DNA from: Raillietiella orientalis | Lineage: Eukaryota | Reading direction: 5' to 3' | DNA: 64,000 nucleotides | NCBI GenBank assembly: GCA_036172245.1 | Contig: JAYWIR010000031.1 | Location: forward strand, 1,860,001 to 1,924,000 | Shown here: positions 1 through 64,000 of the stretch, piece after piece | Position numbering within the stretch: the stretch's first letter is position 1 | How the letters are laid out: each line of letters opens with the position of its first letter | Translations under genes and position numbers: made by a program | The notes under the pieces: generated by a model | What the model was told of the DNA's origin: nothing | The model's database searches: none | Seen by the model: the letters and a program-made list of their open reading frames with translations, nothing else

Positions 1-744
1 ATGATGGAAATCTTTCAGGACTCTTCTGTTTTGCTGTTTTCCTTCCAGCTTTTTTTTTTTTGGTTCGCTAAGTACTCAAGAACTGTTCGCCTAGGAGCTC
101 ACGAGACCCTTTAACTCGAGGTCCATGCTACCCGAGGCTGCGTGTAACTTTTCCAGTTAAAGGACAGCCCCTTAGGGATCACTCTATAAATCCAGGAAGG
201 CGCCGGAGGAAGGAATGCGTTCTTCTTACGGTTGGAAGAGAACCCCGAAGGCAACCCTCGTCATGGTTGTCTCCGAAGGGAACCCCGTAGAGAACCTCTT
301 CCTTATTACCTCCAGGGGGATCGCTCCCCATTTTTCCTACAAAGGAAATCCGGAAAGAATTCTCTCCTGGAATTTCTGATCCACAGGATCCCCGCAAGGG
401 AATTTCTACTTATTTTTTCCTCCCGTGAAGAGAACCCTAAAGGGACGCTTACAAATTTCTCTAAAAGACGCTTCCTCGAAGGGAGCAGAGCACTTGACAC
501 TCTGGAGAGGTATCAATCCACTCTGGAGGCATCCATGGTAGTAGATGGACAGTCAAAGAGAACCCACTCCTTTAATTCCTGAAAGGACCCCTAAGGGTCA
601 ACTTCCAGTCCCGGCCACTCAACGGGGGCATCCGGTTTTCGGTTTCCACCGGTGCTGCACCCGAAGCCCGTGGGCCAACCAACGTCATCTTGCGGGAGGA
701 ACTCGAAACCCACGACGCTCCACCTCCCCATTTCTCGGCCTTGA
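1..744 (-). mobile_element. Body and 3' part of the long structured SINE-like element (copy A); continues past the window start
   Basis: The reverse complement shares blocks with 25960-26650, 12810-13615 and 62470-63320 (CAGGAATT/CAAGGAG, GGGTTCTCTTCA, TTCCTGGATT.ATAG.GTG, CTTAGCGAACCAAAA). Confidence 0.8.
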
Positions 745-2013
745 TCCTTTATTTTCACCCGGTCACGCCGTGGAGTTCCTTGGAAAAAAAATATTTACAA
801 AAAAACAAATCAAATAAGATACAAAATGCCCGTCTTCGTAGTGGCTTTACATGATCACGAAGAAGGGAAAAACCGCCTCGGAGGCGCTGCTTCGCGCGAA
901 CAGCTCCATCGGTGGGGCCCGCACACGAGGCGTGGGGGGAGGGGTAAACTAAAACAAAAGAAAAAAACAAACACAACAGTTCAGTTCGAAATTTGTGTTG
1001 GAAAGACCACAGATTTCTTCCTGGAGTCCACAGCATCCTCTGCAGGATGTCGACAACTTCCTCCTTCTGTTGGCCATCTTATCGTCTTCCTCGTGAAGGA
1101 GCACACAATTGCCATGACCTCCACTCGCCTCTTTTTGCGCAACCGCGATCCCACGAGGGCAGCACGGAGCTACAAGAGAAGCTGCAGGCGACATCCAGTC
1201 GCGAGAGAAGAGGCGCCATCCATAGGGAGTGGAAGGACCGCAGCGGAGCGTTCCCAGCACTCAGGAGAGCAACGACACAATCCAGTAAGAGGTGCGGGAA
1301 CGTTTCCCGTTCTCCTCACCTGGCACACTCTGGGGCTACGCTCCTCCTCGTCCACTGGTGGACTCGTGTGCTGCGTGGGATCACCCGGTGCAAGGACTGC
1401 GATGCCCAGTCCTGTCCCTTCAGGGGAAGCGTGAAGCCGTCCAGAAACACTGGCAGAGTCTGTACCTCTTCTAAGGGAATATCCAGAAGCTCCGTCGAGC
1501 GGAGAATTCCTCTGGGGTGGGCGGCGGGGGTGCATGCATCACCCAGTTGAATCGCCGTCCAGCATTCCAGCTGCCTCTTCTCGCCCGCGATCTCGCAGGC
1601 TACTTTCATCTCGCGAGGCCATCGCTACGTCCACCTCGTTGGATGGTGATGAGCGTGGCTGCAAGTGGGGTGCCTTGCGCTCAGGTGGCCTTCCTTGGGT
1701 AGTCCATGATTTCCTGCAGCGAGCGTAGTTGGAGGATCGCAGGCATGGCGATGGCTCGTGCTGTTTCTTTTCGCCCACGCCTGAACAGCTCCCTGTTTCC
1801 AGGCACTGCGGTTGGCGTGGCTGCGCGAAATCCACCTATCAACCTGGACCAAGGCAGCCATTTTCCGGTGTTGGTACTCTCATCGGGGCAGCTCTCGCTG
1901 GCCATGCACGAGGAACGTACCGAGTTCCTCGCCGCCGGCTGCTCGCTTGGCGAAGAGTTTGGCTGGGACGCATCAATGGATAGTCGCTAGGGCTAATCTT
2001 CTACGCTGGAGCT
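426..2013. repeat. Left arm of a 1.59-kb near-identical inverted duplication (partner 24691-26278)
   Basis: Position x pairs with 26704-x, and the ORF track gives the same peptides on opposite strands (for example 545..817+ and 25887..26159-). I saw substitutions only near 462, 1137 and 1352. Confidence 0.97.
745..2013 (-). mobile_element. 5'-truncated copy of the L1/Tx1-like LINE (ORF2 C-terminus with zinc finger, and 3' UTR)
   Basis: Reverse complement of 24691-25959; contains the ECAR*GERETFPHLLLDC zf-RVT-like motif and the T-rich 3' UTR with AATAAA. Confidence 0.88.
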
Positions 2014-2115
2014 TACGATCCATCCTCTCCAGCTTCGATTTTTTACGGGTATTGGAACCCGCGACGCTTGACACCTCGCTCTGATACCGTAGCTACACGA
2101 CCACCAACGTGGGTC
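2014..2115 (-). mobile_element. tRNA-like head of SINE copy A, separated from its body by the LINE fragment
   Basis: The reverse complement GACCCACGTTGGTGGTCGTGTAGCTACGGT...GCGTCGCGGGTTCCAATACCCG aligns with the heads at 12724 and 62395, including a B-box-like GGTTC(C/G)AAT. Confidence 0.75.
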
Positions 2116-2399
2116 TGCTTTCATGTTGAAAATCCTTTTGTCCTTTCGTTTATAACATTCTTTTTAGCCGTAGCGTCAGCAATATCATAATGAGAAAACT
2201 CATTAGCAGTCGGATGTTTCAAGCACCGCATCGAGATCCATTTTCCTCTGAATTTGGTGATAGATCCCACTTCACTTATTGGATTTGGAGGAAGCAATCC
2301 TATGTCATTCCCACATCCCTACTGTCAGCGTGTCCGTTTTTTCTCACAGGGGGAAGCACGAGTTTCGCGAGCCAGTTTCTTCCTTGAAATCAACGGGGC

Positions 2400-2950
2400 A
2401 CCTTCCACCGTTGTGCTTCGAGCTGCTCGCCGCAGCTCCGGAAGGGACCGAGCAGTCCTGCCCGACTACGGACTGCGGGTCCGTAGTCGCTGGGCAGGAG
2501 CATGAAATCGGCTCCTCTCGAGGAAGCCGATTTCATGCTCTCTCAAGGAAGGACGCACCCTCTTATCCACAAACGGTGAATGGTCGGTGGACATTTCTGG
2601 GAGGGGGACGTGCCCGAGATGCCGGAGGTGAATGTCAGGGTATACAACCTTTCCGTCACCGTACAAGATCGTGAGTTTCCTGTTCGCGGGTTGCTTACAC
2701 TCTCGAGACTTGACCACCACCACCGCCCCCTCTCGCGAAGAACAAGGATCCGAAGTCATCCTCCGCCGGGTGGATGCAGATGCAGGCATCGTTCCGGAGG
2801 TTTGACATCATGGCGTAGATAGGGAACGCTCGCCGGTGTCTCCCATCTCAAATTCTCGTGAGGCATGTTGAACATTCTGTGGCTCTCCTTGCCGACCACG
2901 GAAATTATGATGCAGTATCTGCACGAGGTGCGCCACCAAGATGGCGGTTA
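2400..2950 (-). mobile_element. Degenerate LINE AP-endonuclease fragment
   Basis: Minus-strand IHPAEDDFG (GDFN-like) and PLPEMSTDHSPF (SDH-x-P motif) in the expected order, with frameshifts. Confidence 0.45.
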
Positions 2951-3349
2951 GATCGAAAGGTAAATCCGAAGCATGCTCTCTGTGTGGCAACCTCCTATCA
3001 GAAAGTACGAGCAGCATCCTAATTAATGATTCGGAGATTCAGGACGAATCCGAGAAAGCGCTCTTTAAGATCACTTGTAGAGGTACGCCTTCTACAAAGT
3101 TGCCTTTACACTGTCGCGCTGGTATTTCCCCCCAGAGCAGGCTTGGTCTTAGGGGATCAGCCAGTAGATGAGGAAAAGGGAGGGAGGTTCGGTCTGAGGA
3201 TCTAATAGTTTAAGTCCCGGTTACTCATACTAGAGATGGGCAGATCGTTGGTCCGCGAAAAAAAAATTACTGAGCTTTCGGAGATGATGCACAGTAGCTG
3301 GAAAATTCACGTTATCCGCCCTCTTTCCAGTTTTGCCCTTCCGTCACAG

Positions 3350-3720
3350 TACTGTAGTCCTGTGTGATTGTGTCCGAAATGATTTTGAAACAGCGCCTTG
3401 AGGACACCAGATGCTTTTGAAGTGATCGCGATCCGGAGTTTCCACCTGTTCGACCCTGAAAAACGCGTCCCTGAAACCAGGAAGTGTGGTCACTTCTAGA
3501 CGCAATGTGCAGGCTCATCTGCTTCTCCAAACGCGTTGTTTCATCGCATTCCGTGTGCTCTCCAGAGAGCGATTTGGTTCAGTGTGCTCCTAACTCCAGA
3601 GGAACCCGGGGTGCATGGTAATTTCCAAGTGGAGCAAGGAGGGCAATCCGGAAAGAACTCGGCATTTTTCGACGTGCCCTCCAGGGCATTGAAGCGGGCA
3701 ATGGCGGCGGAAACCGACTA
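3350..3720 (-). mobile_element. Degenerate LINE ORF2 C-terminal (zf-RVT-like) fragment
   Basis: Minus-strand QCPGGHVE followed after a frameshift by FFPDCPPCSTWK resembles C..C...E...H.F.DCP....W. Confidence 0.4.
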
Positions 3721-5099
3721 GGCAATTGAAAGCGCAAGTTCAGGCTGGGGAGATGTGGGACCTACATTTCTGATAAGAGGACAAACTGGATTACGGTCAT
3801 ACAAGGATAAGAACATTCCAAGGTGTGATGTAACTCCATACGTGTGGCAATCTTGCAACCTCCTACAATCTCACGCCTTTAACCAAACGCACGTCTTCCC
3901 CATACTCCGAAAAGATAAATATCGCCTGAAGGAAGCACTTAACCAGAAAGCATCAAGCTAGGGAATGCAGGAAGTGAAACTGAGAGTTCCTACAGCTCCG
4001 AAAGTGGCGTTCTTGTTCCAAGACTTTTTCAAATAATGACAAGGGAAGAACAAGACACTCTTTTCATCACAACCCACTGTGAAAGCCGCATGATAAAAGC
4101 AAAATCAGAAAGAAATTCGGACTTGCAGAAGACCGCAGTACCCGCCTCTTCCTCGGAGAGCGACCTGTGAAAATCTTGCAAGAACGAGGGAACTTGCTCT
4201 TTGCGACCAGAGACTCCGCATGCCCATGTGGGGAAGAAAATAAGGAGCGTGCATGTGCATTTCCACAGGAGTCAGGCGACACTCCGAATTCCCGGAAGAA
4301 ATGAGACTTTGCTAAGGGTTCTGGTCCCTCTTCTCGATTACGTCGTCGATTCTAGAAGGCCGAAGAAACGAGGAACGCTGGAAGAACCTGGATGACATCT
4401 AGCAGGCAATGCAGGCAACTATGAGGGAACCTCGCAAGCTTAGTACAGATTGGTCCAGATACATTGTATGGAGCGCGCTCGAGCTGAAAACATCTTCGAG
4501 CGAAATGCAGAGAGCTTGGAGTATCAACTGGAACACTTAGGGGCCCGACATGAATCCCGTTTTCTTTTATTTGCCTTTCTTTTACGTGCTATCATCACAA
4601 GACAGGAAATGAATGATAATTTCTAGGCACGGTGCACAAGACAGAGGAATCAAGTCTTTCTCCAAGAAAGGAGTCACAAATCGATGCCGACATTCTTTCC
4701 AACACTATCAGATTGTGAACAAGAGGGGCTGTCCTGCAAGAATCCATTGAAACGTCCACGGATCTCTCGTGTACACATGGGCAAAGATCTGGGTCCACTT
4801 AACTGTCCGCTGCTATCCCCAGCTCATAATGGAAGCTTTTGAGGTGCCACAGCTGCAGGGATCTCACCCGGTTTCACAGTCTCGTGGAGCACTATGCAAA
4901 GAATGAAAGGACGCTGCCTTGTGCCACCTCTGTCTTGCCAACATCGGCGGAATAAGCGCGCTTTTTTTCTTTTTTTTTTTTCTGATCAAAAGTTCCAGCA
5001 TTTCTCTATCGATACTGTACAAAGAGCGTTAGTAACTTATTCTAGGTACGGAGGTAAGTTTGGGTTGTTACATTTGGATGATTGAGTTCCAGAGGCTTA

Positions 5100-6330
5100 G
5101 CATGCTCCGAATAACTTTGATAGATAGGTGTTTCTCGTGTCACCTGACTCTTTGGACTGCCTTTATTTTCAGCAGATATTTCACAACCTTTGGCCCACGT
5201 GCTCCGATGTCTGTAAGGGTGTGCACAGAATGCCTCTGGGAACAAGGAAATCTGCAGTCTTGCTAGATTGTGAGATGGATAATCCGATTATACCCTCCAC
5301 CAGTTTTATTATGTGGCTGTACCTAAATTCTGGTGAGATTTCCAGATACGCTTGACCTTGAGCAACGCTTTCCAGCCAACACCTTGCCATTAACCAAGCA
5401 GAATAGGATGACCCGCACCCAGCTGCGGCGATGTAAGCAAGTTCAGATGATGATTTTTTATTGGTAGCTATTGCCTCCGTGGACCATGTGCTAGATGGAC
5501 TGATTGCATGCTTTAATGCACGGGGCTGCTCGAAAATTCCCTTTAGCATGGGTGTAGAGTGACCGTTTTTGCTGATTCGAAAGCTACTTGGACTGTTGTT
5601 TTCCATATCGCGTTACTACCTAATCATGGAATTTGAATCTCTTGTCCGGATCGATGTATTCGATAGGGTTCCAAATTCCTTTCTGCCCGCTTTGCCTTGA
5701 TCACCACTTTGGCGACAAAGATGCTTCTTTTTGCTTCCAGTGAGGCAATAGAGCAGTTGCCATTCCCCTTTCGTGCAGCATCTTCAGTACTGACCAGGAT
5801 GTCAAGAGTTCGGTGTAGCAATTCAATTCAAAGTTGTGACGGTGCCACGGAACTTCTACATTGTGTTTTGCTGATCCATTTTGATGCTTTTTAAGCTGTT
5901 TTCAGCACGAACGAATGAACCAGTGAATCGGCAGATGCCCTTCCCTGCTGCCAACGATCAAAACAGCATTCCAGTGAGAGAACTGCTCTTTCTCTTTCAA
6001 AGTGTTTTTTGTGCTACAGAAGGCACGTTGCATCCAATAGCTTATGGAACAGAGATCAGCAGGACGACAGAGCTTTAAAGGAGTGCGCACTGTGCATGGA
6101 ATTTTGCCAGGAAGAGTAACCTGAGGTGTGGTGTGTCCTCTGCTCCACAGTCGCAGCGGGCGCCTTCTTGAGGATCGCATGACCAGGAAGACCGTGTCGA
6201 CTGCGCACTTTATTCATCATGATTGCATGGTCCAGGAAACATCCTCAGCATCTTGTGCACGCACAGAAATGCCATGTCGTCCAGTCGCCCTCATCCTAGG
6301 CAAAAAAATTTCCTGGAAAATCCGCATTCA
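5100..6330 (-). pseudogene. glmS: Bacterial-type glucosamine-fructose-6-phosphate aminotransferase pseudogene
   Basis: ORF 5181..5606 reads MLKGIFEQPRALK...AAGCGSSYSAWLMARCWLESVA...LEISPEFRY...LSISQSSKTAD, matching the GlmS SIS1 motifs MLKEIFEQP, ACGTSYHA, ARYWLE, EIASEFRY and SQSGETAD. Weaker glutaminase-domain remnants lie upstream (GNGNCSIAS near 5760; GHT...T..GK near 6130). Outer boundaries are approximate. Confidence 0.82.
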
Positions 6331-6345
6331 ATGAGATAAGGGATA

Positions 6346-6390
6346 TTCCGTAAGTTTCCAGGTGCCATCAGAACCTGGAAACTTACGGAA
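6346..6390. repeat. Perfect 18-bp inverted repeat with a 9-nt loop
   Basis: TTCCGTAAGTTTCCAGGT-gccatcaga-ACCTGGAAACTTACGGAA. Confidence 0.97.
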
Positions 6391-7719
6391 CAGGGAAATC
6401 CGTTCTGCAACGTGATTTTTGCAAACACGCTGTATGCGAAAAGCAAGGAGGAGTAGAAATCATTATCGTTTTTTGCGATCTTCGTTTCTTGATGAAGGGC
6501 ATTCCCAAAATTCGCTTCATCTCGGAAACCTCAGAAACAGCTCTCGTAGATAGGCAGAGAGATGTTTGAGGAAGATGACATAGAAAAGTTTGCCAGAATT
6601 CCATGGCATCTTGGAAGCAAGAGAGAATGTCTCTTTTAACTATTCGAGGTTTCTCTTCTGTGCGTAGGCTGTGCGCAGATTGGACATCTTGACATGATTG
6701 AAAATGTACTCCAGCTTAGTGACCTCGAACGAAGCGCTCTTGCTCTCCTCGAAAGAAACAGCGCTCTGAATGCCCAGTGAACATTCTCTTTGGTTCGAAA
6801 ATGATAGAGCAAAACGAATTTTGTGACTCAGCATCCTGCAAAAAGAATCATGCAAGAGAGCACTAATGATGGATTTACAGAATGTTGATTGCTCGCTAGA
6901 ACAATCAGCATTCCTAAAGACAAAAGGAAACTTTAAACCGTATCAAGAAAAATGGCATCCTTTCACTGTGAAACAGCATTTGGACTCTCTGGTCTGTAGC
7001 ACCCTGTCATTTTCTGAGCCCTTCCACTCATGGCACTGTGAGTGGGTCAGACTCTTTCTGAGTAGCCAGTCGCCTCTGTAACCAGGCAGGAGCTCAGTTT
7101 CTCAGAAGTTTGGTGGCACTTCGTATGTTGTACGATTAATGGATACCTCAGGGCAGCTCCAGATTGCCTTGGCAATGAGATAATGAGGAATGAGCAGATG
7201 GAAATTAATGGAATATGATCAGTCTTGCTCTTCCGTATGAACCATTCCACTTTTCCGTCGTGAGAAAAGCATTTTTCTCAATTATTGATGAAGCTTTTTA
7301 TTTATTGGCTCCTCTTGTCTATGCCATTCCGTTCGATCCAATATGAGAAATCACATAGGATGAAGGCATTTACAAAATGCGTATCTAAACTCCTGCTCTT
7401 TGATCTTAGCCACTCCTAATATATTATGGGATGCCCCTTAATGAGACAAATCTGAAGAATAAAAATTCCTTTTCACATCCGATGGTTTATACTATTTCTT
7501 GGAAGCAACCTGAGAACTGTTTGGGACTTCTTTAAGGCATTGATTTGAGGTTTCTGATGCAATGAACTGTGTGTCAAATCCCTCTCATCGAGAAATCGTC
7601 CCGTGCAGACAAGAGAGTGCGATGTCTCTATTTAGCTGCTCTTGAGGATCTCCTCCTGTTCTTATCTCTGCTGCTTAGAGTCGTGCTTCCGGTTCTCTTT
7701 CATCCAGCTTCCCATTCCT

Positions 7720-8740
7720 GAGATCAAGTGGAAGATATCTTTCCTTGTTTCCTTCTTTGTACAGAGCTGATGAGCAGAATCCTATCTTCTTCATCTCTGT
7801 AAGCTGTGTGAATTTCAAGTTCTTGTTACATTCCCAACTATTCGTGATTTTCCATCTCTCTCCCTTGGATTCCCGAATTGACGGGTCTTCTTTCGTCTGC
7901 GAAAGTTGCGTCATACAGAGCCACACCTGCAGTGCAACTCTGAGCATTTGAAAGTTTTGAAGGAGCAGATTTCTTTGCCACAATTTCTTTGCTTGGAATC
8001 CACGCATCAAGTTCTTGTTCTCTCTCCGATTTTCAAAGCACCTGAGATGCCATGCGCTCGTCTCCACATTTTTGTAACCTGGCTACCATCACCTGCAGAA
8101 TGAGCTCCTTCTTGCATTGCTCAGACTCCTCTCTACAAGGAGCAGGCGCGATCACTATGGGTTTCTGCGGCTTGCGAAGACGTTGCTTTGTTCAACATTT
8201 GCTTTTCTCCTCCTTAGAACTGGACAGAAGTTGTGTATTCTGGAAGATCAGGTTTCCCTCAGTGAGCCGACAAATGTTTTCATCGGAAAAAATTTGATCT
8301 CTGGAATTTTGGGAAGGGGAAAAATCAACTCGAAAAAAAAGTGCCATAAAATCCACTTCGCTGAGTTTCTTACCTGGAAAGAGGGAAAAGGAAAAATTTC
8401 CACTACGGAGATGCCTGAAAGGGAAACGAATTTCGTGAGGAAGTTTTTCATAGGACGCAACTCTACAAAATGAATTTTCTTTTGGCTTTTGCCACCACAG
8501 TGGCCACTGATTGGGACAAATAATACAGCAGAACAATGGATAATTCTAAATCTCGATATGAATAACGTACTGTGCTTACGAATTCCTTTTAAGGTCGGCG
8601 GATTCTTTAGGACAGCATCCACGCACCTGTTTCATCCAGCTTTCCTCCCTGGACATGAAGAGCACAGACATCATGTGGTATGCCAAAGTGTTGGTGTTCT
8701 GCAAAACATCATAAACGCATTTCTTTCATGATGAGTTTAA
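7720..8740 (-). pseudogene. HMG-box protein remnant
   Basis: RNAFMMFCR at about 8700-8727, and WLC...KEDPSIRESKGERWK...QLTEMKK...KERY at about 7735-7930, resemble HMG-box helix motifs. Confidence 0.5.
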
Positions 8741-11699
8741 GCCTTCCAGACAAGTTAGGCATGTGCGCACATATTTTTTGCTTTCGGAAGTCACGCTCAC
8801 AGCATCCATCTATGCATCGGTTGGTTAAACGGTGAACTCCGTTTGCTCTCTCAAAAAGCACAAGATAAATAAATAAACAGTGGGCTCATGACACTTCGTC
8901 AAACACGTTAAATAAGGCTAAGTGGATTAGCATTAATCCAGTTCTCATGGAGAGATCCATTTGGATCGACGGGAGCACGGAGAGGCTTTGTAGAAAGACC
9001 TCCCTTAAAAAGGACGGGAAACGTATAAAGACGGGTTCTAAAGAAAACAGAACCGATTCGTTTCCTCGAATTTTGCTCACCATTTTGGGAGAGTTTCCCA
9101 TTGAGGTGATGCTCCACGGATGATTCCCAAATGTCCTCAAATTCTCGAAGTGTTCCCTAGTGGAATCACTGACACTCCACTGAATCGATTCCTCCAGAGG
9201 GCATTTGCAGGAGTGAAACCACTGTGATGTGGAACCTCCCCTTCCTGTTCATCCTTTCTTTTTCCTCATTTGACTCTCCTTACTGACCATTTTCAATGAT
9301 TCCAAGCTAATCGAACTCGTTTTGTTCGAAATTGTTTCGGAGGCAAATTGTTGCAGATGTGCCACTCTTCTGGATCTTACGTTCTGCGTCATTCGTCTGG
9401 TTTACTTTTCCTGTTAACTCTTTTCATCTGGACGATGCTCTCTGCTTGAAGAGCCAGATTCTTTGATGACAGAAATGACTTTTTCTTTACCGACACTCCC
9501 TCTCATCAAAGATGCTCTGACGTTTTCGCGTTTAAGGAAATAAACAAAGATGTTAACACGCTTGGGTTATTCTTGCATCCTTAGGAAACAAACCTCTCTT
9601 TGCCTCTGTGTTCAAAACCATGTCTTGTCCTCATGTCATTCCAGCCGCAAACAGCTCTTCTTCCTCCTGAAGAGGCTTTGTTTCTAATGACAATGATCGC
9701 GCTTTGTATGCAGTTCCACAAGACAGAGGAGTCCTGCTTGGATCATCAGGGTGGACTTTTTCCTCCGCTTCACGAGAATCCCATTCTGGAGGAGAAGGGG
9801 CACTTGAAACTGGGTCTTTGTTCTATTTTATCATTGCAGATAGTATAGAGATAGTATGAAGTATGAAGATGATAGTATGAAGAGCGTCTGAGCCCACCAT
9901 GCTTGTGAGATTACCCTCCTAAAGAGAGTCTTATGGGAAATCTCTTCAGTGTTTTTCCACTGACGAGATGATTAAAACGGAACCAAGATCTGATCTACCT
10001 CATTATAGAAAAATCACCTTGGGAGCACTTGTAGCTAAAGTCCTCCTAAAAGCCTATTCATTGATTGTGCTCAAAACATGCAAGCAGTTTTTTTCTTGAA
10101 TTTCGTTATCCCTTTTTCCTGGCTGGACGCATCCACAAGGTGATATCTGAAGTCCCGAATGGTGCCTTTCCTTCCAGAAGGGCTCACTCTTTGTGACTGA
10201 AGTGTTTGTCTTCTATCCGAGCTGTTTCCCCACAAATCGAGGACAAATCTTTGAAGATAGAACTTTCTTAGATTACATGTTCTTAGTAGAATTCCCTACT
10301 CACTTACTCACGCCTTCCTTCCGAATATCTTTGCAGAGATTTTATTGTCTGCTGCTAATATGTTTTTTTTTTTTTCCTTTTGCCATAGTCAATCCAATGC
10401 TTTCCACTGAAAACAGACAAAGAGCCCTAAAGGAACGCCTACGACAGGGTAGCAAGAAGGCGCGATGGTGATGGCTGATGATAGAATCAAGGATTGAAAA
10501 AAGAAATAGAAGTTCTTTTCAGTATCATTCGAGAAAGATTAAATACCTTCAACTTAACAGATCTTTGAGCAAACTTGCCAGGAAAAAGGACGACGAGAAC
10601 TTTGTAGAACTTTTAGAAGAGGCATCCATGCTTTGCGTGCTCCTACTTCTATCCTTCTCCATGGTGGTTCTGTGCTTCGTCCAATTCTTCTAAGACTTCG
10701 ATCGCGGTAGCCTTCGAGCTCCCACCAATCCAAGAAGAGCGCTGGAGAACACCTAAATGCACACGTGTGCAGCTCCAGAAAACTGAACTTACCAAGAAGC
10801 GGTTCCAAGATTTGCGCTCCGGTGGGCGTACCGAAAGGATGGAAGCATCCTTTAGGTACAGCATTGCCACAGCAAAATAGGGGATGCAATAAAATTGGAA
10901 AGGGAAAGTAATGGTGCTGTACAAGCAATCGCAGGAACGCACACCAAAGTAGATCAAGACCAAGAATGAATCGCGGGTGCCCTCTGGCAGAGAGTTCTGC
11001 AGCTCTCTCCTACTGCTTCGTGAAGAGTAGAAGCTGGAGGCTTGGAGCAGTCGCCTACTCCTGACAGGCAGCATGATTCTTGAGATCGAAGTACCCAATT
11101 ACATGAAAGCACACGAATGGAACAAACTTCAAGTACCAATTTGAACTAGTACTTAGAATTCGGTGTGATCAGGATGAGGATTTTGAAGAATGTGGACGCG
11201 CGCATGCCGGAAGAGGAAAACAAACCATTTTTTTTTTTTTTTCCAGATGTAGTGAGCTGGAAGAGATCTCGATCCGAAGATCCTTAAGTACACACCATGG
11301 GCGAGCAACAGAGAATGCACTGCCATTAGATCATGGAGGTACAACATCAGGAATGCTTTTAGTGCTCTTCCATCTTTCAATCAAAGCGGGAGCCAATGAG
11401 GGGAGAATTCTTCGCAGTCGTGACAAGCATGACGCGTTCTCCTCTGGCATGAAGATCGGAAGCAGCCTAGATCTCTTGCACGAGTAATACCAATACCCGC
11501 CACAGTGCTATTAAAGTTCTCAAGGGTATGCAAAGGAGAGCAGTGGATCGATGACGTCGACACCAGCATCCTAGTAGATTCGAAGGCTCTTTCTCGAAGG
11601 CTGCATCGCGCCAGATAATTTCCCTTTGGAAGCAGAGATCTGCATCCCACTGAGGATACCGACGGCATCTTTATTTTTTTTTTGATTTTTCGTCCTTTT

Positions 11700-12100
11700 T
11701 CCGCTGCACGGAAGCAAGCAGATCTCCTACTAAGGAATCCTTGCTCTTCTGCATCCTTGTGGGCACTCCGTGAAATAGAATGGCCTTTCTGGCATTCCTG
11801 AAGGAGTGGATATTTTCGAGCAAAAGACCCAAAAAATGTGGGATTCCCCCCCCCCCCGCGTCCCGTATTCGGGCAGCAGCGGCTAACACGGCGACCCCGT
11901 TCCCCGTGGAACCACGGAGCTTACGCCGTCCTTTTCCACAAGCGCGTCCCGGATCGGCATGATTTGGAAATCGGGATCGGAACAAAGCAAGAAAACAACT
12001 GTTCCAAAACGAAGGAAAATGGACTTGGGTCAGGATGTTTCGCGGGAGCAGGGGGAAGGGAGGCCAGATGGAAAAATGAAATCCAGGAATGGGCACACAC
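11700..12100 (-). mobile_element. Degenerate LINE AP-endonuclease fragment
   Basis: Minus-strand CSRET (CLQET-like), STGNGVAVL (GGVAIL-like), LLENIHSF (INIYAP-like) and SLVGDLL (ILGDFN-like) in order. Confidence 0.55.
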
Positions 12101-12723
12101 GTGGAAATGAGATGCTCTTTGTTACAGTTGCTTTCATCCACAGAATTCTCCCATGAAGGACTAGTCGGAAAGGCAGGATTTCTTATTTCCAGCTCGCATT
12201 CTCCCTTGACGTCATTCCCATCGAGGAGTCGTCCACTCTGTGCTCATTTCTCTCATCCCGACGTGTTCTCCTCTTAAGTGGGATGCTCTCCCTGCCTGCT
12301 TGGCTGCTCCCGCTAGCTAGGTACTGTCTGCAAACCACGTCCAGAATCAGAGTCAAGATCTAGCTATTCCCCGACATGGTCCCGGACGACGCAACTCAGA
12401 AAGGACCAAAGGATAGTCCTGTTAGAAATGGGAGGCTCTTTAGGTACACGGGGGGAGGGAACAGGGGAAGGAATATCTGTGAAACTCCCAGGAAACTCTT
12501 CGCACTCGGGTCACATCCATTGAACCTTCTCCGAACTTTCCGTTGCAGATCCACAAAGGGAGAGATGCATCCTCCTTGCTTGAGCCACGCATTCCGAAGA
12601 AACCGGCCTTGTGGCGAACTACAGCTACGTCAGCAGACCCGGCCAGTGGGCCACCGGAACGATCAGAAGGACACCGCCATAAAAAGGAATGACTGCTGCT
12701 TTCAGGCTCCACCGAACCCTCTG

Positions 12724-13615
12724 GCCCGCGTTGGCAACCGTGTGGCTGCGGTCTGCTTGGATGGCACCAAGAGCCGTGGATTCGAATCCCGCCCGGATCG
12801 GCGGATCGACGCCGAGAACAGGGGATGGGTCATAGGTTCCAAGTCCTCCCGCAAGGTGACCCTGGTTGGCCTATTCGGATGCCGCAATGAAATGGAAGCA
12901 GCCAAATGGATGTTCCTGTTGACTGGCAGGATGGGAAGCCGACCCTTCGGGACCCTTCCGGGAATCAAAGAGTACTTCGGGGTTCCTCTCCCCTTGTGAA
13001 AATGGAGGCATTTTCCCTTCCTTGTGGTGGACCCTCCATCGAGTACCATGGAGCTGGTTGATACCCCCTCTGGGAGAGTTGCCTCTCCAGAGTGTCAAGG
13101 AGTGCGCTGCTCCCTTGGGAAGCGACCCTTCAGAGAAATAGGGAAGCGTTCCTTGGGGTTCTCTTCAGAGGAGCACCAACAAGGAGAGGCTCCCTTGCGG
13201 GTTCCCTACGGAAAGAAAATTCCAGGATCGGATCCTTTTCGGTCCCCTTTGGAGGAGAAAATGAGGAGCATCCCCTTTGGGGGAATGCACTCCGTGTTTG
13301 GAATGCACTCCACTGCTTTGTATAGAAACCTCAGCAGAGTTCCTGGAACTCTCTGGGGGGTGGAAATGGAATTCTGATACTCCTTTGGAGAGTCCCTCAG
13401 GAGAAAATAAGCAAGAGGTGACTCCCCTTGGGTTCCCTCCCAAACCTGAGAGGAACAAACTCCTCCTGTCGGAGCCCATCCTGGACTCTTAGGGTGGTCT
13501 CTACGGGGTTACTGCCTATAACTTGAAAAGTTGGCACTCACCCTCGGGTGGCGTGGACAGTGCTAAAGGGCTTCATGAGCACCTAGGCGAAGGGTTCTTC
13601 AGCACTTGGTGAATT
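12724..13615 (+). mobile_element. Long structured SINE-like element (copy B) with tRNA-like head; 3' tail missing
   Basis: B box GGATTCGAATCCC at 12778-12790 and an anticodon-like hairpin CTTGG-ATGGCA-CCAAG; the body is homologous to copies A, C and D. Confidence 0.8.
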
Positions 13616-13619
13616 TCAC

Positions 13620-14780
13620 CCTCTGTGAAGGACATCCGAAGAATCGTCTGCAGGATAACCGACTGGTGGACTGGAGGCTTCGCTCACTGAGAGCCATCTA
13701 GCACGCTGGTCTTCCGAGCGAAAATGAAGAGCAATCAGACGTTCAGCGAGCAGCACGGAGGATGCCAACGCACCAGGGGGTTTCAGGAGTGTTGGGTCTT
13801 CCGGGCAGATCGATGTCTGTAGTCCTGCGGCGTGTGACCGTGATGTGCCAAGGCACATCCCGATCCCTAGTGGCGAACGAAGAGGGGACGTTCCAGCGAC
13901 TCCGCGTCTTTGGACGACGGGTTCCAGAGCATGCAGGCAGCGAGCTCAGATCACATTGCAAGGCGCTCTGAAGAAATGGCGTCATCGGGATAGTGGTCAT
14001 CCCGTGCCGGGTGGAAAAAAGGGACAAGGGGTGACCACGGATGCTTTAGACAAGAGTGAATTCTTGGGAATCCACTGAGGAAACCCAGAGCATGAAAAAT
14101 TGGAGTGCGGGTTCAATGGTGGAGATCTCAGTCCACGCTCTCAGGTTGAACTTCTCTCTAAAAGTGGAGTGTTTTTGGCGCCGTGCCAACCTGCAGTATT
14201 TCAGTATCCAGAAAGAATCTGCGTTGTTTGAAACTCTTCCCTGCAAGTGAGGTGACCAGAGCAAACTCCGTTCACAGCGGCTGACCCCAGCTCTGATCTC
14301 AGCTCTCCTGCCTTAGAAATGGCAGGCTCCAACAAAAGACTTGAATGCCAAACTCACCGAGGAACAAGAGAGAAATTATTCAGCTGCTTGGTCTACTTGG
14401 TTTTGGAAAGGAAGGGTTCCCTTACCAAGAAGAAACGGGAACCGTCATCATGGAGTTGGTCATTCATCTTTTCGAGAATGCGCTCGAAGGCGAACATCGC
14501 CATCCAGGAAGGAAAGAATCCTCGAATGAATGAAGAGGATGGAGAGCCAGAGAGGAGGGACTTAGACAATCACCCCTTCTTTTACAGCCTCGAACTGGGA
14601 TGCACCAGTATCACTCCGTTCCCAGACCTCCTTCGTAGCGTCCTCCGCCCTCTCTTCCTCAAGTTCCCGCTTCTCATCTGAATTTCAGTAGCTACATGAA
14701 AGGGCAGAATCTCTGTTTCCCACCTGAAGGAAGCAGGGAAGAGACTGTAGACTGTCGGCCTCACTGAGAAAGGAACGCTT
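13620..14780 (-). mobile_element. Degenerate LINE reverse transcriptase fragment
   Basis: Minus-strand L*KKG*LSK and LWLSILFIHSRILS (LYKKGD...WRPISL...KIL-like) near 14520-14590, IRGHPLSLF (IRQGxPLS-like) near 14030 and YPDDAI (YADD-like) near 13985. Confidence 0.7.
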
Positions 14781-15074
14781 GGGCAAGGGTTTTCCGAGAG
14801 GAGACGGGAAACATCTGGCAAGATGAGCAGAGAGAATGCTCAAAAGCCTGGGAAGAAGAGCTCATGCAGAAGCTTCCTTTTCTGAAAACCGACGAATTTC
14901 CCCCTCCCATTGTGAGGGGGACGGGAAGTCTTTCTGGGGAGGAATGACCTAATTTCAACAGGTGCAGGCTTGGCAGAACAAATGGGGTCGCAGAGCGACT
15001 GGTGTGCAGAGCAACCGGAAGCAAGAAATTTCCTTCGAGTCTGACTCGAAAACGTGTAGCAAGAAGCTTTGGCG

Positions 15075-15158
15075 AGTGTCTGGGATGCACTCCATTGCTT
15101 GGTATAAAAACCTCGGCAGAGTTCCCGGATCTCTTTGGGAAGGGACGAGATTCTGCTA
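15075..15158 (+). repeat. Internal fragment related to SINE copy B
   Basis: GTGTCTGGGATGCACTCCATTGCTTGGTATAAAAACCTCGGCAGAGTTCCCGGATCTCT aligns with 13294-13355. Confidence 0.75.
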
Positions 15159-18100
15159 CCATCTATGAATCGATTTTGGTGTTACAGCAACGACTCAAAG
15201 ATGTAGCAGCTGTCTAGATTTGCTCAAAGCACCGAGCTGCACGTACGATGCTGCGCTGCATTCCTAATTTCCGGTTGTTGTTGTTCTTGTTCCTTGCTTT
15301 CTTTTCTCCTTTTTTTTTTTTTGCAGCTCATGCATTTGTTTTCATTCATAGAGGATGATGATTTATTCCAATAATCCCAATAAACTTTATGGCTGTTTTT
15401 GTTGTTGTCGTTCCTCTTTCTCGAAAGTGATCCTTTCAAAAAAAGCTAAACACATTTTGCAGTGGGAACACTTCCACAGGGTTTGCCCGATGGTATCCCA
15501 GAGATTCTTGAATTCGACGCTTGGCGATCTGAAGAGGAAAAATGAATGAGGAAAACACTCGAGGTGTTACCGGTGAGAAACAACGTAAACTGCCGTGAGT
15601 ACTGCCGTGCTAAACTGATTGTGGCCGAAATGTGGGCGTTTGATGAATTTCCATGTCACGAAATCCAATATGAAGTCACTTCCGTGGAGTACAAGAACGG
15701 AAACCATCGGTACAATCAGTGGGAGAGTTGATTTTTTTTTTTTCTTTTTTTAGAAAGTAAACAAACGTGCATGCATCGTCATACTCGGAACTTCGAAATC
15801 ACCGGAGGGAAAACACGTTTCCTGGAATGGTCATCTCGAGCAACTGCACCTTGGTTTCCGTCTTCTCTGTCATTCGATTCGTTTCGCCTCATAAACGGGA
15901 TAAAAAGGAAAGGAAGAAAAGAAAGAGAATCGAGGCAAGTCGCAGCTTGATGCATCCAGTTTGCTTGCTGAAGACACAATGCTCGGACCAAACCTCGAAG
16001 GAATGAAGGAATTTTGGCATTTGGTACTGCACACAAATCCAAAAACAACGGCAGCAACAACTCGGTAGGAAGAAATCCGAGAGAAACATGCAAAGTCACT
16101 GTCGATGTACGCATCCTCTATCTCTCTGATGTGCTTTTCGGGCATCCTTCCAGTTTGAGCTACACGTGTCGAGGTCCTTCCTGGAAGTCTTCCCGTGCAA
16201 TCTGGAAGAGCATGCATAGGACCTGTCCAGATTTCAGCCACCAGGAAATCAGATTAAGAGTCATTTGATGCAAGCGAACTTTTACAGAGCAGTTGAGAAC
16301 TGGCACTTCCAATCTTATAATCTTCTCTGGACTCATTTCTGATCTTATCTTATCTCAAAGAACCAATGCCGCATGCACGACACTTCAAGATGAGAGTGCG
16401 AAACGTGGATGCCTCGATCGTCTGTCTCCCTTGTGCTGAACGCAGGGCCGGAGAAGTTATTTTTTTTTACGATCAGCGCCTTCGATGGTCAAATAATGGT
16501 TCACCGAAACAGTCACCTACCAGTCACCTTTGGTGGTTCATTTTTTTCTGCTTTTGGGCTTTGCTACATGGATACACGGAGAGTCACTTGGTGTCTGTTC
16601 ACGTGTTTTGGGATGCATCTGTGGGAAGTTCCGTGGGTAGTGGCGTCGGAGAAAGCGCGTGGACGAAAGCTGGAGAGCTCTTCTGTGTATTTATCGTGCA
16701 CGTAAGACGGAGAAGACACCGAGGAACTCTTTGAATCTCCCAGGTAATCGAGGTCATCGACGGTTCTACAAAAGCATTTCCTCAAAGCGTCTGCACAGCA
16801 ACCGCAAAAAAGACAGGACAACCACGGAGCTTCGAACTGCAGCCTTTTGAATACAGAGGAAACGAGTAGCTGAGAAGCGAAGGCGTCCAATCGCAGGTGG
16901 GAGTTATCCCGGGGTCTAGCAGAGGAGCATCCTTGGCGTGAGAGTCGAATCTGAGATTTCTCCGGAACGTTTCCCTGGGGACTGCCAGCTGGACTGATGC
17001 GGCGCGAAATTTCTGCGTGTAACTGCAGCAGCAGTAAGAACAGATGTCGCGTGATGTCGACGAAGAACAGACTCGGCCAACGGGCGAGGAGGAAAAAGAG
17101 TTTCCGGAGGATGTAGGACAGGAAGACAAGCTCGAGCTCTGCCCCACCCTTTTCATCAGTGGCAAAGACTCTCAGCCTGTTTGTTGCTCGAGAGAGAGGA
17201 AGTGGGAGATGTCCACGCTCTTCAAGGCCGCATGAGCGGACGAGTCTCCTGCACACTTCGAATTTTTGCATCTTCCCGGCGTTTTCTTTTTTGAAACCCA
17301 CAAAACCATTGCGTCGCTGCGATGAACTCGTTAGAGTTCTTCTTCTAGATTCGCGTTGCAGTTGTTTCTGCTGCTGTGGTTTTTCGAGGTTTTCGGGAGC
17401 TCCACAGTCCTTCCCGGCAGTGAAGAGGGACACTCCGAAAGGGACAGAGGAAAGCAGCGTGGAGGCAACAACCCGAAAGGCATGCACACGTAGATTGCAC
17501 GCCATCAGAACTCGGCGGTTCCTACCTTCTGGAAGGTTCCGGAACGAGTGAGAACTCTCGACCCCTTGGAATGACTGCTCCTCGCTTGCCTGGGAACTTC
17601 AGGGAACACCAGCTGACCAGCTCCAATAAGTGGTGAGGGCTCTTCAGTCAGAGCAAGGATGCTTCCCGAGGAATGTGAGGCTTGCCTGATATACGACCGC
17701 ATCCCTTCGGAACGCCGCAGGGAGAGCAGTGAATGAGATCGCTTGCTTACCCGTGCCTCCAAGTTTTCTGGTGAACCGTTTCTCTGAACCGCTTGCGTCC
17801 AGCGTCTGACGTAAATCACGAACTGCGCAAGAAGCCTAATGAGAAAACGCAAGCACAGGAGTGAGGGATGTTCGTGAGGTGGCCGGAGTCCCCAGCTGAT
17901 GGGCAGACGACAAAGCGACGTGGCCATCAGACAAGATCAGAAGATCATGGGCAGCGCCATCTGAGAACACTTTGGTCGTCCTATTCCGGACATTACGGGT
18001 TGCGTTGACAGGATCTCAGAAATCGCCCAGGGTGGATTCCTTGAGACTGCTTTCTCTGGATCATGAGGGCCTGTTCATGTACACTCTGCATCGTCGAGTC

Positions 18101-20847
18101 GCGTTGTCAGATCTTGCGGGGAATCCGGAGGCCACTGTCAACAGTGTCGATGATGCGAAGGCTGCTGACCAGTCCATGTGTGACTGATGAAATTTGCACC
18201 GGCAAAGACGAGTTCCCCTGTGGTTCTGCGGAACGTTCCTCGGGAATGCTTCGCAAAATCCGTCTGGCTCCGTTCTTAGAGACGTTCCGACAAAACGGGA
18301 AAAGGACGAAGCCAACAAAAGGCGAAGGAGATCTCCAGCTGACAATCCACGCAGCAGCTGCTCGCGAAAAGGATGGGCAGACACGCAGCCTCAGCAACGC
18401 AGCTTCCTCAGATGTAACGAACTTCAGCCGCTCCTATCGAAGTGTCCGACTTTACTTCAAAGAAGATAACAAGCTTATCCCTCAAGGTTTGGCAGCACCA
18501 AGGAGCATCCTGAATCTTGAGAACCAAAGGAGCCCATTGCAGTAAATCAGCCCGATGCTGTCACACAGGGGAAAGGAGGAATTCGCGAAAGAAATCGTGC
18601 AATCTTCCGAAGATTGGTACGCCGGATTCCTGAGGGAAAACCAAATGGTTCGGGAAGTCCTTGGATGAGTTACTCTCCTTGAGAACTCGAAAATTTTCCA
18701 TAGCGTCGTCATCCACTGCTGGAACTGATTTTCAGCAACATTGCGGGAGAATCCCTCGTAGACCTTCGTATCTGCCTCGATTGAGACTAAATGATTTCTG
18801 CTGAGGGATGTTTGTCTGCCGCGTCTTTCCGGAGTAGGTCGGACATGATTCCCAAGATCCAAATACGCTGCAGCCGCAGTAAAGAGCTGCAACGTCAACT
18901 GGACTCTGAAAGAAAAGCCGAAACGCGCGCCCGACCTTTGTTAATCAGGCCACTTGTGCCATGAAACAGAATGCTCTTGCTTGAGATGGGGGGAGAAGGA
19001 AAAAATGGATGCCTCCTGTGCGATCCATGTGCGTAATCGCAAATGATCAGTCCTTCGCAGGAATTAGAGCTCAGCCTCCAGTGTACGGACACGTATTTGG
19101 TACGCGTGCGGCTTGCCTCGCGGAACGCACGGAAGGAAAATTCGGATGCTTCAGAAGATTTCCGCCCAGGTCCCACAGAAAGACACTTGAAAAAATTCCA
19201 GCCCTATGCGAAGACTGAATCTGAACTTCATCGAGATGAGGGGATTAAAGTTAGAGTCTTTCTCTTTCGTCTTCACACCATTTGGAGCACAAAGGTTGAA
19301 ATTTTGCATCCTTTTTTTTTTTTTTTTTCTTCATTTCAATACGATTGAGTTATTCATTTTCTGCGTAAACTAATAAATTACGGCTGGAAGTAGATAACAT
19401 TTAACAAAAGATGCTGTTGGACGACGACTGATCACAAAGAAGTTGCTTTGACTCCTGCCAATAAATTGTTTCATCGTGATGACCTTTGTCAGCTTCTCAG
19501 TTCGAAAGAAGGAGCCATCAAGATCGGACTCTCTGCGAGCAGCGTTGTGTGATTCCAGCATGTGGTGATCTTTCGTCACGAAAAGGCCGCTGTGCAAATG
19601 TCCGATGCTAAAGACTGAAAACTTCCAGTTCAGTAGGTCGTAGACCACCTACGCCGAGGAAAACGAGAAGAAAATGCAGTGCCCCAGAACCAGAACCAGT
19701 ACACAAAGTACGCTGTCTGGCTGCTCTACCACCTGATTGCTTTGTGAGTTTGATCAAAAGCATTTCAATGCTTCTTATGCATTCAAAAGGGTTGCGTGGA
19801 AAGATGAGATGCGCCGCATCGGAATAAAGGACGAAAGGGCAAAGTTCACAAGTGCATCTGAGGTCCTCCGTCATTGAATTATCGCGTTCTTCGCTGTCTG
19901 TCGAAAATGTAGGATGCTGAGAACTAGATTTTACACAGCTGGGTCAGAACATTCACTCCACTTCTCGAGGTACACAGATAAATTGGCGCAGCAAGTCTTC
20001 AGCGGCATCATGTAGCAGCTCAAGGCAGATCACCATCGCCTTCTGAGGTACGGCCGGTCAGGAAACGGATTTTTTCCTTCGAAGACCTCCATTACCGATT
20101 TCCTTTCCGCTCTCCAGCAGCTCTAGTGGAGCCTTAGTGGAGGAGTCCTAACACTGAACGGTTGAAAAGAGTGTGGATATTATGGATCTGGGAAATGTAT
20201 TGGAACTGGAAAGAGTGGAGGGAAGCACCACGGCGTCAGCGTTCTCTGACCACTGTTTTTTATGGGTGCTCTGTGTGGATTCTTCTGAAACTCAGTGCGA
20301 GGAGAAAACAGCCGGACGCGAGAGGATCGGCAATGTGTTTCTCTGGGTACAGTCACTGAGGAATAGGAGGAGGACACAAAAAGCAGCTTAAAGGAGTTGA
20401 GAGTAACAGAGCTGGGTCCAGGAGAGTTACCGGTTTTCTGCTGAAAGAGAGAAAGCGGCAAATAAGCCAGAAGTGGGAAACGTTGTGAGGGGCAACACTT
20501 GTATGAAAATGAATTCAGTTGATGTGGGGATGAATACTTTCCATTTCCAACACCAAGCGGATGCTGAACGTCTAAAGATAGATGAAGAAATCGTCCATGC
20601 CTCTTTTCATTTTTTCCGAAGAGGTGGAAACTCTTTGGCGAGAAATCTCCGTGCCTAGGTGGCTGCTCTAAAATTCTTGACGAAGACGATAGCATAGACC
20701 TTGACGAAGGATTCTCCAGAGTGATTCCATTGTAAAGGACGGACACGCTTGGCGACACTGCGCGAATTTCAATATGTATTTTTTACAAATTTGCGTGGCG
20801 ATTGTGGACGTGGTGGCGTGATAGCAGAAACACCACTCATCTCCGCT

Positions 20848-22230
20848 ATGGAGGGAGGAGGTGATGTGGAGACTTCACCACCAACCCCGATGGAGATGGA
20901 AGCTATCGCTTCCGAGGATGGAGGAAGTCCCAGGAATACAAGGACGTGGGGCTAAGTGGTCTTGCTTGCCACGACCGTTACCCAGAAACGGGGACTTATG
21001 TGGCCCAGAATTACTGGCCTGCCCTGTTTTACATGGTAGGCCCATTAGGTTTGGCGTCCGTTGCGCGTTCTTTCGCGGAGGGGTTACGCCACGCGAATGG
21101 CGAAAAGGGAGACCTCGAAGGACTCTCTGTGGTGAGCGGGGGTGGAAAGTCATTGAGCTGATCTGCAAAGAGGCCGCTCTCGTTTAGCAACTTCTGAACA
21201 CCTCAATAACCATCGAAGGCAAGAGCCCTAAACGGCAGAGCACTCAGTAATGGACCACTACTGAGTGGTTCGCCACGAGGTAGTCCACCTGCGAGCTTTA
21301 CGACTGCAGATGGACGAGCCTGAAGTCCTCCGTCAGCTCAAAGAATATGAGACGTTCCACGCGTACTGGGCTTGTTCCCCAGACATGAGAGACTGTTTAG
21401 CAGCTTGGCTGCAGCACACGTGACCGTAGACGAAGAAAAGCAGCTTCCCTACCGTATGGAAATGGGGGACTTTACGTTGATCTCTGGTTCCCCGGAAAAC
21501 CAAGATTATGCAGCCATTGCAATAAAACCGGACACCTGAAGAGATGTCCGGAAATTATTTGCCATGACTGCGGACTGAAGATCCTCATGAAGTTTCTGTG
21601 CCCAAAAAGACTCATCTGCGCAAAACCGGAAAAGAGGCAGCGCGAGGAAAAGAGCGGAAGCAAAGGGAGGAAGGAAAGGTGTCCACCACACCCAAATCAT
21701 CGAAACCAACTTCCAAAAGAGGGAAAGAAATGACCAATGGAGCAAGATGGCAAGTGGTAACATCAAAAAAGAACGAACCCATGGAGACAGTGATCGACGA
21801 GCCGATCGCTAGCGGCGAAGGTTGTCGCAAGGCTTCTGCCATCTCTTCGGAGAAGGTGGTGACGCCAACACCTTCGAAAATAAAGGCCGTGAGGCGTTCC
21901 GCTCGAGGGGTACCTCAGCATGGCTTCCGACTCCGACCTGGATAAGATAAGCACCGGCGGAGAAGCGGAAGCAACGGGAACCGCCTCAAAGAGCCCCAAA
22001 GCCCCGAGGAAGAATGCAGTCCTCCAGGGAAAGGATGCATCCGCTCCGGAAGCGGAGAGGATGCAAGGTGATTCCCGAGATCCTCCTCGGAAAGGATCCT
22101 CCACTACGGAAGAAGAACAAAGGTGAAGGAGGAGGAGAAGAAGAGCCCTCTCTTCTTCTCCATCCTTCTACCTCCTCCATCACTGACGACCGCCCTGCCT
22201 GAGCAGCAGGTGGGAACCGCAGAACTGACA
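20848..22230 (+). pseudogene. LINE ORF1 (RRM-like region plus CCHC zinc knuckles), frameshifted
   Basis: VVHLRALRLQMDEPEVLRQLKEY near 21280 and WFPGKPRLCSHCNKTGHLKRCPEIICHDCG at about 21485-21575, followed by a basic low-complexity tail. Confidence 0.8.
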
Positions 22231-25200
22231 TGCCCGCAGTAACACGTGCGCTTGGCTCCTGCCGGCGACTTCGTATAGCCTGTTGGAATGTCAACGGGCT
22301 CGTGAAGGCAGCAGGAGACGGGACGCAGCCACCTCCTTGCAACCGTTCGACCTGGTGCTTCCGCAACAGATCCACAAGATCTCTGTGGAAAAAATCCAGG
22401 AAACTGAAGCGATCGCGGGCGGCAAGCTGCATTGGTGTTGCGGCTCGACGCACTCGTGCGGGATCGCCTTTTTTGCTCAAACCAACCGTTGACAGCGAGG
22501 AATGAGACGTTCAGATCGACGAGTAATGTTGGGAAGCACAATTTATGCTCAAGTGGTCCGAATCGATCGACCTCGTCTTGACCAACACATGCGCACCAAA
22601 TGGCTCCAACAAGCGGGGGGCGAAGACCAGATTCTTAAAAGCCCTGAAGCGCGATCGATTGGTGGAAGCAGGTGAGCAGAGCGCCCACCCGACAGGAAGA
22701 TTTCAGCATCTTCCTGCTCTCAGGAATGGCTAGCTGGTCGCTAGCCATTCCTGAGAGCTCGTTAACCAGCTCAACCTGGTTAGCGAGTTGTGTGCAGCAA
22801 TGCACAGGTGCAACTTGTTGACTGGGGTCATCGGCATGAAAGGCAGCATCGATCACATCTTCCTCGACGACCACCTGCTCTCGCGGATCAGTTATCGTGG
22901 AAAGGAGCGAACGACGTTGTCGGACGACCGCCGAATTGAGCTGAAAGTACTCACAAGCGGGAAAGGTTCCCCTTCCAATGCGTGGAGTCTACCAAGGGAT
23001 TGACTCCATCTCCCGGAGGCTGAGGAACACTTCCGTAACTTCCTGCGAGATGTCAATGTGCAACAACTCGAAGGCTGGGACGAGACGGAGCGCTCGGTTC
23101 GAGAGTTCTGCACGAGCTTCCCTGTGGATCGCCTCCCCTCCGGGTTTGGTGAGGGAATGAGCAACGAGCGCGCGTATCTCCATGCTAGGTGTTTGCAGAA
23201 AAGGTCAGACGTTCGTCATCTGGTCGAGATGAAGGCCACCGATGAGAAACAAACCTGGCAGTCGGGGACGACCAGCTTAACGGACGACCAGGACTGAAAG
23301 CTCTCATCCCCGGAAGAAGTACGAAGCATCGAGCGACAATTTTACTCCTCCCTGTACTCGAGAGCACCACTGGACCGCAACTTCGCGCAGTTGTTGCTGT
23401 CTGAAGCATTCCCGCGATCGGAAAGTCGGGAACTCTCTTGTGCGAGCCTTTCGCGACGGGAGAGATCATCTCCGCCATCGGCAAACTCAAGATGAGGAAA
23501 GCGCCAGGGGAGTGCGGTCTGCCGAACGACTCTGACCAGTGTTTCGTGGCAGAGCTGACCCCACTGGTACATCGGATTTGCGCGCTGATTCGGGAGACAG
23601 ACGAGCGGGGTGCCCGCCTTCTTCAGATCAGCAAGAGTATGTCTCCTTCCAATAGCAGGAAACCTCCGCAACATAAGCAATTGGAGTCCGATTACCGTGA
23701 TCAACACGGACGCCAAGCTGATCTCGAAGCTATGGACTGAGCGCCTGAGGCGGTTGACGGAAAGTTCATCAGCCCGGAACTGACGTACGCTGTTCCCGGA
23801 CGAAACTGGCTCGAATTGCAATAAAGGGTTGCGCCAGTAGGCCAAAGGAATCCGGAATTCGGAGATGGTCAGGGATTAGAAGGCTACGTTAAGACGGAGG
23901 CATAAGGAGTCCTTGCGGTCGCAGTCGATTTGCAAAAGACATTCGGCTGAGTAGACCAGCAGCTCGTTTTGGAACTTCTGGAACGCATGGAATGTCCCCC
24001 TGGCCTACCTGTGCTCCTGCGGGAGCAAGGAGATGATCAACATTCTTTTCAGAGGCGGACACGTGTGCGGCACGGGATTCGGCAAGCAGACAGCCTGAGC
24101 CCTTTGCTCTCATCGTCTACTCGAAGTTGATGCTGAGAGCGTACAGGACAACTCTTGCTAACCTTCCCAGCCCGTGCCCCAGCATGCCTGCCGTGTTGGC
24201 CTAAGCCGACGATCTTCTACTCCTGTTACGCGTGTCAGCCCCGGCAGCATCGCTCGAGGAATCCCTCGAGCTGATCAGCCGGGGATGCGTATAAACAGGG
24301 GTCGGGCGTAGGTGACTGTGCTTCCTATTGGTGCATCGTGGGTAGGGCAACAGGACATTCCGTTTGGGAATCCTCGCGATCAGGTGCTTTAATTACCTGG
24401 GAGTCCCGTTGGGGGACTTCTGAGCAAAGATTGTTCGGTTTTCTCCAGAAGGTAGAATCAGGTCTCAGCCCGTTCCTGGATGGCAAGTTTCTCTTGTTGG
24501 ATCGAGCTGTTCTGTGGAACACATTCGTGGCTCCCCTCCTCCGACGCCTGCTTTTCCTTTGCTCCGCTCGGAAGTGTAAAAAAGAGGACCGAGGACCTTC
24601 TGTGGAAAGCCTTCTGGGTAACTCAGAGGTCCTGGGTTCACTTGAAAGCTTGTGCGCACCGCATCAAAACGGCAGAGAGGCTGGAACGTCAGCTCCAGCG
24701 TAGAAGATTAGCCCTAGCGACTATCCATTGATGCGTCCCAGCCAAACTCTTCGCCAAGCGAGCAGCCGGCGGCGAGGAACTCGGTACGTTCCTCGTGCAT
24801 GGCCAGCGAGAGCTGCCCCGATGAGAGTACCAACACCGGAAAATGGCTGCCTTGGTCCAGGTTGATAGGTGGATTTCGCGCAGCCACGCCAACCGCAGTG
24901 CCTGGAAACAGGGAGCTGTTCAGGCGTGGGCGAAAAGAAACAGCACGAGCCATCGCCATGCCTGCGATCCTCCAACTACGCTCGCTGCAGGAAATCATGG
25001 ACTACCCAAGGAAGGCCACCTGAGCGCAAGGCACCCCACTTGCAGCCACGCTCATCACCATCCAACGAGGTGGACGTAGCGATGGCCTCGCGAGATGAAA
25101 GTAGCCTGCGAGATCGCGGGCGAGAAGAGGCAGCTGGAATGCTGGACGGCGATTCAACTGGGTGATGCATGCACCCCCGCCGCCCACCCCAGAGGAATTC

Positions 25201-25700
25201 TCCGCTCGACGGAGCTTCTGGATATTCCCTTAGAAGAGGTACAGACTCTGCCAGTGTTTCTGGACGGCTTCACGCTTCCCCTGAAGGGACAGGACTGGGC
25301 ATCGCAGTCCTTGCACCGGGTGATCCCACGCAGCACACGAGTCCACCAGTGAACGAGGAGGAGCGTAGCCCCAGAGTGTGCCAGGTGAGGAGAACGGGAA
25401 ACGTTCCCGCACCTCTTACTGGATTGTGTCGTTGCTCTCCTGAGTGCTGGGAACGCTCCGCTGCGGTCCTTCCACTCCCTATGGATGGCGCCTCTTCTCT
25501 CGCGACTGGATGTCGCCTGCAGCTTCTCTTGTAGCTCCGTGCTGCCCTCGTGGGATCGCGGTTGCTCAAAAAGAGGCGAGTGGAGGTCATGGCAATTGTG
25601 TGCTCCTTCACGAGGAAGACGATAAGATGGCCAACAGAAGGAGGAAGTTGTCGACATCCTGCAGAGGATGCTGTGGACTCCAGGAAGAAATCTGTGGTCT
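22230..25700 (+). pseudogene. LINE ORF2 (AP endonuclease, reverse transcriptase, zf-RVT), disrupted
   Basis: LRIACWNVNGL (22270), KIQET, LTNTCAPN, GSIDHIFL, KAPGECGLP (23498), NWSPITVINTDAKLISK (23679), VAVDLQKTFG, GIRQADSLSP (24075), LA*ADD (24196-24213, YADD tyrosine replaced by TAA), NYLGVP (24391), ECAR*GERETFPHLLLDC (about 25375). Confidence 0.93.
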
Positions 25701-26278
25701 TTCCAACACAAATTTCGAACTGAACTGTTGTGTTTGTTTTTTTCTTTTGTTTTAGTTTACCCCTCCCCCCACGCCTCGTGTGCGGGCCCCACCGATGGAG
25801 CTGTTCGCGCGAAGCAGCGCCTCCGAGGCGGTTTTTCCCTTCTTCGTGATCATGTAAAGCCACTACGAAGACGGGCATTTTGTATCTTATTTGATTTGTT
25901 TTTTTGTAAATATTTTTTTTCCAAGGAACTCCACGGCGTGACCGGGTGAAAATAAAGGATCAAGGCCGAGAAATGGGGAGGTGGAGCGTCGTGGGTTTCG
26001 AGTTCCTCCCGCAAGATGACGTTGGTTGGCCCACGGGCTTCGGGTGCAGCACCGGTGGAAACCGAAAACCGGATGCCCCCGTTGAGTGGCCGGGACTGGA
26101 AGTTGACCCTTAGGGGTCCTTTCAGGAATTAAAGGAGTGGGTTCTCTTTGACTGTCCATCTACTACCATGGATGCCTCCAGAGTGGATTGATACCTCTCC
26201 AGAGTGTCAAGTGCTCTGCTCCCTTCGAGGAAGCGTCTTTTGGAGAAATTTGTAAGCGTCCCTTTAGGGTTCTCTTCA
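24691..26278. repeat. Right arm of the 1.59-kb inverted duplication (partner 426-2013)
   Basis: Direct reverse-complement comparison with 426-2013. Confidence 0.97.
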
Positions 26279-26720
26279 GTGAGGTAACAATGAGCGACCT
26301 GCTTTGGAGGATCCCTATATAGAGAATAAGAAAGAGGTTCCCTTGGGAGACAACCAGGGAGAAAGTTCCCTTCGAGGTTCCCTCCCAACCGAAAGAGGAA
26401 CGCACTCCTTCCTCCGAAGCCTTCCTGGATTCATAGGGTGGTCCCTACAGGGTCGCCCCCTAAATTGAAGAGCAGCACGCACCCTTGTGTGGTGTGGATG
26501 GTGTGAAGGAGCCCCAAAGGAGTGATCCCCTAGGCGAAACGGTTCTTTAACACTTAGCGAAAGAAAAAAAAGGAAACCTTAAAAAAAGAACAAAAGCTGG
26601 AAGGAAGACAGGAAAACAGAAGAGCCCAAAAGGATTTCCGTCATCCTAGGCCAGTAGTAGCAATCGCCACGCGAGGTCGCTACTGGCCTTATCAAACAAA
26701 AACAAAAAAAAAAAAAATGA
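25960..26720 (+). mobile_element. Structured SINE-like body (copy C), headless and fused to the LINE 3' end, ending in a stem-loop and poly(A)
   Basis: Homologous to copies B and D from just after their B boxes. A 10-bp stem AGGCCAGTAG (26648-26657) / CTACTGGCCT (26680-26689) is followed by an A-rich tail. Confidence 0.8.
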
Positions 26721-27130
26721 AAAATCATTAGAATGTGATGAAACTCCAAGAGCACATTTGTCAGCATCTTCCCTGATCGTCCGCATGATGATCGGTTTTG
26801 CTAATCTGCGGCCAACGCTCTTCACTGGAAGAGAAGGAAAACTAGATGTATCGTCTGTTATGAGAAAAACAAATTATAGACGATGTTTTCTAATAAAGCG
26901 ACGAAAAGAAACGGTGGATTTTCAAATTTATAAGGTGAATTTATATGCATGTAGCACTTTGATTGATTGTGTTTTCAAAAAAAAAAAAAAGGAAAAATAG
27001 GACGATTCCAGAGCTTAGACGTTCTCTCGCCATCCTGAATATTTTTTTCATTATTTCGACCGATTGCGTTTGTGCATGAGAAATTTTAGGCCCTCTTCGC
27101 AAGGGTTCTCGGTGTCTCGATGTCTTTCTC

Positions 27131-27730
27131 TGACGCAAGTGAACGAGCATCGCGTGAGCAACGTGAACACACTGGATGCTGGAAGCCCCTGCACCGAGAG
27201 CAATTAAAGAAAACGAAGAACACCTGCGTGACCTCGGCAGAGAACAAGAATCCTTGGTCTCCTCTCGGATAGTTCAGGTGCCAAAGCTGGCGTGGAAGAA
27301 ATCGAAAACATCCAGTGTCACACCATAGCGTAGGTGGTGCATTCCGAAGCCATTTTTCCTCCGAATGCCCCACTCGTGTCAGTATTCTCTGCAACAGAGT
27401 ATACATAATACTATGATTTTATTAAATATATTATAATCGGATATGTCGTGTTTGCGATTTATGCTATGGGCATGTGTTTTATCCCACTGGGTCGGAAGAA
27501 TCTGGAAAAGAACCCGGGGATTCACAACATGAGTGTAAAGAAGAAAGAATAGGTCACTCTTCGCCATGCGATGAACCAGCCCGCCGTGGTCCCACCTGAA
27601 TAATGAAGACTGCACCAAGGAACGCTTTCTCGTCTCATCTGAGAGGACGACTTTGCTTCGGGGACTTTGCTCTGATGCAAGTGAATGAACATTTCGTGAG
27701 CGGCGTGAACACACTGGATGCTGGAAGCAA
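27131..27730 (+). repeat. About 57-bp diverged direct repeat (27131-27187 and 27673-27728), possibly ankyrin-like coding repeats
   Basis: TGA.GCAAGTGAA.GA.CAT..CGTGAGC..CGTGAACACACTGGATGCTGGAAGC occurs twice; it translates as S(N/G)VNTLDAGS, and as ...KLPL in the second copy. Confidence 0.7.
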
Positions 27731-29339
27731 GCTTCCGCTGCGCGAATTCTCCTCACCTCACTCTCATCCATCTGTGCTGCCAGATCTGACCCTTTCTCAT
27801 GCATTAGCGAAAAAAGGGACGGCCCATCCCCCGTCAATAAAGCAGCCTGAGGTGACCGCAGAGTCATTTTTGACCATCATCGATTCTGGAGCAAGAATCA
27901 AAAGTGGAGTGCAATGGTTCCGACATGTTGAATGCTCGTGTAGCGTAAGCACGTTTCTGTCCTGCTGCTAAGGATCTTTGGAAACTCTTAGGACAACGAA
28001 AATAGCACGCGAGGGTTTTTTTTTTACTATTGATCGATTTTCAGGACATTAATAATCGCAATATCAGTGGCTCGCTCTCCCGGAGATGGAGCTTTAAAGG
28101 GAATGGGGCTTGCAGTCCCGTAGAGACAGCTAGTGCTTTCTCGCGACGAGTTACGAGTTTCCTGGAAAGGGCCGAAATTGTTTCCTGCACGTTCTATCCT
28201 GAGGCGGACAGCGGAGCCAGGGGAACCAAGGTGATAGTCGTCCAGGTTGCGCTGGAGAGCCTTCTATCAGTCCTTCCTCGCGCGCGTAAAAGAAGACAAA
28301 AAAAAAGGAAAACGCGTTCCTTCGAAGCCGAGCGCTTATGGGGTCATCTTGGCCATCTTCTCGTGCTGCCATTCTCATCTCCGATGCCTTTTATGCGTGC
28401 ATGATTTTTTCCCCGAATTCATCTCATTTGATTAGTCTTTCCGTCCAATGAATTTCCATCGATTCCCGGCTCTTCATTACTGCGAGCGCATGATGGAGTT
28501 TCTGGAGTGAGACTTTTGCTGCAAGAACCAGGATGCACTAGAGTGAAAGTCTCCGTAAGCAAAGCGATAGACCAACGAAGAAACTGGCTGCTGCGTTCCT
28601 CACCATCTTCCCTCGGTAAGGAAACGCAATATGGGAAAATATTTTGAATCGCAGGCCTCACGAAGAGTTGAGAGGTGAAAAACATTTGCTCCACTTTTTT
28701 TCCTTCCCAAAGAAAGGCATGGAACTCGGACAGAGGGCAGTTTACGATCTCGATCGAATGAAAACAAAGGGATCGCGATGCTGCTTGCTGGGATACCTGA
28801 AATAGAAATGGAGCCGTTGGCGCTTAATAGAAGATGGGACCTTGCTCCTGTGCGACGGCGTGTCCTTGCTCGGGTAGGTCCACTGCTTGCACCGAGAACT
28901 CGTGCACTTCTTCAGGAAGATCTTCCTTCCACTGTACACGAGGATTCGAATTGGATTGCATCTGATTAGCAGCGTATTGTGCATGTACACAGACATGGAT
29001 ATTTGTTCAAACGAGAGACATGCATGGACGAAAAGATAATCTGTTTGACAAAGATAATTCGTGTATGAGATGTGTACATTGTCTATACGTGTTATCAAGA
29101 ATATCTGGCTGTAAAGAGATGTGACGTGACTGTTTCCCTGCATGTGTTCCAGCGTCTTGCCTTGGTACGCATAAAACCTCAGACAGTAAAAGAGATCACT
29201 TTCATGTGCTTTTGGAATGGAATGACGATTTGGACATGATTTTTGCTCAGCACTTCACAACTTAAGTAGGAAAACCGGCGAGCACTAAGCAAAGACTTCG
29301 GGAATGAGTTGTTGCATGCAGCAGCCAACGTAGGTCTCG

Positions 29340-29375
<36 letters not shown>

Positions 29376-29679
29376 GAATGGGTACTTTTAATTGGGGTTT
29401 TAATGGGTACTTTTTCCGAGCGGTTTGCAAGAATATACAGAATTCAACTTTCAAAATTCAAATTTACAGTGAGTGGCAAGAAGTTGGACAGAGGAAAGAA
29501 CAGAGAATGCTGTGATTCTTCCCGATGGACATCGAAAACGGAAGAGATAGACAGGGCTTGGTTTTCCAAAAATTAGTCTCTCTCCAGGTTACTAGAAACC
29601 ACAGGTGGCTGGAAGGAGAGGCAAACGAACAAACAGAAAGGAAGAATGGCCGAAGGAAGGCAGCATATTGCACTGTTGC

Positions 29680-29960
29680 TAAATGGTTTGCTTCTTAGGC
29701 GATCCACAAGGACGTGTCAACATCCCCAAGAGATTGCTGTTCAGGAGAGGGTGAGAACTGTGATCATTGGCATCTTGGTTCGTGCTTTCTTCGTCAAGGA
29801 GGGGTCAAGTTCGATCAAGTTAGAGTTTGCGTATAGCTGCTGATCTGTGCATGCGTCCTTCATTTAGAGCTGACCATCCGGGAATAATTTGGAGGCCGTT
29901 TCTTTCAGCATCGTTGGACGTGATGATAGAGGAAGGAAATCCAAGAAAAGTGTAGAGTAA
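29680..29960 (-). pseudogene. Possible ankyrin-repeat remnant
   Basis: Minus-strand GWSALNEG...AAIRKL*LD...NQDANDHSSHPLL...G loosely fits ankyrin periodicity. Confidence 0.3.
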
Positions 29961-30779
29961 TCTGACCATCCTTCCGAGAATGCAGTTAGAAAACTGAATT
30001 GCAGATCGGAAAAAATAGCGCATTTTGAAAGTTGATGGAAGTTTTTTTTTTTTTTTCAACTGTAAAGCCTGGAAGCGACAACAGAGGCGTCGTTGTCGTT
30101 GTGCTCAACGGGTTGTGAAGGGGATTTTCCAAAACGAACAGGAAGTTGAAATAAGTTCCACAGTTCTTAGTGATTCTGCAGAATGCAGCTACAATTGAGG
30201 AGGAGGGTGGGAAACTGAGTCAAGCAAGAAGGAAAAATAAGGCAACTTCCTCAGCAGCCTTTCCTTGTGGTTCCCAAAGCTGAGGTCATCGAAGTATGCA
30301 TGTCAGGGTGCCTTGCCAGTCACGTGGATAATCGTAGCAACGTCGCCAAATCGAAAAAAGATGGTATCCAGAAGCAGGCAGGAGAGAGGAAAATTAATGA
30401 CAATTAATGATAATCAGGAATCTTTAATAAATCTTTAATGACGCAGACTTTCGAAAACTCAGCGGGATCGCTGATCAGAACTCTCACAAATCAAAACGCC
30501 CCCACAACATCTACGCAGCATCGAGTAGGGAAGAAGGAACAATCATCTGTCTCATTATCGAGCAATCACGAAGGAAAGAGCACGAGTTGCCCTCATGAGC
30601 TCATGTGGAGCGATAGAAGGATCTACATAAATTCAGGTTTAGAATTTTGCTCTGCACGTTTCCTGGGCGGAGAAGGGGGGCAGTTTCCAGCCAGCGAGAA
30701 TGGCGTCTCGACTGTGACATCGCCCGTGCGCAGAGCCATGCAGAGAAGAGGAAGAATTCTTGTGGAAACGTGAAAGCTG

Positions 30780-33700
30780 AAGGAAGAAGATCCGAGAGAA
30801 ACTTCACGAGGAGCGAATGCAAGCCATCACGAGGAATCCAAACCCTTCTTCCGAAGTTGTCTCGAAGGACTTGTCGACGAGCTTCCATAGAAGGAGCGTT
30901 TCGGATCGGGGTCTTGCGACCCCTCGTGGTGCAGACCGAACTTCAAGGTTCCCAGGATCCTGGGAACCTTGAAGGTCCAGTGCCTTCCTGGCACGATCCT
31001 GAAGGCCTGCGTTGCGTGGTGCGATTCCACTTGGAGAGAGTCTTTCTGTGTGGGCTGGTCCCCGCTTGCCTCCTTCTCAAGTCTTCCTTCCTTCCACTGC
31101 ACGTCACTGCGATGCAATGGCTCACTCGAGATGGCATCAGCAAGAACGAGCTCTTCAAGAGCCGTCCCTCATGAGAAGTGCATCCACTTCTCATGAGGAA
31201 TGCATCCTCTTCTCATCCACCAGGGTAACGATAGGATGTGCGTCTGGAACTTTGATTTCGGAGGTTCTTTCTTGGAGTTCTTCACGCGTGATGTGACGAG
31301 CACGGCGTGAATCTCGCAAGAAATTGAGCAAAACCACGTCTCCCGATTTCCTGAAGGAAGGAAACGTCACAGGAAACCAACCTGAGATCATGGAGGCATC
31401 CACTCCCCCCCCCCCCCCCATCGAAGAAACGGATGAACGCTGAAGAGGATTGATGTGGCTTTTCGGCTCCAAGCAATTTTCCGCAGTAGAAGGAATGCCT
31501 GCTGTATCCCGGGGCTCTCGAGGTCAGGAGGTGGAGGGGGGGTGCGGAACAGTGGCTGTCTTGGAAACGAGAGAGATGACCACCCGGAACCCGCAGGAAA
31601 GCTTACCTATGCTGAACAGTAAACCTGAGAGAAATCTTGCGACGACTGGAATCCAGATGATGAAAGTATTTGAGTGAGACGAGGGCATCCACGTGGATGC
31701 TCGGAATTCCCAGAACACCCAAAGGTTCAGCAATTCAGCATCAGAATCATGCAAGGAGAGCAAACGAATAAGCTGACTCTCTCGCCGAGGGCGACCGCAT
31801 GACCTACCGAGCCAGGGCGCTTGTAGATTCCGAAAGAATCTGTGGATACCGCCTTGGGAATGACGTCTTGCCGTTGCTGCGTATCAGAGGGGGGGCAGGA
31901 GACGTCCAGTAGGACCTTCCTCTCGCCCTGGAGCACAAGGTCCGACCCAGACCTCAAAACTGCTCCCGGAGTGGAAGAGGTCACGAGAGCATCCAGTGGT
32001 CCACGGTAGCCGTCTTGGTCGTGGCTCGAGACTCTCCGCGGTCATGGTCTGGCTGCTGGCGCATCTATCGAGTGAGTGATGCTGCGATTCTTCCTCACCT
32101 TCCGTCTCTTCTGCACATGCGCTCGGCGTCTTCTCTGGCGAACGATGCTGGCACGTGCAGACGGTCAAGGTCGTCTAGTCCGAGACCAAGGAAGGATCGT
32201 CTGAACCTCGCCGAGTCCGATCTCTGTGGGGGTGCAGCGGCCGAGAGGTCGTTTATTGAGCGCGAAGACTCACCCAGTGGACGCCAGCGCCCTCGGCGAT
32301 GCAGTCCCTCGCAGGAAGAAGTTTCCCGTCATTCGATTCGTCGGATTCCTTCCGGTCCGTGCGGCCTCCAAGCGGCGGGAAAAAAGGTCGAGATGAAGGG
32401 GTATGAGGCAGGATGAGTGCCGCCGTCCGCTTGACGGTTCCTCGCCTCCGCGCGACCCGGTCAGAGGACCACCCCTTCCGGATTCCTTCCGGGCTCCCTC
32501 GTTGGCGGGAACCTCCGTAATCTCGACGGCTGCTCCAGGATTCGCCTCCGGCTCGAAAATCCCGAAAGTACCGACGGGATGGTGGTGGAAAAGCTACACC
32601 TCGGAATGGGAGGGCGCGCACTCGAGCGAAGGGGACGAGACTGAGCCGTGGGGCTCGGAGCGGGGTCATTTAACGTCCTCGGAGGGAAGCGCGCTGGCTC
32701 GGTGACAAGGCGGGAAGGCGTCGAGTCCACGCGGGAGAGGGACCGCTCAGACGGCAGACCGATGTCCGGTGCTGCCCTGGTCGCACGCAGCATCCTCGTC
32801 ACGTCTCGTGCACCTCTCGGCCTGCCCTCAGGGTTCCTTTCGTCCGGCGCCTCCTCCCTCCCTTTTGTCTTCCGCGCTTGCACCTTCGCATCCGCAACGC
32901 CCGCGAGTTAGCTCGCCCGCAGCACGTGCGGGGAACGGCGGCAGACACAGATCAGAGGGTTGGGAATGAGTTGCTCCTGGTTCCCGCCGTGGCGAGACGT
33001 CCGGAAGCGGTCACCACCTCCCAAGATACTCCTGAGCTCCTTGGCTCGTTATCTGGGAAGAGAGGGGGGACAGGGATGGAGCGACCCACAGACACGCTCT
33101 GCCCAGACCGCCCAAAGCGCGGGAAGCCGACGGAAGCACATAGACGCCCAGGAACGAGAGAAACTCTCACGGGAACGGCGGGCAGGCGCCGCGCGGTTGC
33201 GGGGAGGTGCTTCCCTTGACGGGGGACCGGGAAGAGAGAGCCTTCTGTCACCTCCTCTCCGACGGAACCTTCCCCATCCAGGAAAGCCCTTCTGGTTCGA
33301 CGAAGTGCGACACGCGGGCACGGATCCCCTTTCCTCCCCCCCATTCCCTCCATTATCGCGAGGAGCCTCCCTCCCGCGTGCACCCCTTGCACGCCCTCCC
33401 TCCGTCGTTCCGGCCACGCAGATTCGGTGGGCGCCGTAGGGCGACCACACCGTGCACCGGCCAGCACTGAGCTGCAGCTTCTTCGGAAAGATGCGGGAAA
33501 AGGAAGCGTGGTGGGAAAAGGGGGGAGCTGATGCATGGACGAAGAGAATTCGGGTCAGGGTCCCAGGTGTGAGTTTCCGAGATGTAGGGGCGAGAAGGAA
33601 GGGGATGGGCAGGATTCAGCGTGAATTCAGAAAACCGGTTGTTCCGGGACCGACGCGCCAGCGTCTCCGCCGGAATTTTCCCTCAGTTAGGACAGCAGCT

Positions 33701-34560
33701 CCAGTCCCCAAGACCCCCCCACTCTCTCGTGAGCGGGACGTAGGGATGAAAGAAAGAGGAGAAAAAGAAGGAAGAGCAGCTCCAGCGGAAAAAGTAGGGC
33801 GCAACGGAAGAGACTCTTCCCGTCGAAGGTGGAAATCCACTCGCTTCTACCGCGGTGACCACGCGGCCCCATCACGAGGAAATGACCCCCTCGTCAAGGA
33901 CGCGCCAAGCGGGACGCGATGAGAACGAGGAAAACGGTGGTCCACCTTGAAGATATCCCGAGGTCGCCGACATCCTAGAGGCATATCATCCAGGAAGTCA
34001 CGGATTCCTGGCGGCACGGACTCCGGCGGCAGCTTCCCAGGGAGACGAATCGAAGCCCGCTGACTCCCATGTAGGAGCAAAGAGGATCGGGCAGTTCCAC
34101 TTCTCTCGGCGTGACCATCGGCGCGCGTCCGGATCGACGGAGGATTTCCCGTGGCGAGACGCCGCTCCTGCAGAGTTCACCACGAATTGGTCGATGGGAA
34201 TTCCCTGGGATCCCGTCGTGATCTCCGCCCGAAGCTTAGCTCTCGAGGTCGAAAAGGTCGAAGGGCGCTTGGCCTCCCTCAGGGAAGCAGAGAGCAGACC
34301 TTGCTGAAGTGGACAAGGCGCAGGCACTCCCGAAAAAGACAGATCCCTTTTTGCTCCATGGATCAGGAGATCACATCGGGGGGGAGGACACCAGACATGC
34401 TGCCTTTGAGGTCGAGATCGCCTTCAACGTCGAGGCCAAGGTCAAACTCCATCGATATCAGACTTCCAAGTGAGCTTGAAGCCTCCCCGAGAATCGCCCT
34501 GCTATCCCTTAGGCAGCTTTTTCTTCGTGCCAGGATGACCACTATTTCATAGCTAAACCC
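30780..34560 (-). mobile_element. Degenerate LINE 5' half: OTU-like domain, GC/Pro-rich linker and AP endonuclease
   Basis: OTU-like QKGICLFRECL...AKLRAEI / RDPREF at about 34350-34195; endonuclease motifs LRKIAWS (31490), CDVSFLQE (about 31360), HEGRLL and HWTFKVP. Confidence 0.6.
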
Positions 34561-34599
34561 TCAGGCGTCAAGATCCACCCTTCATTGCGCTCCCCAGGC

Positions 34600-36850
34600 T
34601 ACATCGCCCTAAAATCACAGCTCATTCCCATTTCTCTGAACTTCGCAAGCTGTGAAGGGTCCTTCTCGTGCCCCAAACCCAATGCAGCCTCAAATGCCAA
34701 AGCAGAAAGTGGGGCAATCTTCCGAGCACCCAATGCGGTCTTTCAACCACCCCGCCAAATGAAAGACGGTTGCCGTGTTACCTTAGCGCAATCCTCTCGG
34801 CAAGTGAAACAGCAGATCTTTGCCACTTTCTCTTGCAGGGAGTCCTCCAGTTGTTCGCTTGTTGCACGCAGCTCTTGCGTACAAGTGGCCTTGAAGGCCT
34901 TCCTCGGCTCACCGCAAGAGTTTTCCCAGCATTTACCGACGGAAAGCGAAGTTCTCTCCGGAGAAAAAGTTGAAGCACCCTTGCGCCAGGTCCGGCGAGG
35001 GTACACCGCCATGAAGAGTTTTCGGCTCAGGGGAGAGCAGATTTCGTGGGATTCTTGGCGAACATCTTAAGATGCATCTCGTTCTGCGACCCTCCACTAC
35101 CCCCTGCCCCCTTAAATCAGACCCTTAGGGCGAACCGGCGAGATGCCTCTACCTTTGGGGTGGTGGTGTCCGGTGATCACTTTCTCAGGGACTCCAGGGC
35201 TCGCTTCGGACTTCCGCTCGTTCCGACGACTTCTAGCAGAAGTCTTCATCCGTGCAAAGATGCTGGCTTGCGCGGAAAGGCTTGCCATCTCCTGGAGGCA
35301 TCCGTGAAACCAAGAGTCACCTCGTCTGGGACGGAGATGGTCTTTCTGTTGTTGGCAATGGAGGGTGCTTCCTTCGCTTTCGGTGGTGGCGGCCAGATTT
35401 CTCGGACAAACTGTGGGAGCAGGCCAGAAAAGGAGCCCTGTGAAGTTCCGGGAACCCTCCAAAGATGCCTCTCTCTCCTTCTATTAGGCGTGGGAACCAG
35501 AGGCTGCTGCCGCTGGTTCGCATGCCACATCGCCCAGCATGCGAGCTCTCGAGGAAAGGATAGACCACGTGAGTCTCACGAGTGGTGGGCTTTGTTTTCA
35601 TCTTTTTATCTCTTTTTTCCTTATTTTTCAAAGACAGTGTTCCAAGATAGAGGAACGATGGAATCATTCCTCTGTTTTGGAACCTCTCCAAAGACCTTGG
35701 GGGAGGTCGGATTCTCTTTGGGCAGGCTCGTAGTGGGCAAAGCATGGATAGTTTGCACCACCTGTGGTAGAATAAGACGAGGGAAGTCACTCATGGAGAT
35801 TCGGTCAGGTGATGGTACGTGCCAACTAATGACGAGAGCTGTTACTGTACGCTTTAGGATGACACTGTGCGCTCTTTGATCATCCAAGGAAAACTTTTTT
35901 CATCCCGGAAATGACCTCCATGGGACGAAAATCCCATCTTCAGTCAGTTTCTCATGCCGTGCTTCCACCTCGCTGTTCACGCACCATCACCTATTCCTCC
36001 TACCAGAGACACGTCTTAGGATGGCCCCGTGTCCAGCAGACGGAGATCTCTTTGGAGATGCAAAAGACCTTCAATCGATGCTCTGAGAAGATCTCCTCGC
36101 TTCAGAGGAGTGGACGCGGGATCGGAATTCAGAACTCAGCTAAGACAGTCCCAGATCTGATCTCACCATCAGAAGAGCTGCCCTCTTTTCAGATCTTGCA
36201 TTAAGGATGGGATTGTTCGTCCTGGGAACCTCTAAACTGAACTCTTTCACTTCGTGTGGACCTGGGAGATCCACCATGGAGGAAAATTCGCTTCCCTCTC
36301 TAGCACAGAGCTTACATCCGGGCTGCACCGTCTGTTAAGAGATTTTCTGCAACTTCCCCATCGAGTCGTGTCCTCTTTCACACCGCTTTCTTCTACTGTC
36401 TTCTCGTGCACACTTCGTCATCATTCCCAGAAGGGAACTGGAGAGGGGAGGGGAAGTTTGTTTCCGAGCAACAAGCTGTTGGCATGCACGGCTCTCATCG
36501 GTTCGGTTTCCCATTGGGTTGCATAAGATCCCAGATCTTCCTTAATTTACCAATTTGGTCCCATTTAAGTGCTAATTTTTCATTTCTTTCCAAGAGGGGA
36601 AAGGCGACCTTCCTTCTTTCTGGAGTGTTCTCGTCGCCCTCAGCTACGAAACGGGATCTGGAGTTGAAGAATTTACTCGATGACGAACGTAAAGAAAGCT
36701 GGTAGCAGCACTGGGAGGTGTGACCTCGGTAGGGAAGTCTGAGCATCACAGTGTCACCTGCATTCGACGGGCATCTTTTTCGGAAAGAGGAAAAAATGCA
36801 TCTCTTTGCTCCTGTCGCGGATGTCGGAGGAGTCATTCCTTTCTATTTTT
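34600..36850 (-). mobile_element. Degenerate LINE ORF2 (endonuclease end and RT start)
   Basis: Minus-strand RFVAEGDENT (GGDFNT-like, about 36640), VPSPDRISMSDF (APGPDGIP.EF-like, about 35810) and VFEK*GKRD...KP (LFKKGDR...RP-like, about 35625). Confidence 0.6.
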
Positions 36851-38298
36851 TCGAATGCCCTCTCTCGAACTTTGCAACTCTCTTCTTCCTCTAATTGATG
36901 CCCTAGTAATTTGCTGTTGTTGTTACGTGAAAACTCCCGGTTGCCCTCAACGGGAAGAAATGTATCAACAAGACTGAAGAGCTATGTCGTCCATGAAGCT
37001 CTTCAAGTCGAAAAAATGGTCGAAAGTAAAGATGCAAGTAACAAAAGTAGAAGTAACTGAAATGCAACCTTTCGGATGCAGAAAAATTTTAGTACGAGAT
37101 TCGGTTCCTAGAGGCCGATCCCTACCAGCTTTGCACGAGACCTGACGTGCCTTCAGCGACCTTCAAAAGCCGTGAGGATTTGAACCGAAACAAAGAGAAA
37201 CCATGTACCCGTTATTCAGGAATCGCTGCTGCGTTCACACAAAAGAGTGCGCGCATTTTCTGAAGAGACGCGAATAACTGGCGCCTTAAAGCATGCAAAC
37301 GCGGACAGCAAAACACAAACACCAGATTAGTATCGTCTTGAGAATCATCGAACAGGCAGGAGATGTTGATTTGCTGAAAAGATGTTCCTATGTGTGATGC
37401 TGCACGTAGAATCAGGGGTACGACCCGATACAAAGAGAGGTCACTTTAGCAAATACTCGCTGGTTCCAAAGTGCATCGAGAAACTTTCAGAGCAAGCGAC
37501 GGGGCCAAACGATCCCAGTACCCTCTAGTGACGAACCGCTACATCATTCGGCATCCTTCCTCCGGAGTCTGCAGACGAGAGCATCCACTCATGAGGTTTG
37601 CTGCTGAAATTAGACCCGGGTTTAGTCTAGTATTTTGTCGTTGCTGTTGGTGACGCCGTTGCAGCACCGGATCAATCTTTTCTGATTAACTAATGCAGTA
37701 TTCCTCATACTGCAGGGAAATGAGAGCGCGAAATAAGAAACTGTCCTTGTTCAGCTGTTTCCGCCACTGATTATGTCTTCATTCTTCATCTCGGAATCCA
37801 CATTTGCTGCCTCGAACTTTCACTTATTTAGCATCGATGATCCCCGGTTGGTATTTCTGAAAATGATCCTCTGTTTGATTCCTCGAATCACGCCTTAGTT
37901 GCATGATTTCCCCAGGTCTTCGCTTCGTTTGGAGAAAAAAAAGGGAGAGATTTTTCTGCTCAAAGTCGCAAGATCACTTCTGAAAATCAAGCAAAGGATT
38001 CCCGTGTTTCTAAATTTTTGAATTTCACGAACGACCGATGATATCAAATGAACTGTGGATTCATCTTGGATTTGCAAACACGAAATGTTTAAAAGCACCC
38101 ATTCTTCCGCCTGCAAAGGCACCCTCCCTAAACCACCGACGTGCTCTGCACGAAGCATATCGCTCCTGGTTCCCATGGATTTTTCTCCGTACTTGGAACC
38201 GTCCGAGAGAATTCGGACTTTCAATTTTATGCAGTTTTCCTTAACAGAGTATCTTCAGATGCATGGGAAGTTTTCGGTTTTCCGTTAGCTAATAAGAA

Positions 38299-39406
38299 GG
38301 AACTTTCGATCCTCCGGAGTCCCTGGCTACAAGTTCCTCATGGTTTGTGGTATTTCACGCTCCTGGAGGCACACACGGGGGGCGACGAGTAGCTGAAGGC
38401 GCTAGGCGGTGGCGGGGGCGTACCACGTCCTCGGCGGCCGAATTGGGAATCTGGGAGACCTTTTGATCGCTTCTTTCGCGGCGGTCGAGAGGTTTCCGAA
38501 ATTCCCTCCTCTTTCGAGGTCAGCTGATCCGATCCGACAGCAGCGGCTTCGTGGTGTTCTTTGTCCGACCAGTTTCGTTCCCGCAGGAGGCACTTTGCCC
38601 CTTTTCCAGCTGAAAGATGAGAAGTCGAGGGCGCAATTGCCGAAATGCGAGCGCTTTTGCGGCGCGGAATCCCGTTCGAGTTGATGGGAAGATAATCCCA
38701 TTCCTGGTGATGACACAGTGATGATGAGCCGATTCGGTCTTCTTCGATTCGGGCAGCAGTCTCTGCAAGGACATTCAGGGAAGAATTTAAATCTCCCGAT
38801 ATGCATTTCCATCGATCCGAGGACTGCACCGCAGCATGGCACCCTTTCCTCCTTTCTAATCTGTTTTCGTCCCTTGAAGAAAAAAAAAAGGAAAAAGAAA
38901 GAAAGAGAAAATAATGTAGTGTGAATCCTTGCGTTTATCCCTGAACTCGCTGCCGAAAGCACTTCCCTTTGTTTTGCAAGCCCAAGCTTTTTTCGTGGAC
39001 CTGAATTTCCTAACCAAAAGGCTGGCTTCAGGCTTCCGTACCATGACTGTGACCGTATCTCGGAAATGCAGTGGTGATGGCGTTCACTTGTTGCCTATTT
39101 ATTTATTTATTCGTGCGTTTTAGGGAAAGCAAGGAGGAGAGAAAAAGTCACCTTTCTGCACGGTACAAAATCTGTCGCGCAAAGAACACCACGAAGCCGC
39201 TGCTGTCGCATCGGGTCAGCTGACCTCGAAAGAGGCGAGCTAAAGGTTTCCCAGAGTCCCAATTCGACCGCCGAGGACGTGGTACGCCCCCGCCCCCGCC
39301 TAGCGCCTTCAGCTACTCATCGCCCTCCATGTGTGCCTCCAGGAGCGTGAAATACCATAAATCATCAGCAACTTATGATCAGGGCCTCCGGAGAATCAAA
39401 AGTTCC
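38299..39406. repeat. Foldback with inverted arms 38299-38569 and 39174-39406 around a spacer of about 605 bp
   Basis: For example GTAGCTGAAGGCGCTAGGCGG.GGCGGGGGCGTACCACGTCCTCGGCGG matches the reverse complement of about 39268-39316. The right arm lacks about 38 bp between two TCTTTCG repeats. Confidence 0.92.
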
Positions 39407-40829
39407 GTCCCAGCGTCGAAACGGCCGTTGGCAACCACTGGCATTCCCTGCGATATCCATAAATGAATTTTTTTTTTTTTCTGGAGCAGCGTCTCAAGGT
39501 TTCCGACGGACACATCCTAAGAAAAACAATCCAACAGTCCGCACAATCCAAGGATTCGATTTGCACAAACGATGTTCCTCTGAGTTATGCAAATAGAACT
39601 TTTGATTGAAGTTCGAGTGGTGGGATGCAAGGAGGAAGATTGTTCGAGAGTCTGCAGAGACCTACGTGGCGTTAATGTGACACGACCGCTGATTTCTGGG
39701 AGCAATGCGTTCAACACTTTCACTCAGGAGCCCCCGAGCTCCATCATAGATGGCGCGCGTTTTCATAAGGCCATGGAGGAAGTCGCCACTACTCCGTGAT
39801 TTCCAAGCTTCCAAGCTTCTGCTTCGTTTGGTGGATCTGGCGACCTGAAGGACGACAGTTGCTGACCATGCCTAGGAAACGAGCAGCCTGCAGCCCTTTC
39901 GCTCAAGAGAGTTCGGAAGCGCACGCATCAGACGATCGCCGAGTCAGACACGCTCCAGCATTTCCGGCTGGTCACTTTGGCTGCAAATGGGTGTGGGTTT
40001 CTCCGGACCAATCAATGCCCAACCAAACAGGCAGTCTTGCGAACTGACCCGAGTGAGACTCTTTCCTACGTCACTTCAAAGGCAGCGCCTTCTTTCTTGA
40101 TTGTAAGAGGTTAGTTTATAAGAGGTGAATGATGGCCTCTTTTTTTTTTTTTCTTTCTTTGTAAAAAAAAACAAAGAGCAAAGATAGGAAGGCTGGAAGC
40201 TGCTTCTCGAAATGCTGAGACTATTATGTCTTCAAAGATAGCAGATCATGAAACGTTCTAAAAGCATGAGCGCACTTGCGGTCTCTCCATCCTAAGGGGA
40301 GAAATAGAAACTGCTTGCTGGAAGCGAAGCAAAATCATCAGTGATCATCGGTTGATCGGCTGATCAAGATGCAACCAGTTGACTTCTTGTACTGCACAGA
40401 TGTTGCATCCTTGCAAGGTTGCGCCTCCACGTCCTAACGAACGTGCGTGCATAGCCCTGATGTCTGGGTTCGGGCACACGATGTCTCGTACTGTGTGATA
40501 CATTAATGCATACACACTCTGGATGTAAACGTATGAATATAGATCTACGCGTGACATTTCAGACACGCACACGTATGTACTGGGTTGGTGTTGCAGAACC
40601 GCTCATCGATATGTAGAGCGCCCGTTTGAGCATGCTTACGTGATCCAATTACTCCCTTTGACTAGGAGGGCTAAGTGCATTCTCATGGCGTCCATCACTG
40701 TTTCCAAAGAGCCAGCGAGAGATCATGAAGTGCTTAGTGAATAACAACACAACAGGTGTTCCAGCAGAACAACTGTCCGAACAAACCAATTGTAGGGAAC
40801 ACCTGTTGCGTTGTTATTCACTCAGCTTC

Positions 40830-41070
40830 AGCATCCAAGTGAACAACCATCCGAACAGACCAAGGTAGGGGTTGCTGCTTGAGCTAAATGGCCTTGCTGA
40901 ATTTGTTTCGATCGTGGTGGGGAGCGACCGAGTTTGGAAGCCCTTCCGTGTCACGGGAAGAACAAGCAAACTGTTCGGATGGAGAGAAATGATCTTCCTG
41001 AGGAACAACAATCTTCCGGTTGCACGAGAACCCGCGGAAGCATATAGATTTTTGATTGGAAGCACGCACG
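40830..41070 (+). pseudogene. HAD-family (Gph-like) phosphatase remnant
   Basis: VNNHPNRPR*GLLLELNGLAEFVSIVVGSDRVWKP resembles the stretch from HAD motif II to motif III (TNKP...LL..LGL..YF..VVG.D...KP). Confidence 0.45.
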
Positions 41071-42149
41071 CGGTGCTTTCTATTCTGGTGAATCATAGTG
41101 GCCAGCGGTCAAGAAAGTACGGTCGCAGTTTGCGGGGGTACTTTCGTCGATCTCTCCCGTCTTTGTCCCCTTTGCAAGAATTCCGAAACCCAAAAGCAAA
41201 AGTTCATCGCTTCTTCCTTTCTCTACTTTCTCTCTCTCTCTCTCTCTTTTGGAACAGCTTAATTTCGTGAGGAGATCACGTTGTCTTGTGAAGTGGCGAG
41301 TTGGAACTCGGAACAATTTTCAAGTATGAGAAAAAAATTCAACACGAAACCTCGGTGGTGGTATTGGCATCTGCATCGTGCACCGCACTGCTGAACGGTA
41401 GAAGACAAAATTAATGGAACAAAGAATGAAACCTTTACTCAAAAACACCGTGATGTCACGAGCAGGTGAGCTTAAAGGGCTCCTTCCTTCGGCGTGTTTT
41501 CGCTCTTCCGTTGCAACGAGAAATTTAATGAGCAGTGTGTCGTATGGAATCACGAACCTTCTGTCGGGTGCATTCTGCACTTAACAAAAACACTGACGCG
41601 GAGTTGATAAGTCTAAGGGTATCAGCAGCGCATTTGGACAAACCCACGAGTAGAGCGAAATGTCTTCCATCCAAAACATATCTCAAAGGCATTCTCACGT
41701 TGGTGCGTCCACAGGGATGGTTTCCAGGTGATGACACTCCCGTTGCATGACTCATTTCAGGGCGCCCTTGGAACCACAAAGCCAAACCGATTCCCGTGGA
41801 CTCCCAGCTCCCTCCACAACGCGGCTCTTAAATCTCTGTACCGATGCTTCCGTAGCCTTCAACGCACTGCGTGCCTCGGATAAAACCGGAATCTTCCACC
41901 ACAGATACATGCGCCACACACACAATTTTCCACAGGGAGAGTTGAAGAACCCCATAACTTGTGGAACCGCAGGGCTCTTGTTGGGAAGAGGAACTCATCA
42001 AATGAAAGAAACAATACAGATGCGAACAGAAGAGGATTCTTCAATGGTTTCAGAAGGTTCCGAGGTTCGCTTCTTCTTTCCAGAGCTTTCGAAAAGACCC
42101 TGTATGAGTTCCAAAGCAACGGCAAATGACATCGACCTCTTTGAATGAA

Positions 42150-42245
42150 GTCTCCTCAAAATTCGAACACCAGCATGAGACGGAACTTATAGTGGATGTT
42201 CTTCTGGAAGCTGGTTCAACGATGGACGAACTCATTCAAGATCAA
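42150..42245 (+). pseudogene. Possible ankyrin-repeat remnant
   Basis: QHETELIVDVLLEAGSTMD resembles GH.EIV.LLLEAGADVN. Confidence 0.35.
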
Positions 42246-45200
42246 TGGATTCCTTGATGGATCTTTGAATTATCTCGCGATTTGAGGGGGAAAAAGGAAA
42301 AATTTCCCGATGTTCTGTTCTCGAAACCACTTGATGATGCAGGGTGGTGGTTCCTCTGGCCACACTTTAGTGAGCAGACCAGGATTCTCGTGCGTCCACT
42401 CTCCTCAAGAACGGATCTTTTGCGATGCACTCGAGCACCAGAACTTGAGCGGTTTGACGCGCCTCCTTCGAATGGAGCGATCGATCATCGTGATACGTCA
42501 AATTGGGATGTCGCTATCCCACATGAAAGGGTTCCCTTTGCATAGAGGACGTGAGCAAGGAAACCGTTTTGCGCTTGGATGCAGGAAGACCGAAAATGGT
42601 CACATCCCCCTTAGAAGCCTGGTTGCCTTCGAAACCAGTGGAGCTAAAGCACTCCGAGAAGCTCGTTCTCTCTCGGCGACTTCGTCGTCTGTCCATCTGC
42701 TGGAAGCGAAAACAAGAATCCCACTCCTATTCTGCCCATCCGCTCCCGTCCCGGCCTGCAGGTCTTCACCATATGACCTAGTTTGGGTTCTTTCCACGGC
42801 TTCTCCCTTCCCTCTTCCAGCTGATGCTTAAGGAAGCCATCGTTTAAACCACTTCTGTGTTCCTTACACTTCTGGTAGCCAAGCCGTTTGGCGTTGCCCC
42901 CTGCGTGCATAGTTCCTCTGTTCCCTTTTCGAGATTCCCCCGAGAAGCCTCGTTCTTCGGTTTTTGATTTCTCCTCAGCAAGGATTCGATCACTCGGCTG
43001 CAGCCTGGGAAGAGCTCCTACATGACTGCTGCCACCATTGCATCTAAAAATGGCAAACACTTTCAGCGGGAACGGAAGAAGCATTGGGTGGAACTCCCAA
43101 TAACTTCCTTCCAGAGCGAATGATTCCAACAAATAGGTCCGTGGGAGTACCTTAAGACAAACCCTCCAAAACTTTGGAAATGGGAATTTGGGAAAATGTC
43201 AAAAATTTTCGTACCTGCAACTGATACTAGAGAGATTCAGCAAGATTGGACGCTGCTTCCGTATAGATGCATACATCCGGAAGCAGCATCGTTTATTCTG
43301 GGATGTCGAAAGCGAACATCCTGGAGTCCACGCTGCATATCGTAGGAAACGAGTGAATACCCCTGCAGACGTATATTCCTCTCTCTGCTCCAGCAGGCAG
43401 ACTCTGCACCACAAAGGTGCCGTGCGAGTAGGTGGGAATCGCGCAAGAGCACCGCCCGCCTTCCTTTCGACGTCGAAGAATTTCGCCAAGGAATGAGAGA
43501 GCTTCTCTCCGAGTGCAGCTGGCATGGTGGGACTCCTCTTTTTGAGTGACCCCTGCTCGACTTTTAGCCGGACGTCATCGTGAGTCGCCAAACCCTATGA
43601 ACCTTTATTGGAGCTCATGCGTATACCATCGGCATGGCCCACGATATACGGAGACCAAGGCAGCGACGAGGAAGCTGGCAGATGCACAACAGATTTTACG
43701 ACAGGAAGGACGGTTTGGATAACAAGGATGGAAAGGATGAAATGCAAGCGAGACCGAAAAAGCCCAGTGGATCGAGGCCACTTGCTGATGCATTCAAAGG
43801 ATGGAAAATTCCAAGCGCAAAGAGCTGAAGCCCGCCACCGCCATCATGCATTACTTTTTGATGTGTGGTTTCCAAGGTAGCTTGCAGAGGCACCTTCAAT
43901 GGACCCCAGGAACAGATGACTGCTGAAACGAAACTGCGAGCAACGCCTGGAAACAGACTTGGCCTTCTTGGAAAAACAGGCAGTTTAAAATGCAAAGCGT
44001 TGCACACATCTCATTATACAGGGAAAGGGGGTTCCTTTTCGCTAATATCCATAAACTCAGTCAATTTTCCATTAAAAAAGGGAATTTTTTCCTGAAAAAG
44101 CCTTTGACCTCTGAAAAAGAGGAAAACTAAAAAAGACTTTGAAAAATTATGAAGGCAGCCTCAATGAAACGGAAGGCTCATAAATATGCTCCAAGGAGCT
44201 CAAGAAGATCTACAACTCATTGGGGAAAACTTCGGTTTTTTGGGATGCGAGTGAATCACAGGAGCAAAAGCCGTGTTCTAATAACAAACGCATCTCAAAT
44301 ATGCGTCGACATGGAAGTCGCACACGGTTTGAAAGGGAATCTTCCATCCCTGGTTGTCTTCCCCACAGACTGCCTGCGATCAAACGGACAAAGGAAAAAG
44401 CCCGTGGCGCTTTGGCTTTCAGATGGGGATTTGGAAATCCAAGTTTTGAATCGGATCATTCATTCAGTGTTTCACGAAAGACACAGCATAAGACATCATC
44501 ATAATTAACACATTCCTCTATCGATAGAACACGTCGTCGATAAACCATTCAACACGGTGCTGTTCTTGCAAAGAAACTGTGGGGCAGATGAAAATGCAGC
44601 AGCATCGAAATGCCGAAAGAACAGGTGAGATCGAATTCCCCGTGACAGTGGAACAGGAGTCTTCATCTTCCCGTTTTCGTCGGAGGCAAAATGAACAAGA
44701 ACAGCCAGGAGGAGAAAGGGAAAGCGTCTCCGCTGAGACAAGGCGAACAGATCGCAAGGGCATGTGGGTCACTGCGAGGAACTCTGCAGCCGCACTCGCC
44801 TGGCTACGGAGCTCCTCAGAGATCCAGGCGCCAGATCAAAAATCGCGGCGGATGAGGTTCCTCCATCCAGAACTGTGCCAGAACAGGAAAGACACTGCTC
44901 TTCCTATATAAAGTGAGGGATGAATAAAAACCTCGTGTGTTTCCGCGGAAACCGGGTGATGCTCGAAGCAACCTGTTCCCATTAAATCAAGAGGAAACTA
45001 AAGGACTAATTCTTTAGGGTCCTCTTATGCTAATTTTTTGCTCTATTTCCATAAGTTCGCTTCTCGTGGCAGGAGGCCTCCTTCTTCTTCCTTTTTTTTT
45101 TCTTTCTGGGTAAATGATTTTGATGAACTTTCTTTATTTCTCTTAGAAACTGAAGTTTAAGGTCTCCAAAATGAAAAGAAACTTCCTTTGTACCGAAGCC

Positions 45201-47599
45201 ACGGAGTGTACGCACTGTAAAACCGCCACCGGAACTTGAAATAAATTATGGGTGATTAACTCTGATGCATTCCAATACCCTGTTTACGTCGGATTGACTT
45301 GGTGGGAATGTACCAAACCATCTGCTTCTTGAGGTCAGCTGCTTGCTTCTTCAGAAGCAGGAAAACTATGATTACTCTGAGGCACTGATCTTGAGAATCC
45401 ATGAACCGGTGGTTTCATCTCAGCAGAAACGACCGCATTTTAGACTTTGACTAAAGTTTTTCGTTTATTTATTTTTTTTCCCCCTGGAATTCGAACGATT
45501 ACATCGACTCAGACGAAGCGATGTATTGGAGACTGCATTTAAAAACACATCCGGAATTCCTCCCTGTTTTAAGCAGCACAAAAGTAAAGCAACGATCTCT
45601 TGATAAGAGCTCATTTTGGAGCGATGGATTTCGCTTCTGCATTTAAGCTCAGATCCAGACCCAAACAAGATATTCCCACTGGACCACTCAAACCTCCACA
45701 AAAAAAAACGTTGGATAGACTCGTTTTCCTCGAATTCACCTTCTACGGCAGGATTTCGATTTCCTGTTTTATCTTCTCCCCTGCCGTCTCTGATTGCATT
45801 ATGGCAACAAAGGGAAAAAACACTCTTACTGTCTTAATGCACTGATGGTGACACGAGCAGAAACCATAGAGAAGATGAAAACCCCGTCTCCCGGGAATCA
45901 GAAAGGCAATCTTCCTCTCAGATGCTTTCGAGATGTCATTGCTAATTCAGAAGCAATGATAATATTATTATAATGTAATCAGATGAGAACCAGAGAGATC
46001 ATATGGGTCATGAGTTGCCACGAAACGTTGTCTTCTAAGGATGGATCCTAACGAGGAATTGGTTCCACTTTTGATCAGCATCATATCACGTAGGTCATCA
46101 TAGAATGTTTGCAGCTGTTGCAAGTCATCTTGGACGTCATCTTGGACTCTAAAGGGCAAACACGCAGGTACTCTTATTGCATCATTCTTGTACGCAGCAC
46201 TTGATGAAGTTTTTCGCCGCATGGTCACTCGAGCAGGAACAGGGACGGCGTCGCATCCGTATCGAACAGAAAGTGAGATGGAAACTACGTGGAAACGGAC
46301 GTGACTTTTAGCAGACAGCGCAAGCAAACCAAAGATTTTGAGGACGCCGGACACAAAAGTCCCGTGAAATTTCCGCGAATCGTTTTGCAAAGGAAGCCAT
46401 AGGGCGACAGAAAGGTTGCCCACTTCCGAGGTCCAGAGCTTCCGGTCTCGTGGCAGGAGGGCGGTTTCGTCACCGGAGAGGGCCCGGTCGAGACGGGCGG
46501 CAAAGGTGACCCAGGGTGGTCTCCTCGTCGGACAAGTGCGGGTGACCCCTTCGCGTACGCGATTCTGGATCCCCAAACCTCCTGCACGTCGAAGTGCGGC
46601 GCCGAAGTTTCGGTGCACTGCACGCGCGCGCAACCGCATTCGTTCCCTCAACGGCGGCATTTTTGCGCATGCGCGTGGCGCCTCTCTCGATCGGAAACGC
46701 CGCGCAGCAAGCAGGCGAAAAATCCCCATGGAAAAATCATGCGCATGCGCGTAAGCGGACGTGCGTATACTTTTTTCCCGTACAGGCAAGCGTGTAAAAA
46801 CAGATACGCGTGTGTACATTTGCACACGACGGAATTCCTGCTTACGACGGTCAGCACGTTTCGATCGTCTCCGTTTCCACAGATGCAACGCGTTTAGAAA
46901 GATGGCGACGGAGACGACCTGCGAAGCTCCTCGTTGTTCGTGGGCCGAGAACGAGTAACCACCGCGTATGCCTGTTGGTTGCACGGCTTCGAGGGACCCA
47001 CGTGTGGCAGATGCACATTCCAACCACAACGAGCCGCAGTTCTGCATTTTTTTTTCGAATGGAAATTCTAAACTTTGAAGCTATGTTGAAGTCCTGGAAG
47101 AGCTTCTAGGGGGGGGGGGGGACAAGATCCTAGAATATCATGGTGACCTGATCGTGGAAGCCTACATTATTGCTGATTAGTAGGAATGTCTTGAGGAACT
47201 GAAACCAGGCATGCTGATGTGCTTCGTAAGCATCAATGACACTGCTGAACCTCAGAGAAACGCATCGACTTGCGACCCATTGCGACACGTCAGCCTTAGA
47301 AGCCCCGAATGAACATTGGAGTGACGCTGCCAGCATAAAGATATGCATAATACTCTTGATGACGGAATGATTACTCTTGATGACACTATACGAAGCACGG
47401 ATCCATGTTCGCACCAGTTCTCTGCCTCCACTCTTGCAGCCGCTTGATTCGAGGTTCCCGGTTGATCGCAAAACTAACCGGTTCTTGTGTTTCTCGGCAA
47501 ATCACCATCGGTGCTCTTTGGAATGGGCATCCACAGAATTCTTCTCCTTCTTACTTATTCGCTCTTTCCAGAAAAACAGATGAAGACACGCCTTCCTTT

Positions 47600-48250
47600 C
47601 AAATACCTCCGCAGCGAATGCTGTATTTTTTCCCTGCTTCTTACTGAGAAGCAGTTCCTTCATCCACATTTTCCAGGAAGAGCAGCCACTTTGCTGAAAC
47701 GATGCTAATTGCAAAGACTTGTTTCGCCTCGTCTTCAGACTTGAAGCGGAATTTCCTTCCCACACGGGGATTGAGGTTTTGTCGGCGGTACTTTAGAGAG
47801 TCTTGTTCACACCCACGCCATGCTTTTACCAACAAAGTGTCCTCTTCTCCGCGGCCTCCCTGAGGATCCCCCATTTCCGGTTTCGCTTCTCTGGAAAGGG
47901 TGGAACATCTGTACCTTTTTCTTCCTCCTCCCCTCCGTTAATCGCACGAGATGGAAGCTTTGGGCGAACTGCGTTCAAAGGAAAGCGGATGTTTGCGTGG
48001 GCATCTGCGTATTCTCTTGCTCCCGGAATCATTCTCGGATCTTCGCGGATCCGTGCCTGCTCCCTCATCGCCAGATTCGAACCGCAGCAAAGGGCTTGGG
48101 GGCGCTCCCTCGAACGGGATGCCTGCAACCATTCCCGTGCCTTCCGATGTGTTCTTGCTGCTCTTACACCGATCGCGTGGCACTGCCGCAGCTTGAAACT
48201 CTCCATACTTCTGGTGACGACTAGGGACTTCTGAGGGATGCCCCACCGCT
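47600..48250 (+). mobile_element. Possible LINE ORF2 C-terminal fragment
   Basis: FLPTR... followed by KCPLLRGLPEDP (LPT...CPLC...ED-like) across frameshifts. Confidence 0.3.
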
Positions 48251-49709
48251 TCGGTCGAAGCGTCCTATTTTGATCGAAAAATGGTGCTGGACATTCTCTC
48301 CTTTGAAACCCTTCCTGAGGAAGTCACGTGCAACTGCAACAGCGCCCTTTGCACTCTGTTCCAAGTGGCCGGCGCCCAGATGATTTCACGCCTGATAAAA
48401 CCGATGCATACCCGGAATTTACCTCGGTTTGTCTACTGCTGGGGTGTCTCCCAGTGCTCTGTTTGAGTGATGGTTCCGTATATCAGATTGATTCTTGCCT
48501 CACATCCTCCTGATTTCCTTAATTCTGGCGATTCCGAGAATGTCCAGAATTCTCCTGTTCCCGCAGGCTGGACTCGCAGCGCATCGATGAAGATACCAGG
48601 CAGCTGACGTAATTTGCCCACCCTTCTCCCTAGGTCACCCACCGAAATTACCTACAGTTCTTCTCAGCATGTCCTTGTGATTTCAAGTCGCTGTCTCGAG
48701 ATGAGCCTCTTATCGGTAAGAACCGTTGCTGATTCGTTCTTCTGGTGATTTCTTGTCCTCAAAAAAGAGAAAGAGGCTGCGAGAAATTTTCAGTTGGCAC
48801 TGATCGGCCGCATGAGAGAAAACGACCTGGACTGATGATGTCCTCCGAACGAAGTCCGCGTCTGCGCAAAGAATGAGACCGATCCTCGCAACGATGAAGG
48901 AGCCAAACGCTTCCTGCTCACTCCCGTTGCTGCCAATTCCTCGTTTCCGATAGCCGAAGGGTGTTTTCGGCTGCCGATCAAAAAGGCACCTTCAACACCG
49001 GACTGTGAAACACGGCATTTCCGTGCCATCCCACGAGGGAAAAGAGCGCTGCTCGACTGCACCCTCTTCCTTCTTACAGTTCACCTCATGCCGACTCTCT
49101 AGAAGTCCCGTTCGACGACTGCTCCATCCCCGTTTCATTTGCATCCAGGGACTCTGCAGCAGCTGGCACACGAAGAGCCTACGTGCAATGTTCATAAATC
49201 ATCGGCTGCCATGTTACTCGTTCCGTCCGATACGCATTTGCAATTTGGCTCAGAGGGTTCGCATAGAGTGCATCCCCGATGTGCACATCCAGGAAGAAAG
49301 CACCTCGAAAATCCCAATTTCTTCACGAAGATCGTGGCCTTCGGCCTGGAGACTTCCGCTTGTCTCTTCGCTACCGATGGAATGGTCGAAATGAAGAAGC
49401 TGTTGTTACCTCCTTGAGAAGGGGAGGAAATGCACGAATTCGAGGTCCTGGTTATTCGGGAATCTGTGTCACCATCTCAACCCTCGCCTGCCAGAATTCC
49501 CGAGCCACTGCGTTTCGTCTGCTCCGAAACCAGGCGGGAAGCATCTTGATGGGACACGAATTGTCCAGCGAATCTCGGCGTGAAACTGAATTTTGGCTCG
49601 CCACCATCGCTTCCTCGTGCTTCTTGATCCCACTTCTTGATCCACTGGTTCGGTGTACGCCCCAAACGTGAAGCAAGGTTGCTTGAAAAGGAAGTCACAA
49701 GAAGAGGTA

Positions 49710-50076
49710 CAGTGGTACTTCGGTACTCGACGGCGTCGGAACGCATCCCTCAGTACTCGCCGCATTTTGACGAAGTTTCGACACTCGGCGCGTGCTCGGT
49801 ACTCGACGCCCCACTCTCATGATGAAACGAGTGAGCGCTTTAGTGTCATGGTAGCTCGCGAACAGTGCCGAACACTTCCGTAGAGTGCCTCCCGAATCGT
49901 TCCTTTTTCTGTGCTCTCTGTACGCTTTAAGCACAGAAATTTGTGCATTTTAAGCGTTAATCGTGGGTCCTAAAAAGGATACCATGAACCTAGAAAGGAA
50001 CTCGTTCGGTATTCGTCGGTTTCGGCACTCATCACGAGGTCCGAAATGAATTACCGACGAGTACCGATGACCACTG
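49710..50076. mobile_element. 367-bp MITE with CAGTGG-starting terminal inverted repeats
   Basis: Left end CAGTGGTACTTCGGTACTCGACGG; reverse complement of the right end CAGTGGTCATCGGTACTCGTCGG. Flanked by TA on the left and TG on the right, with repeated subterminal CGGTACTCG-like motifs and no coding capacity. Confidence 0.82.
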
Positions 50077-51749
50077 TGCTTTTATCGCCTAGAGAAGGTT
50101 GAACGTCAGTGTAGTCGTTTCCTTCTGAAAATGCTTCGATAAGCTTCAGATAAGAACCATCCAAATCTCTGAATTTCCCCAGGACACGTTTCATGAACTC
50201 GAAAAAGATGGCTAATAAATAGCCCCACTGTAATTCCGTTTGGTGCTCTCTTCCGTGATCACCGGCGATGGATCTGCTGTCACGTGAGGGAGAGGAGCAT
50301 CGAGACCACGGACTTGGCTTGCCCTGGTCACACCTCGTCCGTTTCTAACAAAGTTTGTTTTGAGTGTGTGTGCGTATGACAAAAACAAGTTGACCCCACA
50401 TCATTAATAAGAGACGAATTTCCCGATGCCTTAAATATTATCCCAAAGAGACTCCAGAATGCGATTTTCTTCCCCCATGTTTTAATAATGACTTAATTGT
50501 TGTTGATTAACATTTTCTGCGTTGGTAATACTATTGGTTCATTTCGATTCGCAATTACATAAAGGAGCACAAGTGAGAGATTTCCTCCTGGATAGAACTC
50601 TTGTTCATTCTCTTGGGTTTGCGGGATCCTCCGGCACAGAGTTCGTGTCGGGATTTTTGGGCCTTCTCTTTTTAATCTCTTCCTTACAAGTGTGAGCTGT
50701 ATCCATTATTCCTGCAAAGAACTCAGTCCAAATGTTTGCAATTCAAAATGCGTACGGAAGGTTTGTCTCATTGATTCGGGTGTTGCATCACACACAAAGT
50801 TTGCTTTTCAATACGAGAACATTCGTTTCAAGTCGTCAGTTCCCTTTGCGATTTGTTGCATCATCCTGTGTAGCACGCACTAAAAAGCTCCTGGTCTATC
50901 CCTGGTTGCTGATCCAGGGATTCGAGATGGGAAGAAGCGACATAATGATTCTATTGATGTTGCTTGGGCTACTCACGCCTAGATCACTTGAGCTTGCAAG
51001 AGTGTTCCCACACCCTTTTTCACGCACTTTGGGAGGGAAACATGTAAGAATGTTGGGGAACCGGGACTGTATATCTCTATCCAAAGAAGCGTGGGCTCGG
51101 TTGGATGCGATTCTGATGCTGTACTTCCTTAGCTACCAACCCATGTTGGTCATAAGCAATGTTCTTGTATTTGTTGGGAGTAGGGTCCATCCCCGGGAAT
51201 GGACAGAGAAGCAGCTTGATATCTTCTTTCATTTCCTCGTCGTCAGCGCAGGCAAGATCTTTGTCTCCTACGATCACCTCGTGGTTACTTTGACTGCATT
51301 ATTTGTCCTTCCTTCATGCAGGAATCGTATGCTTTCTTGTGCTTCATCAGCATCTTGAGAGCGGGTCTTGTTCTGAATCCTTGGTATGCAAACATGGCTC
51401 TCGATCTGGAAGCCAAGAACAGCCATCTCTCTTGAGGATCTCATGCCCCGTCTCGGTTAACCAATTCCTCCCTATCAGAGGCCATGATATCATCCCAGTA
51501 AGAAGAACCACGGGAATCCATGATTTCTGAAAATCTCTCAATTATGTCGTCAATGCAACCACCTGCTTCTTCGATTGGCAACACAAGCAATGTCCCTTGT
51601 GAGCAGAGTTTGCGGAATTAAGGAGTGAGATTCAGCTGCTCGCGCATGGAGTGCTGCTGCTCCCGGAAGAATTCACACTGTTGCAATGCTGTGAGGATTC
51701 AGCGCTCCATGGCGCATTGGAAAGTTGCTGATTTAACGGGTCCCGGGAA

Positions 51750-53900
51750 GTTCAAACCTGGCGGCGGCCACACGTGGACTTTTGCCTCCCTGGGGGAAGT
51801 TGCCGTCCGAGCTGCTGATGTCTTCTGGCCTGACCTCCTTGAACCGAAAGTCCTTCTGATAGCGCATTAGCTGGCACGGTGGTGCGCCGGAGATCCCGTG
51901 TCCGTGCCGAACGGACGCCTCTTAGGGTTCGATTTTTGGCAACGTGGGCGCTGCTCTGTGCAGTTGCTGCGCAGCGCCCTCGGTCGCTGATCTCGTACGC
52001 TTGATGGCAGCTTCAGGTTCACAATCTCTGGAGGCACATGCAGGAGTGCTCCAAAACTCGGGATCCTGGATTGCCATCGATGCCGCGGGATCAGAATCAC
52101 TGACCGGAAGCCCTCGGGTCGTCTGGACGCTTCGACGAACCGATCATTCGACTTGAACTCCGATACAGGTGTGGGAGAGCCGTCTGCAGGATGCTCATTG
52201 GCTCGGATCAACCGCAACCTTTGAGACCACAGAAACGGCGTACGGCCGATCTGTTGAGTGTTAGGTGTCCCCATGATTAGGTCCAGAATGGTCAGGATGC
52301 TGGATATAATCAGGTAGTTCCGAAGGCTTCTTTGGTAGTTCTGGAGAACGGCTGAAGAGCGCGGATGCTTAGGCGGGATCCCATTCCAGAAACGCGGGAG
52401 TTCGTCGTCCCTAGGGATCGCTTGGAGTGGAGCGGTCGAACTGATGAAGTGCCTACTGAAGACGCGGATGAGATGCCTTCGCTGCTACACACGGAAGCAT
52501 CCAAGAGATACGCAAAGAGAACTGGAAGGGGAGCAACCAAAAAGGGTGGATGTCAACGATCTAGCCTGGACAAGAAACACCCCAAAACGGACGGAAGGCG
52601 AACAAGGATGATACGAGGGAGCCCTCCTCACAGTCTGCGGAGAGTGAAATGTGTCTTCGCTCTTTCCTAGGGAATGGTGGGGTTAGCCAGGAAAGAGTTG
52701 ATAAGGGCAGGAGACCCCACTATAGGCATCCCGGACGGTGTCGCAGCAAGGGATGGTTTCGAGGCCCCTCCGTGACCGCTTGCAGCGGAGTTTCAGCCCC
52801 GTTGCTGGAGGTGAACCAGCGGCAAATTCCGTTACGATTCGAGGCGCGCTCCGAAATGGTGGCTTCCCTTTAGACCGTTCGACTTCAGACCCTTTGGAGT
52901 CTTAGAGCGTCGTTCCAAGAGGACCTAGTCCGCATGCGCGTGGCCTGCCGCTGCAGCCCCGAGATGACCGATCCAGGAAAGCTGTGCCAAGGTCTCACGA
53001 TGGTGATGAAAGTACGAAAAGGTCAGGAGAAAGAGCTGGGGAAGGGGCGAGAAGGAAATAGCACTTGCTTGCTCCTGCTTAGTCACATCAGATGTACCGG
53101 CACCGCAGTCTCAGTGACCTTGAAGCCTGAACCTTTAGACACTGGAACGGTCTTCAGCAGAAGCACCTTGAGGATTCAGCACCAGGCTTGATGGTAGCAC
53201 ACACATTCGTACTGGAGATTGGTATATCCCGAAAGAGAGCAGCAGTAGCGATGCAGCATGCGATGCCGCCGTCCCGATTTCCTAGCAGCTGCAATCCCTC
53301 CCTCAGTTTGCACTGGTTTCCCTGTTGACTTAACTTGCCTTTTGACGGCCCCCTTCGCCCTGAAAATATCGATGAGATCCTGCTGGTGCTCCTTCTTTCC
53401 TTCGGTCTCCCTGCGATCCCAGCTGAACTCCGGATCTTGGATGCGTCACGCGGAAACTGCGGAGGCGATGCGAACGAGTTCTCAGGACCAGAAGCCGTCC
53501 GAGAGCGTCCCCCAACAGTCACCATCCGGCGGCAGCGAGAGGACTCCAGGCTTGAGCTGTTCCCACGCGTTTGTCCGCCGCCTCCTGGGCAATTCCTTCG
53601 CGCTGCTCAAAGACGCGAGGTGGACCCACATGGCTTCCGCTGGAGAGCGATGCGAGTGGCCGCAAGGACGCCGAACCCACTGCGCCTCCGGGAGGTGCAT
53701 CCGCGGGGCCACGTTCCTCTGCGGGCGGGCGTCCCAGTTCGCACATACTTTCCTGCAGGGTAGCCTTCCGGTTTGCGCGCCAGCCTGGGAGCCCAGCGTG
53801 ACCGCAGCCACCTTCCTTCTCCCGACCCAGGAGGATGCCTTCCGCAAGCCGTTGCTCTTGATGTAACCCGGGTGGGCGAAGCTCCTTCTCTACGTATTGC
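51750..53900 (-). mobile_element. Degenerate LINE 5' part: OTU-like protease followed by probable AP endonuclease remnants
   Basis: OTU-like motifs at 53090-53560; weak endonuclease remnants GVFLVQ (about 52575), QIGRTPFLWSQRL (about 52240) and PVSDSDP (about 52095). Confidence 0.5.
53090..53560 (-). pseudogene. OTU-like cysteine protease domain, disrupted
   Basis: VLSLPPDGDCWGTLSDGFWS*ELVRIASAVSA*RIQDPEF, then after a frameshift EGLQLLGNRDGGIACCIATAALFRDIPI, then CAT-CT-GAT-GTG (H-x-D-V). This fits the OTU order DGxC, LR..A....DP.F, WGG...A.A.LF, HYD. Confidence 0.62.
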
Positions 53901-53999
53901 AGACCCCCGTGGGACCACTCTTCCCGTGGCTCCGAGCTCCTCCTCCTTCTTCAGCCGCGCAGGATCGGGCAGGAGGAGGAAGGAAAATGCATCCCTCCT

Positions 54000-56900
54000 C
54001 CTCCCCTTCCCGGTGTCACCAGCTGCACTGCCGTCTCTGCCTTAGGCACTCCAGTCTTCTTCCCTCTCTGTTCCTTCCTTCCCGAGTCCTCTGCATCTCT
54101 CTGGAGCCGCAGGTCTCTGGGATGGAAGCCGCCTGGGAGGTGGAAGTGTCCCCGTGGCAAAGAGGAGACTCGTTGCGACGGGATGGGAGCGCCTTCCTCC
54201 GTATCCGGAAGCGCTGACGGGGGGAGGGGGACGCTGCAGTTGACGGGACACGGCGGTGGCGCCCGGGTGCGCAGGCGAACAACCGCCACGTCCGCCCTCC
54301 AGCGTCCCCTGGATGACTCCGCGGCATCCTTCCGAATCCGAAAAGATCGCAGGCAGATGGAACGTTCCCTGAGGCAGGTGATCCTGGAACCTTGAGAGGA
54401 GCTGACTGCTAGTTTGCCCGATTCCCCGCATCCCGCCCAGGCAGGTCCGGCGGGACCTCACCATCCGTGCGGGAGCTCGGAGACGCTCAGCGTGCTGCCT
54501 GCAACACGCCGGAACACGAAAAGCGCAGCCGCGTGCACCCGGGCCGCCCCCTCGTCGGTTCCGGCAGCGACGAGGCCCGCAGGGATCCCGTTTTTCCAGG
54601 GATCCGGGACCTCGCGGAGCGCTTGAAGGTGGCCTACTGGGTCTGTTTCCATGCACCCCTTCTTGTCGTTTCCGCAGTCCGTGGGGGAGGTCCGTCCGAA
54701 GCAGCTGGGGCCGCCTCTCGGCTCCAGGGACGGCAGCAGCCTGGACATGCGGCCACCGCTTGGTGAGTGCCTTCCTTTTTCCACTCTGAACTCCGGGAGC
54801 ACCTTCGCAACCAATCCCTACGGGCATCGTGATGAGTTTCTTCAGAGGGAGCGCGGAAATCGGAGACTCGGGAATGAACTCTGGAAATGGACCAGGAGGG
54901 AAGGGCAGTGACCTATACCGGAAGAAGATGGCGCGGCAGGCATCGAACGCGGCAGAAAGAACCGAAAAAGGGGGGAGGGAGGGGGGAAAGGAGCGGAAAC
55001 GAGCAGCGCAAGGGAGGACGCCGCATCGAGGCGGACACGGAAGTGCGGAGAGAGATCTCCATGGCGACCCAGGATGGGGAAGCGGGGAGCAAGAAAAGAG
55101 CCCTGCTCAGCTCGGGGGAGCTCCGCCGGTTGCGAAAGCCGTGTCGGGGAACCGTCTGGAGGAAGCGTCCCTCCTCCCCTCCTCCCTTCCCGCGGAGAAG
55201 GGCACGCTGTAAGGTGGGAAGGCAGAGTCAGTTTTGCCCTTCACCTCGGGTGTTCAATTCGAGCCCTACATTGCCCCACAGAGCTCACGGATTTATCTGC
55301 GCCTCCTTGGATGCTGGGCAGAGCTGCAGGAGTTCCGCTTTCACCGTCCGGAGGAATCGCAGTGACAGTCCGGAGGTTGGAAACTGGGGAATGCCCTGGG
55401 TCTGGAGTGCCAACCGGCCCGGCATCTGGGCGCGGGGCGCCAGGCCGTCGCTGTTCGTAGACGGGGAATTTGTAGCCTCCCACGCCGGAGGCGCCTTCTC
55501 GCCTGGAATGCCGGTGGTCCTCTGGCGGGAGGCCACCTTCCATGGTACGTGCCCGCCCTTTCACAAGCAAAGAAACACTTGCCCAATGCAGACCTTCGCT
55601 GACCCTTAAAATCGAGAGTCGGACAGGTACACTGTTGTCCTCGGCGCACAAGGAAGGCAGCCTTGAGCGACAGCCTTGAGCGAGTCCTGGAAGGCAGCAG
55701 GTGCGGTCAGTCTGGAGCCTGCTCTACCCTCAGCATCGATTCCACGAACATGGCGCCCAGCTGACTCGATGGGGGAGGAGGGTCGGCCGACGCTCCTCCG
55801 GCACCGACGCCTGCCCCCCCCGAAAGCCCCTCCCTGCGCACCCCCATCGGCGCACTCCGCTACGAGGAAGGCCATCACTCGAGACGCGCGATGTCTTCTC
55901 CCCGTCCCCTGCGTCCCTGGTAGGAACCCCAGAGGCGGCCGAACGAACGTCCGTCGTCCCTCCAAGTCGCCCCAAAACCGGCCGAGGACCTCCTGAACTG
56001 GGAGGAGGAGGCTGCGAGGCCGGCAGGGCGCCCTGCAACTGACCTGCCCTCGGCTGGCACGAGGACCGCCCCCGGCGGTCGCCGCCGCTCGCGGGCCCGT
56101 CGGCCCGAGAGCTGTCCGCGGCGCAGTCGGCCTCTCGCTCTCCCCTCCCATATCCGCGCAATCAAGACCCGCGGCTCCTTCTCCCTGCCCTCCCCCTCCC
56201 TTCCCCGTTTCGGGTTGCGCCGCCGGCCGGCGCACGCTGCCGACAGACGCCGCTTTATCTGATGTCCCCTTGCAAATTGGCGCGGCTCCTCGCCGCTTAT
56301 CAGATGGCGCTAGGCAACCCCTCGGCTCCGGACCCAATTTCCTCATTAGCCGCGGATGTGGGGAGTCTGTCCCCCTCCTCCTCCCCCCGCTTCCCCTCCG
56401 CGCACCCGGGACCCCGCCTGCCGCCGCCGTACGAGACGCTCGTTGCCGCAGCTCGCTGCTGTCCCCTCCCGGATGACCACCTGTTACGGGAGGCTCCTCC
56501 TTCTCGCCTCCCCCCTTCCCGCGATCGCGCTGCTGAAGCCAGCGACGCCACAGGCCGCTCCTCGGCGAGTGAGGACGAAGAAGAGAGGAAGCGGAAGAGG
56601 AGGAAGAGGGGAGAGTGGAAGATGCCGCCTCCGGAGGCCGTCGTGAAATTGCTTGGGGAGATTGGCCTTCAGCGATTGGCCTCCCTTCCCCTTCCCCCTC
56701 CCTTCCTCTTTCTTCTCCCGCGGCCACTGAAGTGCCTTCCTGCCTCACCCTTTGCCCATGCGCGCTCACGCCCGAAGCGAATTCCCCGGAAGAAGGGAGA
56801 TTCGGATGGGGTGCGAAGTGAGGGCCCTGGATGCTGCTCGGGCGCGAAGCGCAAGCACGCAACATCCGACGTCTCTCCGAAGGCGGGAGGGTCGGGAGGC

Positions 56901-57700
56901 GGAGGTCAAGCCGGAGACGGGAGCTTAAGGAAAACTTCGGGAACCTCCAGGAGGCGAATTTTCCCTCCCTCGCCCCCTCCCCAGGGAAAGAGCCTCCAGC
57001 TTTCCCATGACAGCGTCCTCCCCGCTTCGGAGCCGTGGAGCAGAGGGAGGTCTGTACCTCTCTCGCGGGGCGATGTCCTGAGGTACGCAACCCAGGACAA
57101 GGGAAAAGAGAACGGAGGGAAACCCGGAAGCCGACCAGGCTGCCGTGAGCGGACCGGGATCCTGGAAGGGAGGACTGAGCGGGCGTCCGAAACTCCCCGG
57201 GACCCGGCGAGTCGACGGCGGACGGAGCGAGTGCCTCCTCGACGCGAAGCGTCGGGAGGAGGGCAGCGGCCACGGGGAGACGCTGGCTGCGGGATTCCCC
57301 ATCGCGGCGGGCGGCAGAATCCCACAGGATCGTCCCTGAGGGATCCCACGGGAAGGACGGGAGCGTCCCCGCCGCAGCCGCCCCCAAAATCATGCGGCGG
57401 GATGGAGCCCCGGACTGCGAGGAGGTGCCACTTTCAGTAACCTCCTCTTCGGCCTTCCTCCCCAGCCCCGTATGGGGCGGATCCGGGCGTCGGTCGGTCC
57501 CTTCGGGCAGGCGGTGTCGGAAGAGGCGCCCACTCTGGGAGGCGCTCGGTCCCCGAGGGCGTTCGAAAGACGCCGCCCCCTGCGCTGCCATGAGGCAGGC
57601 ACCCACGGAAGACGGCGGCGCCCTTCGGAGCGCGCGCGTGGGCGCCTCCATCGCGGAGCAGCCGGCTGCTCCGCGCTAACCACCGCCCTCGGAGGTCATC
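54000..57700 (-). mobile_element. Degenerate GC-rich LINE ORF2 with RNase H domain
   Basis: RNase H motifs ECADGGAQGGAFGGG (about 55850), SLKAVAQG...TVYLSDS (about 55620-55685) and WKV...TTGIPGEKA (about 55500-55545). RT-start-like VEEAL...SPGPGEF lies near 57200-57240, and SPLCHGD (zinc-finger-like) near 54155. Confidence 0.55.
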
Positions 57701-58979
57701 CTCGGGGTCGCCGACTGAACACCCGCGAACGAGGGCGCCCTAGACGGCGTGCCGTCCGCCAAGAGGGCATTTCATCCCGCCAATATTTAAAGGGGGGACT
57801 CCCAGGACGGGCGCCTCCCATAACGACTTCGGCAGAGGGTACAGAGGCGGGAGAGAGGGGGAGAGCAAGTCAGGGGGGATGCGCCCATCTCCCTGGAGAC
57901 GCGGCTTCCAGCTCTCCCCCTAGGCGGCTGCCGCCCATCACGGGGGAGGAACCGCGAGTGCGAGTGTGCGTGCGGCACGCGATGGCCGCCTTCGATTCCT
58001 TCCTCCCCTCCCCTCCTCCCCCTGCCCCGCGGTTGTTGCCGCGGAAACGCGCGGGGAGAGACGCAGCCTCCGTTCTCCCGCTCGCCCCCGCGAGCCACCG
58101 CTGCCGCCTCTCCCGGGGGAATTGCGTGCTCCGCGCCCCGCAGGCCAGGAAGGGGAGGCCGTCGCCAGACTTCCCAGGAGGGATCGCAAAGGAGGAGGGA
58201 GCGAGGGGAGAGGAGGGAGGAGGGGGATCGCCTGACTCGCCTGCTACCTGCGGCGGGAGAGAGCGGAAGGCTCCAGAGAGGAAGTGGCCGGGAGCGAGAC
58301 GGGAGGGACTCCTGGAGATGGAGCCCGCCGCCCTGGCAACGAGAGAGGCGCCGCCCTGGTTCCTCCTCTCCTCCTCCCACGGCCATCCAGAGGCCGCGAC
58401 CCCCGCGAAGGGCCGCCATGCACCCGTGGGATCTCTTTGCCGAAAGTCACCTGCAGGGCTCACCCGTCCCATCCGGCACCGCTGTGACCTCTGGGCCTTC
58501 CTACGGTGCCAGTGGGGGTCCCACCCAACTCCTGCCCCCCTCCAGCCAAGGTTCAGGAGGTTCCCTTCTCCCCCCCATTCCGGTGCCCCACCTTCCGACC
58601 CTTTTGCGGGAGAGCCGGGAGCGACTGCTGTCCACGCGACCCTTCGCCACCCGCGGGAGGTCGGAGTTTCCAGTGCGGATGGGAGGCGAAGGCACCGTCT
58701 GACCTGGACCCGACTGGTTCGGGAAGGCACGACCGCGTCGCCGTGGTCTCAGGGGTTGCCGCTGACCTTTCGCGCCTCACCCTCACCCTCCTCCTTTCTA
58801 CGCCTCTTGTCCCTATACTTATGCCTCTCCCCTCCATCACCACCATCCCAACCTCCCCATCTTGTCGTCCTTTCTGTCCCTTCCTTCTCCTCCTTCTCAT
58901 CATCATCATCCCTCCCGTCCTCCCCTCCCCCCCTTTCTATCCCGGAATCTCTCCTCAACCCTCCCCGGGAGACCCTGCT

Positions 58980-60900
58980 GGAAAGGGGAAGAGGAGGGGC
59001 AAGCAACTGGGAATGTAATCCCTTCCATAAGATCAAGGCTGCCACTCCGGATGCTGTTCGCAGCAGCGCCCCCAAGATGTGTCTCGATGAACCTTGGAAT
59101 AAGGGGGGGGACTTCCTCCCTCCAGACTAAGCGCCCTCTTGGGTGTGGAAAGCGGGGGAGATAGACGAAAGCCACAGCAATGGGGCCGGAGTGACAGGTC
59201 GCGCCACGCTCCCTGGAGGGCGGGGAGGAACGGAGAGGGAAGACGAGATGTTGGGACAGTGCTCCGTGATCGTCCACTCTGACCTTCCCGGGGATGGAAC
59301 CGAGGGAGAGGCAGCGGTCCAGGGCGGCGGGCAGATGGACGGTGGAGTCCTCAGGGGAGCATTCGTGGGGGTTCCGGGAAACCGGAAAGAGGTCAGAGGA
59401 ACTCCGGGACACACCGTGGCAGAAATCTCAGGATGGGTGTCTCTCTTCCGCAACCTCCGATCGCACGAAGCAGGTTGTACAGGAGAGGCTCCGGACACTG
59501 GGGAGGAAAGGATGGGACGCATCCCCCGCTGCCGCGCAACGGCTGATGAACCACGTGAGTCAGTGAGGTAGGCACACCAGGCCGTTCGTCACGTCGGGCA
59601 GGTTTCCATGGATTTTCGTGATGGGAAAAATCCTTCAAGGCGGTGGGGGAGGATTCCCTCATTCCGTCCTGACCCCGCTCATTAACGTCCCTTTCCCCTT
59701 TCACCCATGTGGATAGCTGCTTCTCCCTACTGCAGGACCGCGAGGTCCCCCCATTCGTTCAAGCCCCGGGGTGACAGGAGGCGGGTCTGGAGTAGCTCCT
59801 TCTAGAGCGAACAACCTGCGCGCGCAACTTCAAAGTCCTGGACCGGCGCACGCCCTGCCCTTCAGAGGCAGTCAGAGCCCTGCGTCTCCGCCGCCGGCAT
59901 GCCGCCTGACCCTAGCCGGCCGGTGCTGACCCTCGTGACCGGCTCTCCTCGGAGCGCCTCCACGCCTGCAGCCGCAGATCCGCGTGGGGGCAGAGTCAAG
60001 GACACGCGGGGACCGCTTGAAAAATGGACTCGTCCGAACGCATCCGCAGCGTTGTCCCCTCGAGCTCGTTCTTCCTAGAGGTTGAGGTGGGCGACCCTGC
60101 CATCTCGCGCGCATCCGTGCCATTCGATCCTGAAAAGAGTTGCTCGTGGCCACGGAGCGGTGCCGCCGACGAAGCTGCTGCTGCGCCACTCAGTTCCCCG
60201 CCTGAATGCCTCCGGAAATCCAGCATCCCTTCGGGGGGAGGTGGGGGGCGCTTCGCTCGGGATTCTTCCCACAGGATCCGTCCCGTCCGCGCTTCGGCGG
60301 GGGAGGCAGGGAAGCTCGGCGCACGCCGACCCGCGAACATCCTGGAGCTCCCGCGCGCATTCCCTCTGCTGTGAGGAACTCCCTTCGCTTCCTGTGCGCC
60401 GCCAAGTACTCCGGGAGAGGCTTGGGAAGCGCAGTTTCTGCACCGCGCGCCGTTTGTTGGGAAATGGAGCTCTTGGGCGAGAAGACCCTGCCCGCCCCCG
60501 AGCTTGGCCGCGCTCAGAATGCCCAACGGGGACGCTTGCCTACCGCCACCCGCGCAACCGAGCTTTCCGGCTCGCGCGGACTTTTTCTGAAGGGCGGAAG
60601 GGGGAGGTCCTCTGGCCGGAGACAGCCATCCACTGGGTGGGAACGGAAGGCAGGCACGTGGTTTTTTTTAGGAAGGGGGGGTAAGGGGGAGGGCGAGGTG
60701 TCTGTCCACGAACCCCCCTGCCAGCGAGAGGCCAGTGCACAGATGATCGCACGGACCGCATGGGGGTGAGTGTTCTGCTCTCGGGCGCAGAGACGCGCGC
60801 TCGTGCCCCTGCGTGCTCGAACGCGCGTTCGAGGGCGGCAGCGTCAGCCCATCCTCGTGCCGTTAAGCACCAACGAAGATCCTAATAGTGATGTGGTGCT
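58980..60900 (+). mobile_element. Degenerate LINE AP endonuclease and start of RT
   Basis: ASNWECN...PKMCLDEPW (WN.N...ICLQEPW-like, about 59000-59097), SNGAGV, and EGRHVVFFRKGG (EA.VV.IPK.GK-like, about 60645-60680). Confidence 0.55.
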
Positions 60901-62394
60901 CACTCCTTCTCTGCAGAAGAAGAAAGGAAGGAAGGGGGGAGCGGAATTCCTGACATTTCTTCCCCTTTCTCAATCGCCAAGACGAGTCTCGTCGCGCGGC
61001 AACTTCTGCTCAAAGTTCTCTTTCCAGGGTTCCCAACTTCATCTGTTTCGGTTACGAGGGTGGTATTCCCTCCCCCCTTCCCCATCTGGGCTTCCCCCAA
61101 CAAATTAGAGATGCTCAGTGGATGTAGTAGGGAATTTCCTCTTTCCCATGCAGTCAGCAACTTGACGGAGTGGACGCAGACATTTGTGACAACTCATTAC
61201 ATAGAGGATGCTGAGTGAGTAGCAGCACAGGAAGAGAAGAGATTGTTTGAAAGGGGAGGGGGGGGGAGGTGATTACTCTTTCCGGACGAGATTTCTTTCG
61301 TCTTTTGTCTGTCGTTTTTTTTCTTCTTCTTCTTCTTCCCTTTTTTTCTCACCTCCTCCCCTGCACGAAAGAGATGACAGAAGTCGCGAAGAGATTTCCA
61401 GCGTTCGGAACGCCCATCATCAGTCATCTTCGTGAACTGCACGTTCAGGAAAATATCCGGTGGGCAAAAAAAAAACACACGCACAGTTCTGCCAGTCTCT
61501 TTCTTTCTTCTTGTTCCGAGGTCCGGGAGATTCGACCTCTCTTGGTTGGCGTCGTCTTCTCTTCTCGGTTCGCAGACGCTTCCGGAACCAGCTGTGCACC
61601 CACCTACACACGCTGCACTCCGGAACCTCCGCCTCGTGAACCCTCTCTCTTCCTGCGAGCGCGTGCGCTCGCCGCCTGCTTAACGCAGGGGGAGAAGCTG
61701 CCGGTGCCTCGCGAGCAGGAGACGACGACTCCGCAGAAGAACAACCGGGAGACGAGGTGATGGTTCGCTCCGCGCCGCTTAGCGACGATGCGAGGGAGGG
61801 AGCTCGGGTTCCAGAGGAGGGGTGGGGAGTAGACAGGGATCACGAGGCAGGAGCGAGGGACGGCGGCAGTTCCCGTTTGCTGGCTTCGCCGGGTTGCACT
61901 GGCCGTCGTCGCGCGAACATGAGGCGCGAGGTGCGTTCTCCTCTCCCCGCGATTACCTGGCAAAGTCGTGCGCCCCAAAGCACAAAGTCGACCCCCTCTG
62001 CCGACAACTGCTAATCTGTCGGCTGGAGTCTGCTTTCCGCTGGGAACGTGCCAAGCCAGCAATTGGCCCACGGGGATGCTCGAGAAAGCCTCGCGCTGCG
62101 TGCGCTCTTTCTGTGGCGCCAGCGGACGCACGTGGTCACTCGCAAGGGAAGGGAGTCGCTTTTTTTCGCAATCTGGAGATGGTTTTTCAGATTTCCAAAG
62201 CTTCTAACGGACGACTGCTATTTATCTCTTACTAGATGGCCATTTGGGGACTTCTGCAGAGGACTATCCCGCGTGAAGCACGCGGTACGTTCCTCGCCAT
62301 GAGCCATCATCGTCTACCATCATCTCCCGTAGGGCGAAGATGGTGTCTTTCCATTATATACGGCGAAGGGATGATTAGCAGCAGGACAAGATTA

Positions 62395-63320
62395 GCCCGC
62401 GTCGGAGGCTTTGTGGTTAAGGTTTCCGCGCGTGGCACCATGCGTCGCGGGTTCGAATACTTCGGCAGATAACTGACGCCACTGCGTCGTTGGGTTCCGA
62501 GTTTCTCCTGCAATGGCGCTGATTGGCTTAATCATTCGGGCGTGGCACCGGTGGTGCTTTAAGCCGGAGGCCCCTGCTGAAGGCCCGAACAGTCGGAGTC
62601 GACCTTCGAGTCCTTCCAGGAATCAAGGAGTGGGGAGTTCCCCCTCCGGTCGTACAACGGAGAGCGGACCCCCCACATCGGGGGGACCCTTCCGGTTTCA
62701 AGATGGAGCAGGAGCCTTCACAGGCACCTCTCCAGTTGTTCAAAGGAGCGGACCCCCCTGTTGCGGGAGGGACCCTCCGAGTCGTCGCCTCTTCACAGAG
62801 TGCAAGGAAGCAAGCGAGAGCGATTCCCCTGCGGGAATCTACAACGCCTCTTCTGAATTTCGGAAGCATCCCTTCGGGTTCTCTTCAGAGGAGTGAACAG
62901 GAGCGTTTCCCTTGCGGGTTCCCTCCGGAGAAGAAATTCCCACTAGCGGATCCTTTCCGGGTTCCCTCCGGAGAAGATGAAATGGAGAGGACGTTCCAGA
63001 GGGGGCCCTCCGGAGAGAATGAGGAAGGAGATTCCCTTCTGGGGTCCCCTTCGAAGACAACCAGAGTGCGATCCCCCTCCCCAAACGTGAGAGGAACGGA
63101 CTCCGAGTCCTTCCTGGATTCATAGGGTGGAACCCCCCTTCCGGGGTGCCCCTATCTTGAAGAACAACACGCATTCTCCGCGGGTGACGTGGAACCGTGT
63201 TAGAGAGCCACGTGCGCCGCGAGGCACGCGACCGGCTCTTGAGGTACTTAGCGAACCAAAAAGAAAAGAGTAGCAGGAAAGAACTGTAATTGAACTGAAA
63301 GAGGAAACCATCACCTGAAG
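62395..63320 (+). mobile_element. Long structured SINE-like element (copy D), the most complete copy
   Basis: A-box-like GGCTTTGTGGTTAAGG (62407), B-box-like GGTTCGAATAC (62450), repeated hairpin modules, and the tail CTTAGCGAACCAAAAAG; homologous to copies A-C. Confidence 0.82.
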
Positions 63321-63349
63321 AGCAACTGTGCCAAGCATTCTTGGTCTCC

Positions 63350-64000
63350 CTTTGCGCACCTCCACAAGTAAAACGGGAAGGGTTGAAACATTGGGAGATT
63401 TCCAAACGAGTCGGACCTGGCAATGGCGTTGAGGGGACTCACAAGCGAGCGGTGCCAAGGGTGTTCCAGGCAAACCAAGCGGCGATGATCATCCTGCATG
63501 GCACGCGTGCACCGTGAGGAAAAAGAGGCCCCCGTGCTCTGAAAGAACTCTTCCGAAGGTCGTCGATGTGGAAGCCATCCAATGGTTCGGGTCTACAGGA
63601 CCGAAAAAGTCTCAAGACACAGGACATTCCGTGCTACCAGAATCCCGAGTTCCAGATACCAGGAGTTGCAGATTTCTGATCGAGGGAATGCACAGATGGA
63701 AATGCACTACTGGAGGAGCAAGCGTCTTGGCAAGAAGTGCGGTGGGGTGGAATACCCTCGGTTTGCACCTTCTTTATCGATGCAGGCTGGTTCAGGGGAA
63801 TGACAACTGGCCACAACACCGCAGCTTCCATCCTCTGTTCGTATCAATCATGAATACAAGAACCCCTGCAACGAAGATTCTCTAACCGGCCATTTTCCTG
63901 TGTGCAGTCGGTTTGAGTCCCGAAGATCAGCAACGTGGGATGCCACCGACACACTTTGGTTTCCACACAAAGCCTTCCTGAGGAATCCCCACCACCGACT
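63350..64000 (-). mobile_element. Degenerate LINE ORF2 C-terminus
   Basis: Minus-strand GIPPHRTSCQDAC...VHSL...GIW and IIAAWFAWNT (W.IW..RN-like). Confidence 0.4.

Follow-up and report, generated by a model that had tools for sequence, protein, structure and literature searches.

Four diverged repeats, here called A to D, lie in a window of 64,000 nucleotides from Raillietiella orientalis and raise the question of what kind of element carries a body of most of a kilobase behind a short 5' head. An earlier sequence-only reading had taken the head for a tRNA and the body for a conserved, modular structured RNA, and had proposed a Pol III transcript of ~0.9 kb that would be either a functional ncRNA that had become mobile or a SINE of a class not known before. 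SINEs derived from tRNAs are usually a few hundred nucleotides long and carry internal Pol III A and B boxes. In our analysis, the family is instead very probably an old and decayed LINE/SINE partnership, in which a head was joined to the ~0.8-kb 3' UTR of an L1-like LINE, so that its members appear to be SINE-like partners of a known type rather than a new structured RNA. The observations behind this reading are the homology of the copies, the contiguity of the body with a reverse transcriptase region, the 5' end shared by B and D, their target-site duplications and the tandem build of the body.

The surrounding DNA is eukaryote-like in composition (52% GC, CpG observed/expected 0.87). No protein-coding gene was detectable in the window: of its 721 ORFs with a length of 55 aa or more, 300 were searched against Pfam and returned three sub-threshold matches, and none of the window ORFs has a convincing codon periodicity. 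The window may therefore belong to a large genome and represent one of its gene-poor regions. Between 54000 and 60000, the GC content reaches 64-69% and ORFs of up to 689 aa occur on both strands; since they show neither a codon-position bias nor a Pfam match, this segment is probably non-coding GC-rich DNA. Two further repeats were noted, a ~274-bp inverted repeat (38296-38569 and 39174-39409, 77% identity, arms ~600 bp apart), which may be another mobile element of the foldback or terminal-inverted-repeat type, and a 62-bp direct repeat (27125-27186 and 27667-27728, 87% identity). About 9 kb of the window (1-2115, 12716-13625, ~21.5-26.7 kb and 62377-63282) would be explained by the one LINE/SINE family.

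Copies of the family and the LINE among them

A family profile run with nhmmer over the 64-kb window recovered four bodies (A, B, C and D) and the separate head of A at 2113-2009(-); among its 11 matches at E<=10, none of the others lies below E 1e-4 except a reverse-strand self-match in copy B. With D as the query, BLASTN returned A, B and C at 67-79% identity, and the relations seen in a self-BLAST agree. All four copies of the sequence-only reading thus exist, and 8 of the 8 motif coordinates that it quoted are exact, but C is headless, and D, which does start at 62395, ends at ~63268 rather than at 63320. Pairwise identities among B, D and A/C are 62-69%, with a 3' domain that lacks strong conservation; as A and C are not independent, only about three lineages are represented. 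A-rich tails are present in A, C and D and missing from B. The ORFs overlapping B and D gave no Pfam family. Pattern scans for copies outside the window pointed to eight metagenome loci and three loci in prokaryote genomes, which we regard as chance matches because 0 of these 11 align past the 19-22-nt motif. The features of the family are compiled in Table 1.

Table 1. Positions of the copies, their parts and the LINE within the window
Feature	Position	Strand	Remarks
Degraded LINE, apparently L1-like	21509-26725	+	3' end is copy C; no 5' end found
CCHC knuckle	21509-21547	+	LINE ORF1 region
Endonuclease-like motif WNVNGL	22284	+	regex
Endonuclease-like motif SIDHI	22845	+	regex
ORF2 motif KAPGECG	23498	+	regex
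ORF2 motif NTDAKL	23703	+	regex
ORF2 motif DLQKTFG	23927	+	regex
ORF2 motif GIRQADSLSP	24074	+	regex
ORF2 motif ADDL	24205	+	regex
ORF2 motif YLGV	24394	+	regex
C..C..H..C motif CAR*GERETFPHLLLDC	25377-25427	+	regex; also at 1327(-); 0.01 expected
Reverse-transcriptase region	23277-24932	+	with frameshifts and stops; crosses 24675, where the tract in common with A begins
Copy C body, putative LINE 3' UTR	25957-26561	+	ends in CTTAGCGAA at 26553-26561
C A-rich stretch	26562-26595	+	
C extension	26596-26692	+	
C second poly(A)	26693-26725	+	
Copy D	62395-63268	+	head, putatively LINE-3'UTR-derived body, CTTAGCGAA at 63247-63255 and A-rich tail at 63256-63268; 874 nt
D head, ~76 nt	62395-62470	+	homologous to the A and B heads; unlike the LINE sequence upstream of the body
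D B-box-like motif GGTTCGAATAC	62450-62460	+	element +56..66; 1 mismatch to GGTTCGAATCC; T-arm-like hairpin remnant
D central array, degenerate ~42-43-nt tandem units	62630-63100	+	core (R)TTCCCTTNNGGGTTCCCTCCGGAGA
D 5' target-site duplication AGCAGCAGGACAAGA	62377-62391	+	3 nt before the head
D 3' target-site duplication AGTAGCAGGAAAGA	63269-63282	+	adjoins the A-rich tail
Copy B	12724-13617	+	SINE-like; head-body junction as in D; no A-rich tail; 894 nt
B 5' target-site duplication ACCCTCTG	12716-12723	+	adjoins the head; partner at 13618-13625, 4 nt after ..GGTGAAT; 8/8 identical
A head	2030-2115	-	nhmmer E 1.8e-6; joined directly to LINE ORF2 sequence
Copy A	64-2029	-	LINE ORF2 C-terminal part 2029-748 and putative 3' UTR body 747-64
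A poly(A)	61-50	-	followed by a further 49 nt common with C, reaching the window edge

The bodies of B and D align with C 25957-26561, on the same strand as the LINE reverse transcriptase upstream of it. This reverse transcriptase was recognized through a metagenomic protein of 619 aa (P0004), which matches residues 3-71 of the ORF at 23405-23737 (62% identity, E 2.3e-14, exhaustive phmmer search of 1.84 billion proteins). P0004 carries an RVT_1 domain (4.7e-24), and its best matches of solved structure are human LINE-1 ORF2p (8C8J, 8UW3 and 8SXT, 7e-40 to 5e-39), with R2 at 1e-11 to 7e-17. Searched back against the window with tblastn, it covers 23277-24932(+) at E 3e-34 and 2.8e-32. Its own relatives reach at most 30% identity over most of their length and at most 32% over partial alignments, and many of them combine Exo_endo_phos, RVT_1 and zf-RVT domains. 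A profile of these relatives, built from the 48 of 84 retrieved sequences with at least 850 aa, gave collinear matches at 23589-23780 (1e-10), 23405-23737 (3.6e-5) and 23951-24127 (0.004), and the distant relatives match only 23301-23807 (15 HSPs). A protein Atlas search yielded a weak RVT_1 lead (8 of the 30 matches listed, score 0.93). Further support comes from nine ORF2 motifs between 22284 and 25377(+), whose order and spacing are canonical and of which six are unique in the six-frame translation of the window; their regexes were composed after the translation had been read.

Direct searches with the window sequence were negative. Pfam found neither RVT_1 nor Exo_endo_phos in the window ORF pieces (38 of the 55 plus-strand ORF pieces scanned), a read-through with X at the stops gave nothing in Pfam and PDB searches, and neither PDB searches with three window pieces nor two word-index protein searches returned a match for the LINE, so that the reverse-transcriptase assignment is carried by P0004 and the profile. 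For the endonuclease domain, there is no Pfam, tblastn or profile match beyond the regex motifs, and the profile match in the zf-RVT region is weak (E 0.5). Within the LINE, the reverse transcriptase is the only statistically supported part, and we treat the endonuclease and the zinc motif, known from their motifs, as putative. Neither a target-site duplication nor a 5' end of the LINE was found. A scan of viral contigs with P0004 gave no locus, and a second candidate protein, P0005 (3919 aa), was dropped as it has no tblastn match to the window.

Since copy C directly continues the strand of the reverse transcriptase, with its body starting at 25957, we take it to be the 3' end of a degraded L1-like LINE and the body of the whole family to be the 3' UTR of this LINE. 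The LINE itself would belong to a deep and undescribed lineage, given that the nearest named relatives of P0004 share no more than 30% identity with it over most of their length; in public protein sets, this lineage is poorly represented, with one metagenomic protein as the nearest relative and the next at ~30% identity or less.

The body is built from repeated units: what the sequence-only reading called modular is a degenerate array of ~42-nt tandem units, of which each copy has 6-9 core motifs. The autocorrelation of D has its peaks at 43 and 83-86 nt and that of A at 40 and 83 nt, and a core of ~25 nt, followed with an iterated nhmmer motif, recurs seven times in D, nine times in B, seven times in A and six times in C. 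Core count and length vary together between the copies. Judging from this build, the body appears to be a tandem-repeat UTR with short palindromes.

Copies B and D share a further organization. Each consists of a ~76-nt head with a B-box-like motif, GGTTCGAAT, at +56..66 and of ~0.8 kb that corresponds to the putative LINE 3' UTR; the motif of B, GATTCGAATCC at 12779-12789, has the same offset as that of D. In the window as a whole, B-box-like motifs are not enriched (15 matches against 24.9 expected). B and D begin with the identical first base (GCCCGCG) and have one common head-body junction, but their flanks and target-site duplications differ, so that the fusion must have been copied at least twice, which is the behavior of a SINE. 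The duplication of D, AGYAGCAGGA(C)AAGA, has 13 of 15 matches and one gap, a score that 41 of 1000 shuffles reach anywhere in the flanks. With the common start, the B-box-like 11-mer and the duplications, the earlier description of a retroposed, non-coding and head-bearing family holds, and SINE-like is an apt term for it. The unusual length of this SINE-like partner comes from the complete, repeat-built 3' UTR of the LINE that it contains.

Copy A has another layout. Its head is joined at ~2030, inside ORF2, and is followed by 1.9 kb of the LINE 3' end; residues 494-584 of P0004 align to A 2032-1772(-) (tblastn, E 9.5e-9), and no LINE homology was found upstream of the head, beyond 2115. The sequence-only reading was correct that A has a head and a body, but the 1.3 kb between them is LINE ORF2 and no unrelated insertion. 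A and C share 1.62 kb at 99.3% identity (409-2029 against 26294-24675, inverted), while outside this tract their similarity, taken in windows of 60 columns, is 65-91%. The tract seems to go back to a gene conversion or a duplication, recent in either case, or to an effect of the assembly. Taken as a whole, the two copies are consistent with one source that had a 3' extension and with gene conversion or duplication as a later, recent event. An extension past the A-rich tail is found in A and C only and not in D or B, with 39 of 45 nt in common between the two (0 of 1000 shuffles). This sequence past the first A-rich tail (26596-26725 in C, which closes with a second run of 14 A, and 1-49 in A) looks like a 3' transduction or the extended 3' end of a subfamily.

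Origin of the head and of its junctions

All three heads (A, B and D) are homologous to one another (z 7.4-14.6; 14.6 for D against A and 11.0 for D against B). A fourth head upstream of C, suggested by a MAFFT alignment, was rejected, as 24560-24674 scores z ~0 against all three. The claim that the head is a tRNA is unproven. ARAGORN finds 0 tRNA genes in the window and makes inconsistent calls at relaxed thresholds, Rfam gives nothing at gathering score and no tRNA at E<=10 in either 1-kb windows or 92-95-nt head windows, and a majority head sequence built from all three is accepted by ARAGORN only when the threshold is set to 85%. The heads have no common fold either (z -2.1, -0.1 and -2.1); tRNA-like traces in them are a T-arm-like remnant, GCGGG-TTCGAAT-(A)CCCG, and the 5' GCCCGCG-T. 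No similarity was seen between the head and the part of the LINE that immediately precedes the body (25760-25956). The head is presumably foreign to the LINE.

The partnership could have worked as follows. An L1-like LINE would have had a 3' UTR of ~0.65-0.8 kb, made of degenerate ~42-nt palindromic units and closed by CTTAGCGAA and an A-rich tail. In B and D, a foreign head of ~76 nt would have been placed before this whole 3' UTR, and in A it would have been joined further upstream, in ORF2. Both an internal promoter, presumably for Pol III, and a constant start of transcription may have come with the head, and the LINE-derived 3' end may have let the ORF2 protein use the RNA in trans; target-primed reverse transcription in trans would then have left the target-site duplications. 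Elements of the L1 type are generally regarded as needing a poly(A) only, which speaks against this picture in that there is no obvious need for them to share a 3' UTR.

Other origins of the head have to be weighed against this. Copies A, B and D could be internal-deletion derivatives of the LINE, analogous to RIME/ingi and NARTc/L1Tc, and the head would then be the LINE's own 5' end with an internal promoter. That A has the head in ORF2 and that B and D have the same head at the 3' UTR, together with the fact that it is not recognisable as a tRNA, would suit this scenario, which we nevertheless hold to be unlikely: the 18500-22250 region upstream of the LINE ORF1 knuckle contains no head-like sequence (none by nhmmer; shuffles reach the scores of the heads in 31, 134 and 137 of 200 cases), although this test is weak, since the 5' end of the LINE copy is undefined and maybe truncated. 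To a similarly low degree, we credit the idea that the head is a non-tRNA small RNA of Pol III that was captured at least twice by template switching of the L1-like reverse transcriptase, in ORF2 in the case of A and at the 3' UTR start in that of B and D; one fusion would then have become a SINE of unusual length (0.88 kb), because this LINE lineage, in contrast to mammalian L1, would recognise its own 3' UTR, with the ~42-nt palindromic units serving as repeated ORF2p binding sites. That the fusions are nothing but template-switch chimeras, in which the reverse transcriptase left the LINE RNA for a small RNA of high abundance (cf. U6/L1) and from which no SINE family was amplified, is hardly credible: it would explain the two distinct junctions of A and B/D and why head homology in A stops ~70 nt in and gives way to an A run, and chimeras of this kind are known from U6/L1 and fungi (PMC4476161, PMC2104539), but B and D have a common junction with different duplications and flanks, i.e. 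the fusion was copied at least twice, so that template switching would account for the origin of the element and not replace the LINE/SINE partnership.

Foldability and covariation of the body

The proposal that prompted this analysis, a ~0.9-kb Pol III transcript whose conserved modular structure is under selection, is very improbable in the light of the folding and covariation tests. Several results seem to favor it. Copies fold better than dinucleotide shuffles (z -3.35 for D and -1.86 for B on the plus strand, 20 shuffles each), and the minimum free energy of the consensus lies below that of column-shuffled alignments, with z -2.9 (0 of 40) for four sequences and -3.0 (0 of 50) for three. 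A stem at 13533 in B and 63167 in D has two compensatory pairs between the copies, and D is devoid of T4 runs on its sense strand (0 in 866 nt; B has two). The last point is unremarkable, as only 1.2 such runs are expected.

The minus strand, however, folds equally well or better: z is -6.29 for D and -4.97 for B (20 dinucleotide shuffles each) and -4.5 (0 of 50) for the three-sequence alignment; for the four-sequence alignment, the minus strand has z +0.1 when scored against the null of the plus strand. There is therefore no strand-specific structural signal in these folds, as excess foldability is found on both strands and the single-sequence z is stronger on the minus strand, which argues for palindrome-rich DNA, inherited by the copies, rather than for a signal in one RNA strand.

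Covariation leads to the same picture. The sequence-only reading held that pairings are kept although the sequences diverge, but of the 96 cells of its stems 87.5% are paired, and shuffles reach 85.7% (112 of 500 do at least equally well). They contain four pairs with changes on both sides against 2.3 expected (52 of 500) and have a covariation score of 0.285 against 0.226 (21 of 500), and they thus stay within the range of the shuffles. Its long-range stem shows zero compensatory change and is expected by chance, given that D has 10 perfect 8-nt complements and shuffled D sequences yield 7.5±3.2. The arms of this stem in D are direct repeats of a near-palindrome that flanks the array (score 31 against 11.8±2.2, 0 of 500); the repeat is weaker in C (94 of 500) and absent from B. 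For the structure predicted by RNAalifold, covariation contributes -1.12 of -88.1 kcal/mol, and its 23 double-change pairs compare with 18.6±3.2 (at most 25) in 40 column-shuffled alignments. An excess of this structure over per-pair shuffles (0 of 500 and 1 of 500) was discarded, as that comparison is circular: RNAalifold had derived the structure from that very alignment, and the counts obtained with null alignments are similar. With four sequences from ~3 independent lineages, the power of these tests is low and the lack of covariation is itself weak evidence.

No Rfam family matches the body or the element. What look like conserved stems are probably palindromes and direct repeats that the copies, with a mutual divergence of 31-38%, have inherited, and the impression of long-range RNA structure would be accounted for by inherited tandem palindromes. 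The structured-RNA reading is thereby largely refuted. Structural constraint finds no support in covariation that stays within controls and in foldability that exceeds them on both strands, and the choice between a new SINE class and a mobilised ncRNA gives way to a body that appears as the 3' UTR of an L1-like LINE in the same window. Both results that, by its own account, would have spoken against the sequence-only reading were essentially obtained: covariation is not significant, and a LINE 3' UTR corresponds to the body from end to end, although the LINE is one that had not been described before.

Relation to known mobile elements

The practical value of these results is one of annotation, and they open no long-standing question. 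The LINE/SINE pair may be of modest interest for transposon taxonomy and, possibly, for the question of 3' UTR recognition by some L1-like elements.

In several respects, the window LINE resembles the L1 clade: its reverse transcriptase is closest, via P0004, to L1 ORF2p, the relatives of P0004 have the Exo_endo_phos, RVT_1 and zf-RVT combination, it ends in poly(A), and its motifs fit ORF2 in order and spacing. It differs in being heavily decayed, with the reverse transcriptase as the only part that is backed by alignment statistics.

The family can best be compared with SINEs whose partner is a LINE. Like these, it is non-coding, its 5' head bears a B-box-like motif whose offset is fixed, its 3' part is homologous to the 3' end of a LINE from the genome in which it resides, and it shows target-site duplications and an A-rich tail (in D; B is without it). 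Unlike them, its partner is L1-like, a clade that is usually regarded as poly(A)-only, and its head was not detected as tRNA, 5S or 7SL by ARAGORN and Rfam. The LINE part makes up ~90% of the element and comprises the whole ~0.8-kb 3' UTR instead of a tail of tens of nucleotides, and the total length is 0.87-0.89 kb (874 nt in D, 894 nt in B) instead of the usual few hundred nucleotides. The underlying model, in which SINEs obtain their 3' end from a partner LINE, is that of Ohshima and Okada (PMC3747384, PMC4176376).

Chimeras formed by LINE template switching, including U6/L1, are a second point of comparison (PMC4476161, PMC2104539, PMC11838501). They share with the family a 5' part that resembles a small RNA, a 5'-truncated LINE as 3' part and variable junctions (A versus B/D), and they differ in that here the B/D fusion was itself copied.

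The tandem build of the body recalls yet another group, the VNTR-composite retrotransposons SVA and LAVA. These are hominoid-specific and are transcribed by Pol II. They too are composite and non-autonomous elements with a central tandem array of varying unit number (PMC3287187, PMC4432496); by analogy, both they and the family described here would be mobilised in trans by machinery of the L1 type. Their parts, though, are unrelated to those of our copies, in which the array appears to have been inherited from the 3' UTR of a LINE.
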